Source: Candidatus Latescibacterota bacterium
GTDB lineage: Bacteria > Latescibacterota > UBA2968 > SICM01
Assembly (NCBI GenBank): GCA_965217865.1
Contig: CBDCJO010000001.1
Span: 96,001 to 160,000, forward strand
Reading direction: 5' to 3'
DNA: 64,000 bases
Every line of letters starts with the position of its first letter. The stretch's first letter is position 1. The position numbers and the translations under genes are program-made. Below the pieces are notes generated by a model, which did not search any database, was not told the origin of the DNA, and was given only the letters and a program-made list of their open reading frames with translations. Shown here piece after piece: positions 1-64,000 of the stretch.

Positions 1-1
1 G

Positions 2-454
2 AATGAATTTGGGCATCAGGGTTTTCGAGAGCTTGTCCGAGCGGGTGCCCTTGACATCGTCCAGCCCGACACGAGTCGTTCAGGCGGGATTTCAGAGGTC
101 CTGAGAATCGCCGGAACGGCCGACGGACACGGCGTGAAGGTCGCGACACACAGCTGGAGCGATGCGATCGCTGTCATCGCCAATGCGCACGTCGTCTCCG
201 CGATAAAAAACGGGATCGCCGTCGAGGTTGACCAAACCGGGACCCCGTTTATCGAAGACCTGCTGGTCGAACCTTTGCATATCGCCGATGGGAAGCTGGA
301 ATTAGGGGACGCCCCCGGTTTGGGAATCGAGTTGAATCAAACAGCGATCGATCGGCTGCGAATGTCCGATCCCATCACCGTCCCGGACGGCTCCTACTCG
401 GACATGATGTTCGGAAAAAATCACTTCCCAACCCCCCAATCCTATACCGGGTAA
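2..454 (+). CDS. Mandelate racemase/muconate lactonizing enzyme family protein, C-terminal part (5' end outside window)
   Basis: Frame is open from base 2: NEFGHQGFRELVRAGALDIVQPDTSRSGGISE...HSW...PGLGIELN, typical of the enolase-superfamily barrel. Confidence 0.85.
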   Translation, partial: NEFGHQGFRELVRAGALDIVQPDTSRSGGISEVLRIAGTADGHGVKVATHSWSDAIAVIANAHVVSAIKNGIAVEVDQTGTPFIEDLLVEPLHIADGKLELGDAPGLGIELNQTAIDRLRMSDPITVPDGSYSDMMFGKNHFPTPQSYTG

Positions 455-569
455 CCGTAACCCGGATCGCCGTCGAGCAGATCTTCAATATTGTTTTGGG
501 GCTCGACTTTTTTTGCATTTTCCATTTTGCACTTTGCATTTCCATTTCCATTTCCATGGGGAAAGATCG

Positions 570-1382
570 ATGAAATACCGATACGGCGAAATGATCTGGT
601 ATGAAATCAAAAACGCTGCGGAACAGGACAGAGTCGCGGTTCTTCCCGTAGCCACCATTGAGGACCACGGTCCTCATCTCCCGGTTGACACGGATGTCCT
701 TCTCACCTCGGAAATCTGCGACCGGGCGGTTGGCCGCATTCCTGAAGAGGCGATCCTCGTACCAGTTGTCCCCCACGGATACAGTCCCCACCACATGGAT
801 TTTCACGGCACGATCACAATCGCTTGGGACACCTTTATCAAATACGTTCAGGATGTCTGCTGCAGCCTCGCCTACCACGGGTTCAAACGAATCCTCGTTG
901 TAAACGGCCACGGAAGCAACACCTCACCTCTCGACCTCTCTGCCAGACTATCGAACATCGAATACGAAGGAAAGATCCTGTGTGCATCCGTCAACCACTG
1001 GGACCTTCGAAAAGTGAAGGACGTCGGGGGTGCCCTTCGGGAATCGGGGTATGGAGGCACCTCACACGCGGGCGAATATGAAACATCCCTCTACCTCGCG
1101 TTAAAACCCGATCTTGTGAAAATGGATAAGGCCGTGGACGAAAGGTCACCCCTCCCTCCGAGCTTTAAAACGGATCTTCTTTCGGGCACACACCCGGAAG
1201 GGTCCGCAGCCCGTCTGATCCCCTACTGGAGTTCGCAAACCGCCAGCGGGGTGTTGGGGGACGCAACGAAAGCCACAAAGGAAAAAGGTGATAAATTCCT
1301 TGCGGCCGCCACCGTCGGGCTGATTGAATTGATCCGGGAATTGAAGGGAACAGATATTCCACCCAGGCGGGATCAGCATTGA
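570..1382 (+). CDS. Creatininase/creatinine amidohydrolase family protein
   Basis: Motifs EDHGPHLPVDTD, GYSPHH, NGHGSN, HAGEYETS. ATG 570 chosen because the upstream ORF extension is heptamer-repeat DNA. Confidence 0.9.
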   Translation: MKYRYGEMIWYEIKNAAEQDRVAVLPVATIEDHGPHLPVDTDVLLTSEICDRAVGRIPEEAILVPVVPHGYSPHHMDFHGTITIAWDTFIKYVQDVCCSLAYHGFKRILVVNGHGSNTSPLDLSARLSNIEYEGKILCASVNHWDLRKVKDVGGALRESGYGGTSHAGEYETSLYLALKPDLVKMDKAVDERSPLPPSFKTDLLSGTHPEGSAARLIPYWSSQTASGVLGDATKATKEKGDKFLAAATVGLIELIRELKGTDIPPRRDQH

Positions 1383-1387
1383 AAGAC

Positions 1388-2013
1388 CGTGAAACCTGAG
1401 ACGTGAAACGGAAATCTGATGTCAGAGGTCAGATGTCGGATGTCAGGGGATCGTGATTGGGAAAATCAGTGGACGGACATATAAAATTCGGTCAAGTGTC
1501 AGACCTAAGCCCCTGCGCCCACGTGTGACCATTGTAGGGGCGAACCTGTTTGTCCGCCCCGGATTGGATGTAAACGAATCACCGGGCGAGGCACCGCCTC
1601 GCCCCTACGGGAAACCGGTTGGCCGACAAAATTGGTGCAGGGACACGGCATGCTGTGCCCCACGAGGAAAATCTGTTTCAGAATATTCTTGACGAAGAAT
1701 TGAGTTCGATCAGGGGTCAAACCTAACCCCTGGCCCCTTCCCTAAAGGGAAGGGGAATTGCAAAATGCAAATTCTAAATTGAAAATTGCAAACACAATGA
1801 TTTGGCGCAGAGACGCCCTTGGTGTGCCCGTCGGATTACTAATCCCCTGACGCCTTGTTTGTCATTCTGAGGGACCGTAGCGACCGAAGAATCTCTGTTT
1901 TCAGCTGGAAGTTACCTTAGGATGGACAAACGAGATTCTTCGCTGGCGCTCAGAATGACACACAATGCTTCTCATTCTGTATTCTGACTTCTGTATTCTG
2001 TATTCTGTATTCT
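1388..2013. repeat. Mosaic intergenic repeat block (heptamer arrays, GTAG-type REP doublet, CCCC/GGGG hairpin, GTCATTCTGAG palindromic element)
   Basis: GTAGGGGCGAACC...CGCCCCTAC (about 1533-1608); CCCCTTCCCTAAAGGGAAGGGG (about 1734-1755); TGTCATTCTGAG..GAAGAATCTC / GAGATTCTTC..CTCAGAATGACA (1860-1960); ATTCTGT-type heptamers 1974-2013. Confidence 0.75.
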
Positions 2014-2093
2014 TTTTCTTCCTTTCGATTCTTGCAAAAACCCACAAACCCCTGTATTATTAATCCTGATTTTCCATTTTTTCCAGGAGCCTA

Positions 2094-3224
2094 ATGATGC
2101 CGGAATTGAAGACCGTTTCACGAAACATCCTATTCCCGAAGCTTCGGGACGCCTTCGACTTCGCACAGCGTCAGGTGAGATCGGCTATCGACGCCCACCC
2201 CGGCTACTATCCGATGTACACCGTGGACGGGAAATGGGCTCAGGAAAAGGACCTCTGGACGCACTGGTGTGAAGGATTTTTCCCCAGCCAGATGTGGATG
2301 TTCTACGATCTGACCGGAGATCCGAAGTGGCGGGAATCCGCAGAGCAATATACCGGAAAGCTGGAACCCAGAAAGGAAGACCGGAACGTCCACGATCTCG
2401 GATTTATCTTTCTGAACACCTACGGCCGTTGGTACGGCATAACGAAGGACAAAAAACTTCGTGACGTGCTCGTTCAGGCCGGCCGCACCCTCGCCCTTCG
2501 GTTCAAGGAAAAGGGGGAATATCTCTGTTCCTTTATCGGCCCTGAATCCCTGTTTATCGACATCATGATGAACGTACCCATCATCTTTCGGGCTGCCCTC
2601 GAAACGGGGGACGATCGTTTGATGGCCATTGCCAATCGTCACTGCCTGACCTCCAGGAAGTACATCGTTCGCGGAGACGGTTCCACCTCCCACGAAGGCA
2701 TATTCGATCTGGACACCGGGGAATTTCTTCGTCAGAGCACCCATCAAGGACACCGAAGCGACTCCTGCTGGGTCCGCGGCCTCACCTGGGCCCTGTATGG
2801 ATTCGCCACCTCCTTCCGGCTTTCGGGAGATCCCAGATATCTTGAGACATCGCAAGCTTGTGCAGACTACTATATCTCGCATTGCGGCGAAGGTCTCGTT
2901 CCCCCTTTTGACTTCGATGTCCCGGAAGGGCCCGACCGTATCTGGGACAGCTCCGCAGGAGCCATCGCCGCGTCCGGACTTCTGGAGCTGGCCGACCTCG
3001 TCGCTTCCCCGGACCGGAGTCAATTTTACCGGAATGCTGCGATGACAATATTGGAGAGTCTCACCTCGGAATCGTTTTTGGGCAAATACCACCCAGGTGA
3101 AGAAGGAATCCTCCTCCACGGCGTCTACCACCTGAACAAGGGCCTGGGGGTGGACGAGTCCGTGGCCTGGGGTGACCATTTTTTCGTTGAAGCCGTATAC
3201 AGGGTGTTGAAGGCCGGATTATGA
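2094..3224 (+). CDS. Glycoside hydrolase family 88 (unsaturated glucuronyl hydrolase-like)
   Basis: WCEGFFP, HDLGF, IDIMMN, WVRGLTWALYGF, DSSAGAIAASG, WGDHFF motifs. Confidence 0.9.
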   Translation: MMPELKTVSRNILFPKLRDAFDFAQRQVRSAIDAHPGYYPMYTVDGKWAQEKDLWTHWCEGFFPSQMWMFYDLTGDPKWRESAEQYTGKLEPRKEDRNVHDLGFIFLNTYGRWYGITKDKKLRDVLVQAGRTLALRFKEKGEYLCSFIGPESLFIDIMMNVPIIFRAALETGDDRLMAIANRHCLTSRKYIVRGDGSTSHEGIFDLDTGEFLRQSTHQGHRSDSCWVRGLTWALYGFATSFRLSGDPRYLETSQACADYYISHCGEGLVPPFDFDVPEGPDRIWDSSAGAIAASGLLELADLVASPDRSQFYRNAAMTILESLTSESFLGKYHPGEEGILLHGVYHLNKGLGVDESVAWGDHFFVEAVYRVLKAGL

Positions 3225-4135
3225 TCCTTACCGTCATACGGAAATTTCCTCCCGTCCGATTCGTCTCCGCCGCTTTGATCATCCTTGTTGGCACCCTGTT
3301 TCATACATCATCAGGCGACGAATTCAAACCCAACGGCCTCGTGGTCCTCCTCACCGATTTCGGAGTTACCGACTTTTATGTCGGTGCGATGAAAGGGGCG
3401 GTGATTCGGACACAACCGGGCGTTCGGATCGAAGAAATAACACACGGCGTTCCCAAATTCGATGTGTCCTCCGGAGCTTATGTCCTGGGCAAAACCGTCC
3501 CAGAGTTTCCCAAAGGGACTGTGTTTCTCTGCGTGGTCGATCCCGGCGTGGGCACGGCCCGGAAGTCTGTGGCAGCCCTGACTCGAGACGGGAATATATT
3601 CGTGGGCCCGGACAACGGCCTGTTCACACGGGTCATCCAACAGGCCGGCCTAGCTGGGGCCTATGAGCTGACCAACGAGAAGCTGATGGGAAGAAAAACG
3701 CTATCCAGCACCTTCCACGGGCGAGACGTTTTCGGTCCCGTTGCCGCCCACCTGGCTGCGGGATTTCCGATCGCGGGCGTTGGGCCGAGACTGGACGGGC
3801 TCGTCCAGTTGAAGCCTGGAGAACCACGCGTGGAAGACGGGAAAGTCATTGGAGAGGTCACGGTCGTGGATGAGTACGGAGATGTATTGACGAACATCCT
3901 GAGGAAGCACCTTGAGAGCAGGGGCATCGAGAAGGGGGACACCCTGAAGATCAAAATCGGGGATAGCGAACTGGTGGCCCCATTCTTGGCGACCTACGGG
4001 GACGTCCCGGTTGGAAGACCCGTTTGCATGATCAGCAGCGGGGAGGTTTTCGAGGCCGCGATGAACCAGAGAAACCTGGGCAAATCGATCGGGGCAAGAC
4101 CAGGTGATCCGGTGATCGTGCAGAAAGCGAAATGA
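3221..4135 (+). CDS. SAM hydrolase/SAM-dependent halogenase family (DUF62) protein with N-terminal hydrophobic leader
   Basis: LLTDFG, VVDPGVGTARK, GPDNG, STFHGRDVF motifs; start overlaps the upstream stop (ATGA). Confidence 0.9.
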   Translation: MILTVIRKFPPVRFVSAALIILVGTLFHTSSGDEFKPNGLVVLLTDFGVTDFYVGAMKGAVIRTQPGVRIEEITHGVPKFDVSSGAYVLGKTVPEFPKGTVFLCVVDPGVGTARKSVAALTRDGNIFVGPDNGLFTRVIQQAGLAGAYELTNEKLMGRKTLSSTFHGRDVFGPVAAHLAAGFPIAGVGPRLDGLVQLKPGEPRVEDGKVIGEVTVVDEYGDVLTNILRKHLESRGIEKGDTLKIKIGDSELVAPFLATYGDVPVGRPVCMISSGEVFEAAMNQRNLGKSIGARPGDPVIVQKAK

Positions 4136-4185
4136 AGGGACGGGACTTTGCAATTTCCATTTTCCACTTTTCATTTTTCATTTCC

Positions 4186-4842
4186 ATGACAACCGACCTC
4201 ATCCTTATCCGCCACGGCCAGGCCGTCAGGGACGCCGGGCGGGGCCTTGTCGGATGGTGGGCTGATGTTCCGCTCTCCCGGAGAGGGCGTCTCCAGTCCA
4301 TTCTCCTTTCCGAACACCTGAAATCAAAGTTCTCCATCGAGGCCCTTTACGTCAGCCCGTTGACCCGTGCGTGGGAAACGGGAGATATCGTCCATCGGAA
4401 AATCCGGTGCAGGCCGATTCGGGAACCGGGTTTGCGGGAACTGGACGGGGGCGATCTGGTGGGGCTGACCTACGACGAGGCCCGTCGAAAATACTCTGAC
4501 CTGATCGGCCGCCCCCTGGAATTCGACGAACGTTATCCCGGAGGAGAATCCTATGCTTCTTTGCACACCCGTGTGGTAAAGACTATCGATCGGATCGTGG
4601 TCGATCACGCCGGTGATACAGTTGCGGCCATAACCCACGGCGGTCCGATTAACATTTATCTCCGGAATCTCATGGGCCACGGACCCGAAGAACAACAGTT
4701 CAGGTTCGAGTGCGGGGACTGTTCGATTCACCACATCCGGTTTGGGGAGGATGGCGACCGGACTATCTTGACCATCAATAACACCGCCCACCTGAACGCC
4801 ATGCCGAAAAGTCGGAGACGGAAGCCCGATCTTCAAACCTGA
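4186..4842 (+). CDS. Histidine phosphatase (phosphoglycerate mutase) family protein
   Basis: LIRHG, SPLTRAWET, LRE, PGGES, THGG motifs. Confidence 0.88.
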   Translation: MTTDLILIRHGQAVRDAGRGLVGWWADVPLSRRGRLQSILLSEHLKSKFSIEALYVSPLTRAWETGDIVHRKIRCRPIREPGLRELDGGDLVGLTYDEARRKYSDLIGRPLEFDERYPGGESYASLHTRVVKTIDRIVVDHAGDTVAAITHGGPINIYLRNLMGHGPEEQQFRFECGDCSIHHIRFGEDGDRTILTINNTAHLNAMPKSRRRKPDLQT

Positions 4843-5131
4843 TTTCTGGAAACCAGAATCATTCCGGGGTTCACTTTTTGGCTCTCCTTGGAAGTGGACC
4901 CTGCCTTCGCGATTGACACCCGGGGCTTCAAGCTAATCGAGAAGCGGAGGCTAAAGTCATGACCTTCTTTCAGCGCCAACGGCGCGTTGTCCCTCAACCC
5001 AGGCGAGCTGCCCTGGATCCTTGGAAAGCAATAGCTTGTGCGGCCTGACTGGCCACGATAATTGTTACCTACATCCGCAATCAGGAAAAGCATCACCAAA
5101 AGAGGACGTTTCAGGGATTGATCCGGATCGC

Positions 5132-5284
5132 GGACCGTTGGCCCGCTCGATTCGGCCACATCCAAACCCAGCCCGTTGGGCTGGGCCAAGAAATCACGGG
5201 CCCTTGGCCCGTTGATGCGCTCACATTCAAGCCCAGCGCATTGGACTGGGCAAAAGAATCACGGTCCATTGGCCCGCTGATGCG
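5132..5284. repeat. Degenerate 65-bp tandem REP-like units
   Basis: CCCAGCCCGTTGGGCTGGG..ATCACGG..TTGGCCCG.TGATGCG at 5167 and a variant at 5232; each unit contains a palindrome. Confidence 0.6.
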
Positions 5285-5360
5285 TCGCTTCACTGAACCT
5301 CGCTTTCCACCAAAACCAGGAAGATCGCACTTTTCCAATTTGCACTTCCTTTATTCCCAA

Positions 5361-6731
5361 ATGTCTCCCGAGTCCGATCGCCTTCACAGCCTCGACCAGA
5401 TGCGCATCCGCGGCATCGATCCCTACCCCGGACGGTGCGACCGCACCCACCGGATTGCAGACCTCAAAGATGGAGAATCCGCGACAATCTCAGGAAAATT
5501 GAGCGCCTCGGCTGATGGAGGGCAAACCCTGCTCGATGAAAGCGGAACAATTGCTCTTTCCTTAGACCCCGATCGCGATAATCACTCGGTACAGCCATAC
5601 GTGGAATCGGGGGACTGGATCGAGGCGAAGGGGTTCCTCAGGGGAGGCCTATTTCGAGCCTCGGTCTGTCGGATCCTTGCCAAATCCATCGGGCCTGCTG
5701 TGGACTTCGACAGATTTTCGGCCGGGCATAATCGACTTCGGGACATCCTGAGATTAAGGGCCTTGACCCTGACCGCGGTTCGACGCTATTTCGAGGGGGA
5801 GGGATTTCTGGAAGTCGAAACCCCCCTCCTCGTGAGCACATCCGGCCAGGAACCCCATCTCATCCCGTTTAAATCCGAATACCTGGACAATCAGCATAGG
5901 GGAGCGAGGTATCTCGCGACCTCTCCCGAATATGCGATGAAGCGACTCCTCGCTTCCGGATTTGAACGGATCTACCAGATTTGTAAGTCCTTTCGAAACG
6001 GTGAGGACGAACAGGGTCCCACGCACAACCCGGAGTTTACGATCCTGGAATGGTACAGGGCCTTTGCTTCATACGAAGACATCATGATCGATGTCGAACG
6101 GTTGGTCGCCCAAGTCGCTCAGGATGTCCTCGGCAAGACCCGGATCGAATTCGGAAGCCGGTCCGTCGATCTCACGCCCCCCTGGGAGCGCATCACCGTT
6201 CGGGACGCGGTTCTGAAATACGCTGGGATCGATATCTTCGATCACAGGGAAGCACATTCCCTTGCCGCCTGCGCAACGGACCGGGGGTTTGCGACGGTTG
6301 CACTCGGCGACTCCTGGGATGTCGCTTTTTTCAAAGTCTTCCTGGAAGCCGTTGAACCGAATCTGGGTCAGGAGAAACCGGTTATCCTGACCGACTATCC
6401 CGCCTCTATGTCCGCCTTGTCGAAAATGAAGACATCTTCACCCGATATCTCCGAGCGATTCGAGATCTACATCGCGGGCGTAGAGGTGGCCAACGCCTTC
6501 ACAGAACTGAATGACCCCCGCGAACAGCGTGCCCGTTTTCACTCAGAACAGGAACAGCGTAGAAGTGACGGAGGAACGCCTCCACCGATCGACGATCGCT
6601 TTCTCGGTGCGATGGAAAGCGGCATCCCTCCCGCCGGGGGCATCGCCCTTGGGGTTGACAGGCTCGTCATGCTCCTCGCGAACGTCGACTGCATCCAAGA
6701 CGTCATCGCCTTCCCGTTCGACGAAATTTGA
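5361..6731 (+). CDS. epmA: EF-P lysine aminoacylase EpmA/GenX with a LysRS-like N-terminal extension
   Basis: YLATSPEYAMKRLLA, FRNGE..HNPEFTILEWYR, ERFEIY, ANAFTEL, GIALGVDRL; N-terminus RIRGIDPYP..DRTH resembles class II LysRS. Confidence 0.8.
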   Translation: MSPESDRLHSLDQMRIRGIDPYPGRCDRTHRIADLKDGESATISGKLSASADGGQTLLDESGTIALSLDPDRDNHSVQPYVESGDWIEAKGFLRGGLFRASVCRILAKSIGPAVDFDRFSAGHNRLRDILRLRALTLTAVRRYFEGEGFLEVETPLLVSTSGQEPHLIPFKSEYLDNQHRGARYLATSPEYAMKRLLASGFERIYQICKSFRNGEDEQGPTHNPEFTILEWYRAFASYEDIMIDVERLVAQVAQDVLGKTRIEFGSRSVDLTPPWERITVRDAVLKYAGIDIFDHREAHSLAACATDRGFATVALGDSWDVAFFKVFLEAVEPNLGQEKPVILTDYPASMSALSKMKTSSPDISERFEIYIAGVEVANAFTELNDPREQRARFHSEQEQRRSDGGTPPPIDDRFLGAMESGIPPAGGIALGVDRLVMLLANVDCIQDVIAFPFDEI

Positions 6732-6793
6732 ATCGTGTGCCCCGTTAACAATTTGACTCGTGAAGCCCGACGCGCGGCTTTTGTATCCTGCTT

Positions 6794-7897
6794 ATGAGCG
6801 AAACTACCGTTCTCCCCATCCGGGTGCGCGATACCCGCGTCGACCTCAAGGGCATGCTTCCTGCCGAATTGGAGGCGTTCATCTCCTCGATGGGAAAGGA
6901 GCGATACCGGACCAAGCAGCTCCTTGCCTGGATCTACGATCGGGGAGTCACCTCATTCGAGGAGATGACGAACCTCTCCCTGGAGTTCCGCGAACAGCTC
7001 TCGAAGTGCGCCCATGTCTCGGAGCTCTCAGAGACGGAACGGATCCGGTCCTCGGACCACAAGGCCCTCAAAATCCTCTTCACCCTTTCCGACGGTCTGC
7101 GAATCGAAAGCGTCCTCATGTTTGAGAAGGGTCGCCGAACCCTTTGCGTCTCCTCACAGGTGGGATGCCCCCTCGACTGCACATTCTGCGCCACCGGCAA
7201 GATGGGGTTCGTCCGGAACCTGACAACCGGCGAGATTGTCGACCAGGTGATCGCTGCGAGGCGGGAGCTTGCTTCACGGGATGAAGATCTGACGAATATC
7301 GTCTTGATGGGAATGGGGGAACCGCTCCTGAATTACGAACCGGTCGTCCGGGCCGTCCGGCTCGTGGGTCTGGAAATCGGCCCGTGCATCTCGGCGCGGA
7401 AGATCACCCTCTCCACAGCAGGTCACGTCCCGGGCATTCTCCGACTGGCCGATGAAGGTTTGAAAATCGGTCTTGCCGTGTCCCTCAACGCCACCACGGA
7501 TGCAACGCGCACCCGAATCATGCCAATCAACGGGAAATGGCCCATATCCTCCCTGATTGACGCCGCGCTCGAATACTATCGAAGAGTTCAGCGCCGCATT
7601 ACATTTGAATACGTCCTCCTTGCCGGCGAAAACGATACCGATATCGACGCAAAACGGCTGATTGCGCTGGTACACCGGGTCCCGTGCAAAATTAACCTCA
7701 TTCCGTGGAATCCAATCTCCCCGTGCGATCCTGATTACCGACGCCCGACGCAGAACCGCATCGAAACCTTCGCAGACCACCTTCGAGCAGCCAATCTGAC
7801 CGTCAATATCCGTTACAGCAAGGGAGATGACATCGCGGCCGCCTGCGGGCAACTCATCACGGAAAACATGAATACAGAAAAACAGAATCCAGAATGA
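6794..7897 (+). CDS. rlmN: 23S rRNA (A2503-C2)/tRNA methyltransferase RlmN
   Basis: CVSSQVGCPLDCTFCATG, MGMGEPLLN, INLIPWN, DIAAACGQL. Confidence 0.95.
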   Translation: MSETTVLPIRVRDTRVDLKGMLPAELEAFISSMGKERYRTKQLLAWIYDRGVTSFEEMTNLSLEFREQLSKCAHVSELSETERIRSSDHKALKILFTLSDGLRIESVLMFEKGRRTLCVSSQVGCPLDCTFCATGKMGFVRNLTTGEIVDQVIAARRELASRDEDLTNIVLMGMGEPLLNYEPVVRAVRLVGLEIGPCISARKITLSTAGHVPGILRLADEGLKIGLAVSLNATTDATRTRIMPINGKWPISSLIDAALEYYRRVQRRITFEYVLLAGENDTDIDAKRLIALVHRVPCKINLIPWNPISPCDPDYRRPTQNRIETFADHLRAANLTVNIRYSKGDDIAAACGQLITENMNTEKQNPE

Positions 7898-8074
7898 AGG
7901 CCTCTTGTTTTTGATCTTATTCTGTATTCTGACTCCTATATTCTGTATTCCGGGGGGTGGAAGGTGGCGCCGGGCTTTCTTTCTTGAATTTTCCCGGGAC
8001 ATGTCTTATACTAAACCGGCGGGCGGACCCCGACCTATCCCGTCTCTCCTCTGTTTCTCCGGGCGGAAGGCACC

Positions 8075-9367
8075 ATGGAGCAGTTTGTTATCCAGGGGGG
8101 CCGAAACCTCAGTGGCACGATAACCCCATCGGGCAACAAGAATGCCGCAATGCCGCTCCTGGCGGCTGCCCTGCTTACAGATCAGGAGATCGTCCTTCAG
8201 AATGTTCCCAATATCGGCGATGTTCGAACCGTCGTCGAGCTCCTGATCGGTCTTGGGGTCGAAATCCACTCCAGCGGCGACCACGAACTCACCGTATGTG
8301 CACGTGACATCCACAGCACGAACCTCAGACGCGATTTGGCGGAGCGTGCCCGTGGCAGCGTCACCATCGCAGGTCCCCTCCTCGCAAGGTGCGGTCGTGC
8401 AGTCTTCCCCCGCCCGGGTGGTGACAAAATCGGACGAAGGAGGATCGATACCCACCTTCAGGCCTTCCAGTCCCTAGGCGCGGAAGTCCACGTCAACGAT
8501 ATCTACGAGGTAAAAGCTCCAAAGGGCCTTCGAGGGGCGGATCTCTTTCTCGATGAGCGAAGCGTCACCGCGACCGAAAACGCGGTGATGGCGGCGGTCA
8601 CTGCCCGGGGTGAAAGCGTTATACGGAACGCGGCTTCCGAACCCCACGTCCAGGAGCTATGCCGATTCTTGAATGCTATGGGGGCGGACATCAACGGAGT
8701 CGGCTCCGACCTGTTGACCATCCGGGGCGTGGACCGCATCGGAGGGGGAACGCATCGGATCGGACCGGATTACATCGAGGTCGGAAGTTTCATCAGCCTC
8801 GCTGCCCTGACCAACAGCCGGATTCGTATCGAACACGCACGTCCGCAGGATATGCGATTCTCCCTGATGGTCTTCCGGCGCCTGGGGGTCGAGGTTGAAA
8901 TCCACGGCGAGGATATTGTCGTCCCGGAGTTCCAAAAACTCGAAATTATCCCGGACGTTGGCGAAGCGATCCCCTCCATCTATGATACCCCTTGGCCTGG
9001 TTTTCCCTCCGACCTGATGAGCCTTGGCCTGGTCATTGCAACGCAGTCCCGGGGCACAGTTTTGTTTTTCGAGAAAATGTACGAAAACCGGATGTACTGG
9101 CTTGATCGTCTGATCGCCATGGGCGCCCGAATCATCGTTTGTGACCCCCACAGAGCCGTCGTCGTTGGGCCATCCCGGTTACACGGAGAGGGCCATTCCA
9201 GCCCCGATATTCGGGCTGGAATGGCCCTGATCCTGGCAAGCCTTTGCGCCTCAGGAGAGAGCATCGTCAGGAATATCGGGCAGATCGACCGCGGCTACGA
9301 ATGCATCGACGAGCGCCTCCGAAACCTCGGCGCATCGATTGAACGCAGGGCCGTTTCCGCCGATTAG
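8075..9367 (+). CDS. murA: UDP-N-acetylglucosamine 1-carboxyvinyltransferase
   Basis: [46 protein letters not shown]. Confidence 0.95.
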
Positions 9368-9368
9368 T

Positions 9369-10709
9369 ATGATGCTGCAAGAAACCCCGGCCCTGCGAGG
9401 TGCCCTCGAAGTCATCCGAATCCTCCGGGACAACGGATTTCGGGCTCTGTTTGCGGGGGGATGCGTTCGCGACATGGTGATGGGCATCCAGCCGCGCGAT
9501 TATGACGTGGCCACCGATGCCGGTCAGGACCAGGTTGTCCGCCTTTTTCCCAGGACTTGCGAGGTAGGCGCACAGTTCGGAGTCGTCCAGGTTCGGATTG
9601 GAGATTATCGATATGAAGTTGCTCGGTTCAGAAAAGACGTTTCTTATACCGACGGAAGACATCCCGACCGGGTTGTTTTCTCCGACGAACGGGAAGACGC
9701 ACTCCGACGTGACTTCACGCTCAACGGTATGTTCTTCGATCCGGTTGAAGATAGGATCATCGACTATGTCGGGGGGCAGGCCGATATCCGGGCAAGGGTC
9801 ATCCGATCCATCGATGATCCCAACCGTCGCTTCGCCGAGGACCACCTTCGCCTGTTGCGCGCCGTCCGATTCTCCGCCAGGTATCAGTATGCCATAGAAA
9901 ATGAAACCCTCGAAGCGATCCGGCGTCTGAGTCATAAGATCTTGACCGTCAGTGCGGAGCGCATCCGTGAAGAGCTCGTAAAAATCCTGAGGGAAGGCGG
10001 CGCACCCCTTGGGGTGCGGTTGATGATCGATCTTGGCCTGATGCAACATATCGCACTCGAGATTTGCGCAATGGCCGGGGTCCCACAGCCGAGGCAATAT
10101 CATCCTGAGGGGGATGTCCTCACCCATACCTTGATCCTGCTCGGTCTTATGCGCGAACCGTCTACGACTCTGGCGATGGGATCCCTGTTCCACGATGTCG
10201 GGAAACCCTCAACGTTCGAGGAGGTTGACCGAATCAGATTCAACAACCACCCGAAGGTTGGAGAAAAAATTACCAGAGACACTTGTGAGCGACTCCGGTT
10301 TTCATCAGAAGACACCGACAGAATCGCGGAACTGGTGAGAGACCATCTCAGGTTTATTCACGTCCGTGAAATGCGGAGCAGCACCTTAAAGCGATTCCTG
10401 CGGGGGGCGAACTTCGAAGAACACCTCGAATTGCATCGCCTGGATTGCCTCGCGAGCCACGGAGACCTTTCAAACTGGGCTTTCTGCAAGGAATCCCTCG
10501 AACGAATCGGTCCGGAGGAGATCCGTCCTCCTCCGCTGATCAACGGAGATGACCTGATTTCGCTCGGCTACAGCGCAGGGCCGTTTTTCAAGGTCGTCCT
10601 GAACGCCGTCGAAGATGCCCAGTTGGAGGGAAGCATCGTCTCCCGGGAGCAGGCCCTCGACCTTGTTCAAAAGGAATTCGAAAGGCTGGAAAAGGAATCG
10701 AAACCGTAA
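9369..10709 (+). CDS. cca: CCA tRNA nucleotidyltransferase with HD domain
   Basis: GGCVRD, DYDVAT, DALRRDFT, EDHLRLLRAVRF, SAERIREE, HDVGK. Confidence 0.88.
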   Translation: MMLQETPALRGALEVIRILRDNGFRALFAGGCVRDMVMGIQPRDYDVATDAGQDQVVRLFPRTCEVGAQFGVVQVRIGDYRYEVARFRKDVSYTDGRHPDRVVFSDEREDALRRDFTLNGMFFDPVEDRIIDYVGGQADIRARVIRSIDDPNRRFAEDHLRLLRAVRFSARYQYAIENETLEAIRRLSHKILTVSAERIREELVKILREGGAPLGVRLMIDLGLMQHIALEICAMAGVPQPRQYHPEGDVLTHTLILLGLMREPSTTLAMGSLFHDVGKPSTFEEVDRIRFNNHPKVGEKITRDTCERLRFSSEDTDRIAELVRDHLRFIHVREMRSSTLKRFLRGANFEEHLELHRLDCLASHGDLSNWAFCKESLERIGPEEIRPPPLINGDDLISLGYSAGPFFKVVLNAVEDAQLEGSIVSREQALDLVQKEFERLEKESKP

Positions 10710-10763
10710 GCCCCCTTCTGATCTGGGGGTCGAACCTGAATCTTGATACAAACCGAGGATCTC

Positions 10764-11405
10764 ATGGCTGATGAATTCGTGGAAGCCGGAGGTGAGGAAG
10801 AACTTATAGAAGAAGAAGAAGGGGGAGGCCTTTTTGATACGATAAAGAAATACCTCCCTCTTATAGGGGGGATCCTCCTCGTTCAGATCATCATTGGCTA
10901 TGCATTGTTGAAATGGGTTTTCAGCAGTCCTTCCACCCCACCGGCGACAGAGGAGATGGCGGCGGTGGGGGAACACGCGTCGGAAGATGGGGAGGAGCAG
11001 AAAAAGAAGGAGGAGAAGAAGAAAAAGAAGAAAAAGGAGGGGGAAGGGGGACTTGAACCGGTTGACGAAGTCGCGTTCATCTTCGACCGGCTTGAATCCG
11101 TGACCATCAATCCCGAAGGATCAAAGGGCAGGCATTACGCCCAAATACACGTCCACCTTGGCGTGGGTCACGTCGAAATAGAAGAAATAGCCCCCGAAGA
11201 TGTGATGAGGCTCCTGGAGTCCCGAAGGGCAAAAATCCTGGACACGATCATACGGGTTGCAACCACCAAATCCCTGGATGAACTCAATTCCCACAAAGGA
11301 AGGGACAGTCTCAAGGAGGAGATCCGAACCCGGGTCAATGAATTCTTAAGCGACGAACACGAAATCATCAAAGAGGTTTATTTTGCGTCGTTTACGACAC
11401 AATAA
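10764..11405 (+). CDS. fliL: FliL-family membrane protein
   Basis: Acidic N-terminus, single TM helix, then VTINP..S.GRHY...L...G...LK.EI...VN...IKEVYF.SFTTQ FliL signature. Confidence 0.75.
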   Translation: MADEFVEAGGEEELIEEEEGGGLFDTIKKYLPLIGGILLVQIIIGYALLKWVFSSPSTPPATEEMAAVGEHASEDGEEQKKKEEKKKKKKKEGEGGLEPVDEVAFIFDRLESVTINPEGSKGRHYAQIHVHLGVGHVEIEEIAPEDVMRLLESRRAKILDTIIRVATTKSLDELNSHKGRDSLKEEIRTRVNEFLSDEHEIIKEVYFASFTTQ

Positions 11406-12000
11406 GCGAAAAAATTCAACGATCTCCTCATCCCTTCTGCTCATCCTGCTTCTGAGCAGTAGTGGGTGGGATGGCCACGCCACGACCATCGCCCCCTTTA
11501 CATTCGACCAGGTGGTTGAAAAAGCCCAGGCGATCTGCCGGGTCAAGTGCGTCGAATGCAAAAGTGCTTGGGACGATCAAAAAAACACGATTTATACCAC
11601 AACCACATTTTATATCCTCGACCATATTAAAGGTGCGGCGGGGACCGATCAGGTCACCCTTTCTCTTCCCGGCGGCACGGTCGATGATACGACACTCACA
11701 ATACCCGGATTCCCCCTGTTTAACCCCGAAGACGAGTTGGTCATTTTTCTGACCGGTTCGGACCCGCGAGGATTTCAGTGGCCGGTGGGTATGACGCAGG
11801 GCATTTACCCGGTCTTTCAAGAGGCCAACGGCGCCTTGTCAATCATCCCCAAGACGGGGACCATCCTTACCAAACCCGCAGCAGGAACCCCGTCCCCCCC
11901 TCAGCCGATCCCACTCGATGCCTTCATCCTTATGATCCGGGAACGACTGGGGATGGACGCGCCCCTGGGGGAAGATGGATCGGCCTCTTCTCCTAGGTGA
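11383..12000 (+). CDS. Secreted hypothetical protein (start uncertain)
   Basis: Signal peptide then ATT...TFDQVVEKA..I....TYTT...LPGG.V.....IPG.P.F...DELVIFL...PVGMTQG. Confidence 0.65.
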   Translation: MRRLRHNKRKNSTISSSLLLILLLSSSGWDGHATTIAPFTFDQVVEKAQAICRVKCVECKSAWDDQKNTIYTTTTFYILDHIKGAAGTDQVTLSLPGGTVDDTTLTIPGFPLFNPEDELVIFLTGSDPRGFQWPVGMTQGIYPVFQEANGALSIIPKTGTILTKPAAGTPSPPQPIPLDAFILMIRERLGMDAPLGEDGSASSPR

Positions 12001-12015
12001 ACCTTCCTGGGGGGC

Positions 12016-13200
12016 TTATTTTTTCCCAAGGGCTTGATCCAGATCCGCGATCAGGTCCTCCGCATCTTCGACACCCACGGAGTATCGTAGCAGCTCATCC
12101 GGGATGCCTACATCCAGACGCTCCTCTCGTGATAATTCATAGTACGAGATCGTCGCCGGATGCGACACGATGCTCTCTACCCCGCCCAAACTCGCCCCGA
12201 TATACGGCACCTTCAACCCATCCATGACCCGTAACGTCTCCTCCAGACCTCCGTCCACATCCCAACTGACCACGCCCCCGAATCCCGACATCTGTTCTTT
12301 CGCAATATCGTGGTGCGGGTGGCTTTTAAGGCCGGGATAATAGACACGACGGATCTTCGGATGCTCTTCGAGAAACTCGGCGATTTTTTGAGCTGTTTCG
12401 TTCTGGCGCGCCATCCGGAGAGGGAACGTCTTGAGCCCCCGGATCAGAAGATATGCGCAGTGAGGATCGATCGTTCCCCCCAAAATACCTCGGAAGTCTT
12501 TGATCGCAGAGACGAGCCCGGCGGGACCCAGAATAACGCCCGACATAATATCGTTGTGACCCGCCAGGTACTTGGTCGCGCTGTGGATGACCAGGTCGAC
12601 ACCGAACTCCAGGGGCCGCTGGTTGAACGGCGTTGCGAACGTGCTGTCGATGATCACCTTGACGCGGCGAGGTTTGGTGATCGCCACAAGCCGGTGAAGA
12701 TCCAGGACGTTCAGGTGAGGATTCGTCGGAGACTCCGTCACAAGCACACGGGTGTTTGGCCGGATCAGTTTCTCGATGGACTCATAGTCTCCGGGAAGTA
12801 CGAATGTCACGTCGATCCCGAATCGTTTGAGCACCTGCTCCCCGAACTGCCTCGTCTTCCGGTAGCAGTCATCCAGAATAATGGCATGCTGGCCTTTTGA
12901 AAGCATCGCTAGGAGGGTCGTTGTCACTGCATTCATGCCGGATGCGAAAAGCAACCCGTCCTCCGCTCCTTCCATCTCCGCCAGTTTCAGTTCGGCCGTC
13001 CGCTGTGTCGGGTTCCCATAGCGGCCGTAATCGATCCGCTCAATACGGCCGGATATAAAATCATCAACCTCTCCACTGTCGCGAAATGCGTATGTGGAGG
13101 TCTGGATGATCGGTGTCGTCAGCGAGTTTCCCGACTTGAACTTCTCCTCTCCCCCGTGAACGGCGAGGGTTGAGGGTCGTTTTTTGGGGTCGTTGGACAT
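12016..13200 (-). CDS. metB: Cystathionine gamma-synthase (PLP-dependent trans-sulfuration enzyme), plant-type-like
   Basis: YGRYGNPT, FASGM, DCYRKTR, ESPTNP, DSTFATP, HSATKYLAGHND, SLGGVES; SAM riboswitch upstream. Confidence 0.85.
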   Translation of the reverse strand: MSNDPKKRPSTLAVHGGEEKFKSGNSLTTPIIQTSTYAFRDSGEVDDFISGRIERIDYGRYGNPTQRTAELKLAEMEGAEDGLLFASGMNAVTTTLLAMLSKGQHAIILDDCYRKTRQFGEQVLKRFGIDVTFVLPGDYESIEKLIRPNTRVLVTESPTNPHLNVLDLHRLVAITKPRRVKVIIDSTFATPFNQRPLEFGVDLVIHSATKYLAGHNDIMSGVILGPAGLVSAIKDFRGILGGTIDPHCAYLLIRGLKTFPLRMARQNETAQKIAEFLEEHPKIRRVYYPGLKSHPHHDIAKEQMSGFGGVVSWDVDGGLEETLRVMDGLKVPYIGASLGGVESIVSHPATISYYELSREERLDVGIPDELLRYSVGVEDAEDLIADLDQALGKK

Positions 13201-13218
13201 AAATTTCCTCGATTCGAC

Positions 13219-13247
13219 AAAAAAAACCTCCGCTAAAAAGCAGAGGC
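13219..13247 (-). terminator. Intrinsic terminator in the metB leader (riboswitch expression platform)
   Basis: Minus strand GCCTCTGCT-TTTT-AGCGGAGGT followed by a T run. Confidence 0.85.
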
Positions 13248-13293
13248 TATATCTCGGCCATCCCGGAGGATGGAGTTTGAAAAACCAGCTCGA

Positions 13294-13342
13294 CTTTTTA
13301 GCGAGTTATTTAGAGTGGCTGCAATATGCCACAAATCACCAC
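13294..13342 (-). ncRNA. SAM-II (SAM_alpha-type) riboswitch aptamer
   Basis: Minus strand GTGGTGATTTG..TTGCAGCCAC..TAAA..CGCTAAAAAG fits the SAM-II consensus; lies upstream of a methionine gene. Confidence 0.85.
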
Positions 13343-13363
13343 TGCAACTAACTGCTCATCCAG

Positions 13364-13392
13364 AATTTAACAAAAAACAAGAATAATGTCAA
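13364..13392 (-). promoter_or_regulatory. Sigma70-type promoter for the metB leader
   Basis: TTGACA-N17-TAAATT on the minus strand, about 20 nt before the aptamer. Confidence 0.7.
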
Positions 13393-13574
13393 CCTCTTGG
13401 ACCTCCCAGGGGGTTGCTTCATGCAACAAATTCATCTTCAATTTGCATTTTGCACTTTCCTTCCCTGACCCTGCCCTTTCCCGCCACTACCGCCAGCTAC
13501 CCCCTTTTGCCGTCTCACTCTCACATCTCACGTTCACGGCTTTTCTTTTCTCCGACTTTTTCATTTTCTATTTT

Positions 13575-14918
13575 TCATTTTCCATTTCCCGTTATCGCCT
13601 GGAACACGCGATCCCGTACCTGATCGTATTTTGCAGGCATTTCAATCGGACGGTTGACGTACCTGGGTTCGACACCAAGGTCCCGCAGCCGATCTTCGTG
13701 ATAGGCGACCTTGAAATCTGTGAACTTCAGGCCGTGGGCCGTGGATATCACCACGACGCGCTCCCCGGGCCGCACGTCCCCACGTTCGACGAGTTTTAAT
13801 AACGCTGCGAACGCCACCCCGGTGTGAGGACAGCAGTACAGGCCCGTCTTATCCGCCATTGCGACCGCATTTGCCAGTTCATCCTCGCTGGCCTGCTCTA
13901 CGACCCCGTTGAAGATCCGGAGCACCCGGATGGCCTTTTCAGCGCTGACCGGGTCGCCGATCTGAATTGCAGAGGCCAGGGTTTGATTTGCGTGAATGGG
14001 CTCGAAACGATCGAAATTATTCAGGTAGCTCCGATAAAGTGGATTTGCATTCGCGCTCTGCGCAACCGCAATGCGGGGGAGTCGATCGATAATTCCCATA
14101 TCCCGCATCTCCAGAAATCCTTTTCCGAGGGCACTCACATTCCCAAGGTTCCCACCGGGAATAATGATCCACTCAGGGACTTCCCAGTCGAATTGCTGAA
14201 CGAGCTCCACGCTCACCGTCTTCTGTCCCTCCACCCGGAGGGAGTTCATCGAGTTTGCGAGGTAAATATTCTCACGATTGCATATCTCACGAACGATCCG
14301 CATGCAGCCGTCAAAATCGGTGTCCAGGCTGATGACGATGGCGCCGTTTGCCATCGGTTGGACAAGCTGGGCTGTGGAAACCTTGTGGCGGGGAAGGAAA
14401 ACGATCGTCCGGATCCCGGCGGCCGCCCCGTACGCCGCCAAGGCAGCGGAGGTATCGCCTGTGGAAGCGCAGGCCACCGCAGGGATCGATTTCCCCTCCG
14501 CGATCATCTGTTTGACCATAGAGACCAGGACTGTCATCCCGAGGTCCTTGAAAGATCCCGTATGACTGTTTCCACACTGTTTTACCCAGAGTTCTTTGAT
14601 CCCGATCTCATCACCAAGTCTTTCCGCCCAGAAGAGATTGCTTCCCCCCTCAAACAAAGAGACGACATTATCGTCCTCCACGGAGGGGCATACCATCTCT
14701 TTCTTACCCCAGATTGAACTCCCATAAGGCCAATCGGTCTTCATGAACCGCTGGTCAAACAACTTCTGCCAATTCTTCCCGGATTTCGTGCGGAGCGCAT
14801 CGATGTCGTGTTTGACCTCGAGAAGCCCCCCGCATTCAGAACATTCGTAGACGATCTCATTCAGACCGTATCGAACGTCGCACCCGGATGCACACTGGAA
14901 CCAGGCCTTGTAAGACAT
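13575..14918 (-). CDS. thrC: Threonine synthase, plant-type-like
   Basis: [59 protein letters not shown]. Confidence 0.92.
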
Positions 14919-15014
14919 ATAACCCCCAAATACAGAAGTCAGAATACAGAATACAGAATCCAGAAGTCAGGAGACAGAATTCAGAAGGAAAAGGCAAATA
15001 GTTGAATACAAAGG

Positions 15015-15872
15015 TTAGAATCCGGAAGAAAGGGGTTTTTCTTCTCCTGGACTCTGACTCCTGGATACGGTGTTCCGGCGAGGTGGCGTGGACGGACTTC
15101 CTTCATCCTTAATCCCTTCCACCCCCCCCGCTATTATCCATCCTCCAAGCCCGGATGGCAGACGGACAAGATGCCATACCCCCTCGGATCGTTCAATGAT
15201 AACCTTTGTCCCTTCGTGGAGCGTAAATACCTTCAGGTATTGATCTCCGGGGCCGCTGCGCCCATCGGCCTCGCTCACCATAACGATGGCCGCCTGCTCG
15301 AATTCCCTGGAATGAATCTTGAACGCCAGGGTCGTCCCGCACAGAAAAAACAGTCCGCCGAAGAATACCAGGAGCCCTATCCAGAACGCCCGGTTGCCCC
15401 GATCGGGCAGAAACATCCTCCCGATAAGGGCCGCGGCCAGGCCGAACAGACAGGCCCCGAACAATACCGAAATCCCATCCGGGCTGATTGAATTGAATAG
15501 CCGCTGTCCGAATCGGGTGATCGCGTTGACCTCCCCCTCGGACGGTTTGTCGACTTTTAGGAGATTTGCAAACTGAAGATTTGACGCAACATCCTCATCG
15601 TCGGTCATCATCCGCTGTGCTCGTTCGTAGGCCAGGATGGCCCTGCCGAGTTGGTTCAGTTTAAAATACGCGTTGCCGAGGTTGTAGTATATCTTCCCGT
15701 TCCGAACGCCTGATGCGAGGGCCCGCTCGTAAGCCTTGACCGCCCGGGCGTAATCCCCTTCCTTGTACCGAGCGTTTCCTTCGTTGTAGAGCCGGGCAAC
15801 AAGCGTGTCCGCGTCCGCCGACTTCACGATGGAAAGGCAGAGCGGCAGTATGACCAGAAACCGGGCAATCAT
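15015..15872 (-). CDS. batE: BatE-like TPR + TM + SH3 protein
   Basis: TPR (YYNLGNAYFK), two TM helices, RSGP..LHEGTKV...GWI SH3-like end; last gene of the Bat operon. Confidence 0.8.
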   Translation of the reverse strand: MIARFLVILPLCLSIVKSADADTLVARLYNEGNARYKEGDYARAVKAYERALASGVRNGKIYYNLGNAYFKLNQLGRAILAYERAQRMMTDDEDVASNLQFANLLKVDKPSEGEVNAITRFGQRLFNSISPDGISVLFGACLFGLAAALIGRMFLPDRGNRAFWIGLLVFFGGLFFLCGTTLAFKIHSREFEQAAIVMVSEADGRSGPGDQYLKVFTLHEGTKVIIERSEGVWHLVRLPSGLGGWIIAGGVEGIKDEGSPSTPPRRNTVSRSQSPGEEKPLSSGF

Positions 15873-17723
15873 CTATATCTTCCGCTCAAGGGCTTCGATA
15901 ACCGCTTCCGTCTCCTGGTAAACGCGGTCCATCTCGCCGTCCTGGACCATCGTGGGTGAAAATCTGGCGAAGTCACACCGATCGAAAATATCGCGAACCA
16001 GAGCGACAAGTTCGGCGTCCACCCGTTTCTCCAACATATATTCGGATACGGTTTCCCCGGTCAACCCCGCGGCGGGTATGTTCAGCCGATCGGCCAGAAA
16101 CTGCGACAGCGCCCGGTAGACTTCGGCGTGGAATGCGGGACCCTCACCATCCTTCAGGTTTTTCCTGGCGGCCTTCAGGCGTCTTGCGGCCTCCCCCTTG
16201 GAGCGCCTTCGGCGCGCATAGGCCACGTCCCCGCGGATTCGCTCCTGGCGGCGACGATAGAACACAGCCGCGGCGACCGCAAGAAAAGGCAACGTCTGAA
16301 CCGAGAGATAAACCCAGCTCTGATACAGCGCCCGGCTCTGGTCCTCAAGATCCCCGGCGTCCGCTTTGATATGACGAATGTCCCGTCCCACCTGAGTCAC
16401 TTCCTCCCGTGCGAGCCGAAAGTTCCCATATTCTTCGGGGGACCGCTTCCTGGGGGAAACAGAGATCCGGATCGGCGCCGGAGAGGAGCTGATGTACTCC
16501 CCCTTCCGGGGGTCGAAGGAGACGAACTCAAATCTGGGCAACGCGATCGAACCCGCGCGTTTGGGAATAACCACATATTCGAAAATCTTGCTCCCGCCAA
16601 TTCGGTTCCCGGTCTTCTGGATCGACTTGCTCACTTTAGGGTCGTAGATCTTGAAATCCCGCGATTCAGGACGTGCGGTTTCCCGTACCGTTTCCAGGTT
16701 GCCGGTTCCCGACACGGTCAGCTTTAAGGAGATCGGGTCCCCCGCAACAACCGATTTCGGGGTCGCGGACAGCCGCATGCGATACTCTCCCACGGCCCCA
16801 CGGAACCCCGCAGGGGCCCCGGGCGGAAGAGGCTTCACCTGGATCGTCAGGGGTTCGCTTCGAACGGTCACGCGTTGGACCCGACCGAATATATCAAAAT
16901 CGTCAAAGTCGAAGTCGAACAGCAGACTCCGGCGCCTTGTTCGAACAGGGATGTCGCAACCGATCTCCATCTGATCAAGTGATTTCTTTCCAGAGCTTGT
17001 GGGAAAGAGGGCGATCCGCTTCAGAATAGCGGCGTTGAACGCAATCCCGTCGCGAACCTCTCGTCGTAAATCAAGCTTCTGTGCATCAAACATGGCCTCC
17101 GCCCAGAAACCGGTGTAGGTGAGGGCTTTACCGTACTGGACATTCCGAAGTTGATAACGAGAATATAACTTGTAGATAAGCGTGACCTGTTCTCCCACAT
17201 AGGCCTGTTTCCGATCAGCGCTTACCTCCAGGAACAGATTCGCCTCCAGTTCTGCGACGTCCGTTGATGCCGGGGCCTGTTGAGGTACCGCCCCGGCACG
17301 ACTCCCGGGTGTTGTCCCTTCCGAGATAACCTCAACCGGGATCGGATTCGTGGCGTAAGTCTCTCCTTCATACCGGATCGAGGCGGCCTCAATTATGAAT
17401 GAACCCACACGGTTCGGCTGCAGGATATATATAAAATTCAAAGTCTTGGTCGCCTTCACCTTCCCATTGACAAACGAAATCTGCGTCGACGAGGAGGAAT
17501 TCCTTACCACGACTGTAAAATCGCTAAGGGGAGGCAGCTCAGGCTCCGGAACGGTTCCCAAACCTTCTCCAGTGACCGACAGCGTGAGAGTGATCTGATC
17601 CGACACGAAGGCCCGGGTTCGATCCACGGTAGCGGAGAAGGAGAGCGCTTCGGGAGACTGGGAAGGCACCAACGTCACCAAGAAGATAAAAAGCGCCGAT
17701 AACAAAAACGATGGCCTACCCAT
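15873..17723 (-). CDS. batD: BatD family protein
   Basis: Signal peptide, ATVDRT, SSTQISFVNG, YVGEQV, GAVG.Y, C-terminal TM, CDFARFSP. Confidence 0.85.
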   Translation of the reverse strand: MGRPSFLLSALFIFLVTLVPSQSPEALSFSATVDRTRAFVSDQITLTLSVTGEGLGTVPEPELPPLSDFTVVVRNSSSSTQISFVNGKVKATKTLNFIYILQPNRVGSFIIEAASIRYEGETYATNPIPVEVISEGTTPGSRAGAVPQQAPASTDVAELEANLFLEVSADRKQAYVGEQVTLIYKLYSRYQLRNVQYGKALTYTGFWAEAMFDAQKLDLRREVRDGIAFNAAILKRIALFPTSSGKKSLDQMEIGCDIPVRTRRRSLLFDFDFDDFDIFGRVQRVTVRSEPLTIQVKPLPPGAPAGFRGAVGEYRMRLSATPKSVVAGDPISLKLTVSGTGNLETVRETARPESRDFKIYDPKVSKSIQKTGNRIGGSKIFEYVVIPKRAGSIALPRFEFVSFDPRKGEYISSSPAPIRISVSPRKRSPEEYGNFRLAREEVTQVGRDIRHIKADAGDLEDQSRALYQSWVYLSVQTLPFLAVAAAVFYRRRQERIRGDVAYARRRRSKGEAARRLKAARKNLKDGEGPAFHAEVYRALSQFLADRLNIPAAGLTGETVSEYMLEKRVDAELVALVRDIFDRCDFARFSPTMVQDGEMDRVYQETEAVIEALERKI

Positions 17724-17768
17724 TCTAAATCCTGACTCCTATATTCTGAATTCCAGTGGCGCAACTCA

Positions 17769-17872
17769 ATTGAATATTGAATATCGAAAAAATGAATATT
17801 TGAAACACCTCAGGACTTCTTGTGGCCATATGGATCTCTTCGTATTTCAATCTTCAATCGTCGATCTTCAAT
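17769..17872 (+). repeat. MITE-like element, copy 1
   Basis: ATTGAATATTGAATATCG.AAA.TGAATATTTGAA..CTCAGGACT...TTCAATCTTCAAT; related copies at 21773, 23314 and 42539. Confidence 0.7.
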
Positions 17873-17946
17873 TTTCTCTGGCCTCCGACCTCTGGCCCCG
17901 TCAAATTTGCATTTTCCATCTTGCATTTTTCACTTTGCATTTCCCT

Positions 17947-18651
17947 TCACCATTCCTCCCCCACGTATCTGGGGCCTGTGACCACAGCCCGCCGCTTTTT
18001 TTGTGAATCCCGCTCCTTATTCTGAACTGCATCCAGGATGCGCTCGGCCTCCTCCTTTGTGAACTCTCCCTTTTCGCGGGGAGGGGACCTCTTTTCTTCT
18101 TCCTTCCTATCTTGGTTGTCGTCTTTTTGATCCCCGTCCTTATCATCGGGGTCATCCCCCCGACCATTTTTTTCATCCTGCTTTTCCTCTTCCCCCCCGC
18201 CTTTTTCCTCAGCTTTTTGTTCCTTCAGCTTTTCATAGGCCAGTTCAAGGTTATATTTAAAATCTCGGTCCTCGGGTTTTAAACTTAATGAACGTCGATA
18301 GGAGGCCACGGCTTCTTCGAAACGCTCTTTTTTAAAGAAACCGTTGCCAAGATTGTAATGCGTCTGCGCCTCGAGTTCCCGATCCCGGATCCCGAGTTCG
18401 AAGGCCTTCCTGTAGGCCTCTATCGCCTGGTCGTACGCCTCCTCCTGGTAGAGCGCATCACCGATGTTGAAGTGGATCTCAGGGGACTCCGGGTCGCTCA
18501 GTTGGGCGTCCCTGTAGAGTTTCAGCGCCTCTTCATATCGCTTTTCATGATATAAGCGGTTCCCCTCGTTGTTCTTTGATGGGGCGGAGTCTCCTAAACC
18601 CGTGCCAAGGAACCAGATGGCCACGCAGGCAAGAATTCGAATCAGGTTCAT
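17947..18651 (-). CDS. batC: BatC-like TPR protein
   Basis: TPRs (HFNIGDALY, HYNLGN), YNLELA, charged linker, EAERILDA, C-terminal W. Second Met chosen because the first 11 codons are heptamer repeat. Confidence 0.8.
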   Translation of the reverse strand: MNLIRILACVAIWFLGTGLGDSAPSKNNEGNRLYHEKRYEEALKLYRDAQLSDPESPEIHFNIGDALYQEEAYDQAIEAYRKAFELGIRDRELEAQTHYNLGNGFFKKERFEEAVASYRRSLSLKPEDRDFKYNLELAYEKLKEQKAEEKGGGEEEKQDEKNGRGDDPDDKDGDQKDDNQDRKEEEKRSPPREKGEFTKEEAERILDAVQNKERDSQKKRRAVVTGPRYVGEEW

Positions 18652-18698
18652 TGCATTTTCCATTTTGTACTTTGCATTTTGCATTTTCTCTCTGCCCG

Positions 18699-19724
18699 CT
18701 ACTCAAACCTTCCCCGCCACTCCCCTTTCAGCTTCCTGCGATCCGACAGAAAGGCCTCAGCTGCAAAACACATCACCGCCAGAACCAGAGGATATTGATA
18801 CCGGTCTTCGAACTGGGTCATTCGTTTGGAAGAAACCTCCCGCTGTTCCATGGTGGAGATATCATCGTAAACCCTGTCGAGCTCGATCCCGCTGGTTGTA
18901 CTCCGGTAGTACCTCCCGTCGGTGACCAGGGCCAGCTTCTCCAGGATGGTTTCGTCCATCCTGGACTTGACGAAACGTCCTTTCCTGTCCCTCAAGTAAT
19001 CCAAGGCCCCCCGCTCACCCCTTACCGGTATCAATTCTCCCTCCCGGGTTCCAACACCGATGGCGTAGATTCGAATCCCCTCTTCCGCGGCCTGGCGCGC
19101 GGCCTTCAACGGATCCCCTTCGAAGTCCTCGCCGTCGGTCACGAGAATCAGCACCTTGTATTTTTTCTCCTCCGGGTCAAACGCCTTGGCGGAAACCCGG
19201 ATCGCTTCACCGATCGCAGTGCCGTTTACCGGAATGAGCCCGGAATCGACGGCCTCGAGAAACAATTTGGCGGCACCGTAGTCGAGCGTCAACGGACACT
19301 GTACGAATCCCTGGCCTGCGAAAGCAACGATTCCGATCCGATCGCCGTCCAATTTGTCGATGAGCGTCCCGACCTCTCGTTTTGCCCGTTCCAGGCGATT
19401 GGGACGAATGTCCTCCGCCAACATGCTCAAGGATGTGTCCAGTGCCACCAGGATGTCCACACCTCTCCGGCGGACGATCTCTGTCTTCGTGCCAAACTGG
19501 GGTTGCGCCGCTGCAATGGTGAGGAAAAAAAGGCCGGCAAGAATCAGCCCCGCCTTGAAAACCTGACGCCCGGCACTAGTCGCCGCCATCAGCTTGTGGA
19601 CGAGCTCAAGATTACCGAACCGGCTCAAGGCTCGCTTTTTTCCCCGGAACGCCAAAAAGTAGAAAGCGGTAAATAGCGGCAAAAGCAGGAGCAGGTAAAA
19701 ATATTCAGGTGCTTCGAAACGCAT
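18699..19724 (-). CDS. batB: BatB-like VWA domain protein
   Basis: LDTSLSMLAED, PNRLERAK, CPLTLDY, TDGE MIDAS elements; C-terminal TM. Confidence 0.88.
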   Translation of the reverse strand: MRFEAPEYFYLLLLLPLFTAFYFLAFRGKKRALSRFGNLELVHKLMAATSAGRQVFKAGLILAGLFFLTIAAAQPQFGTKTEIVRRRGVDILVALDTSLSMLAEDIRPNRLERAKREVGTLIDKLDGDRIGIVAFAGQGFVQCPLTLDYGAAKLFLEAVDSGLIPVNGTAIGEAIRVSAKAFDPEEKKYKVLILVTDGEDFEGDPLKAARQAAEEGIRIYAIGVGTREGELIPVRGERGALDYLRDRKGRFVKSRMDETILEKLALVTDGRYYRSTTSGIELDRVYDDISTMEQREVSSKRMTQFEDRYQYPLVLAVMCFAAEAFLSDRRKLKGEWRGRFE

Positions 19725-19758
19725 GGTTTAGCATGGGCGCAATATGCGCCCCTCCATT

Positions 19759-20751
19759 CTATGGAATCCTCCTGAACCGGGTATTCGCGAGAAAGACCTC
19801 CATGGTGATAAGCGCCAGGCTTGGGCCCAGGAAAAAACTAAAGAGATCTGCGTAATCGACATACTCCTTTGTCTTAATTTCCGTCTTTTCAAGTTGGCTG
19901 ATTTCGCGGTAAATAGCCTCAATCTTTGGGGAGTCTCCCCCACGGTAATAACGCCCCCCCGTGATTTGAGCGATCTCCTTGAGGACCTCTTCGTCGACTT
20001 CAACTTGCACCCGAACATAATGAGGGCCAAACAAGCCGTCAACCTTTTGCATGATAGTCCCTTCGCTGCCTGCTCCGATGGTGTATACTTTGACGCCGAC
20101 AGCTTCCGCGGCTTTTGCCGCAGTCACGGGATCGATCTCCCCCCTGTTATTCACCCCATCCGTCAGCAGAACAATGATCTTGCTTTTGGCCGGGGTCGTC
20201 CTCAGCCGATTCACAGCCGTAGCGACCCCCATCCCGATAGCCGTTCCATCCTCGATGATGCCGGTTTCAATGTTATCGAGCAGGGTTAAAAGAACGCCGT
20301 AATCGAGGGTCAGAGGGCATTGGGTAAAGCTCTCGCCCGCGAAGATCACCATCCCGATCCGGTCATTTGTTCGTCCCTGGATAAACTGTCTGACAGCCTC
20401 TTTGCAGACATCCAGGCGGGATTTTTTTTCATCCAGGTCTTTCGCCTCCATGCTGGTCGACACATCTACGGCAAGTATGATGTCGATTCCCTGAGTGAGA
20501 ACCTCTCGGCTCCGTTGCCCTAATTGTGGCCTAGCAAGGGCCAGGATCAGCAGGAGGAGCCCCGCGCACCGGAGGCCGATCAAGGTGTGGCGCCACTTTA
20601 ACGATACGGAAGGCCGAATTTGTTTGAGGACCCGGACGTCGGGGAAACGGAGGCTCCCCTTCTTTCTGGCTTCCTTTCTGATGTAAAGATAGACCAGCGC
20701 CGGGATAGCGAGTAGGAGGATAAGATAAAGGGGATCTTTGAGGTGAAACAT
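19759..20751 (-). CDS. batA: BatA-like VWA domain protein
   Basis: ALARPQ, DVSTSM, CPLTLDY, GTAIG, LLTDGVNN, TGGRYYR. Confidence 0.9.
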   Translation of the reverse strand: MFHLKDPLYLILLLAIPALVYLYIRKEARKKGSLRFPDVRVLKQIRPSVSLKWRHTLIGLRCAGLLLLILALARPQLGQRSREVLTQGIDIILAVDVSTSMEAKDLDEKKSRLDVCKEAVRQFIQGRTNDRIGMVIFAGESFTQCPLTLDYGVLLTLLDNIETGIIEDGTAIGMGVATAVNRLRTTPAKSKIIVLLTDGVNNRGEIDPVTAAKAAEAVGVKVYTIGAGSEGTIMQKVDGLFGPHYVRVQVEVDEEVLKEIAQITGGRYYRGGDSPKIEAIYREISQLEKTEIKTKEYVDYADLFSFFLGPSLALITMEVFLANTRFRRIP

Positions 20752-20773
20752 AATATTGGATCAGACTCATGAG

Positions 20774-21757
20774 TCACGGTCGGTTCTGGATCAGTGACTT
20801 TTCTGCGTCTCCTTCAGGAAGACGCATCGTTTCCCTGACAACATCCTTCGCCCGGTCGATGACCCCCTCCATCTCATCCTTCGGGGGAATGAGTTTGGCG
20901 AACTTGACAAGGTCGCAGTTGGACAGAAACCCGTCGAATTTGGCTACGGTGACGGGGTCCATCCGGGAGCTATTCATCTCAGAGAGGATCTCCCACGTCG
21001 TACGTTCCATCGCCTCTAAGGCATACCGTCGTTCGATATACCGGCGCATGGCATCCGAGACCAGGATGTAGTGCCTTTTGAACGCTCCTTTCTCAAGCAA
21101 ACCCAGAGCGGCGATTTTGTCGAATTCTCCAAGCTCGTCGATCGGCCTGGGAGGAGCTTTCTGAACCCCTCTCGCACCTGATCTCCTCGCCCGACGGCGG
21201 TGGATGAGATATATCGCAATCCCGATCAGGGAGAGCCCGATCAGAGTCCAAATCCACCATGGCAGGCCCCCGGCCAATTCCACGGGAGGCTTGACATCCT
21301 TTAGGACCTTCTCGTCCCCTTCTTCGATGACGCTTTGCACCGTGATCGGGATCGGATGGGTCCGGGCCTCTCCGGTGTCCCCTGAGGCCGTGACAAAAGT
21401 GATGGAGAGTGCCGGAATTTCGATGGCCCCCACCACATATGAGGTGAGGATATATCGGGCCGCCTCTTCGACTCCCCCCCCATCGACTTTCCTCAATTCC
21501 TCCTTTTCTACATCTCGAACCTCGAGTTCTCCGACCGCCTCGCGGATTTCGGGAAAGGACACGCGATCGGCCTCCCCCCGTCTGACAGTCAGTGAGTAGG
21601 TGATCGGATCACCCACCGTAATCGTCGCGCGGTCCACCTGACCCTCGACTGAGACCCCGCCAAAGCAGACCGAGGGGATCAGAAAACCCAGTGGAAAATA
21701 AAAATTACAGATTGCGAATCTCAAAAGCGACCTCACCCCGCCTCGCAAGCTCGGCAC
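20774..21757 (-). CDS. Bat-operon membrane protein with BatD-like N-terminal Ig domain (start uncertain)
   Basis: VDRATITVGDPITY, LKDVKPP, TM helix, MERTT.E, CDLVKFAK; the first codons come from a REP-like element. Confidence 0.75.
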   Translation of the reverse strand: MPSLRGGVRSLLRFAICNFYFPLGFLIPSVCFGGVSVEGQVDRATITVGDPITYSLTVRRGEADRVSFPEIREAVGELEVRDVEKEELRKVDGGGVEEAARYILTSYVVGAIEIPALSITFVTASGDTGEARTHPIPITVQSVIEEGDEKVLKDVKPPVELAGGLPWWIWTLIGLSLIGIAIYLIHRRRARRSGARGVQKAPPRPIDELGEFDKIAALGLLEKGAFKRHYILVSDAMRRYIERRYALEAMERTTWEILSEMNSSRMDPVTVAKFDGFLSNCDLVKFAKLIPPKDEMEGVIDRAKDVVRETMRLPEGDAEKSLIQNRP

Positions 21758-21766
21758 CCCTCTCCC
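21731..21766 (+). repeat. REP-like element, inverse copy at 54299-54334
   Basis: CCTCACCCCGCCTCGCAAGCTCGGCACCCCTCTCCC; 35/36 identical to the reverse complement of 54299-54334. Confidence 0.8.
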
Positions 21767-21772
21767 AACCTC

Positions 21773-21894
21773 ATTGAATATTGAATATTGGAAAATTGAA
21801 TATTTAAATAACTCAGGACTTTCTTATGTCCTTTATGGATCTTTTTGATCTTCAATCTTCAGTATTCAATCTTCAATCTTCAATTTCCCCCCCT
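21773..21894 (+). repeat. MITE-like element, copy 2
   Basis: Same ATTGAATATTGAATAT...CTCAGGACT...TTCAATCTTCAAT architecture. Confidence 0.7.
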
Positions 21895-21955
21895 GACCTC
21901 CGGCCTCCGACTTCTGACCCCTGCCTTTTCCCGCCCGTCTCACATTTTTCAATCG

Positions 21956-23296
21956 TCAATCGTCAATATTAAATCCTTCAATCTTCAATCGCTCTTCAAG
22001 ATTATCCCACCTGGCTTCATAGACGGTTCCCCGACGGTCTGTACGGGCATAAATTCTTTTGCCGATCTTCCTCCCCAGGGTCAGTGTGAGAACAGGCCCC
22101 TCGTCGCCTGTCAACCGCACGGTGAGCCCCGGTCGATCAAAACCGAATTCAGCGGGACGGTCCGGGGACTCAGACACGAACCTTTTCGCTTCAAGGCCGA
22201 GGATGCCCCTTAAGATCGCATCCGCCCGCTTCGGCGCATTCCCCTCATCAAGGGGGTCTGCCCCTCTCCATAATCCATCCTTGCCCCTTTCGAACGCGAC
22301 CGTCGTATCCCTCCCGACCAGCTCCATCTTTTTCACCATTTTTCGTTTGAACTCCGCGAACATTTTGTACCGATAGGCGTCCGTCCCGGCGGCGATCGTG
22401 TTGGCCAGGCTGGTGTCCACCGCGAACACGGGAGGCCTTCCGTCGAACCGCGCATAGCGCCACCCACCCGTGGTCTCACCGATATCCAGAGTCTTCCGGC
22501 TCATCTCCTCGCCTTCGTAAATCGTGATTGAAGCCTTTGCCGGGTTCAGCCCATACTTTTCAATATCCTGAGGGATCTCTTCGATGAACTTCCGGATCCT
22601 TGGACCCGTTAAAGACCAGAGCAACCGCTTCACCGTCGTCAAGTCCCCCCGGTCCTCCAGAGGGCGCTTCATCCTCAAGGTTTCGTTCTCTCGTTCAAGG
22701 ACGATCTGACCGTTCGAAGCTGAGATCTCGATCCGCCTCACACCCTCACGTTCGAACGGGATGGCCCTCTTATCTCGCAGGTCGTAGAGCGTCTTCGGCA
22801 TCCCCCTCAGAATGGTTGTACTGACCGTCAAAATCTCAGGCTTCCCTGAGAGCTTGGCGTAGCTTTGCCCATTCCACATCATACTGTTGCCAACCAGAAG
22901 GGTATCGGCTCCTATGCCATCCACATAGACCCGATGGGAAGGATTCAAGATTCCATATTCGGCCAACTGTTCCCGGTCCGCCCATTCAACGACCGATTCA
23001 ACCCGTTCAATCGCATTCATGCGCATGACGATATCGGTTATTGCCCGGCGGTCCCCTGCCGTCTTGACGGGGAAACTGATGACCCAGGAACTGTCCGGCC
23101 CCCACTCGCAGATGACAGTCGTATCCCCAGTGGAAACGGTCATCCCGATGACACCATCCCGATCAAACCGGAACAAGAGCCTCTCAAGCCTGGCCTTCTC
23201 CGCCCTGATTTTCTCTCCCTTGTAGTCGTAGAAGTACCAGAACACCCCTGCTGCGATCAGAATAACTGCCAGGATGCCCGTGACCCTGAAACTCAT
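21956..23296 (-). CDS. DUF4340 domain-containing protein
   Basis: N-terminal TM and three repeats with YG(L/I)..P and LRDK motifs; follows a GldG-type gene. Confidence 0.8.
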   Translation of the reverse strand: MSFRVTGILAVILIAAGVFWYFYDYKGEKIRAEKARLERLLFRFDRDGVIGMTVSTGDTTVICEWGPDSSWVISFPVKTAGDRRAITDIVMRMNAIERVESVVEWADREQLAEYGILNPSHRVYVDGIGADTLLVGNSMMWNGQSYAKLSGKPEILTVSTTILRGMPKTLYDLRDKRAIPFEREGVRRIEISASNGQIVLERENETLRMKRPLEDRGDLTTVKRLLWSLTGPRIRKFIEEIPQDIEKYGLNPAKASITIYEGEEMSRKTLDIGETTGGWRYARFDGRPPVFAVDTSLANTIAAGTDAYRYKMFAEFKRKMVKKMELVGRDTTVAFERGKDGLWRGADPLDEGNAPKRADAILRGILGLEAKRFVSESPDRPAEFGFDRPGLTVRLTGDEGPVLTLTLGRKIGKRIYARTDRRGTVYEARWDNLEERLKIEGFNIDD

Positions 23297-23313
23297 AACA
23301 CGACCTCAAAGAG

Positions 23314-23449
23314 ATTGAATATTTTATTGAATATCGGAGAATTGAATATTTGAAAAACTCACGACTTTCTTGTGGTCCTCTAATCTTCAATCCTTGATCT
23401 TTCGTCTCACGTCTCACGTCTCACGTTTGACGGTATTTCAATCTTCAAT
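23314..23449 (+). repeat. MITE-like element, copy 3 (with internal CGTCTCA heptamers)
   Basis: ATTGAATAT..ATTGAATATCGGAGAATTGAATATTTGAA..ACTCACGACT...TTCAATCTTCAAT. Confidence 0.65.
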
Positions 23450-23459
23450 TTCCAATGCC

Positions 23460-24872
23460 CTACCGCCTCCGCCACCACACCCCAAATCCCGCCAAAAAAA
23501 CCAGACCCGGTATAATACCTATGACCAGATAGCTGATAAAGCTCCCCTGCATCTTATTGAGGTTGATCGGATTGAAATCCGACTCGCGCCTCCGGATGGC
23601 GATCTGGTCCTCCTCCTCCAGGAGCCAGCTAACGGAATTCAGGAGGAGGTCCCCGTTGCCTTGGAAGTTGAAGAACTGATTGGTCGCGAAATCCGAATCT
23701 CCGATCACCACCAACCGCGTGTTCTCCCGAACGGGATCCTGGGCTGCGGCCTCAAATGTCTTGGGGGTCGCGGATACGGCTACGGCAAGGGGAACCGGCC
23801 CCTTTCGATCCACTTTGGGATCGAATACCACCTTAAGTTTACGGTCCTTCGGCCGGCGGAGGGGAGACAGGTCGCGCTCCCCCCAACTTGCATTGGAAGT
23901 CTTCACGATCTCTGTCGTCTCCGCGTTCGACTCGGAATCTTTGGGTGACGCGGTAACGGATCGGACGAGCATGAAACTCGTCATAACCCCCTTCATTTTT
24001 GCCGTAATCTCGTGATCCGCATATCGGGTGGCCACCGGCATGGAGTAGTCGAGTCCGAACAGCCCCCCCACACCGCTGTTATCCACCACGAAGTCCTCTT
24101 CCAACTTCACCGAATACGATTCCAACAGGCCTTCCAGGCCGCTCTGGTGATCGGGATCGAGGAGGAGGAGGAGTTTCCCGCCTTTATCGAGGTATGACCC
24201 GATGGAATCGACCTCGGTGGGCAACAGGGTTTTCTTGGGACCGGAGATCACAAGCAGGGAACAGTCATCGGGAAGGGACCCTACCCGAGCAAGAAGAAGA
24301 GGATCCGGCTTGACCAGATAGTTGAGTTCCTGAATGCGGTCCCGCGATACCCCCATCCCGTCCCGCTCCCGGCTGATCAGGGGGTTTTCCCCGTGCCCGG
24401 TCAGGAAGTAGACCACCTTCTGCCTGTCCCTGGTCACCCTGACCATGCCGTTCGTGATATGCCGCTCCTCTTCGAACCCAACCTGTTCCTCCCTCTCCCC
24501 CGAGATCAAGACGATCGTTTTATACTGCCGGATGTTATATCGCCTTGCCATGGCCGGGGCCTTGTCGGGGTCGACGAATTCATACGACACCCGGTTCGTA
24601 TGATAGTCGTATTGCTTCAATAACGGCTCGATATTTTTCCGCTCTTCCGGGCGGTAGAATGCTATCATCCGCACATCCCGGTCCAACCCTTTCAGGACGC
24701 TCACGGTTTCATCCGACAAGCTTCGGAAGCCCCCCCTCGTCATATCGACACGATGGCGGTACTTGTTCGAAAGATAGTTAGCGATGATGATGATGGCCAG
24801 GAAGATCAGGACGGACAAAAATACGTTGGAGCCGTAGACAAACACCCGGCCTTTTCGATGGAAAAACTTCAT
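23460..24872 (-). CDS. GldG-family ABC-type uncharacterized transport system component
   Basis: DMT...SLS.ET, VDPD, VYFLTGHGE, GGKLLLLLDP, VIGDSDF, N.DL..N...WL, C-terminal TM-WWRRR. Confidence 0.88.
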   Translation of the reverse strand: MKFFHRKGRVFVYGSNVFLSVLIFLAIIIIANYLSNKYRHRVDMTRGGFRSLSDETVSVLKGLDRDVRMIAFYRPEERKNIEPLLKQYDYHTNRVSYEFVDPDKAPAMARRYNIRQYKTIVLISGEREEQVGFEEERHITNGMVRVTRDRQKVVYFLTGHGENPLISRERDGMGVSRDRIQELNYLVKPDPLLLARVGSLPDDCSLLVISGPKKTLLPTEVDSIGSYLDKGGKLLLLLDPDHQSGLEGLLESYSVKLEEDFVVDNSGVGGLFGLDYSMPVATRYADHEITAKMKGVMTSFMLVRSVTASPKDSESNAETTEIVKTSNASWGERDLSPLRRPKDRKLKVVFDPKVDRKGPVPLAVAVSATPKTFEAAAQDPVRENTRLVVIGDSDFATNQFFNFQGNGDLLLNSVSWLLEEEDQIAIRRRESDFNPINLNKMQGSFISYLVIGIIPGLVFLAGFGVWWRRR

Positions 24873-24876
24873 GAGC

Positions 24877-25647
24877 TCAATGCCTCCATTTGCGTGATTC
24901 GAGAACCGTGTGGGTCAGGAACAGCCCAATGGCGATCAGGCTCATGAAAAAGGCCACGTCCCCCGTATCGATGACACCTCGTAGAAAGTCCCGCATGTGA
25001 GCGATGATCGACAAGTGCCTCAGGATGGCGCTGATCGGGGGTTGTGTCTGGTTCGCGGCAAAGTCGATAACCCACAACTGGATAAAGAAGAAGAAAGACA
25101 GGACCCCGGCCACGATCTGATTCTCCGTCATGGCGGAAGCCAGGATACCCATCGCCACGAAAGCCCCCCCGAAAAACAGGACGGCTGTGTAGGCCGCGGC
25201 CACCATCCCCCAGTCGATGTTCCCATAATATTCGGCGATCAGGATGTGTGAGAATCCGACAACCTCGATTCCAAGGAATAGGACCAGACATGCGGCAAAC
25301 TTTCCCATCAGGGTCTGGAAGGTGGTGATGGGAGAGGTAAGCAGGAGCTCGATGGTACCGGTCTTTTTCTCCTCGGCATAGAGGCGCATCGTCAGAAACG
25401 GGACCACCACCAGCCAGACGAAAAACTTCACCCCGAAATAAGTCGTAATGACCCACTCGTTCAGGTCCAGGTCCGGCATTCGTGTGGGTCGCTGGTAATA
25501 GGTCAGGCAAAGCTGGTTGAATTCCAACAGGAAATTCCTGTACATGAATCCCGAGAAAAGGAGCCAGACACCCGCCATGACATAGGCCACCGGGGAGGCG
25601 AAAAAGGAGCGTAATTCCTTTCCGAAGATTGCCGCGAAATTTTTCAA
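24877..25647 (-). CDS. ABC-2 permease (GldF-like)
   Basis: KELRSFFASPVAY, TMRLYAEEKKTGTIELLLTSP, TENQIVA. Confidence 0.9.
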   Translation of the reverse strand: MKNFAAIFGKELRSFFASPVAYVMAGVWLLFSGFMYRNFLLEFNQLCLTYYQRPTRMPDLDLNEWVITTYFGVKFFVWLVVVPFLTMRLYAEEKKTGTIELLLTSPITTFQTLMGKFAACLVLFLGIEVVGFSHILIAEYYGNIDWGMVAAAYTAVLFFGGAFVAMGILASAMTENQIVAGVLSFFFFIQLWVIDFAANQTQPPISAILRHLSIIAHMRDFLRGVIDTGDVAFFMSLIAIGLFLTHTVLESRKWRH

Positions 25648-26597
25648 GGGCTAACCTCCTCTTCGCTGGTGGTCACCTCCGCAAAGATATCCTCAAGACT
25701 CATCTCGATCCTCCGCATCTCGAGCAGCCCTATCTCCTTCTTTACAAGGTGGGCGGCCAGGCCGGGTCGTAGATCCGTGCCGAGGGGACTTTCGACATAG
25801 ACCCGGGTCCTTCCGTCCTCGGGTTCCGCCCGATCCAAAATCACATCGGTCACCCCTTCAACCTCCCGCAAAGCAGCCTCCGCTTCGTCGTACCCTCCCA
25901 CCACCTCCAGAAACACCCGCTCCTTCCCCTTCATCCGGGAGGTCAGGTTTTCCGGGGTATCCACCGCCGCGATCCTCCCTTTGTCGATGATCACCACCCG
26001 CTGGCAGGTAATGCTGACTTCCGGTAGGATGTGCGTACTGAGGATAACCGTGTGGTCCCCGGCCAGGGACCGGATCAACGTTCTTACTTCTCGAATCTGG
26101 TTGGGATCCAATCCGACCGTGGGTTCGTCAAGGACGATCACGTCGGGATTGTGGACGAGGGCTTGCGCAAGTCCCACCCGCTGCCGGTACCCCCTGGAGA
26201 GTTTTTCGATCAACCGGTCGGCCATGTGGTCCACGCTGCATCGGACCATCACGTCGTCCACCCGGGTGTTTCGTTGATCCCTGTCCACGCCCTTGATCTT
26301 GGACACGAAGAGAAGGTAGTTTCTGACAGACATATCCCGATAGAGCGGGGGCTGCTCGGGCATATAGCCGATCCTCTTCCGGACCTCGATGGACTGCGAA
26401 AAGACATCGAAGCCCGCGACCTTTGCCTCGCCGGAGGTCGCAGGCATATAACAGGTCAGGATCCTCATGGCCGTGGTCTTACCCGCCCCGTTCGGACCCA
26501 GAAACCCGAGAATCTCCCCTTTCTCAACTCGAAAAGAGATGTCATTCACTGCCGACACCCGTCCGTATCGCTTCGTAAGATTCGAAACCTCGATCAC
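25644..26597 (-). CDS. ABC transporter ATP-binding protein (GldA-like)
   Basis: GPNGAGKTT, LSRGYRQRVGLAQA, LDEPTVGLDP, STHIL. Confidence 0.92.
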   Translation of the reverse strand: MIEVSNLTKRYGRVSAVNDISFRVEKGEILGFLGPNGAGKTTAMRILTCYMPATSGEAKVAGFDVFSQSIEVRKRIGYMPEQPPLYRDMSVRNYLLFVSKIKGVDRDQRNTRVDDVMVRCSVDHMADRLIEKLSRGYRQRVGLAQALVHNPDVIVLDEPTVGLDPNQIREVRTLIRSLAGDHTVILSTHILPEVSITCQRVVIIDKGRIAAVDTPENLTSRMKGKERVFLEVVGGYDEAEAALREVEGVTDVILDRAEPEDGRTRVYVESPLGTDLRPGLAAHLVKKEIGLLEMRRIEMSLEDIFAEVTTSEEEVSP

Positions 26598-26627
26598 GAA
26601 TCAAACCTCCTCGGAAGGACACGGCGA

Positions 26628-27509
26628 CTAACGACGAAATCGCTTTGCCCTGGCCTGGAAAAACCGCATCAGCGGCTCAATATAGGGCTTGTCGGTCAGT
26701 ACATCCATCCTGTCAACACCCACTGAACGAAAGACCCGCTCACGGGAGACCCGGACGTCCTCGTTGGCTTGCCTGTAACGCCTCCTCACCCGGTCGTCGG
26801 ACGTGTCAACCAGGATCTCTTCCCCGGTCTCGGCATCCTCCAACTCTATGATTCCCACGTCAGGGAATTCCACCTCCCTGGGATCGGAGATCGTGACAGC
26901 CACCAGATCGTGTCGACGATTGGCCACCTTCAACGCAGATTCATAACCCGAGTCGAGAAAGTCGGAGAAAAGGAAAACAACGCTCCTCCGGGTCGTGACC
27001 TTGTTGAGGTAGTCCAGCGCGCCACCGATGTCCGTGCCCCGACCCCTTGACTGGAAATAGTAGAGCTCCCGGATAACGCGCAATACGTGTTTTCTCCCTT
27101 TCTTGGGTGGAATAAATTTTTCCACCTCGTCGGTAAAGATGATCAGTCCGACCCGGTCGTTGTTCTGGATGGCGGAGAACGCCAGAAGGGCGCACATCTC
27201 CACCCCGATCTCTCCCTTCATCCGGTCCACGGTGCCGAAGTCTCCGGAGGCACTGGCATCCACGATCAGAACGACCGTCAGTTCGCGTTCTTCATCGAAT
27301 ACCTTGACGAATGGGTGGCCCATACGGGCTGTGACGTTCCAGTCGATCGTGCGCACATCGTCCCCCGGCAGGTACTCCCGAACCTCCGCAAACTCCATCC
27401 CCACCCCCTTAAAGACCGATTGATATTCTCCTGAGAATACCGTATTGACCAGATGGCGAGTACGAAGCTCGATCGTTCGGACTTTTTTGAGGATTTCGTT
27501 CGGGATCAT
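26628..27509 (-). CDS. DUF58 domain-containing protein
   Basis: GMEFAEVREY.PGDDVRTIDWNVTAR, EERELT, DRVGL, SDF. Confidence 0.92.
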   Translation of the reverse strand: MIPNEILKKVRTIELRTRHLVNTVFSGEYQSVFKGVGMEFAEVREYLPGDDVRTIDWNVTARMGHPFVKVFDEERELTVVLIVDASASGDFGTVDRMKGEIGVEMCALLAFSAIQNNDRVGLIIFTDEVEKFIPPKKGRKHVLRVIRELYYFQSRGRGTDIGGALDYLNKVTTRRSVVFLFSDFLDSGYESALKVANRRHDLVAVTISDPREVEFPDVGIIELEDAETGEEILVDTSDDRVRRRYRQANEDVRVSRERVFRSVGVDRMDVLTDKPYIEPLMRFFQARAKRFRR

Positions 27510-27569
27510 GGGAGGATTGATCGCAAAGGGGAGAGGAGGAAGGAATCCTTCACGAAACTTTGAGAAGGA

Positions 27570-28559
27570 TCATGGAACATCCACGTGATCGAAAATACGC
27601 TGCACAATATCCTCGGATGTCGTCTCCTCGGCCTCCGCCTCGTACGTGACGATCACCCGGTGCCGCAATACATCCATACCGACGGCCTTCACATCCTCCG
27701 GAGTCACATACCCCCGTCGCCGGAGAAAGGCATGGGCACGGGCTGCCTGCGCCAGGTAGATCGAAGCCCTGGGCGATGCACCGTATTCAATCAAGGAACT
27801 CAGATCCGGCAGCCCACTCGCAGCTGGATCGCGCGTCGCGAACACAAGGTCAAGGATATAATCCTTGATCTTTTCATCCTCGTACACGCTGTTTACAACG
27901 GAGCGGGATTTGACGATGTCTTCAGGTGAGACAACGGCTTGAACCTCGGGGGGAGGGCCGGAGGACATCCGATCCATAATGGCCCTCTCCTCCTTGCGAT
28001 CCGGGTAAGAGACTCTTATTTTGAGCATAAAGCGGTCCAGTTGAGCCTCCGGAAGAGGGTAAGTCCCCTCCTGTTCGATCGGATTCTGCGTTGCTAGGAC
28101 GAGAAAGGGATCTTCCAGGGGAAAGGTCTTGTCCCCGATGGTCACCTGGCGTTCCTGCATCGCCTCCAGCATGGCGCTTTGGACCTTCGCGGGGGCGCGA
28201 TTGACCTCGTCGGCCAGGATCAGGTTGGCGAAGATGGGCCCCTTCTTCGGGACGAACTTACCGCTCCCCTGGTGAAAGATCATCGTCCCGATCAGGTCCG
28301 CTGGCAGGAGGTCGGGTGTAAACTGGATTCTGCCGAAGGAAGCCCGGACTGTCCGAGCGAGGGTGCTGACAGACAGGGTCTTAGCCAATCCGGGTACCCC
28401 CTCCAGAAGCACGTGGCCATTGCACAGCATGGCGATGATGAGCCTCTCCACCATGCCGTGCTGTCCGACGATGACCTTTCCGATCTCTGCAACCAGGGCT
28501 TCGACGAAGGCACTCTCCCGGTTCACCTGTTCATTGATGGCGACGATGTCTCTTCCCAT
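27570..28559 (-). CDS. moxR: MoxR family AAA+ ATPase
   Basis: LEGVPGLAKT, RIQFTPDLLPAD, ADEVNRAPAKVQSA, ATQNPIEQEGTYPLPEAQLDRF, GASPRA. Confidence 0.95.
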   Translation of the reverse strand: MGRDIVAINEQVNRESAFVEALVAEIGKVIVGQHGMVERLIIAMLCNGHVLLEGVPGLAKTLSVSTLARTVRASFGRIQFTPDLLPADLIGTMIFHQGSGKFVPKKGPIFANLILADEVNRAPAKVQSAMLEAMQERQVTIGDKTFPLEDPFLVLATQNPIEQEGTYPLPEAQLDRFMLKIRVSYPDRKEERAIMDRMSSGPPPEVQAVVSPEDIVKSRSVVNSVYEDEKIKDYILDLVFATRDPAASGLPDLSSLIEYGASPRASIYLAQAARAHAFLRRRGYVTPEDVKAVGMDVLRHRVIVTYEAEAEETTSEDIVQRIFDHVDVP

Positions 28560-28636
28560 CTCCACGAAGCGCTCCTCCAATTGTCAGTTCCAAGATCTTG
28601 ACTTCAACGTGGAAACTGGAACTGGAATTCTTCATG

Positions 28637-29137
28637 TTATTTCGTGACTAGAGTTTCTTCTTTGGTGATCTGCAACCATTTGTCGGGGGATTTTCCGAGG
28701 TACTCCAGAGATATCCTTGCGTCGTCAACAAAATCGGAGTGGGGAAATTGATCGATTACCCTCTGGTAGGCGGTCCTTGCCTTTTCATAGTCCTCGAGAG
28801 AATCTAAGATAAAACCGATCATGAATTGAGCTTCGTCCGCCTTATAACTATCGGAGTAATTGTCTAAGATCTTTTGATAAGCCGCAATTGCATCCAGATG
28901 CCGGTCCTGATTCTGGTGGATCCTGGCAAGGGCGATCAGGGCGATATCGATCCTCGCATCCCGGGGAAATCGCTGGACAAATTCGGCCAACAGCTTTTCG
29001 GCCTGCGAATACCTAGCCACGTTGTGAGACGCCCGCTCCCCTTCTGTGAACAGTGCATCCGCAGATTTACCGCTGCATCCCGCCCAGGATAGTGCCAGGA
29101 AGAATAGGAGGCCTCCATTCAGGATATACCTTTTCAT
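28637..29137 (-). CDS. TPR-containing lipoprotein (BamD/CpoB-like)
   Basis: Lipobox-like WAGC; TPRs ending YQ.(I/V)...(Y/F)(S/P).S. Confidence 0.7.
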   Translation of the reverse strand: MKRYILNGGLLFFLALSWAGCSGKSADALFTEGERASHNVARYSQAEKLLAEFVQRFPRDARIDIALIALARIHQNQDRHLDAIAAYQKILDNYSDSYKADEAQFMIGFILDSLEDYEKARTAYQRVIDQFPHSDFVDDARISLEYLGKSPDKWLQITKEETLVTK

Positions 29138-29251
29138 AATCACTGCCCTCAATATGCCGGGGGCCGATTTCCCGGTTCCCGGTCCTGTTCGGCTTAAAGA
29201 ATATTGACTTTTAACACCGGGTCAGGTTCCCAAAAAATGAGGAGCCATCCT

Positions 29252-29614
29252 TTATCCCGATTTTTCTTCCTTTTTCGCCTTGCTCTTGGCGGCCCCTGAA
29301 TCCACCCCGGAATCCGAAGACTTCTTCGATCCTGAATCCTTCGATCCTGAATCCTTCGAGCCCGAATCCTTCGAGCCTGAATCTCCGCTCGAGGAGGAAG
29401 TCTCGGCCTTCGCCGCCTTCTTGTAGCTCTCACTGCGGTAATCGGTGATATAAAAGCCTGACCCCTTGAAAAGAAGCCCGGCCCCTGTCCCGATCAAGCG
29501 GCGGATCTTCCGTCGCTTGCATTTGGGGCAGGTTTTTTTCGGTTCTTCGGTGATGCTTTGAAACTCCTCAAACTTGTGACCGCAGGCTGAACACTCATAA
29601 TCATAAGTCGGCAT
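29252..29614 (-). CDS. FmdB-family zinc-ribbon protein with low-complexity tail
   Basis: MPTYDYECSACGH.FE..QSI....CPKC....FKGSGFYITDY; 15-bp tandem repeat encodes DSGSK x4. Confidence 0.9.
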   Translation of the reverse strand: MPTYDYECSACGHKFEEFQSITEEPKKTCPKCKRRKIRRLIGTGAGLLFKGSGFYITDYRSESYKKAAKAETSSSSGDSGSKDSGSKDSGSKDSGSKKSSDSGVDSGAAKSKAKKEEKSG

Positions 29615-29780
29615 GAAAAAAATCCTTCCAATGGTGGGGACAGGGGAGAAGTTGAAGAAGGTTCCCAAAATACCATATCAAGGAAATTAAATTTTTTACT
29701 CTATTTGAGTCAAGGTTTTTTTATGTATCTTTATCTTATTCGGTATCTTGCAGTTCTCCCCCCAACCACAGCGCCATTTC

Positions 29781-30800
29781 ATGTCCCCCGTCATCTCCGT
29801 CATTCTTCCGGCCTACAACGCGGCGGCCACCTTAGAGGAGGCGGTTGAATCCCTCCGTGCGGGAACCTACGAAGATTTCGAGATCGTTCTGATTGACGAC
29901 GGTTCAGAGGACCAGACGTGGGAAGTCATTCGACACCTGGCCTCGATGGACCCCCGGATCCGTCCGATCAAGACTCATCACAGCGGCCTGATCCACGCCT
30001 TGAATCTCGGCCTTTCGGAAGCCCGGGGAGAATTCATCGCCCGGATGGACGCGAATGATCTCTCCCATCCCCAACGCCTTGCCCTCCAGTTTTTGCTTCT
30101 CAACCGACGCCCCGAGGTGGTCCTGGCCGGATGCATGGTAGAGAGCTTTCCATCCTCCGAAATCAGGGAAGGTTTCCGGATCTACACGGACTGGATCAAC
30201 AGCCTGATCGAACCCGACGAAATCGCCAGGGAGATCTTCATCGAAAGCCCCATCTGCCACCCTTCCGTGCTGATACGGAAAGGGGAACTAACGCGGATCG
30301 GGGGCTACCGCGACCCCGGTTGGGCGGAGGACTATGACCTGTGGCTCCGGCTCAATCTGGCGGGGAAGCGTTTTGCCAAAGTCCCGAAAGTCCTCTTCTC
30401 ATGGCGCGATCACCCGGATCGGCTCACTCGAACGGATTCCCGATATTCCGTCGAAAATTTTCTTCGGGCCAAGGCCCACTACCTGGCCGCCGGTCCCCTC
30501 CGCGAAACCAGGTCGGCGATTGTATGGGGTGCGGGCCAGACGGGTCGTCGCCTGTCCAAACACCTCATTCACGAAGGCGTGAGACTTCTGGGGTTCATCG
30601 ATATCGACCCTTCAAAGATCGGTCGAACGCTCAGGAACGCCGCCATCCAATCGCCGGATACACTGCCGGACCTCCGCCGGAAGCATAAAGGCGTGATGAT
30701 TCTCAGTGCCGTGTCATCACGCGGTGCCCGAAACCTGATCCGCGGACATCTCAAAGGTTTGGATCTGGTCGAAGGGGTCGATTTCCTGTGTGTGGCCTGA
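29781..30800 (+). CDS. Glycosyltransferase family 2 with C-terminal Rossmann-like segment (QTGAL/B3GNTL1-like)
   Basis: ISVILPAYN, DDGS.D, RMDAND, EDYDLWLR, then VWGAGQTGRRL..FIDIDPSKIG..EGVDFL. Confidence 0.85.
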   Translation: MSPVISVILPAYNAAATLEEAVESLRAGTYEDFEIVLIDDGSEDQTWEVIRHLASMDPRIRPIKTHHSGLIHALNLGLSEARGEFIARMDANDLSHPQRLALQFLLLNRRPEVVLAGCMVESFPSSEIREGFRIYTDWINSLIEPDEIAREIFIESPICHPSVLIRKGELTRIGGYRDPGWAEDYDLWLRLNLAGKRFAKVPKVLFSWRDHPDRLTRTDSRYSVENFLRAKAHYLAAGPLRETRSAIVWGAGQTGRRLSKHLIHEGVRLLGFIDIDPSKIGRTLRNAAIQSPDTLPDLRRKHKGVMILSAVSSRGARNLIRGHLKGLDLVEGVDFLCVA

Positions 30801-30870
30801 TTGATCCTTGACCTTTGGAACCCGGAACGAATCTTTTGCAATCACCCTGTCCTTTTCGTAATATTTACCC

Positions 30871-31533
30871 ATGCCGGATCAGGAAAAAAACAACTCCCTC
30901 GTCATCACGGAGATCTACAAAAGCATACAGGGTGAATCCACCTGGACCGGATGCCCTTGCGTCTTCGTTCGGCTCTCCGGATGCGATCTTCGCTGCGGCT
31001 GGTGCGATTCCGAATATACTTTTTCAGGTGGGGATCGCATCGCCATCGACAAGATCGTCGAGGAGGTCGAAAACCACGGATGTCCTCTGGTCGAGATCAC
31101 CGGCGGTGAACCCCTCCTTCAGCCCGGCGTACATCCTCTCATCTCTACGCTGATCGATCGCGGTCATCGGGTCATCGTTGAGACCGGCGGTCACCTCGAT
31201 GTTTCCGTGATCGACCCCCGCGCCATCCGCGTGATCGACGTGAAATGTCCCGGAAGCGGCGAGTCCCAAAAGGTCCGCTGGAAGAATTTGGATGCCTTGC
31301 GGGAAACCGACCAGATTAAATTTGTCCTGGCCGATCGAGGGGATTACGATTGGGCGAAGGACATAATCAGGAGGCACAGCCTGAACGAACGCGTCGCTGT
31401 CCTCCTCTCCGTTGCCCACGGTATCCTTCCCCCCGCGGACCTTGCCGCCTGGATCCTTGAGGATCGTCTCAACGTCCGGCTGCAGATCCAGCTTCACAAA
31501 TACATTTGGAGTTCTGTCGAAACCGGGATATGA
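30871..31533 (+). CDS. queE: 7-carboxy-7-deazaguanine synthase QueE (radical SAM)
   Basis: EIYKSIQGEST..G.PCVFVRL.GCDLRCGWCDS.Y, EITGGEPLLQ, ETGG, DVKCPGSG, QLHKYIW. Confidence 0.9.
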   Translation: MPDQEKNNSLVITEIYKSIQGESTWTGCPCVFVRLSGCDLRCGWCDSEYTFSGGDRIAIDKIVEEVENHGCPLVEITGGEPLLQPGVHPLISTLIDRGHRVIVETGGHLDVSVIDPRAIRVIDVKCPGSGESQKVRWKNLDALRETDQIKFVLADRGDYDWAKDIIRRHSLNERVAVLLSVAHGILPPADLAAWILEDRLNVRLQIQLHKYIWSSVETGI

Positions 31534-31617
31534 TCAGGGAAAGGATCGCCTCCTCAAAACGGATCCATCCCCGCCGGCATATGGGGATTCTTCCTGTATT
31601 CAAGCGGCCTTTCTCTG

Positions 31618-31646
31618 TTGACAACCTTTTCGCAATCGTTTATGTT
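31618..31646 (+). promoter_or_regulatory. Sigma70-type promoter
   Basis: TTGACA-N17-TATGTT ahead of a small ORF with a GGAGG SD. Confidence 0.55.
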
Positions 31647-31692
31647 TTAAAGAAATAGAGTGGTTCATTTTCACCTTTCATGGAGGAAGATC

Positions 31693-31896
31693 ATGGCCAA
31701 GACGCCTACGGAGTGGCAGACTCCGAACGAAATTCGAAAGACCCTTGGAGAAAAAAATGCAAATCACTATATAGAAGACCTTGTACAGGACGAAAAGAAC
31801 CGGTCTGAGATCCTAGAAAAGATTATGGGCCTGGCCAATTGCAATAAGTATTCCGCGGACGACTTCCTTCGAAACCTGTTGAACAACCCCACCTGA
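31693..31896 (+). CDS. Small hypothetical protein (67 aa)
   Basis: GGAGG SD, own promoter, helical-looking charged sequence. Confidence 0.6.
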   Translation: MAKTPTEWQTPNEIRKTLGEKNANHYIEDLVQDEKNRSEILEKIMGLANCNKYSADDFLRNLLNNPT

Positions 31897-32235
31897 TGGG
31901 GTAATTTTTTCCTCCGGACTGGAATTTAAGGCGCATTAAGCCGATATAACAAACAAAAGCCCTATTCTCATCTTGCGCAAACAGTTTCGGAAATTGAAGC
32001 CGATTCTACGATAGAAGACCCACCATATGGTATCAATGGTGAGATCGTCTTCTACGAATTGGGGGTTCCCCCTAATTATGATACAATGCAGGAAGGCCAC
32101 CTGCGTCGAGACCTTTGACATCGGTGGCCTGTCTTTTGCAATGGACAGTCCTCCAGTCCCACCCATCTCGGCACGCTGGCTGGAATGGAGGAGGTCGGTG
32201 GCGCCTTTTTCCGATAATCCCCAAACGCAACCTCT

Positions 32236-33372
32236 ATGAAATATCTGATATACATCGCCATGATCCTGGTCTGTCCGGTCCATCTGGTCGCGGAGCTTCC
32301 AGAAATTCCGGTCTCCAAGGCGGGGAAGAAAACTATCCAGATCAAAGCCGGCAGGAATCAAGGGGTCAAAAAGGGGATGAAGCTTGACGTCTTCCGGCAG
32401 GAAGAGAGGGTCCTTCATCCGATAACGGGTGAGGTGTTGGGCAGTCCCAAAGTGAAAATCGCCGAAGTCAAGATCGCGAAGGTGTTCTGGAACTCTTCCC
32501 AAGGCAAGATTACCTTGAGCTACGCCCCGATATTAGCCGGAGATGTCGTCCGTGAGTCCGGGTCGGTGCCAATGGAGCCAGTGGACGCACCTGCTTCGAT
32601 GGGTTCCTCCAAGGCCATGCCCCGGGGATCCGATTATATAAACGAAATCGCCGAGCGCCTAACAAGCGAGATTGCAGGCGTCAAAAAGAAAATCAAGTCC
32701 TTAACCAAAACCCTGAGACGCATCGGAAAGATCGAGAGGGGTATTGCCCGAATGCGTGGTGAAATCGGGGCGATGCAATCGAATATCTCCAACCTCAAAC
32801 AGGAAGTTGAAATCCTTAAGGAAACCTCCGGGTCGAAGGAGGCCGTAACGATCAACAGGGATAACCTCGAAGAGTTCATGATCAAGTTCGACGATCTCAA
32901 CATTCCGGTCAAGTCGGGGCCCGAGCCCTTTCTGCTTCCCTTTGAGTCATTTGCACAGATTCTTCTCCCGTATGTCCGAAAAGGGCAACACGCTTCCGTC
33001 GACTCCCTCGTGAGCGCCAAATTCGCTGAGATGAGCACCTCGAAAACACTCACGATGGGTATGAAATCCGAAGAGGGTCATGTCTCCTCTGAGGCCAATG
33101 GTCACGGGAAAGACCCGATGGATGAACTCCAGGGGCTCATTAACGGTGAAGCGCCCAAATCGACCTGGAAGGATTATCTGTTCAGCTACTGGTGGGTTCT
33201 TGCAGGAGGCGGGGTTTTCCTCTTCCTCCTGATTATCGTCATGAAGATCATGCGGAAGAAAGCCCCGGCCGAAGATGAGGAAGGTTTCCTGGCCCTCGAC
33301 CAGGAGGAAGATATCCCCATGCCCGAACCCGTTCCGGAAGTCGCAACGACCGAAGGAGAGGAACAAAGTTGA
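32236..33372 (+). CDS. Exported FlgT-C-like domain + coiled coil + C-terminal TM anchor protein
   Basis: Signal peptide; G...GVKKGM.LDVFR....HPITGEVLG.....IA...I..V; heptad region; YWWVLAGGG TM; acidic tail. Confidence 0.65.
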   Translation: MKYLIYIAMILVCPVHLVAELPEIPVSKAGKKTIQIKAGRNQGVKKGMKLDVFRQEERVLHPITGEVLGSPKVKIAEVKIAKVFWNSSQGKITLSYAPILAGDVVRESGSVPMEPVDAPASMGSSKAMPRGSDYINEIAERLTSEIAGVKKKIKSLTKTLRRIGKIERGIARMRGEIGAMQSNISNLKQEVEILKETSGSKEAVTINRDNLEEFMIKFDDLNIPVKSGPEPFLLPFESFAQILLPYVRKGQHASVDSLVSAKFAEMSTSKTLTMGMKSEEGHVSSEANGHGKDPMDELQGLINGEAPKSTWKDYLFSYWWVLAGGGVFLFLLIIVMKIMRKKAPAEDEEGFLALDQEEDIPMPEPVPEVATTEGEEQS

Positions 33373-34606
33373 TACCTAAAAAACAACGATTTTTCGAAAA
33401 CCCGATATTGAAGCCCCTATCCATCATACTGATGTCATTCGTCCTCCTGCCCGGTCTTGCCGGGGGAGATCAACACGAGTCGATGACCTCGAAAATGGAG
33501 GCCAGCAAATCCCCGAAGGGCTATGTCCTGCACGTCAAGGGAAAGCTCGTCTACCTCGATCTTGGAATGCGGGATGGCGTTCGGGTAGGCGATTCCTTTG
33601 AGATCATCCGGATGGAGGAGCTGGTCCACCCGGTCACCGGGGAACACCACGGAGGTAAGGCCACGATCGGAACGGTAAGAGTCACCCAGGTATTCGAAAA
33701 GCTGTCCATTGCGGAGGTTCTCTCCACCCTCCCGGGAAGGCGGAAATGGCCAAGATGGATCGCATCCGGATGGGAAACGAGCCGATGAGCCCATCTTCCT
33801 CGGAAGGGGACATGAGCCAGATGGAGATGGACGGGGAGCACGAAGGCGATCTGATCCACACCCCCGATGGCGTGTTGAGAGGCCTGGACCTCGGTCTTGG
33901 CGGCGGTTTCGTTACAAAGGAGAAGACGAGGCTGTTCGGCCTGGACCTCCTGATCCCGATGTCCCAGCGATATGCTGTGGGGGGTGAGTTCGGTTTGAGC
34001 AAGGAGACCCACGCGGTCCCGGGCGGAGAGCTATCGGATTCCGATCAGGAGATCGGAGGAAAGATCCGGACCTACTTCGGCTGGCGCGAGAAAGAGGGAA
34101 TGAATGCCGACGGAAACGCGGGCTCCGTTGTCGTGGACTTGACCGGTGGAATCAGTCGCCTGAAAATGACGGATGAAACTTTCGCGGTGGTGGACACAAA
34201 CCAAACCCCTCCGGACACGACTGCGGCCGTCATCCTTACGGAAAAAAAGAGCAACAATTTTCTCAATTTCGGATTCCTCTTCCCCTGGTCCGAGAAGATG
34301 ACCTTTGGCCTGGGCTACGACTGGTCAAAAAATACAGGACGGATCACCGGCTTACTTCGATACTATACCAGCACCATAGATTCCGATTGGGTCGGGGCGA
34401 ACCCGGACGGGAAGATCGGCTCGCTGGTCCTGACCCTCTTCGGGAGTCGCGACTCTAAGGCCGCAAGCTCCAAAGCCAGGATGGGCATCGACATCAAGCT
34501 CCCCCTCTCTCAGATGATCACATTCGGCTTGACCCTCGACACCAACCGGACCGCCCATCAGGTTCGCGGAGGCCTGAACCTTCACGTCGAGAAAAAACTG
34601 TTTTGA
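33369..34606 (+). pseudogene. FlgT-C-like domain + putative beta-barrel protein split by a 1-nt frameshift
   Basis: VYLDLG..DGVRVGD.F.I...EL.HPVTGE in one frame; one extra C near 33730 gives LSTLPGKAEMAKMDR continuing into the beta-strand-rich ORF 33746-34606, which ends in F. Confidence 0.6.
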
Positions 34607-34684
34607 TCCCTAAATGGAGGTCTGCTTCGTTGAATTCATAACGGCAGAATGATTCGGTAACAAACAGAGTTGTTAGACGCTTAT

Positions 34685-34722
34685 AAGCCGAATTCCGAGC
34701 TTGCTTCGGATATCGGCTTTTT
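34685..34722 (+). terminator. Probable intrinsic terminator
   Basis: AAGCCGA.TTCCGAG...TCGGA.TCGGCTTTTT hairpin plus T run. Confidence 0.6.
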
Positions 34723-34750
34723 GTATTTTGATAGCTGGAGGTGATAAACC

Positions 34751-35347
34751 CTGACAACTTTCAAAACGCAGGCTACGGTGACATCGGGAGGGCGGATGAC
34801 CTTGAAGGCCCCGTCCGGCATTCCCGCCGGAGAGGTCGAGGTGGTCGTTACCCTCCGGGATTCCGACTCGGACACCCGCGCTGTCGAAACGTTGGATCGG
34901 GATAAGGTCGTCCTTTTGGAAACAAATATCGACGACATGAACCCGGAGATATACGGTTATCTGATCGAACGTCTGTTGTCTTCAGGCGCGAAAGATGCCT
35001 ACCTCACCCCCATCATCATGAAAAAGGGCCGACCCGCAATAAAAATCAGCGTCCTCGCTGACGAAGCCGAGGTCGATCGCGTAGCCCATATCCTGATGCA
35101 GGAGACGACGACTCTGGGTATCCGCACGTTCCGGGGGGACCGCTACAAACTCCCCCGAACAACGACGTCTGTGAATACCTCCTTCGGGCCGTTGAGAATG
35201 AAAACTACAGAGCGCAATGGACACCGACATTCCACACCCGAATTCGACGACTGTGAACGAATCGCAGTGGAGAAGGGGGTCCCGATTCTCGAGGTTTACG
35301 CCGAAGCCCGGAGGGCGTGGGAAGAACTGGAGGGGAATCGGTCTTGA
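34751..35347 (+). CDS. LarC C-terminal domain protein (nickel-pincer cofactor biosynthesis) with short unrelated N-terminal domain
   Basis: LLETNIDDMNPE, GAKDAYLTPIIMKKGRP, ETTTLGIR, PEFDDC..IA...GVP; in-frame CTG at 34751 behind GGAGGTGA. Confidence 0.75.
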   Translation: MTTFKTQATVTSGGRMTLKAPSGIPAGEVEVVVTLRDSDSDTRAVETLDRDKVVLLETNIDDMNPEIYGYLIERLLSSGAKDAYLTPIIMKKGRPAIKISVLADEAEVDRVAHILMQETTTLGIRTFRGDRYKLPRTTTSVNTSFGPLRMKTTERNGHRHSTPEFDDCERIAVEKGVPILEVYAEARRAWEELEGNRS

Positions 35348-35364
35348 CGCTTAGGGAGGTTCTC

Positions 35365-36147
35365 GTGAACGGATCACGGATTCGAGTCATACTCGCCCTG
35401 TTCCTGGTTGGAGCCGTTCTCCCCGCTTGGGGCACTGAACCGAAATGGTCAAAATGGGAGGGGGACGTGGATTTCGGTGGCTGGATCGACGAGTTTAACT
35501 CGATGAAGATCCTCCCATCGAATGACCCCAAGAAGAAACGCATCGTATATGGCGACCTTCGGGGGCGCATCCACATCCTTGAATTCCAGAAGAACGGCTT
35601 TCAGAAGGAGTGGAGCAGCGAAGAGCTGAAGTCCTCGGTGATGGAGGTATTTATCGAGGACATGGACGGAGACGGGCGGCAGGAAATCGTGGCCTACACG
35701 GAGCGGGGAAAGATTATCTTCTACGACCCGGACGACTATCAGCTCCTCTGGCAGAATCAGGAAACCGACTTCGAGTCGATCACCTGTATGAAAATCGACA
35801 ACATCGATGGCGATCCGAACGTGGAGCTGATTTTCATCGCAGACGACCGGCTCTACATATACGATGGCAAGGGGAGATTCCAGAAATGGGCGAGCCAGCA
35901 GGAGTATCCCGCCACCGACATGGTCATCGGCGACGTGGATGGGGACGGGGTGAAAGACATCGTCCTCAATACCGGGTATGTGATCGACGCCTGGTTCAAG
36001 AGAGTGATCTGGCAGTCCCCCGAGGCCTTTGGGGAACGGATGGGGCTTCTGGACGTCGACAACGACGGGGTTCCGGAAATCATCTCCCAGTTCGAAGGGA
36101 GGTTTTTAAAGATCTTCTCCGTGGTCGAACGTCGGGAGAAAATGTAG
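35365..36147 (+). CDS. Secreted FG-GAP/VCBS-repeat protein
   Basis: Signal peptide; DMDGDGRQEIV, NIDGDPNVELI, DVDGDGVKDIV, DVDNDGVPEII. Confidence 0.8.
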   Translation: MNGSRIRVILALFLVGAVLPAWGTEPKWSKWEGDVDFGGWIDEFNSMKILPSNDPKKKRIVYGDLRGRIHILEFQKNGFQKEWSSEELKSSVMEVFIEDMDGDGRQEIVAYTERGKIIFYDPDDYQLLWQNQETDFESITCMKIDNIDGDPNVELIFIADDRLYIYDGKGRFQKWASQQEYPATDMVIGDVDGDGVKDIVLNTGYVIDAWFKRVIWQSPEAFGERMGLLDVDNDGVPEIISQFEGRFLKIFSVVERREKM

Positions 36148-36254
36148 GACGGTATTCGATAAGTACAGCCACCTCCCTCCCCCTCCGATCACCCTTTCAT
36201 CCGATTCCATTCCCCCTCTGGATTTCCTTGACAACCCAAAGGGTCCCTTTTACT

Positions 36255-36376
36255 AAGATTGAATATTGAAGTAAGACCCTACCACTCATCCCCACCGGAA
36301 TACAGAAGTCAGAAGAAGACCTGAATTCAACTCAGACGTCAAATCGTGAGACGTGAGATGCGTGTCGGAGGTCGGA
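36255..36376 (+). repeat. About 120-bp direct repeat, left copy
   Basis: AAGATTGAATATTGAAGTAAGACCCTACCACTCATCCCCACCGGAATACAGAA...GTCGGAGGTCGGA; near-identical copy at 42037-42165. Confidence 0.9.
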
Positions 36377-36751
36377 AAGGCAGGGGATCGTGGATCGTGA
36401 TTCGGAGAACCAATGACGGACATATAAAATCGGACAGGTGTCAGACCTAACCCCTGGCCCCTTCCCTAAAGAGAAGGGGAATATCGCCTATATTTTAGCT
36501 TAACTTCAAACATTGGATAACACAATGATTTGGCGTAGTAACGAACAGGCCTTCCGTTGGGGTTATTTAGAGTCTTACAGTATGACTTCTACGCAAGATG
36601 CGTACATCTTTTTGGTTGCGGCTGAGTGAAACGAAGCCCGCGATAGGAACTTCTAAACTTCCAATCAACCCAACGAAAGGCCACAGTGCTGAATACCGTA
36701 TAACTGCTTTGGCCCTCCATAATTTCCTACCGATCCACCTCGCTAATTCCC

Positions 36752-36780
36752 TTGACAACCCAAGTATCCCGCCGTAAATT
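36752..36780 (+). promoter_or_regulatory. Sigma70-type promoter for NHL gene copy 1
   Basis: TTGACA-N17-TAAATT; a homologous sequence precedes copy 2. Confidence 0.6.
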
Positions 36781-37012
36781 TAAATTGTACCTCATTTAAT
36801 GTTTCCTTTTTACATAAGGAGGGCATAGATGGATGCCCTAACATTTATCTGGGACAAACCGACAAGCCGCATATTATAGGTGCGGCTTTAAGTGTTTATA
36901 GGGGCATTCTACCCTCTCACCAATCCCGGTACTGGTTGATGCTTTCAAGAAAACGATTTCGATCTGACCGCATCGGCTCCGGTGCCAAAAAGATTTTCGG
37001 AGGAAAGTCGTT

Positions 37013-39310
37013 ATGTCACGTCTATGCATCGTTATTGTCTGGGTGCTCTGCCTTCAGCATCCGGGAGACCTGGCCGCCGTTGAGGCCACGGATAAAATCA
37101 CGACCTTTGCGGGCGCGGTAGCGGGTGGATATTCAGGGGACGGAGGTCCCGCAAACGAGGCCAAGTTAACGGAACCGCGTGGCATTTTCATTGATGAAAA
37201 GGGGGTCATCTACATCGCCGACACTAACAATCATGTCATCCGCCGCGTGGGCATCGACGGGGTTATCACGACCGTAGCGGGAACTGGAGATCCGGGTTAT
37301 TCAGGGGACGGGGGACCCGCGACAGAGGCCCTCATACGAGATCCGTGGGACGTGGCCGTGGACTCAAGGGGGAACATGTACATCGCCGGCAACTATAATC
37401 AGGTCGTCCGCCGCGTGGACCCGGACGGGATCATCACGACATATGTGGGTACAGGAAAATTGGGCGAGGGGTCGGTGGGTGGGGAAGGTGCTTTTAACGG
37501 GGAAGACGGGGAGGCCACGAAGGTCGATCTCTTCCGGCCGCGAGGGTTGGCTTTGGATAGATCGGGGAACCTCTTCATCTCCGACTCGCAGAATCACCGT
37601 ATCCGCAAAGTGGGCTTTTTCACGGAATTCCTCACGACTGTTGCAGGGGCGGGACCTGGCGGAATTGTGGGTGGAGCGGGAGGGGTAGGTGATTTTGCAG
37701 GGGACGGAGAGTCGGCGACGGGGGAAGATACCAGGCTGGGAAACCCGTCCGGCATAGCTGTTAGTGCAGGCGGTGATATCTACATTGCCGACGTGAGAAA
37801 TCACCGCATCCGCCTGGTGAGCGTCGGGAGCATAACGACCTTTGCGGGAGGGAGGGGTGATCGGGCTTTGATCAGGGATGACGTTAGGCCCATGGAGGCC
37901 GACTTGTTCCAACCGCACGGCGTAGCCGTGGATGCAGAAGGAAGCGTCTACATCGCCGACACACTCAACCATCGAATCCGCATAGTGACCCAGGGGAGAA
38001 TCAAGATAATTGCGGGTTCTTCGGAAGATAAAGATATAGACGGTAATCCCGAGGGGAAAAATACCGGGGACGGAGGTCCGGCGAACCAGGCCCGGTTGAA
38101 CAGACCCTTCGGCGTGGCCGTGGATGCGGACGGCATAAACGTCTATTTCGTCGACACGGTAAACCACCTCGTCCGCCGCGTGGGACCCGACGGGATCCTC
38201 TCCCTCATGGTAACATCCCTGGCGTTCGACACGACCGGGGTCGATGGGAGTTCTGAGCAGACCCTGGAGGTCCATAACACAGGGATCGGGCCCCTGACCC
38301 TCACCGGGTTTTCGTTCAGCGGTACGGGAAGAAGGGATTACCAGGGGCAGGAGACCCTGCCCACGATCGACGCCGGGGGCATCGAGACCGTCACCGTGAT
38401 TTTCACCCCCTCCAGAGAAGGGGCCCGGCCGGCCACCATGTTTGTGGAATCCGACGCCGGGCACAAAGGGATCGACGTGACAGGGTTCGCCGTGGAGGGC
38501 GGTCCGGAGATCAGCCTGTCGGTTACCACCCTGGCGTTGGAGACCATCAAGGTGGGTGAGAACGCCGTTCAGGGGACGATCACGATCACGAACCCGGGCG
38601 TCCAGGATCTCTCCATCACCGGGATCACCCTGGAGGGAACCGATGTTTCTGAATTCGACGTTTCCCCCACCTCGGCCACGATCGCACCCGGGGGTTCGGA
38701 GACCATAACGATTACATTCGATCCTGCCTCTATCGGGAATAAGTCGATCACCATGCTCGTGGATCACAACGCCGGGGATCAACTCACCGTCGACCTGACC
38801 GCGGTCGCAGAGGGCGGACCGGTCCTCAGTCTTGCGGCCGATGTCGTGTCGTTCGACGGCGTGGAGGCGGAGACAACCGACCAGGGAACCTTCACGATTA
38901 ACAACCCGGGCACCGAGGACCTCACCATCACGGGCATCACCGTGGAAGGGACGCACGCGTCTGAGTACGAGGTCTCGACGACTCAGGTCACGATCGCTTC
39001 GGGAGGGTCCGAGACGATAACCGTGATATTTTCTCCGACATCTCCGGGGACCAAGTCGGCCAGCCTCCTGATCGACCACAACGCGGGGGATCCCACGACC
39101 GTTCGCCTGTCCGGGGTGGTTTATGCCGCCGGGACATCTCCGGACTTCGACGGGTCGGGCAATGTGAATCTGGATGATTTCTTCCTGTTTGCAGTCGCAT
39201 TCGGCCAGGAGCCGACAGGTGACAACGTCCGTTTCGACCTGGACGGCAACAACAAGATCGATTTTGACGACTTCTTCCTCTTCGCAGGGGCGTTCGGCAA
39301 GGATGTGTAG
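37013..39310 (+). CDS. Secreted NHL-repeat beta-propeller + three Ig-like (ASPM-SPD-2-Hydin-type) domains + dockerin/EF-hand-like tail
   Basis: Repeated GDGGPA..A.L..P.G.AVD..G..YIAD..NH.IR; (T/H)N.G...L.IT domains; DFDGSGNVNLDDFFLFA..F x2. Confidence 0.88.
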   Translation: MSRLCIVIVWVLCLQHPGDLAAVEATDKITTFAGAVAGGYSGDGGPANEAKLTEPRGIFIDEKGVIYIADTNNHVIRRVGIDGVITTVAGTGDPGYSGDGGPATEALIRDPWDVAVDSRGNMYIAGNYNQVVRRVDPDGIITTYVGTGKLGEGSVGGEGAFNGEDGEATKVDLFRPRGLALDRSGNLFISDSQNHRIRKVGFFTEFLTTVAGAGPGGIVGGAGGVGDFAGDGESATGEDTRLGNPSGIAVSAGGDIYIADVRNHRIRLVSVGSITTFAGGRGDRALIRDDVRPMEADLFQPHGVAVDAEGSVYIADTLNHRIRIVTQGRIKIIAGSSEDKDIDGNPEGKNTGDGGPANQARLNRPFGVAVDADGINVYFVDTVNHLVRRVGPDGILSLMVTSLAFDTTGVDGSSEQTLEVHNTGIGPLTLTGFSFSGTGRRDYQGQETLPTIDAGGIETVTVIFTPSREGARPATMFVESDAGHKGIDVTGFAVEGGPEISLSVTTLALETIKVGENAVQGTITITNPGVQDLSITGITLEGTDVSEFDVSPTSATIAPGGSETITITFDPASIGNKSITMLVDHNAGDQLTVDLTAVAEGGPVLSLAADVVSFDGVEAETTDQGTFTINNPGTEDLTITGITVEGTHASEYEVSTTQVTIASGGSETITVIFSPTSPGTKSASLLIDHNAGDPTTVRLSGVVYAAGTSPDFDGSGNVNLDDFFLFAVAFGQEPTGDNVRFDLDGNNKIDFDDFFLFAGAFGKDV

Positions 39311-39761
39311 GGAAGCAGAGGTCGGAGGCCAGAGGTCAGGGGTCGGGGAAAAGCAGAAGCAGGTGGCAGGGGCCAGGGGTCAGATCCACGTGATTCGTCG
39401 TTCGTGATTCGTGATTCGGATCATTTGCTTTTCCGATTCCCGAATCACGAACCACGATCCACGGCCTTTCCGATCCCCGAGTCACGATCGACGATCCACG
39501 GGTTTTTTGGCACATACCGCAGTAATCTGCACCATAACAAAAGACTCCCGAATGGGAGCCTTTGTTTGTCCTAAGTTATCCTAAGTTTCAAAACCGAGTC
39601 AACAACCAACCCCTACGCTGAATCTCCTTGGCACACCCCCCCCTCCGTAAATTTACATTGCCATTCATTATAAGGTTCCTTTATACAGAAGGAAGGCATC
39701 GATGGATGCCCAATCGTAAATCGAGGACAACCTACCGCCGCATATTCGGAGGAGATTCGTT

Positions 39762-42015
39762 ATGTCACGTCTATACATCGTTATTGTCTGTGTGCTCTGC
39801 CTTCAGCATCCGGGAATCCTGACCGCAGATGAGACCCCGAATATCTCGACCTTTGCGGGAACTGGAGACCCGGGTCTTTCAGGGGACGGGGGGGCGGTAA
39901 ATGAGGCCAAGCTGAGGACTCCGAGGGGCCTGTTCCTGGATGAAAGGGGGGTCCTCTACATCGCCGACTACGGCAATAACGTCATCCGCCGTGTGGGCCT
40001 GGACGGGATCATCGAGACGGTTGCCGGAAACGGAGATGAGGGTTTTTCCGGGGACGGGGGACTCGCTACGGAAGCCAAATTGAGCGGTCCGTCCGGTGGC
40101 CGTGGATTCAAAAGGGAACATATACATCGCCGACTCACAGAATAACCACATCCGCGTTGTGGACCCGGACGGGATTATCTCGACCTTTGCGGGTTCGGGA
40201 ACCACCCCAGCAGCCCAGAGGGGTTTGGTAGGTGGTTTTTCCGGGGACGGGGGACCCGCTACGGCGGCCGAGTTGAACAGTTGCGACGGCGTGGCCGTGG
40301 ATAGATCGGGGCACGTGTACATCGGCGACCGGAATAATCACCGCGTCCGCAAAGTGAACGCGTTCACCGGAGACATCTCGACCATCGCGGGTTCGGGCGA
40401 TAGAGCTTTCAGGGGGGACGGGGAACAGGCTACAGAGGCCTCGCTGGACGGCCCGACCGACATCGCGATAGTCGGGACGGACATCTACTTCACGGACGGG
40501 AGAAATCACCGCGTCCGCCTTATAGACGCCACCGGGGGCATCACGACCTTTGCCGGTGGACGGGGAGACAGGGCGCAACTCAGGACGGGCGTCAAGGCGA
40601 CGGATGCCTCCCTGTTCTGGCCGACCGGGTTAGCCGTGGATTCCAAAGGAAACGTCTACATCGCCGACTCCTTCAATCAACGCATCCGAGTTGTGGACAC
40701 AGGCAGGATCATCGATGCCGTTGCGGGATCGAAGTTCGATAAAGATGCTGACGGCAATCCCAAGGGCGCATATACCGGGGACGGGGGTCCGGCGAACCAG
40801 GCCGAGCTGAACCGACCCTACGGCGTGGCCGTGGATGCGGACGGCATAAATGTCTACTTTTCCGACGGGGAAAATAACGTCATCCGCCGCGTGGGCCCGG
40901 ACGGGATCATCGCGCTAACGGTCACATCCCTGACGTTCGACACGACGGGGGTCGGGGGGAGTTCGGAACAGACCCTGGAGGTCTCGAACATCGGGACCGG
41001 TCCCCTGACTATCACGGAGTTCACGTTCAGCGGTTCGGGAAGAAGGGATTACCAGGGGCAGGAGACCCTGCCCACGATCGACGCCGGGGGCATCGAGACC
41101 CTAACCGTGATTTTCGCCCCCAGCAGAAAAGGGGCCCGGTCTGCCGTCCTGTTCGTGGAATCCGACGTGGGGTCCAAAGGGATCGACGTGACAGGGTTCG
41201 CCGTGGAGGGTGGTCCGGAGATCAGCCTGTCTGCCTCCACCCTGTCGTTGGAGACCATCAAGGTGGGTGAGAACGCCGTTCAAGGCACGATCACGAACCC
41301 GGGCGTCTAGGATCTTTCGATCACTGCGATCACCCTTGAGGGGGCCGATGTTTCGGAATTCGACGTCTCCCCCACCGGGGTCACGATCGCACCCGGGGGG
41401 TCGGAGACCATAACGATTACATTCGATCCTGCCTCTATCGGGAATAAGTCAATCACCGTTCACGTGGATCACAACGCCGGGGATCAGCTGACCGTCGACT
41501 TGACCGCGGTCGCAGAAGGCGGACCGGTCCTCAGCCTGCCCGCCGATGTCGTGTCGTTCGACGGCGTGGAGGCGGAGACAATTGATCAGGGATCTTTCAC
41601 GATCACCAATCCGGGCACCGAGGACCTCTCCATCACCGCGATCACCGTGGGAGGGACACACGCTTCTGAGTACGAAGTCTCGACGACTCAGGTCACGATC
41701 GCTTCGGGAGGGTCTGAGACGATCACGGTGATATTTTCTCCGACATCTCCGGGGACGAAGTCGGCCAGCCTCCTGATCGATCACAACGCGGGGGATCCCA
41801 CGATTGTTCGCCTGTCCGGGGTCGTTTATGCCGTGGGGACGTCACCCGATTTCGACGGGACGGGCAAAGTGGATCTGGAGGATTTCTTCCTGTTTGCAGC
41901 CGCCTTCAGTCAAGAGCCGACAGGTGATAACGTCCGTTTCGACCTGGACGGCAACAACAAGATCGATTTTGACGACTTCTTCCTCTTCGCAGGGGCCTTT
42001 GGGAAGGATGTGTAG
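39762..42015 (+). pseudogene. Paralog of the NHL/Ig surface protein, disrupted
   Basis: Frameshift near 40095 (about 2 nt missing); CAG->TAG at 41308-41310 relative to copy 1; the frame continues to 42015. Confidence 0.8.
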
Positions 42016-42036
42016 GGGGAAGGAAATTGAAGAATG

Positions 42037-42165
42037 AAGATTGAATATTGAAGTAAGACCCTACCACTCATCCCCACCGGAATACAGAATACAGAAGTCA
42101 GAAGAAGACCTGAATTCAACTCAGACGTCAAATCGTGAGACGTGAGACGCGTGTCGGAGGTCGGA
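42037..42165 (+). repeat. About 130-bp direct repeat, right copy
   Basis: Matches 36255-36376 with one extra GAATACA heptamer. Confidence 0.9.
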
Positions 42166-42391
42166 TGTCAGGGGTCAGATTCACGAGTCACGATCGACGA
42201 TCCACGGGTTTTTGGCACATCCCTGCAGTAATCTGCCTCATAAAAAAGGCTCCCGATTGGGAGCCTTTTGTTCTCAACACTATTGATCAGTTTTCCTGAG
42301 TAAAACTGTCATCCTACTGAGCGCGATACTACCAAAGCACCGATCTTTCACCAGACTGTGTGCGCGAAGGATCTCTTTTTTGGTTCTTATA

Positions 42392-42468
42392 TGGCGCGCC
42401 TGGGGCGACTCGAACGCCCGACCTGCGGATTCGAAGTCCGACGCTCTATCCATCTGAGCTACAGGCGC
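42392..42468 (-). tRNA. tRNA-Arg (anticodon TCG), CCA encoded
   Basis: Minus strand GCGCCTGTAGCTCAGATGGATAGAGCGTCGGACTTCGAATCCGCAGGTCGGGCGTTCGAGTCGCCCCAGGCGCGCCA folds as a 77-nt cloverleaf. Confidence 0.95.
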
Positions 42469-42538
42469 GTCTTAAAAAATATATAGATTAAAATTTGAAA
42501 CACAAGGAAAAATGGACGCGGAGTGGTGACGGTGCCCC

Positions 42539-42632
42539 ATTGAATATTGAATATCGGAAAATTGAATATTTGAACACTCAGGACTATCGACCTCTTCAAT
42601 CTTCAATGCCTTTCCAATCTTCAATCTTCAAT
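42539..42632 (+). repeat. MITE-like element, copy 4
   Basis: ATTGAATATTGAATATCGGAAAATTGAATATTTGAACACTCAGGACT...TTCAATCTTCAAT. Confidence 0.7.
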
Positions 42633-42651
42633 TTACCTTGTCCCTTTCGGC

Positions 42652-42680
42652 TTGACACTTTTGAACATGCTTCTTATCTT
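42652..42680 (+). promoter_or_regulatory. Sigma70-type promoter for ptsN-like/ftsH
   Basis: TTGACA-N17-TATCTT. Confidence 0.6.
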
Positions 42681-42755
42681 GTTATTCTGAAGAAGCTTTC
42701 GAAAACTTCATGAAAGGTTTCTTGTAAATATTCCAGCCGCCCGGGAAGGTTCTTG

Positions 42756-43217
42756 ATGCCGAAGCTCTTGGCATGCCTGCGTGAAGATCGGGTGATTTTC
42801 GATCTTCAAGCCCAAAAGAAGATGGAGGCGATCCGTGAGTTGGCGATGTCTCTAGAGGGAGACGTCGGAATCACCGACCTTAAGCGGTTTCTCTCGCTCG
42901 TCATGCAGAGGGAAAAGATCGAGACCACTGCGGTGGGACACGGAGTCGCCATACCTCACGCCCACGGGGACTGTACCAAGTCGCTTGTGATCGGGGTAGG
43001 CCTTTCTCAAAACGGAATCGACTTTGGGGCGATGGATGGGGAGGCCGTCAGAATCATTGTGATGATCGCTTCACCGGTCCGCCATTTCCAGGATTATCTC
43101 AAGGCGGTATCTCGCGTCGCACGCCTATTAAATCAGAAAGATTGTCGGGAACGAATCTACGAAGCCCAAACCGTTCCTGAAGTCATCGATGTGTTCAAAT
43201 TGATTGACAAACTCTAA
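42756..43217 (+). CDS. PTS IIA (Ntr/fructose-type) domain protein
   Basis: RE...TTAVGHGVAIPH, GIDFGAMDG. Confidence 0.88.
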   Translation: MPKLLACLREDRVIFDLQAQKKMEAIRELAMSLEGDVGITDLKRFLSLVMQREKIETTAVGHGVAIPHAHGDCTKSLVIGVGLSQNGIDFGAMDGEAVRIIVMIASPVRHFQDYLKAVSRVARLLNQKDCRERIYEAQTVPEVIDVFKLIDKL

Positions 43218-43238
43218 CCCTCTCGAACAAAACCTCGA

Positions 43239-45089
43239 ATGGAACGTCGAATCCGATTCTCGATCTGGTATGCCGTCGCTGCGTTCCTGATCCTTTCTGC
43301 CATCCAAACCTACCTCAGTTCCAACGTAGAGGAGATCGCATATAGCGATTTTCGACGGTTGGTCGTCGAGGGAAAGATAAAGGAATGTTCAATCGGAGTT
43401 GAGCGGATCCAGGGTATTTTGGGGGAACCAGCCCAGGAGGAGGGAGATAAACCGATTGGATCGTTACGGTTTGTAACGACGCGAGTCGACGATCCGGATC
43501 TTGTAAAACTTCTCGAAGATCATCAGGTCAATTATACGGGCCAGGGGGGGGACGACTGGTTCAAGACCATCCTCTCATGGATCGTGCCAACGGCAATATT
43601 CTTAGGGGTGTGGATCTTTCTGTTTCGTCGGATGAGCGGTCCCATGGGTGGGGTGATGTCCATAGGAAAGAGCAGGGCGAAGATCTATGTCGAGGACAAG
43701 ACCAAAGTCACCTTCACCGACGTGGCCGGGATTGACGAGGCGAAGGAAGAATTGATGGAGATCGTTGAATTCCTGAAAACTCCCGACAAGTTTAAGCGCC
43801 TGGGGGGACGCATCCCGAAAGGTGTACTCCTCGTGGGGCCTCCTGGTACGGGGAAAACGCTGTTGGCCAGGGCCGTCGCCGGGGAATCCGGGGTGCCCTT
43901 TTTCAACCTAAGCGGTTCGGACTTCGTCGAGATGTTCGTGGGTGTGGGGGCATCCCGTGTTCGCGATCTCTTTCAGCAGGCCAAGTCCCACGCTCCCTGC
44001 ATCATTTTCATCGACGAGCTCGACGCCTTGGGCAAAGCCCGGGGAATCAATCCCGTTGGAGGCCACGACGAACGCGAACAGACCCTCAATCAGCTTCTTA
44101 CCGAGATGGACGGCTTCGACACAAATCTCGGGGTGATTCTGATGGCCGCCACGAACCGGCCGGAAATTCTGGATCTTGCCCTCCTGCGCCCCGGACGTTT
44201 CGACCGTCACGTGGTCGTAGATCGGCCTGACATCAGCGGCCGGGAGGCGATCCTGAAAATCCACGCACGAAATGTGAAGCTTGCCGCCGAGACCGACCTG
44301 CGGACCATCGCCGCCCGGACTCCGGGGTTCGTCGGGGCCGACCTGGCCAACTTGATTAATGAGGCCGCCTTGCGCGCTGCCCGGAAGGATCGAAGTGAGA
44401 TTCAGATGAAAGATGTGGAGGAGGCCATCGATCGGGTCGTGGCGGGCCTGGAAAAGAAGAACAGGGCGATGAGTGAAAAAGAGAGGGAAATTATTGCTTA
44501 TCACGAAGCAGGTCACGCCATCGTAACGGAGATTTTGCCCGGGGTCGACCGGCTTCACCGCATTTCGATCATTCCGAGGGGGGTAGCTGCCCTGGGTTAC
44601 ACGCTGCTCCTTCCGACTGAAGACCGTTATTTGATGACCCGGGAGGAACTCTTGCGGAAAGTCGATGCCCTCCTGGGTGGAAGGGTTGCAGAGGAGCTCA
44701 TATTCGATGAAATATCGACCGGAGCACAGGATGACCTCCGACGGGTCACTCAAATCGTCGAGAGCATGGTAAAGGAATACGGGATGAGCGAACGGCTTGG
44801 ACTTGTCTCTTATAATAACGATCGCACCCCTTCCCTCATGGGCTTCCACACCCCGATGACCGACGGTAAGCATTATAGTGAGGAAACCGCCCGCAGAATT
44901 GACTCTGAAATCGCCCGAATCGTAGATGAGGCCTACAGTCGCGTGACGAAACTCCTTGGGGGAAAAAAGCCGGTCCTTGAGCGGCTCGCAAAGGTGCTGC
45001 TCGAAAAGGAGGTTGTCGAGAGGGAGGAAGTCAGCAAGATGATGGCCGAAGATCCCCCGGACCTCTCCATTCAGCGCACCAACGCTTAG
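43239..45089 (+). CDS. ftsH: ATP-dependent zinc metalloprotease FtsH
   Basis: Two TMs, [45 protein letters not shown]. Confidence 0.97.
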
Positions 45090-45188
45090 ACTTATCCCCG
45101 ATCCTCGATTGAAACGAGTTGCCCCTTTCCCCGGACCGCGCAATCAGATGACATTCCCTGTCGGGGTGGGTTTCTCGGTGGGGGATCG

Positions 45189-46970
45189 ATGACCAGTCGA
45201 AATCGTATCAGGAAACCGCTTACCCTCCTTCTTCTCACCGTCCTTTTCAATCAGCCTGCCCTCTCTGAGCAGACCCTCACCGTAAAGTCACTTCGTTTTT
45301 CCGGGAATCGGAAAATATCCGACAGAAAGCTCCTGCGCCAGATATTGACCGGACACCCTGCGTGGTATGCCTGGCTTCCCTTTGTTCGCCATCCTCGATT
45401 TGACTCCGGAGATTTTTCAAACGACATCCTTCGGCTTGAATCCTACTATAAGGACAGGGGATATTATAACGTCTCCATTGACGCCCAAACGACTCGTCGA
45501 GAAGATCGGGTGGAACTGGTCATCCAGATCGACGAAGGTATTCAAACCCGGCTGAAAAAGCTCTCCATCAATGGCCGCCACGGTGTCGATTCGAGCCACG
45601 TGATTCGAAACCTCACCCTCCAACCTCCCCGGCCTTTTCGAGGTTCCCTCCTTGAACCTGACAAGCGATCTATCCTCAACTACCTCAAAAACAGCGGATA
45701 TCCTTATGCATCCGTCTCGGCTTCCATCCGTTTGAATCCCGAAGATGGGTCGGCTTTCGTGATATATCACGTTGACCCGGGACAAAAGGCAACGTTCGGA
45801 GAAGTGGTCGTCACTGGAAACAATGGGGTTTCAACAGATGCGATCCGGCGCGGGTTGGATTTTCGGCCGGAAGGGCCCTTTCTGAAAGATCGTTTGATCA
45901 ACACCCAGAGACGAATATACAGGGCTGGGGCCTTCAGGGCAGTGACCGTCAAGCCCGACCTGTCAGACAGTTCCCGGACTTCAGTGGATGTAAACGTCTC
46001 CGTTCAGGAACGACCCTTCAACCACATCCGCATCGGTCTGGGTTATGACACCGAAGAATCGGTGCGGGGTTCCGGGGCCTGGGGCCACCGGAACTTCTTG
46101 GGAGGAGCGAGGAATTTGACCATTACCGGCCGGGCGAGCCGGATACTGGTCGAAGGTGAGACAAATTTCCGACAACCCTTCGTGATCGACAGCCGCACGG
46201 ATCTTGGCCTCACCGCTTACATCCGTCGGCTTCGAGAGCCCGGGGTCCGGGGAACTCACGTGGGGGGGGCGCTCGGTTTGTCCAGAGAGTTCGCCAAACA
46301 CCTGGTGGGCGGGCTTCAATACGAACAGAAACTGATCAAAGCGGATCAGGACACGATGCTCTTCAATGTCCGCTCTTCCCTGGTTCGAGATACGCGCAGC
46401 GACATTTTCGATCCAAGGTTTGGCTCGTTCTTCATAGCGACCGTGGAGCAAGTTTTCGTGCAGCGATCAAAAAATTTCCTGAGGATCACGACAGAGGGAA
46501 GGTGGTATCGGCCGCTCAGTGGACGATTGACCTTTGCGATGCGGCTCTTTGGCGGGGCCATCAGGCTGCCATCGGGGGGAAGGATCGTCAGCTCGGAGAG
46601 GTACTTCGCGGGGGGATCCGCCAGCCTTCGGGGATGGGGGCTCCAGGAGTTGGGCCAGTCTGTGGACCCGGTACGATTTATACCCAGGGGCGGACTCTAT
46701 AAAGCGGAAGGAAGCGCGGAACTTCGGCTCCGTCTCCCCAAACGAATCGGTCTGGCCGGATTCGTGGATTTCGGAAACCTGGGGGATGAACTGGAAGTCT
46801 ATCACTTCTCCAACTTCGCCTTCGCCATTGGCGGGGGGTTGCGATACAACAGCCCCATCGGACCTGTCCGGTTCGACTTGGGCTACAAGGCTAAGGACCC
46901 CTTCAGGTCCAGGGAGAACTTCGGCCTGAGCCGATACAATCTCCACTTCAGTCTGGGTCAGGCTTTCTAA
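45189..46970 (+). CDS. Omp85 family (BamA/TamA-like) outer membrane protein
   Basis: POTRA-like domains, YFAGGSASLRGW, YNSPIGPVRFDLG, C-terminal LGQAF. Confidence 0.9.
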   Translation: MTSRNRIRKPLTLLLLTVLFNQPALSEQTLTVKSLRFSGNRKISDRKLLRQILTGHPAWYAWLPFVRHPRFDSGDFSNDILRLESYYKDRGYYNVSIDAQTTRREDRVELVIQIDEGIQTRLKKLSINGRHGVDSSHVIRNLTLQPPRPFRGSLLEPDKRSILNYLKNSGYPYASVSASIRLNPEDGSAFVIYHVDPGQKATFGEVVVTGNNGVSTDAIRRGLDFRPEGPFLKDRLINTQRRIYRAGAFRAVTVKPDLSDSSRTSVDVNVSVQERPFNHIRIGLGYDTEESVRGSGAWGHRNFLGGARNLTITGRASRILVEGETNFRQPFVIDSRTDLGLTAYIRRLREPGVRGTHVGGALGLSREFAKHLVGGLQYEQKLIKADQDTMLFNVRSSLVRDTRSDIFDPRFGSFFIATVEQVFVQRSKNFLRITTEGRWYRPLSGRLTFAMRLFGGAIRLPSGGRIVSSERYFAGGSASLRGWGLQELGQSVDPVRFIPRGGLYKAEGSAELRLRLPKRIGLAGFVDFGNLGDELEVYHFSNFAFAIGGGLRYNSPIGPVRFDLGYKAKDPFRSRENFGLSRYNLHFSLGQAF

Positions 46971-47028
46971 AAACAGGTTCAGATTCCAGTCCCCAGCTGG
47001 CCCTACATCATAAATTGGAACAGAAAAC

Positions 47029-47526
47029 TTGAAACCTGAAAAAAAATTGGATTCCGGCGCTACATTTGACCCGACGGGTCGGTACCGCTACTCGCTCTGG
47101 CGGGAATGGGATCGGGAGTCACCACGGATAGCTTTCGTTCTGCTCAACCCGAGCACTGCCGACGCGACCAGAAACGACCCGACAATCCGTCGATGCATCG
47201 GCTTTGCCCGATCGTGGGGCTATGGTTCGGTCGAGGTGGTCAACCTCTTTGCTTATCGATCCAAAGACCCGGCAATCCTTAGGAAAGTGCCTGACCCAAT
47301 AGGCCCGAAAAATGGTTTCTATATAAAAAAAGCGACCCGTCGCGCAAGGGACACGGTCGTGGCCTGGGGAAATCATGGTTCGCTTTTCAACCGGGACCGG
47401 GGAGCGCTGGACAACCTCCTTGAACGGGGTGATGTCGTTTACTGCCTTGGAAGGACACAGGCCGGACATCCTCGCCATCCACTTTACCTCAAAGGGGATA
47501 CCATGTTATCTCCATTATTACAATAA
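47029..47526 (+). CDS. DUF1643 domain-containing protein
   Basis: YRYSLWR.W, LNPSTAD...DPTIRRC, VNLFAYRS, AWG, PRHPLY. Confidence 0.9.
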   Translation: MKPEKKLDSGATFDPTGRYRYSLWREWDRESPRIAFVLLNPSTADATRNDPTIRRCIGFARSWGYGSVEVVNLFAYRSKDPAILRKVPDPIGPKNGFYIKKATRRARDTVVAWGNHGSLFNRDRGALDNLLERGDVVYCLGRTQAGHPRHPLYLKGDTMLSPLLQ

Positions 47527-47621
47527 CATCCATATTATACAATATCTTAGAACAAATCCTAGCGCGCTCCTATACCCACCTTCTGAAATCAAACCCGATC
47601 AATTCCGTTCTACATGCCACG

Positions 47622-48374
47622 TTATGGCTTCTTAAGCGCCTTGGTGATCGTGTACCTCACCATCGTGAAATCTTTAACCCCTCTGATGTTTTTTGCGGTC
47701 CAATCAACCCCCTGTCGAATCTGTGCATCGGTGAAACCTTGCTCGCGCATCGTTTGATATGCCCCTAGGTCCGCTGTTCGTTGTTCTGCAGAGCTCTCTG
47801 TCCCTCCGGTGGCGTGGTAGAAGTCATCGATCGTCTTGATAGCCTCCGCGTGGCCCTCGGATCCCTCTTCCAGGGGTGGTCCTTCGCTGGCAGGGATTTT
47901 AGCCTGCATTTCGTTGATCTTTTCTCCATAAATCTGCACCTGGAGATTTTCGTTTCTGAGGCGATTGCTCAGGATCTCCACGACATTTTTATACATTCTG
48001 ACGGCCATTGCGGGTTCCTTCGCTAGAACCCTTAAAAGATCCGCCCGGGAAAGAAGGACAAAATTCCCATCCTTTAATACCTCCACAGTCGCCGATCGCG
48101 GCTCTCCGGTAAATATACCCATCTCCCCGACGGTTTCCGGCCGGGAAAGCCTGGCCAGGGGGATATTGTCGGAAGTTCGAACCAGGACCTCCCCGCTCAG
48201 AATCAGGTACATCTCATTGCTGGGGGTATCACTCTCCATCAGGATCTCCCCCCTCTTGAAGTTCTTCATGCTGCATATCTGAAGGAGAACCAGGATCTGA
48301 TCTGGGGCAAATCCCTTCATAAGAGGCACGGATGTTCGAAGGATCGTTGCCAGTTCTTGACGCTTTTCGTCCAT
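47622..48374 (-). CDS. Cyclic-nucleotide-binding domain protein with unknown C-terminal domain
   Basis: MYLILSGEV, GEMGIFTGEPRSATV phosphate-binding cassette. Confidence 0.85.
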   Translation of the reverse strand: MDEKRQELATILRTSVPLMKGFAPDQILVLLQICSMKNFKRGEILMESDTPSNEMYLILSGEVLVRTSDNIPLARLSRPETVGEMGIFTGEPRSATVEVLKDGNFVLLSRADLLRVLAKEPAMAVRMYKNVVEILSNRLRNENLQVQIYGEKINEMQAKIPASEGPPLEEGSEGHAEAIKTIDDFYHATGGTESSAEQRTADLGAYQTMREQGFTDAQIRQGVDWTAKNIRGVKDFTMVRYTITKALKKP

Positions 48375-48796
48375 GGGAAACCTCGTCCCGTTGGTAAATC
48401 CTCTCGTTCCAACACATTCCCGCCTCCCCGACCTAACCCTCAAAAAATACCGTTACATATAATAACCTTAGAGATGCGTTGTCAAGAAGAATTGATCGTT
48501 GATATCCTAAAGCTTTTTGAGTTTGTTCCGATAGTATACAATAAGGATTTAACCACCGCTCGCATCTACATTGCTGGGAGGGCAAGATGCACCAACAGGA
48601 TGTTGACGAAGTCAGGGAAGAGGGCGGATGGGATAAGAAAGCAGGCCCCCGGGAGACACTTCGGGGATGTGAACCGTTGATGGCCGATGGGTTGGATTAC
48701 TCCAACGCCCTTATTGATAGCAAATTGGCTTTTTTCTTCGGGAATTCTTATAGATCTCTTGTCTATGCGGACGGGGGAGATTAGGAGGTTGAAGAC

Positions 48797-48985
48797 ATGC
48801 CAAGCTATAACTCCGAAGAGATGATCCAAAGATACGGTTTAAAGAAAGGGCTGGAGCTTCTGAACGCTTTGACCGCTGTGGAGCTGGGCGTGATCAATGA
48901 CCAGCAGCTCCGCCGGTTTATGCATAGGAATATCTCTTTCTTCTTCCCAAATTCACTCCCGCGAAGATACCCTTTCCCGGTCTAA
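48797..48985 (+). CDS. Small hypothetical protein (62 aa)
   Basis: AGGAGG SD; followed by a strong terminator. Confidence 0.55.
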   Translation: MPSYNSEEMIQRYGLKKGLELLNALTAVELGVINDQQLRRFMHRNISFFFPNSLPRRYPFPV

Positions 48986-49025
48986 GTTTGGTTTGAAGAT
49001 CCGACAGTTCTAAAAAGCGCTCCCC

Positions 49026-49062
49026 ACCGGGGTGCGGGCTTTAAGCCCGCACCCCGGTTTTT
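49026..49062 (+). terminator. Intrinsic terminator
   Basis: ACCGGGGTGCGGGCT-TTA-AGCCCGCACCCCGGT followed by TTTT. Confidence 0.85.
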
Positions 49063-49148
49063 ATTTCAATGGTTTGAAATATCTTGACTTAAAGGGTCGT
49101 CGGACATACATTGTAGACCAAGAGTACATCCGAATAGAGGAGGACCGG

Positions 49149-49277
49149 ATGAACCACGACATCAGGAAATTTGCACTGCGGCTCAAGTTGATCAAAATTC
49201 TGGGACGTCTCACAGAATCAAGGCGTCAGCTTCAAATCCTCCAAATTTGGAAGAAAGCGCTGATCTCTCCAAACTGA
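49149..49277 (+). CDS. Small basic hypothetical protein (42 aa)
   Basis: TTGACT-N17-TACATT promoter (49084-49112), AGGAGG SD, MNHDIRKFALRLKLIKILGRL... Confidence 0.5.
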   Translation: MNHDIRKFALRLKLIKILGRLTESRRQLQILQIWKKALISPN

Positions 49278-49361
49278 ACAGGCCGATTCTAAGCCCTGGA
49301 TCAGCTCACCGAACGTTCCCTCGGAATCTCCTTCGGTTCTTCATTCCCCTCCGTAGTTCAT

Positions 49362-50348
49362 ATGACCTTCGTCGACCAGGTGAGCATTCGGATTCGATCG
49401 GGTGACGGGGGCCCGGGTTGCGCCAGCTTCCGGCGGGAAAAATACGTCCCCCACGGCGGACCCGACGGCGGAGACGGTGGGAACGGCGGAGATGTCGTGA
49501 TAAAAGTCAATTCTCGCCTGGGCACCCTTCTAGACCTACGCTACCGCCAGCATTATCAGGCCGGTCACGGAGGATGTGGCCGCGGAAAAAATCAGACCGG
49601 TCCCCGGGGGAACGACATCGACATCTCAGTTCCACCCGGAACCCTTGTCCGTGATGCCGAAACCCTGAAGATCCTTGTCGATCTGGTCAGTGATGGTCAG
49701 CGGGAGATACTCCTTCACGGAGGCCGGAGGGGAAAGGGAAACGCCCGCTTTTCGACTTCAAAAAACCAAACCCCCGACTGGGCAGAGCCTGGAAAACCGG
49801 GGTCTGAGATTAGCCTCAACCTGGAACTCAAACTGATCGCAGATGTTGGGCTCGTCGGTCCACCAAACGTGGGGAAATCCACCCTCCTATCACGCCTCTC
49901 AGCAGCCCGCCCGAAAATTGCGGATTACCCTTTCACGACCCTTAGGCCAAACCTTGGAATCGTCCGTTCAGGGGATACGAGCAGCTTCGTTATGGCCGAT
50001 ATCCCTGGACTCATAGAAATGGCCCACGAAGGCCGCGGGCTCGGATTCCGGTTCCTTCGACACATCGAACGAACCCGCGTGCTCCTTTTCATGATCGACG
50101 CCCTCAACGAAGATCCGCGAGATGCCCTCGAGACACTCCGGAAGGAGCTCCGGCTTTTCAATCCCAACCTTCTAAAAAAACCGAGCCTCGTGGCCATCAC
50201 CAAGATCGACCTCTTCCCCGATGTCGATCTGCCGGAAAATATTTTCGAAGAGAAGATCCCCTGTCTCCCGATCTCTTCAGTCACGGGGGAAGGGATTGAG
50301 GATTTGCGGAAGCGTCTGGGAGAAATCGTCAGACGGGATGCGATGTAA
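49362..50348 (+). CDS. obgE: GTPase ObgE/CgtA
   Basis: FVDQV, SFRREKYVP.GGPDGGDGG, GPPNVGKST, YPFTTL, DIPG, TKID. Confidence 0.97.
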   Translation: MTFVDQVSIRIRSGDGGPGCASFRREKYVPHGGPDGGDGGNGGDVVIKVNSRLGTLLDLRYRQHYQAGHGGCGRGKNQTGPRGNDIDISVPPGTLVRDAETLKILVDLVSDGQREILLHGGRRGKGNARFSTSKNQTPDWAEPGKPGSEISLNLELKLIADVGLVGPPNVGKSTLLSRLSAARPKIADYPFTTLRPNLGIVRSGDTSSFVMADIPGLIEMAHEGRGLGFRFLRHIERTRVLLFMIDALNEDPRDALETLRKELRLFNPNLLKKPSLVAITKIDLFPDVDLPENIFEEKIPCLPISSVTGEGIEDLRKRLGEIVRRDAM

Positions 50349-50461
50349 GGGATCCGACCGCTTCTCCTTTATCAATCTTCAATCGTCGATCTTCAATTTT
50401 TCCTGACCTCTGACCCCTGGCTTTTCCATTTTCCATTTTCCATTTTCATGAAGGAGTATCG

Positions 50462-50620
50462 ATGCCGACCCGTTGTCCTTCTTGCCAGGGAAAAGGAACC
50501 ATCGAGGAAGAGATGACGTGCCCCGACTGCACTGGAATGGGGTGCGGAAAGTGTCAGGACGGGGTCCTGATGACGCGCAAGAGATGTCCGGCTTGTAAAG
50601 GCAGGGGGAAGACCGGGTGA
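50462..50620 (+). CDS. Standalone DnaJ-type zinc-finger microprotein (52 aa, absent from the ORF track)
   Basis: AAGGAG SD; MPTRCPSCQGKGTIEEEMTCPDCTGMGCGKCQDGVLMTRKRCPACKGRGKTG. Confidence 0.75.
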   Translation: MPTRCPSCQGKGTIEEEMTCPDCTGMGCGKCQDGVLMTRKRCPACKGRGKTG

Positions 50621-50638
50621 GCGTCCTTAAGCCCCTCC

Positions 50639-51757
50639 TCAGCCGGAGATCAGCCCCCCAACAACCTCGGCCGCCTTCAATCCCGATCCCGTGAGGATGA
50701 CAACGGACAATCCGCCCTGATTTTCCTCCAGGTAACGGCCGGCAGTCGCAAGTGAAACGGCTGCGGTCGGCTCGATAAAGATCCCCCGTTTAACCCCCCT
50801 TCGAAGCGCCTCGATCGTCTCCTCATCCGAGATGGAGAAGACCCGCCCCCCCGTCTTCCGAATCGCCCGTAACATCTGTCCGCCTCGAACCGGTTCCGCA
50901 ACGGCGATCCCCTCGGCAATCGTTTCCCCCTTTTTAATTTTTGCTGCTTCGTCCAATCCGGCGTGAAAAGCTTCGGCCAGAGGCGAGCAGCCCGCGGCCT
51001 GTCCTGCGATCAGTCGGGGCAAGCGATCTATGATATTCGCGGATTTCAGGTCCGAAAACCCTTGATAAAGCCCCAGGAGAAGGGTCCCATTCCCAGCGGG
51101 ACAGATCAGCGCATCGGGCGACCGCCAGTCCAGCTGTTCGCAGATCTCATAGGCCACGGTCTTGGTCCCTTGGAAAAAGAATGGATTCCTGCAGTGGCTG
51201 GCATAATAGGCGGACCCGGATGCCTTGAAAGCAGCTTTGGCGACGTCCTCCCGCGAACCCCGAATCGGATGAAGGTTAGCCCCGGTTGCAGTGATCTGGA
51301 CCAGCTTTCCTGGGGAGGCATGCTCCGGGGCATAGATGTCGCAGCCGATCCCGGCCAGAGCGCAGTATGCGGCGATCGCAGCTCCGGCATTCCCCGACGA
51401 ATCTTCCACAACCTGCGGGATTCCCAGGGCTCGTGCGTGCGTCACGAGGGCGGTAGCGCCCCGGTCCTTGAAAGATCCGGTCGGAAAGAGGTGGTCCAAT
51501 TTCCAAAACACCTCCGCACCCTGATCCGGGGATCGGACAAGGGGCGTCATTCCCTCCTGGAACGTCACGGGATCGCCGAGCACGGCTATCGCTTCACGGT
51601 ATCGCCATAGTGTCGGAGGCCGGCGGGCGATCGCTCGACGGTCGAAACTGGGCTCCGATACGATATCGAGCAAGCCGCCACAGACACAGCCCCATACCGG
51701 TTCAACCAGGTCATAAGTGCGGTCGCAGGAATCACAATTTAGATATGAAGGCTTCAC
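50639..51757 (-). CDS. Threonine synthase-like PLP-dependent enzyme (second paralog)
   Basis: N-terminal CxxC..CxC, EG.TPL, PTGSFKDRG, DSSGNAG, PAGNG, EPTAA, LTGSGLK. Confidence 0.85.
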   Translation of the reverse strand: MKPSYLNCDSCDRTYDLVEPVWGCVCGGLLDIVSEPSFDRRAIARRPPTLWRYREAIAVLGDPVTFQEGMTPLVRSPDQGAEVFWKLDHLFPTGSFKDRGATALVTHARALGIPQVVEDSSGNAGAAIAAYCALAGIGCDIYAPEHASPGKLVQITATGANLHPIRGSREDVAKAAFKASGSAYYASHCRNPFFFQGTKTVAYEICEQLDWRSPDALICPAGNGTLLLGLYQGFSDLKSANIIDRLPRLIAGQAAGCSPLAEAFHAGLDEAAKIKKGETIAEGIAVAEPVRGGQMLRAIRKTGGRVFSISDEETIEALRRGVKRGIFIEPTAAVSLATAGRYLEENQGGLSVVILTGSGLKAAEVVGGLISG

Positions 51758-51884
51758 GCCTGCCTCCCTTTTTATTCGACATTAACCCTTTACACATACC
51801 CCCGCATGTGTTAGCTTATCGGATTCCCGATCAAATCAATCCTCAAATTCCCAAATTGCTTACCCTCTATCCGGAGGAACTACG

Positions 51885-52655
51885 ATGCTATCGAGCAGTC
51901 TGAAGGAAAAACTCCGCAACAACCAGGAAGTCATCGGCGTCATGATGACTTTCGATTTCTGGCCAGGTTATCTTGAGATCTGTCAGAAACAGGGAGTGGA
52001 TTTTTTCATGCTCGACATGGAGCACGGCCAAGTCGAATTGCCCCGGGTCGAGGAGCTTTGCCGGACCGCCAGACTGCTTGACATCCCCATGCTCATCCGA
52101 CCTCAAAGCTGCAACGATGACCTTATCAAGCGGGCAATCGACATCGGCGGGGGCGGATTGATCATACCCTGGATGGAGTCACAGGAACAACTCGATACCC
52201 TCTACAATTCGGCCTTCTGTCCGCCGCGAGGCCGACACGGGATGGGGGGCCCGATGATCTTTTCAGGAGACGGCGTCACAAGCAAGGATTGGAAAAAGTT
52301 AGAGGATGACCTCTTCATTACGTGCCAGATCGAAACCCCCAAAGGCCTGGATTTCGCTCCTGAGGTGGCGAGGCAGGACTGGATCGACGCCTTGATGCTG
52401 GGTCCTTATGACCTTGCCCATAATATGGGGTTGGTCGATCAATTTCTAAAGTCCGAGGAGCACATCCGTGCCATAGAACGGGTTGGTGAAGCTGCACACG
52501 CGCACGGCAAATGGGCATGTATGGTATGCGGGACGGGTGAGGACGCCAGAAAATGGTTCGACAAAGGCTTCGAGATGATTATCATGGGTACGATCGCCAC
52601 CCATTTCATCCAGAGTATTTCCAACAACCTGGCCAAAGCGCGGCCGAAAGGATAG
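51885..52655 (+). CDS. HpcH/HpaI aldolase family protein
   Basis: DMEHG, PP.GRHG, QIET, GPYDLA. Confidence 0.88.
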   Translation: MLSSSLKEKLRNNQEVIGVMMTFDFWPGYLEICQKQGVDFFMLDMEHGQVELPRVEELCRTARLLDIPMLIRPQSCNDDLIKRAIDIGGGGLIIPWMESQEQLDTLYNSAFCPPRGRHGMGGPMIFSGDGVTSKDWKKLEDDLFITCQIETPKGLDFAPEVARQDWIDALMLGPYDLAHNMGLVDQFLKSEEHIRAIERVGEAAHAHGKWACMVCGTGEDARKWFDKGFEMIIMGTIATHFIQSISNNLAKARPKG

Positions 52656-52666
52656 CGCCCCCTTAG

Positions 52667-54192
52667 CAGCCCGTTGAAGAACTACCTTTCAACGCACATA
52701 AACGGAAAAGACGCCTGGAGTGCGGGTCAGATAAATCAAGGTAAGGAGATTGAGCAGGAGACGCTGATAAGAGGTTAAAAAGGTGACCGAGGGCAGCAAA
52801 CGTGATTGTAGGACGAGCAGTAGACGCTGCAAGGCCTTGGCCAGGTCCTGGAGGGCCTTCGGAGTACCTACGCCCATCACTTTGCGCATGAGCAGAGCCA
52901 GGTTGCAGCCCCCGATGTGGATCAGCAAACGCTTGAGGATATTGCCGCGGTCTCTCAAGTGCAACCTGCGCATGCCACCGGTATCATATGTGTGAGCGAT
53001 GGTTCTTTCCACCCGTTCTGCACGACTTCGGCGCAAGGCCTTGCCGCGATCTCCCTTGATCCGGCGTCGATTCGCATATACCGCGGCCTGCTCATCTCGT
53101 CGGCCGTTCCACTTGCGGCGTCCCCGATCCGGTTCTGAAATGTAACTCCGGATGCCGCCTTGCTTCAGACTGGTCAATACATCGTTGCTATGATATCCTT
53201 TGTCCGCAACCACCTCCCGTATACGCTGTCTGTGCAAACGTTTGGCAGCTTTTTCGTCCTTCGCGACCTGCTTGAGATTGAGCTGCGCCTCGAGCAGCGT
53301 CCAGGGCAACGACTCGGTATCTCCTTCATCTGCTCCCGACAACGCCACTGCCACAATGGCATTGGTGTCCAGATCCACCGCGTGCTCCACCTTGTGCGCC
53401 ATGTGCGTGCGACCGTCCTTCATCTTAGCGATCTTGGCATCCGGGTCGTGCGGGTGCTCCCAGTCCTGGTTCGATCCCTTCTTCGGTCGCTTCTTATCGA
53501 TCTTGGACAAGTCCTCGCGGGTAGGCGTTTCAATGCCCGAGGCCTTGGCCAGATTCTCAAGGAATGCCTGGTAGCCTTCACCCGTGTCACGGCGTACAAT
53601 GCTGCGCATCGCGGCGTTGGCCTCCAGTGTCGTAGCATCCACGCCCAACGTCTTCCCCTTCACCAGACCCGCTTTGCACAAGACCCTCAGGATCCACTTG
53701 AAAACCGCTTCGTGAACTTCCAAGGGAAGCCGATGCCGGATGCGAGACAGGCTGGAATGATCCGGGGTCTGTTCGTCAAGGGCATACCCCAAAAACCGGC
53801 GCAACGTCAGCGAGTCAGATACACGCCATTCGATCCCACGTTCCGAATCAAGTCCCTCGAAATACCCAATCAAAAGCATCCGAAAATAAACCCCGGGCGG
53901 AATGCCCTTGCGACCCATATGAGGAGCGTAATACCGCTGGCAAAGCCCCTCGACGAACTCGTCGAAGCCGTTCGCCCCCAATACCTGATTCAGCTTCTCG
54001 TAGAACGGATGACCCGGAGATTTCACCAAAGTGTTCGATGCGATGAACAGGTTTTCCTGTCTCTGTCGGCCTCGTTTTCCCATTGCCATTTGCTCGTCCT
54101 CCCTTCTCAGTTTGAACCTGATATATCATAGGACCAAACCACAAGGAAAGACAATAGTCATCTTGGCATAAACGCACTTTTTCAACAGGCTG
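52667..54192 (-). mobile_element. IS1182-family (IS5-related) insertion sequence, 1526 bp
   Basis: Terminal IRs CAGCCCGTTGAAGAA / CAGCCTGTTGAAAAA; flanked by TTAG and CTAG. Confidence 0.85.
52689..54089 (-). CDS. DDE transposase, IS1182 family
   Basis: GR..IPP, SER, TPDHSSLSR.R, VDAT..EANA, ADKGY, RR...VER..A. Confidence 0.92.
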   Translation of the reverse strand: MAMGKRGRQRQENLFIASNTLVKSPGHPFYEKLNQVLGANGFDEFVEGLCQRYYAPHMGRKGIPPGVYFRMLLIGYFEGLDSERGIEWRVSDSLTLRRFLGYALDEQTPDHSSLSRIRHRLPLEVHEAVFKWILRVLCKAGLVKGKTLGVDATTLEANAAMRSIVRRDTGEGYQAFLENLAKASGIETPTREDLSKIDKKRPKKGSNQDWEHPHDPDAKIAKMKDGRTHMAHKVEHAVDLDTNAIVAVALSGADEGDTESLPWTLLEAQLNLKQVAKDEKAAKRLHRQRIREVVADKGYHSNDVLTSLKQGGIRSYISEPDRGRRKWNGRRDEQAAVYANRRRIKGDRGKALRRSRAERVERTIAHTYDTGGMRRLHLRDRGNILKRLLIHIGGCNLALLMRKVMGVGTPKALQDLAKALQRLLLVLQSRLLPSVTFLTSYQRLLLNLLTLIYLTRTPGVFSVYVR

Positions 54193-54281
54193 CTAGCAGG
54201 AGAAGAGGACGATGACGTTCATTTCATTTATATAATAATCTCGCCTTTCCCTATTATGAAAAATTAGAACATTTGGGTTTT

Positions 54282-54334
54282 CCCCTCTCCCGGCATCCGG
54301 GAGAGGGGTGCCGAGCCTGCGAGGCGGGGTGAGG
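54282..54334 (-). repeat. REP-like element with CCCCTCTCCC/GGGAGAGGGG hairpin
   Basis: Inverse copy of 21731-21766 plus a completed hairpin. Confidence 0.8.
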
Positions 54335-54407
54335 GAGCATCGCGGATTGCCGATTGATGAATTCGAATTGATGACCTCAATCGAATTTCCGAACCCCGAG
54401 TCACGAT

Positions 54408-55676
54408 TCACGGCCTTTCCGTTCCGGCACCCCCGTATATCCACATCGTGTGACGATTGTAGAATATGCTCTCCTCCACCCCGTCCCCGTTGACATCTTC
54501 TCTTTCGAACCCAACGAAGTTCCCGTAGTCCGCAACGGCATAGGGATCCTCTTTGGGAGGTTTTATCGCCCCCAGTAGATTCTCATCTGCTTCGAAGGCC
54601 ATCACCGGTTCCAATCGACCGTCAACAAGGACTGGAGGTCTATCGGGCTCCCGGTAGAGCAGCAGATCCTCCGAATCGTCCGGGTGCCACCTAATAGGGG
54701 TTACGTTCGCTCCCTTTCGGGTCCAGATCGGTGTTCCACCCAGGTCGTAGGCCGTGATCCCCCCCCATTTCTCGGAACAGATCAGATCCAGTCCCGGCCG
54801 ACTCCGTTCCAGTTTCGCGAAACAAACATCCTGGGTGTGGTTTCCTTCCAGACGGTCGATCAGATTGCCTTTGATGTCGCAGACGATCGCGTCTTTACTC
54901 CCTGCATATACAATCTCGAGCACACCGTCCCCATCTCTGTCCGCCACATCCCGGTTGTCGCAATGTTCGTGCGGGTCCGGGATATCCAGGGTCCAGAGGG
55001 TGGTCCCGTCGTGGTCCACCAGGTTGTAACCCACCAGAATCTCCTCTTTGCCGTCCCCGTCGGAGTCGATCGCCCACGGATTGTGTCCTGCGCCGATATA
55101 GGGCCTGGCCGGCCAGTGTAAGTCTAGATTCGAATCATACCAAACCACGGGATTCCCATAGCTGTAAGGCTCGTATGATGCATCCTGGACCTTCAGTAAA
55201 AACACCCGCCTGTGGGGATCTCCTTCCACATTCACCGAAAGGACCACGGCGAAATTGTCCGCCTCCAGGACGGTCTCCCCTTTCAGTTCCCCCGACCAGG
55301 CATCCAACATCACCAATCGATCCTTGTGCACATACACCATTTCCGTGTGTCCGTCTCCGTCGACGTCGTGGAATGCCGCCTGCTGCATCCCCCCGTGTGT
55401 CCGCCACGGTCGATCCAGATCCCACGGGGAGCCTCGCTGCCAGATCACGTTTCCCTCCAGGTCCATCATCGATACGCAGTGATGGTCCTGGTCCGCCTCC
55501 TCGATCCAATGGTTCTCCTTGAAGGTTCCCATCCGGTAGAGCCTTGAGTCCAGCATCCCGGCGCTCTGGATCGAGATCATGCGCAGCTCCCCGCCCTCCT
55601 CGACGCGTAAAAACCAGCGGTGCTGACCGCCGCAGGGACTCAGGTGGACCCTCTTAATAAGGGGAATCTCTTTCAC
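54408..55676 (-). CDS. FG-GAP-type beta-propeller protein resembling the PL11 rhamnogalacturonan lyase fold
   Basis: DVDGDG..E, GAGHNPWAIDSDGDGKEEILVGYNLVDHDG, H.D, DRDGDG; GTG start behind GGAGG. Confidence 0.6.
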   Translation of the reverse strand: MKEIPLIKRVHLSPCGGQHRWFLRVEEGGELRMISIQSAGMLDSRLYRMGTFKENHWIEEADQDHHCVSMMDLEGNVIWQRGSPWDLDRPWRTHGGMQQAAFHDVDGDGHTEMVYVHKDRLVMLDAWSGELKGETVLEADNFAVVLSVNVEGDPHRRVFLLKVQDASYEPYSYGNPVVWYDSNLDLHWPARPYIGAGHNPWAIDSDGDGKEEILVGYNLVDHDGTTLWTLDIPDPHEHCDNRDVADRDGDGVLEIVYAGSKDAIVCDIKGNLIDRLEGNHTQDVCFAKLERSRPGLDLICSEKWGGITAYDLGGTPIWTRKGANVTPIRWHPDDSEDLLLYREPDRPPVLVDGRLEPVMAFEADENLLGAIKPPKEDPYAVADYGNFVGFEREDVNGDGVEESIFYNRHTMWIYGGAGTERP

Positions 55677-55955
55677 TCCGGTCCTCCTGAAAAAAAAAGA
55701 CCGCACCTTTTCCAAAGTGCGGCATGTCATCCAAGTTCAGGGCAAAAGAAAATGTCCCGATTGAATTTGGCTAAGAGACGTTTACCATGTTTGTCCAACT
55801 GAAGGAATTAAGATACGATTCTATCGATTACAAATCAAGAGGAGAACAGTGCGATGCCCAAATTTTGACCCCTGACCCTATCTCCGTTCCTCGAATCTCA
55901 GTTTCTGTCTTTTGGTTTTCCCGTTTGCCTTTTTACGTTTGCCGTCTGCCTTCCG

Positions 55956-58342
55956 CTACTTCGCAAACAACATCTTCCGTAACGCAGTGTTAGTGGCCGC
56001 CTCCAACCGATACAGATATATCCCGGTAGACACACCGCGACCTGAGGCATCCCGACCATCCCACCGTACCCTGTAATCACCCGGAGAATGGGGGGCGTCG
56101 ACAAGCATCCGGATCTGCTGACCCTGGATGTTGTAGATCGTCAGCCTTACATTGGACGCCTCCGGGACCGAGTACCGGATCGTGGTTTCGGGGTTGAAGG
56201 GGTTCGGATAGTTCTGGTCCAGCCTGAAGGACAGAGGCCTCCCGGGGTCCATGGCCAAACGAACCTCCGGGGATCCGCCCAACACACTCCCGCCTCCTCC
56301 TAACAGATTCCGATCCCCGGACCCGATCTTGGCAACTTTGGCATGGTCGTTGTCTTTTCCTTTACCCTTGGGAACAGGCACTTCCACCAGATCCGAGACA
56401 TTCCCTGAGGAATCCGTCGAATACGCGAGCAGATTGGGAGCCGGTCCAGAGGCACCGATTAGGTTCAGGTCCTCGTCGAAGGCATACTTCCAGACGGCCT
56501 TTTGGTGCCCGTCATCATCATCGTCCTTCTTTTTATGTTTAACAACCAGCTTCACCTTCTGTTCGTTCATCACCGGGAAACCGCCCGCCAGGATCGCCTC
56601 GTTCAACAGGTTTTTCAGGGCCGGTTCATCCGGCCCTTTGAGTTTCACCACGATCTTGCTCTTCTTGATCTTGATCTTGATCCTGTTCTTCTTCTTGTGC
56701 TTGTAGCTTACCTCGAACAAGTCCGTCGGTGTCAGGGGCTGGCGGATCACGCCTGTTTCCTCGGGATCGGGATCACACAGGTCCGCGCCTTCCATCAACA
56801 CACAGAAGACATTCTTTCCGGCATGTTTGTCACCGTCGTCATCGTCGTCATCATCATGATAGAGATCATCCATACCATGGTGATGTGCGTGTTTCGCAGA
56901 AACCAGCGCCGCCCTGATTTCCGGCGGAATCGTATCCACTACGTTCACCAGCTGCTCGGCAGATGCCGCATTTCCGCTCGCATCTGTAGCCGCCCAGGTC
57001 ACGATCGTCGTCCCGAGAAAGAACAGCTCCGGCGCGTCGTTGGTGACCGTCGGCGAAGGATCACAGATGTCAGTGGCCGTGGCCGTCCCGATCTCAACCG
57101 CTTGACCGTCCTGGCTGGAGCATTCGACCGTGATATCCGAAGGGATGGTCAAAACCGGCGGCGTGGCATCATCCTCTACTGTGACATTCTGGGTGGCGAA
57201 GGCTGTATTCCCGCTGGCATCCGTGGCCGTCCACGTCACAATCGTCGTCCCAAGCGGGAATTGGGCCGGCGCGTCGTTCGTGATCGTCGGCGAAGGATCG
57301 CAGATGTCGGTCGCCGTAGCCGTCCCGATGTCCACAGGCTGTCCCCCCTGGTCAACGCATTCAACAGCGACGTCCGCAGGTGGGACAAGAACTGGCGGCG
57401 TAGTGTCCTCAACCGTCACGTTCTGGGTTGCTGTCGAAGAGTTTCCACCGGAATCCGTTGCAGTCCAGGTCACGATCGTCGTCCCGAGAGAGAACAGGGA
57501 GGGCGCGTCGTTCGTGATCGTCGGTGAAGGATCGCAGGCGTCCGTCGCCGTTGCAGGCCCCCCGATATTCACGGACTGTCCACCCTGGGCAGAGCATTCG
57601 AACGTGACATCCGCGGGGATGAAAGTGAATACGGGTGGCGTGATATCATCCTCCACCATGACGTTCTGGGTCGCTGTTACCGAATTTCCAGTCGCATCCG
57701 TCGCCGTCCACGTCACGATCGTGGTCCCAAATGGGAAAGATGGAGGAGCGTCGTTGGTCACGCTGGGATTCGGATCACAGATGTCCGTGGCGGTTGCAGT
57801 CCCGATATCCACGTGGCTCTCCGCACGATGCAATGACGTCCGCTGGCGGGGTGAGGTCGGGCGACGTCGTATCCTCAACCTCCACGTTCTGAGTCGCTGT
57901 CGCGGAGTTGCCCGCGGCGTCCGCGGCGGTCCATGTGACCACCGTCGTCCCAAGCTGGAAAAGCGCGGGTGCGTCGTTCGTGATCGTTGGCGAAGGATCG
58001 CAGGCATCCGTCGCCGTTGCAGGCCCCCCGATATTCACGGACTGTCCCCCCTGCGCCGAGCATTCCACCGTAACATCCGCGGGGACGAAGGTGAAAACGG
58101 GCGGCGTGATATCGTCCTCCACCGTGACGTTCTGAGTCGCTGTTGCCGAATTTCCACTCACATCCGCGGCCGTCCACGTCACAATCGTTGTCCCAAATGG
58201 GAAGGATGGAGGAGCATCGTTGGTCACGGTGGGATTCGGATCACAGATGTCCGTAGCCGTGGCGGTCCCGATATTCACGGGCTCTCCGCACGTTGCAATG
58301 ACGTCCGCTGGCACGGTGAGGTCCGGGGAAGTCGTATCCGCC
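55956..58342 (-). pseudogene. HYR-repeat surface protein with His/Asp-rich region and FlgD-Ig-type C-terminal domain; 5'-truncated and frameshifted
   Basis: Six repeats DT(T/I).P....P.DV..C...G.ATATD.CDP.P..TNDAP..F.LGTT.VTW.A.D..GN; extra base at 57814; tail QNYPNPFNP...WDGRD..G..VSTGIYLYRL; no signal peptide. Confidence 0.75.
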
Positions 58343-58511
58343 TCTTTTTGTTTCCACAAAATCCATGAACATCCTATAACGTTTTGAGCCACAAAAAGAT
58401 ATTAATCAAAATAGTGTTTGGAAGGGCTTGTGTAATTCGTTATATTCCCCTTATCTGTGGGGGGAATGGATAGGGGAATAAAAACGCACAACACAAGAGG
58501 GAGGTGTCGAA

Positions 58512-59687
58512 ATGAAGTATAAGGTGACCGCGGCCTTTGTCCGAACGGTGAAGAAGCCGGGCAGGTACGGCGACGGGCACGGGCTCTATCTGCTTGTCAC
58601 GCCGACCGGGGCGCGCTGCTGGGTGCAGAGGTTGGTGATTCGCGGACGGCGGCGCGAGCTCGGCCTGGGCGGCTTTCCCCTCGTCACGCTGGCCGAAGCC
58701 CGCGAGAAGGCTTTTGACAACCGCAGGCTGGCCCGCTCGGGCGGCGATCCGCTCACGGAGAAGCGCAAGGATCAAGGCGTGCCCACGTTCGAGGAAGCAG
58801 CCGCGAGGGTGATAGATATTCACCGGCCTTCCTGGAAGAACGGCGGCAAGAGCGCGGCGCAATGGGAACATTCGCTTCGTCAATACGTGTTCCCGCGCCT
58901 GGGCCGGTGTTCGGTGTCGAACGTGACTACGGCGGACGTGATGTCGGTGTTGACGCGGATCTGGCACGAGAAGCCGGAGACCGCGCGGCGGGTGCGTCAG
59001 CGTATCGGCGTGGTGATGAAGTGGGCCGTAGCGCAAGGTTATCGAGCCGACAACCCCGCCGGTGACGCCATAGATGCAGCGTTGCCTCGGAACGGATTAG
59101 CCAAGAAACACATGAAGGCACTTCCCCATGGCGAGGTCACGGGCGCAGTGGAAGCCGTGCGCAATTCAGAATGTTCCATGGTCGAGAAGCTGGCCTTCGA
59201 GTTTCTGGTATTGACGGCGTGCCGTTCGGGCGAGGTCTTGTCAGCTGCATGGGGCGAAATCGACATGGAAGTCCGCGAGTGGAACATCCCCGGCGAGCGC
59301 ATGAAGGCGAAGCGCCCGCACCGGGTGCCGCTGTCCGGGCGGGCGTTGGAAGTCCTGAATGAAGCGCGGACTCTTTCCCAGGATGGGACCGGTCCGGTGT
59401 TTCCAAGCACCATAAACGGCAAGCCACTGGCGGGCATGTCGAAGATGTTGCGGGCTTTGGACATCAAAGCCGTGCCTCACGGGTTCCGGTCAAGCTTTCG
59501 GGATTGGGCTGCCGAGCAGACGAATCATTCACGCGAGGTCATGGAAGCGGCGCTGGCGCATGTCGTGGACAACCAGACCGAAGCAGCCTACGCGCGTTCG
59601 GACCTGTTCGATCGCCGGCGCAAGCTCATGGACGATTGGGCGGCCTACCTGAACGCCGGCACTGAAGGAGAAGCGTCCCGTGGATGA
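58512..59687 (+). CDS. Tyrosine recombinase/integrase, P4-like with N-terminal arm-binding domain
   Basis: DGHGLYLLV..GLG.FP.VTLAEAR; catalytic set TACRSGE, MK, HGFR, LAH, AAY intact. Confidence 0.95.
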   Translation: MKYKVTAAFVRTVKKPGRYGDGHGLYLLVTPTGARCWVQRLVIRGRRRELGLGGFPLVTLAEAREKAFDNRRLARSGGDPLTEKRKDQGVPTFEEAAARVIDIHRPSWKNGGKSAAQWEHSLRQYVFPRLGRCSVSNVTTADVMSVLTRIWHEKPETARRVRQRIGVVMKWAVAQGYRADNPAGDAIDAALPRNGLAKKHMKALPHGEVTGAVEAVRNSECSMVEKLAFEFLVLTACRSGEVLSAAWGEIDMEVREWNIPGERMKAKRPHRVPLSGRALEVLNEARTLSQDGTGPVFPSTINGKPLAGMSKMLRALDIKAVPHGFRSSFRDWAAEQTNHSREVMEAALAHVVDNQTEAAYARSDLFDRRRKLMDDWAAYLNAGTEGEASRG

Positions 59688-60522
59688 CAAAGCCCGCAAA
59701 CGGGCGGTGTTAAAAGGACCGCGGGGAAACCCTATAGCCTATCTGTGGTTTTATCGCAATCCGGATGCCCGCCTGGCGCTTCCAAAGTTGATCGCAGAAT
59801 CTACAAAAGATTGGACTACATGGGAAAATCTGCAACACCTGCATGAGACCTTGAAGGAGCACAACGAGCCTATTCCGGGAGAGTTGTCGGATTGGGCAAA
59901 TGATGTTGAGACCGGCAAGCGCCGACCGCCGAACTTTGTCCACCGTGGAGCACCGCTGTCAGACCTTCTAACCAATGCGTGGTTTTCCCATAATCCGGAT
60001 GCCCGCCTGGCGCTTCCAACGTGGATCGCCGCATCTACAAAACATCTGATTGCATGGGAAGGTCTGCAACACCTGCATGAGACCATGACGAAGTACAACC
60101 TTCCTATTCCGGGAGAGTTGACGGATTGGTCAAATGATGTTGTGTGGGGAAAACGCGAAAAGCCGAAGCGGAAGAAAGGCGGAGACGGTTTGCAGAACGT
60201 CCTTCGTGACTTTTTCATTGTGATACAAGTTAAGGAGATGCTATTGTATGGGTTTCCCGCAACGTCCACCAGGCAAGAGCCCAAAAGCGCGAGCCGATCC
60301 GCCTGCCACTTCGTAGCAAGCATGCAAAGGACAAAGACCATGGACTACAAAGCAGTATACGTGATCTGGAAGTCTTCCAAATGGGCCAAACTTAAAAAAG
60401 CGCTCGCATTGTATTCCGGCGTCCCTGCCGGGTTCCGGGCCTGGGTTGGCGAGCAGGCCAGAGACAAGCAACTTCTCGACCTCGCCATGAGTGATCTGGA
60501 TTTATCCGATTGGAGGTGGTGA
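59680..60522 (+). CDS. Hypothetical protein with tandem 78-aa duplication
   Basis: WF..NPDARLALP...WE.LQHLHET...PIPGEL.DW.NDV..GKR twice (234-bp period, 59746 and 59980); start overlaps the integrase end. Confidence 0.7.
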   Translation: MDDKARKRAVLKGPRGNPIAYLWFYRNPDARLALPKLIAESTKDWTTWENLQHLHETLKEHNEPIPGELSDWANDVETGKRRPPNFVHRGAPLSDLLTNAWFSHNPDARLALPTWIAASTKHLIAWEGLQHLHETMTKYNLPIPGELTDWSNDVVWGKREKPKRKKGGDGLQNVLRDFFIVIQVKEMLLYGFPATSTRQEPKSASRSACHFVASMQRTKTMDYKAVYVIWKSSKWAKLKKALALYSGVPAGFRAWVGEQARDKQLLDLAMSDLDLSDWRW

Positions 60523-60572
60523 ACAACCCCCCCGGCACAACCGTTTGTTGACATATCTGGATGGTTTCATTT

Positions 60573-60611
60573 GAGGGTAAAGTATCCGAACTGCTTTACC
60601 CTCTTTTTTTT
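60573..60611 (+). terminator. Intrinsic terminator of the integrase operon
   Basis: GAGGGTAAAG...CTTTACCCTC followed by 8 T. Confidence 0.75.
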
Positions 60612-60625
60612 GCCCTCAGCACAGT

Positions 60626-61513
60626 TTACCTCCAACCATGAAAACGAATCCGATCCGTTTTCATGGCGTTCGCCCGGTTCAGGGTGATCCCAACCGATTG
60701 TCCAAATCCGTCATCAGGCGCTCCATCCCCCGTCAGTCTGACCTCCCGGGGCCAATTCGCCCCATCGTAACCGAAGATATAGGCAGAACCCGCGGGATCA
60801 GGACCACCAAGATTGTCGTGCGCACCAACGATAGCCTGGTCCCCGCTGATCGAAACGGAATAGCCGAACTGGTCGAAAAAACCCGCGTCAGGGCCTGCAC
60901 TCAGTTTGGCCTCTCGGTCCCAGGTAGTCCCGTTGCGACGGAAGATGAAGGCCGAACCGGAGTTAAAACCCTGATCGTCATCTCCCGTAACCCCCACGAT
61001 GGCAGCGTCCCCGCTGATCGAAACGGAAAAGCCGAATGCGTCCGCGGGACCCTGGTCCGGATTCCCGAATTCGTCGACCGAGATCAACTTGGCTTCCTCG
61101 GTCCAGCTCGTCGTCCCGGTCCGGCGAAAAATATAGGCAGCACCGGTGCCGCCCAGAGCCGGCGTGTCGGCTGCCCAAGCCCCCACGATGGCGTAGTCCC
61201 CGCTGATGGAGACCGAAGATCCGAAGACATCGGATCCTGCGCCATCCGTGGCCGTCAGCTTCTCCTCCTGGATCCAGTTGGCCCCGAAACGGTGAAAGAT
61301 ATAGGCCGCCCCTTCGTTCGGAAAGGTATCGTCATCTCCCTCGGCCCCTATGATGGCGTAGTCCCCGCTGATCGATACTGACTTTCCAAAATTGTCAAGG
61401 GCTGCCCCGTCCCCGGCAGTGACCTTGAATTCGGGAGGCTGAGCAAAACCCTCCTGTAAGAAAAAGCATAGCCCCGGGATCAACAGGGCAAGAAATAGGT
61501 GTGATCTTCGCAT
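60626..61513 (-). pseudogene. Secreted FG-GAP repeat protein, 3'-truncated
   Basis: GGAGG SD, signal peptide, four full repeats (D.FG.SVSISGD.AIVG...G.AYIF.R.G..W) and a fifth that breaks off after FGQSVGITLNRA. Confidence 0.75.
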
Positions 61514-61754
61514 GACGACCTCCATATATCTTATCAGCAGGTTAGATAACCCACATGGGTCCCTTAAAAGGCCCCTTAAAATTTGAATAAAGAAAAAGGG
61601 CTCAATCATTATTTCCGATCTATGGACAGAGGTCCAGCCGGAAAACCATTGAGCCCCGACTTCAACGGATCAACAGATAATTCACTCAGAATTGAACCGA
61701 TCTGGTTTCCTGAAATCTACTATCTAAAGGGTATGACTTAATCATAAAAAAATA

Positions 61755-61770
61755 TGTGACGTGGATCACA
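61755..61770. promoter_or_regulatory. CRP-type binding site
   Basis: Perfect TGTGA-N6-TCACA in an AT-rich intergenic region, about 240 bp upstream of the FG-GAP gene. Confidence 0.7.
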
Positions 61771-61885
61771 CTTCATTGAATCCTGGAAACTTATCAGCCG
61801 TTTCAACAGAATGATTTTATTGAACTTCTCGAAAGGAGTTCGTTACCGTCCCTGCAATAACGTGTTCTAAATCATCTAAACAAAT

Positions 61886-62674
61886 TTATAGGGACTCGGC
61901 CCGCTTCGATGGCCTCCTTTTTTGGAGCATTCTAAAGATCCAGTAGCCCGCGACAGCAGCGAACAGATGCTTGAGGGTATGACCGCTCACGACCTGGCCC
62001 AGGTCCAGAATTTCCCTATCCAGTACCTCGAAGACCTTCGCTGCCCCATAAAACCCCGCAGCCCCAAGTAGATCCCATCCCCGAGTGTATTTTGTCTGGA
62101 AGAACATGGCCAAGAGTGGAACAAGAAGAACTGGATACACCTGCAGGAGAAGGTAAATTCGCATGTCGCCGGCTCCCTGAACCTCACTCCAGTACCAGTA
62201 AACCACGCTTCCCATACCGAACATCATCAATACTAGGAGCGAAACCAGGCCGGCTTTGGCCCCGATCCGTTCAGCGATGATCGCAGCAGTAAATGATGTG
62301 AAGATAAGCGACAGGGGTAACCGATCCCAAACCAGTCGGGCGTTGTCCGGGGCCAGGTGATAATATGTCGATCCAAAGCTCGTGAGCGTTATCCCGAAGA
62401 AAAAAACAAGATAAGGCAGTCGCTCGTACGGTTCGATAAAAAAAGGAGAGGGGTGACCCTTACCAGCCTTCGGCAGGGAAACCAGGCCCAGGGAACCGAC
62501 AAGCAAAAGGGGGAAATTGGAAATGACATCCAGGAAGTTTGAAATTCCTAACCAGGTTCGCTGATCTGCAAACAGATGATAGGCGGGTTTTTGTGGAATT
62601 GGGGGCAGAAAAAACGTTGCCCCGATGACCCCGAAAGTGAGACCCCCTATTATCAGGTACCGAGGCGCGGTCAT
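61886..62674 (-). CDS. Ceramidase-like (CREST superfamily) membrane protein
   Basis: YHLFADQR, SN.P, GS.YYH.APDN..LVWDRLP, D......SGHTLKH; about 7 TMs. Confidence 0.85.
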   Translation of the reverse strand: MTAPRYLIIGGLTFGVIGATFFLPPIPQKPAYHLFADQRTWLGISNFLDVISNFPLLLVGSLGLVSLPKAGKGHPSPFFIEPYERLPYLVFFFGITLTSFGSTYYHLAPDNARLVWDRLPLSLIFTSFTAAIIAERIGAKAGLVSLLVLMMFGMGSVVYWYWSEVQGAGDMRIYLLLQVYPVLLVPLLAMFFQTKYTRGWDLLGAAGFYGAAKVFEVLDREILDLGQVVSGHTLKHLFAAVAGYWIFRMLQKRRPSKRAESL

Positions 62675-62821
62675 AGGTTCGAATCCTCCTTCATCCGGTT
62701 CTCACGAAAAGGAATCTCGAATGGACATAGAAACGCCGCACCTTGTTGAAGATGCGGCCTGTTACGATCCCAACGAGATCCTTCCCCGGGAGGGCCGATA
62801 GCTATCCATTATAAATTCCCT

Positions 62822-63934
62822 TCACCCCCCCGTCCGCTTCAGCTCGAGCCAGAAAGTGCTTCCTTTTCCCTCTTCGCTGTCCACGTCGATCTTTCCCCCG
62901 TGGGCTTCAACCGCAAGCTTACAGTAGGCCAGGCCCAGGCCCGTAGAATACTTGTGTCCTGTTTGTCGGCTCTCCACCTGACCGAACTTCTCGAAGATAC
63001 GGCCTTTGTACTCGGGGGGGATGCCGGGCCCCTCATCGTGCACCGAGATACGCACAAGCCCGTTATCAGCTCGAGCGGAAATCGTAATTCGCCCTTCTAT
63101 CGGAGAAAACGAGATGGCATTCCCCAGGATGTTCACCATGATTCGGCGCAAACATTCCCTGTCCGCCTGTAAACCCGGCAAGTCGTCCGGAAAGCGAACA
63201 TCGACCTTCAGTTTTCTCCGTTCCAGGAGGGAACGCATCCCAAGCTCCACCTCCGAGACCACACCTCCAAGCTCAACATCCCCCAAATTCAGCTGCATCT
63301 CCCCTGCCTCGAGCTTGGCAAGATCCAGCATCGCGGTGATCATGTCCATCAAGGTTTGACCGCTCCTGCTGATTACTCGGAGATACTGTTGCGCGTCCTG
63401 GTCCTCAGAGACATGGCCCCCCATCTCCATCAATTCAAGATATCCCAACATGGCGCCAAGGGGATTGCGAAGATCGTGTACGATCATCTGGGTCAGGGCC
63501 TGGCGCATCGCATCCAGCTTGCGCAGTTCCTCATATCGCTCCTGAAGCTCATCGTGAAGCGTCTTGACGCGCAGAAGGGATTTGACGCGAGCTCGAAGCT
63601 CATCAGGGTCCACGGGCTTGTTGATGAAGTCATCAGCGCCGACTTCGATTCCCGAGACCTTCGAATCGCGATCCGCCAGGGCCGTCACAAGTACGACCGG
63701 GATGAACTGTGTCCTGGCTTCCGACTTGAGTTGCCGACAAACCTCGAAACCGGAGATGTCCGGCATCATCACATCGAGCAGGATGATATCGGGCGGATCT
63801 GCATCGATTTTTTTTAGGGCCTCGTTCCCACCCTCAGCACGCTCCAGAACATACTGAAGAGGAGCCAGGATGCCTTCCAGGACCCGGAGGTTACGCGGCT
63901 CGTCGTCCACGATCAATACCTTAGGCTTTTCCAA
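62822..63934 (-). CDS. Hybrid response regulator/histidine kinase
   Basis: Receiver (VDDE, LLDVMMP, KP), HDLRNPL H-box, N/G1/G2 boxes (NA, DEGPGI, GLGL). Confidence 0.93.
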   Translation of the reverse strand: MEKPKVLIVDDEPRNLRVLEGILAPLQYVLERAEGGNEALKKIDADPPDIILLDVMMPDISGFEVCRQLKSEARTQFIPVVLVTALADRDSKVSGIEVGADDFINKPVDPDELRARVKSLLRVKTLHDELQERYEELRKLDAMRQALTQMIVHDLRNPLGAMLGYLELMEMGGHVSEDQDAQQYLRVISRSGQTLMDMITAMLDLAKLEAGEMQLNLGDVELGGVVSEVELGMRSLLERRKLKVDVRFPDDLPGLQADRECLRRIMVNILGNAISFSPIEGRITISARADNGLVRISVHDEGPGIPPEYKGRIFEKFGQVESRQTGHKYSTGLGLAYCKLAVEAHGGKIDVDSEEGKGSTFWLELKRTGG

Positions 63935-64000
63935 GGCGATTCCCCATTTTAAGGTCTCATCTTGTAACCAACCTAATCATTCACGTTCATATATTGGATA

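Follow-up and report, generated by a model that had tools for sequence, protein, structure and literature searches.

By sequence comparison, a family GT2 glycosyltransferase gene in the stretch of Candidatus Latescibacterota DNA that we analysed (64,000 nucleotides, "the window" below) is a real, specific and end-to-end homologue of animal QTGAL, the queuosine-tRNA galactosyltransferase also named B3GNTL1. The bacterial family to which it belongs is a strong candidate for bacterial queuosine (Q) glycosylation, which we judge reasonably probable; for the window gene in particular, the predicted hexosylation of queuosine in tRNA is an evenly balanced prospect.

A two-domain homologue of QTGAL

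The gene lies on the plus strand (29781..30800), from an ATG at 29781 to a TGA ending at 30800, and encodes 339 residues, with no internal stop in the translated frame: a GT-A core of approximately residues 1–240, followed by a C-terminal Rossmann-like domain. Relatives begin at the same methionine, and an alternative upstream start (TTG at 29748) would add 11 residues. PF00535 (Glycos_transf_2) matches the product with 108.6 bits (cut-off 23.3, E 4e-31), a weak Rossmann-type match covers residues 243–296, and the named relatives nearest to it carry the labels Latescibacteria or Handelsmanbacteria. A plus-strand spacer of 70 nt (30801..30870), in which scanning for consensus sites revealed neither terminator-like nor promoter-like sequences (counts of the scan were at chance level), separates it from a gene of 220 codons on the same strand (30871..31533, ATG at 30871). 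This is likely queE, encoding 7-carboxy-7-deazaguanine synthase: the product carries a radical-SAM domain, and its best model is QueE TIGR04349, at 283.6 bits just below the cut-off of 300. The arrangement reported in the earlier note, a GT2 gene 70 bp upstream of and co-directional with queE, is therefore confirmed. As context, a divergent FmdB-family zinc-ribbon gene (29252..29668, minus strand) lies upstream, as it also does in the two genomes of the same family; no RNA data matching the locus were listed. Elsewhere in the window, positions 37013–42015 hold repeated large open reading frames, the second copy apparently split over 39762–40145, 40096–41310 and 41464–42015, which we take to encode secreted-type proteins with NHL-like and Ig-like repeats and an EF-hand/dockerin-like tail. 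The minus-strand genes at 19759–28580 are presumably those of a MoxR AAA ATPase, DUF58 and von Willebrand A (Bat-like) proteins and a Gld-like ABC transporter.

QTGAL sequences for comparison were obtained by scanning metagenomes with a short motif (60 loci), which yielded intron-free two-domain open reading frames, one of which then served as the query that retrieved NCBI proteins named queuosine-tRNA galactosyltransferase or B3GNT-like protein 1. The window protein aligns colinearly with a named queuosine-tRNA galactosyltransferase over residues 5–335 (24% identity, 350 columns, E 5e-25), and profile–profile comparison of the bacterial family with QTGAL extends over 329 columns (probability 100, E 5e-40), so that the homology spans both domains, the C-terminal one included. 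Among 41 genomes searched with the QTGAL profile, the top hit was the orthologue in 20/20 of those with a family gene; a library-wide search with the same profile returned, among the 10 of its best 150 hits that were looked up, 2 eukaryotic sequences and others without a taxon, so that a prokaryotic group closer to QTGAL may exist. Where along the protein this signal resides is informative. The N-terminal QTGAL sub-profile does not discriminate (the window gene ranks 5 in its own genome, and eukaryotic N-terminal profile medians are 61 bits for the family vs 58 bits for other GT2s), while the middle and C-terminal sub-profiles place the window gene first of 69,493 open reading frames, albeit weakly (E 0.12 and 0.023). 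The eukaryotic middle profile reaches at least 15 bits in 146/147 family reading frames vs 16/133 other GT2s, and the eukaryote-only C-terminal profile does so in 108/147 vs 0/133; animal-only sub-profiles gave the same direction.

Two motifs sharpen the distinction. YxxWxN is found in 145/147 family reading frames and 123/124 eukaryotic proteins, and W-x-A-G-x-x-G in 109/147 and 122/124, with neither present in any of 131 other GT2s (0/131 for each), a set drawn from the window genome, related genomes and viral contigs without enrichment for GT2s bearing C2185-like domains, which the family C-terminus resembles. Many eukaryote-type (protist-like) homologues read W-G-A-G, as the bacteria do. 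All the motifs quoted in the earlier note occur in the window translation, and each human motif that it cited is found in PMC7185993 supplement file 3 under human B3GNTL1; its suggestion of a resemblance to QTGAL beyond generic GT2 likeness holds, specifically and from end to end.

The AlphaFold model of the window protein shows two domains (pLDDT 95.5). In a fold search its core matched chondroitin polymerase 2z86 with a Z of 24.5, which together with the PF00535 match identifies a GT2 protein of GT-A fold. The family keeps the donor-side residues, and the xED motif, E183-D184 (30327..30332, plus strand), is fixed in 28/28 bacterial rows, Asp184 being the predicted catalytic base of an inverting GT-A enzyme. 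Y135-x-x-W138-x-N140 (30183..30200, plus strand) sits on a helix and is a predicted part of the acceptor site; the bacterial family has it in common with eukaryotic QTGAL-type proteins only. The Rossmann-like domain (residues 242–339; 30504..30797, plus strand) matches 3nkl_B (Z 14.2, rmsd 1.9, 94 aligned) and carries W-G-A-G-x-x-G, D-x-D, K-I and a terminal E-G-x-D; domains of this type (C2185-like/CoA-binding/PglD_N) are not unique to the bacterial family. Residues 211–339 have a net charge of +10 in the window protein, which is also the median over 258 members, and this basic C-terminal domain is the predicted tRNA-binding part. Helices and strands nearly match between the two AlphaFold models compared for the QTGAL link. 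Fold searches of the PDB copy found no solved structure spanning both domains, and the ESM Atlas listed only bacterial clusters, with no link to QTGAL.

Phylogenies of the GT core were less consistent. A first quick tree placed two long-branch paralogues inside the bacterial family, and a second put eukaryotes and the bacterial family on one side with support of 77. A careful tree of a 210-column core joined the eukaryotes to nine other GT2s (100/100) and not to the bacterial family, although an AU test did not reject eukaryotes plus bacterial family as one clade (p-AU 0.166). Of the 84 first-tree rows, 27 were absent from the second quick tree and the careful tree, namely outgroup rows (10 on long branches, 4 redundant) together with 6 rows from eukaryotes and 7 from bacteria; 15 rows of eukaryote type were new in these trees. 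Because these trees are unstable and the eukaryotic stem is very long (1.4–1.6 changes per column), we base the case for homology on the second domain and the motifs that bacterial family and QTGAL share.

Distribution, surroundings and the queuosine pathway

Full-length relatives with 43–70% identity occur across several phyla, the best 80 of 473 confirmed stretches bearing record titles from Latescibacterota, Chloroflexota, Myxococcota, Desulfuromonadales, Armatimonadota, Acidobacteriota, Verrucomicrobiota and Desulforudis. Cultured carriers exist, as complete Sorangium chromosomes are among the relatives. The distribution is patchy: 20/41 related genomes have a family gene, as do 14/251, 17/228, 17/151 and 45/401 genomes in four phylum samples, where scoring was limited to the best few candidates of each genome; 2 of the 45 matches (L389, L390) span just the GT core and probably lie outside the family. 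Genome tables show one full-length member per genome. One orthologue (L020, G031:C30) is split by a frameshift and a stop. Among the 80 best viral loci there was no full-length family member, and, as weak evidence against such fusions, none of 1227 candidate proteins of 595–2000 aa was a fusion to a Q enzyme, a size range that misses a CYTH (triphosphate tunnel) domain fused in front of the glycosyltransferase in one clade (L296–L304, G555–G563; open frames of 553–591 aa).

The surroundings do not resemble those of a polysaccharide cluster, with its other glycosyltransferases and export genes. None of 59 loci of at least 12 kb holds a second GT2 near the family member (0/59), against a baseline of 6/24 GT2s of the window genome with another GT2 within 8 kb, and no other glycosyltransferase, flippase or polymerase family was found among 116 scanned neighbour representatives, GT-B enzymes farther away being uncounted. 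NDP-sugar epimerase genes lie near 10/80 loci and dehydrogenase genes near 6/80. Neighbours otherwise differ by lineage; named here as occurrences and not as an enrichment, they include map, MscS and a thioesterase, Leu/Phe-tRNA-protein transferase with rbfA/infB, tsaE, a TtuA-like gene, RF3, PrmA and msrA. At one locus a TtuA/TtcA-like tRNA thiolase gene (L311:504-1445) is directly upstream of the family member; at another a tRNA-Sec gene (L312:3049-3128) follows a DUF4416 gene downstream of it.

The pairing with queE proved to be local. Using the window genome's own Que proteins as queries, we searched 191 loci (19+34+30 flanked by 1.5 kb, 15 by ~3 kb, 13 by up to 7 kb and 80 by up to 8 kb, some from the same genome) and found queE adjoining the family gene only in a pair of same-family genomes, each of which had been fetched twice; a weak radical-SAM match at L063 (E 5e-6) was not counted as queE. 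No tgt, queA, queC, queF or queG lay beside a family gene in these loci, which include no group-wide sample of Planctomycetota. The loci thus show no clustering with queuosine genes that is conserved from lineage to lineage, and we reject a GT–queE operon as a conserved system: the "system" proposed in the earlier note was not borne out beyond the window genome and its two relatives. The adjacency is a lineage-limited arrangement and weak evidence, and QueE is a same-pathway neighbour only, not a partner of the glycosyltransferase.

The window genome has matches to tgt, queA, queC, queE, queF and queG, as well as Tyr, Asp, Asn and His tRNA genes; queD was not confirmed there. Two tandem queC paralogues stand downstream of atpD/atpC (G000:C1:23722-25143; L163, L164), with queF ~2 kb farther, and queG is directly upstream of a gene that we take to be miaB-like (G000:C2:4672959-4676192; L170). 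Its tgt matches are two family members, the second of which is a divergent gene between rsmI and an Rmt-like 16S rRNA methyltransferase gene (G000:C2:4697732-4701790; L162). This divergent TGT scores 302 bits on TIGR00430 (cut-off 306.75) and has the pocket loop G-G-W-P, and the methyltransferase scores 196.5 bits against a cut-off of 250. TGTs of this type recur in several genomes of Chloroflexota and Latescibacterota; in L190 and L192 the gene that comes next again looks similar.

Carrier genomes generally have a TGT. A TGT-family match was present in 104/104 carrier handles tested (1+5+18+80), a count in which some handles duplicate genomes and from which eight carriers beyond the set of 80 and the new carriers of the later sample (45/401) are left out. 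In G001 the match is of the divergent second type alone, while G009, G051 and G090 show no more than TGT pieces. In G539–G541, G558 and G563–G567 the Pfam TGT match falls in two pieces in one frame, suggesting an insertion near model position 90–100. Since TGT is common anyway (213/251 genomes at E <= 1e-110), this co-occurrence is weak evidence. We rejected queA as a marker, as it does not track the glycosyltransferase: it is present in 47/50 carriers of one set and 2/14 in the Chloroflexota sample, against a background of 174/251.

The 12 carriers without queA are related, with near-identical TGT motifs and, in most, shared synteny; full-length queC was absent from 5/5 of them tested. Their TGT, above the Tgt cut-off in the one tested, has G-G-S-L-G in place of G-G-L-A-V-G and Leu in place of the pocket Cys. 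According to PMC10723273, queuine-salvaging TGTs typically read GG[LS][AS]G and Val blocks queuine, and tgt-only genomes can insert preQ1. The motif of the queA-less carriers lacks the Val, yet does not follow the printed pattern letter for letter; for this reason, and because of the preQ1 precedent, we infer only provisionally that their TGT would insert queuine. Q_salvage (PF10343) had no match in 5 genomes, a negative that is uninformative because the control had none anywhere either. All 12 carry QTMAN_N, which we rejected as a specific partner of the glycosyltransferase; it is also in 5/5 related genomes without the QTGAL-like gene, and the overlap is hence group-wide. This group of queA-less Chloroflexota, whose TGT pocket is altered and which has QTMAN_N whether or not the QTGAL-like gene is present (L175–L186 and L334–L345), offers natural material for testing bacteria for manQ and galQ. 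Its carriers fit an enzyme acting on finished Q in tRNA and not on precursors, in one lineage, and weaken the earlier suggestion of another deazaguanine product as the acceptor.

Proposed function and competing explanations

As we picture it, the two-domain enzyme would take a hexose from a nucleotide-sugar and attach it to the queuosine cyclopentenediol, at position 34 of a tRNA with a GUN anticodon. The N-terminal half would bind UDP-sugar and a metal at the DxD position, the YxxWxN helix would line the acceptor pocket, and the basic C-terminal domain would hold the anticodon arm; Asp184 would deprotonate a queuosine hydroxyl and so give a beta-glycoside, as in QTGAL. By analogy with QTGAL, the sugar might be galactose and the tRNA tRNA-Tyr. 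According to bioRxiv 10.64898/2026.06.28.735034, QTGAL uses UDP-galactose to galactosylate the homoallylic hydroxyl of Q in an SN2-type step that yields a beta-galactoside; PMC7185993 describes inverting GT-A enzymes as using the xED Asp as base. We also entertain, tentatively, a broader picture: hexosyl-Q may be no animal speciality and be made by a widespread bacterial family; one Chloroflexota group with an animal-like set (a queuine-salvaging TGT with QTGAL-like and QTMAN-like enzymes) may make both galactosyl-type and mannosyl-type Q; and eukaryotic QTGAL may descend from the bacterial family. This is possible, though doubtful as a whole.

The window copy departs from its family at the DxD position, D90-A-N92-D93 (30048..30059, plus strand), where Asn, encoded by AAT at 30054–30056, replaces the second Asp. 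The CAZy GT2 metal/donor motif is thus incomplete here and intact in 264/267 family sequences; the 2 with Asn are the window gene and the 98%-identical P0003, which also reads DAND, and 1 was not scored. The second Asp is kept in all 23 aligned eukaryotic rows. The earlier note had flagged DAND for DADD and asked for the reads to be checked: a contig from run X2 agrees with window 29795–30102 with zero differing letters; the best-matching run may be the source sample itself, of which X2 need not be independent. As P0003 has the same Asn and the X2 contig matches across the site, we take AAT at 30054 as natural and reject a sequencing error. In the alignment, position 92 falls on the second Asp in the DSD motif of chondroitin polymerase, where that Asp is a metal ligand. 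A second change, Q28G, likewise affects an otherwise nearly fixed position, and the two may together lower the activity of the window copy. That the window copy encodes an active queuosine-glycosylating enzyme is, on its sequence, a finely poised question, with neither answer favoured.

That the family glycosylates Q-tRNA with the window copy weakened or dead through D92N is unlikely. Such a loss would account for the substitution of a near-invariant metal-ligand position and for the second altered site, but the frame is intact and the other catalytic and family motifs are kept, the same allele persists in P0003, and Asn is able to bind metal, some active glycosyltransferases having DxN. More serious, though still with only a modest chance of being right, is the explanation that the bacterial proteins share ancestry with QTGAL and act on another soluble acceptor (in a different RNA modification, or a protein or small metabolite with a cis-diol), specificity for queuosine being a eukaryotic development. 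The long branch to eukaryotes, the variable neighbours without a Q theme and the CYTH fusion with no obvious Q link in one clade all point that way. The residues shared with QTGAL, however, extend outside the generic donor half, to where acceptor recognition is expected, and no TGT-less carrier appeared among the 104 handles tested, both of which favour Q-tRNA as the acceptor.

An ordinary cell-envelope glycosyltransferase (for a polysaccharide, glycolipid or protein glycan), like QTGAL merely through shared GT2 ancestry, would be expected to find its best matches among polysaccharide GT2s, as the window protein does in NCBIfam and the PDB, and to have NDP-sugar epimerase or dehydrogenase genes near some members (10/80 and 6/80 loci); the careful tree, which puts eukaryotes with other GT2s, also leans towards it. 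Those matches are all below cut-off or limited to the core, though, and such an enzyme is quite improbable given the single copy per genome at 43–70% identity across several phyla, the absence of a second GT2 from all 59 wide loci and diagnostic motifs that 131 other GT2s lack. Least credible of all is a glycosyltransferase working with QueE on a free 7-deazaguanine precursor or a deazaguanine in DNA, to which the queE adjacency in the window genome and its two same-family genomes, the tandem queC pair and the second TGT-like gene would be relevant: the gene is kept in 12 genomes without queA, with no full-length queC in 5/5 tested, no full-length member was among the 80 best viral loci, and preQ0 offers no hydroxyl acceptor. 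Hexosylation of queuosine in tRNA is the function we prefer for the family. If true, it would give many phyla a tRNA modification new to bacteria and would bear on the origin of QTGAL, and small soluble bacterial proteins would serve structural and mechanistic study of an enzyme without a match in the PDB copy searched. Hexosyl-Q is directly testable, as cultured carriers exist and LC-MS for Q +162 Da is routine.

Comparison with known systems

PMC11755703 and PMC12313893 place QTGAL and QTMAN in mammals, and PMC10690763 assigns sugar-Q to vertebrates and gluQ to bacteria only. The B3GntL pattern group in the supplement of PMC7185993, file 13 excepted, comprises 683 sequences with 0 from Bacteria, the single cyanobacterial row belonging to another pattern group (a 1181-aa TPR protein). 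The strings "galactos", "mannos" and "QTGAL" are absent from 300,000 characters of PMC13602947, a 2026 compendium of bacterial RNA modifications, and literature searches whose coverage excluded the QTGAL discovery paper (Zhao et al. 2023) found no paper on bacterial QTGAL homologues or sugar-Q.

With soluble polysaccharide GT2s (K4CP chondroitin polymerase, SpsA, EpsE, TarS) the window protein shares the GT-A core (Z 22–24.5), the DxD motif (DAND in the window copy) and the xED motif, but in sequence searches these match residues 1–240 only and far below cut-offs (EpsE 111/450 bits). GluQ-RS (YadB), the glutamyl-queuosine synthetase, is the one bacterial elaboration of the Q cyclopentenediol described in PMC10690763 and PMC13602947; its fold is unrelated and it adds glutamate, and it was below cut-off in the window genome and over it in 1/5 carriers tested. 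QTMAN/GTDC1 (Pfam QTMAN_N, PF12038) also glycosylates Q34, as outlined in the literature on it, but unlike the window protein it is of a different family, with a GDP-mannose donor and tRNA-Asp as substrate. QTMAN_N-family members co-occur with the glycosyltransferase in 14/76 carriers tested and are present in 0/4 further non-carriers, and QTMAN_N was not found in the window genome, other carriers serving as positive control.

QTGAL/B3GNTL1 (CAZy GT2; GT2-B3GntL of PMC7185993) is the closest counterpart. QTGAL transfers galactose from UDP-Gal to Q34 of tRNA-Tyr. The bacterial family differs from it in identity (only ~24%), in lacking the insertion after the C-terminal D-x-D-x-x-K-I, in reading I-E-S-P-x-x-H-P-S for the QTGAL stretch T-S-H-G-P-T-V-I-M-P-T-W-F and in a more basic C-terminal part (median +10 vs +4.5), and the window copy further in D92N. 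What the two have in common is the two-domain build and length, the xED base, YxxWxN, W-x-A-G-x-x-G, D-x-D and the terminal E-G-x-D, together with reciprocal best-hit behaviour in the genomes tested.
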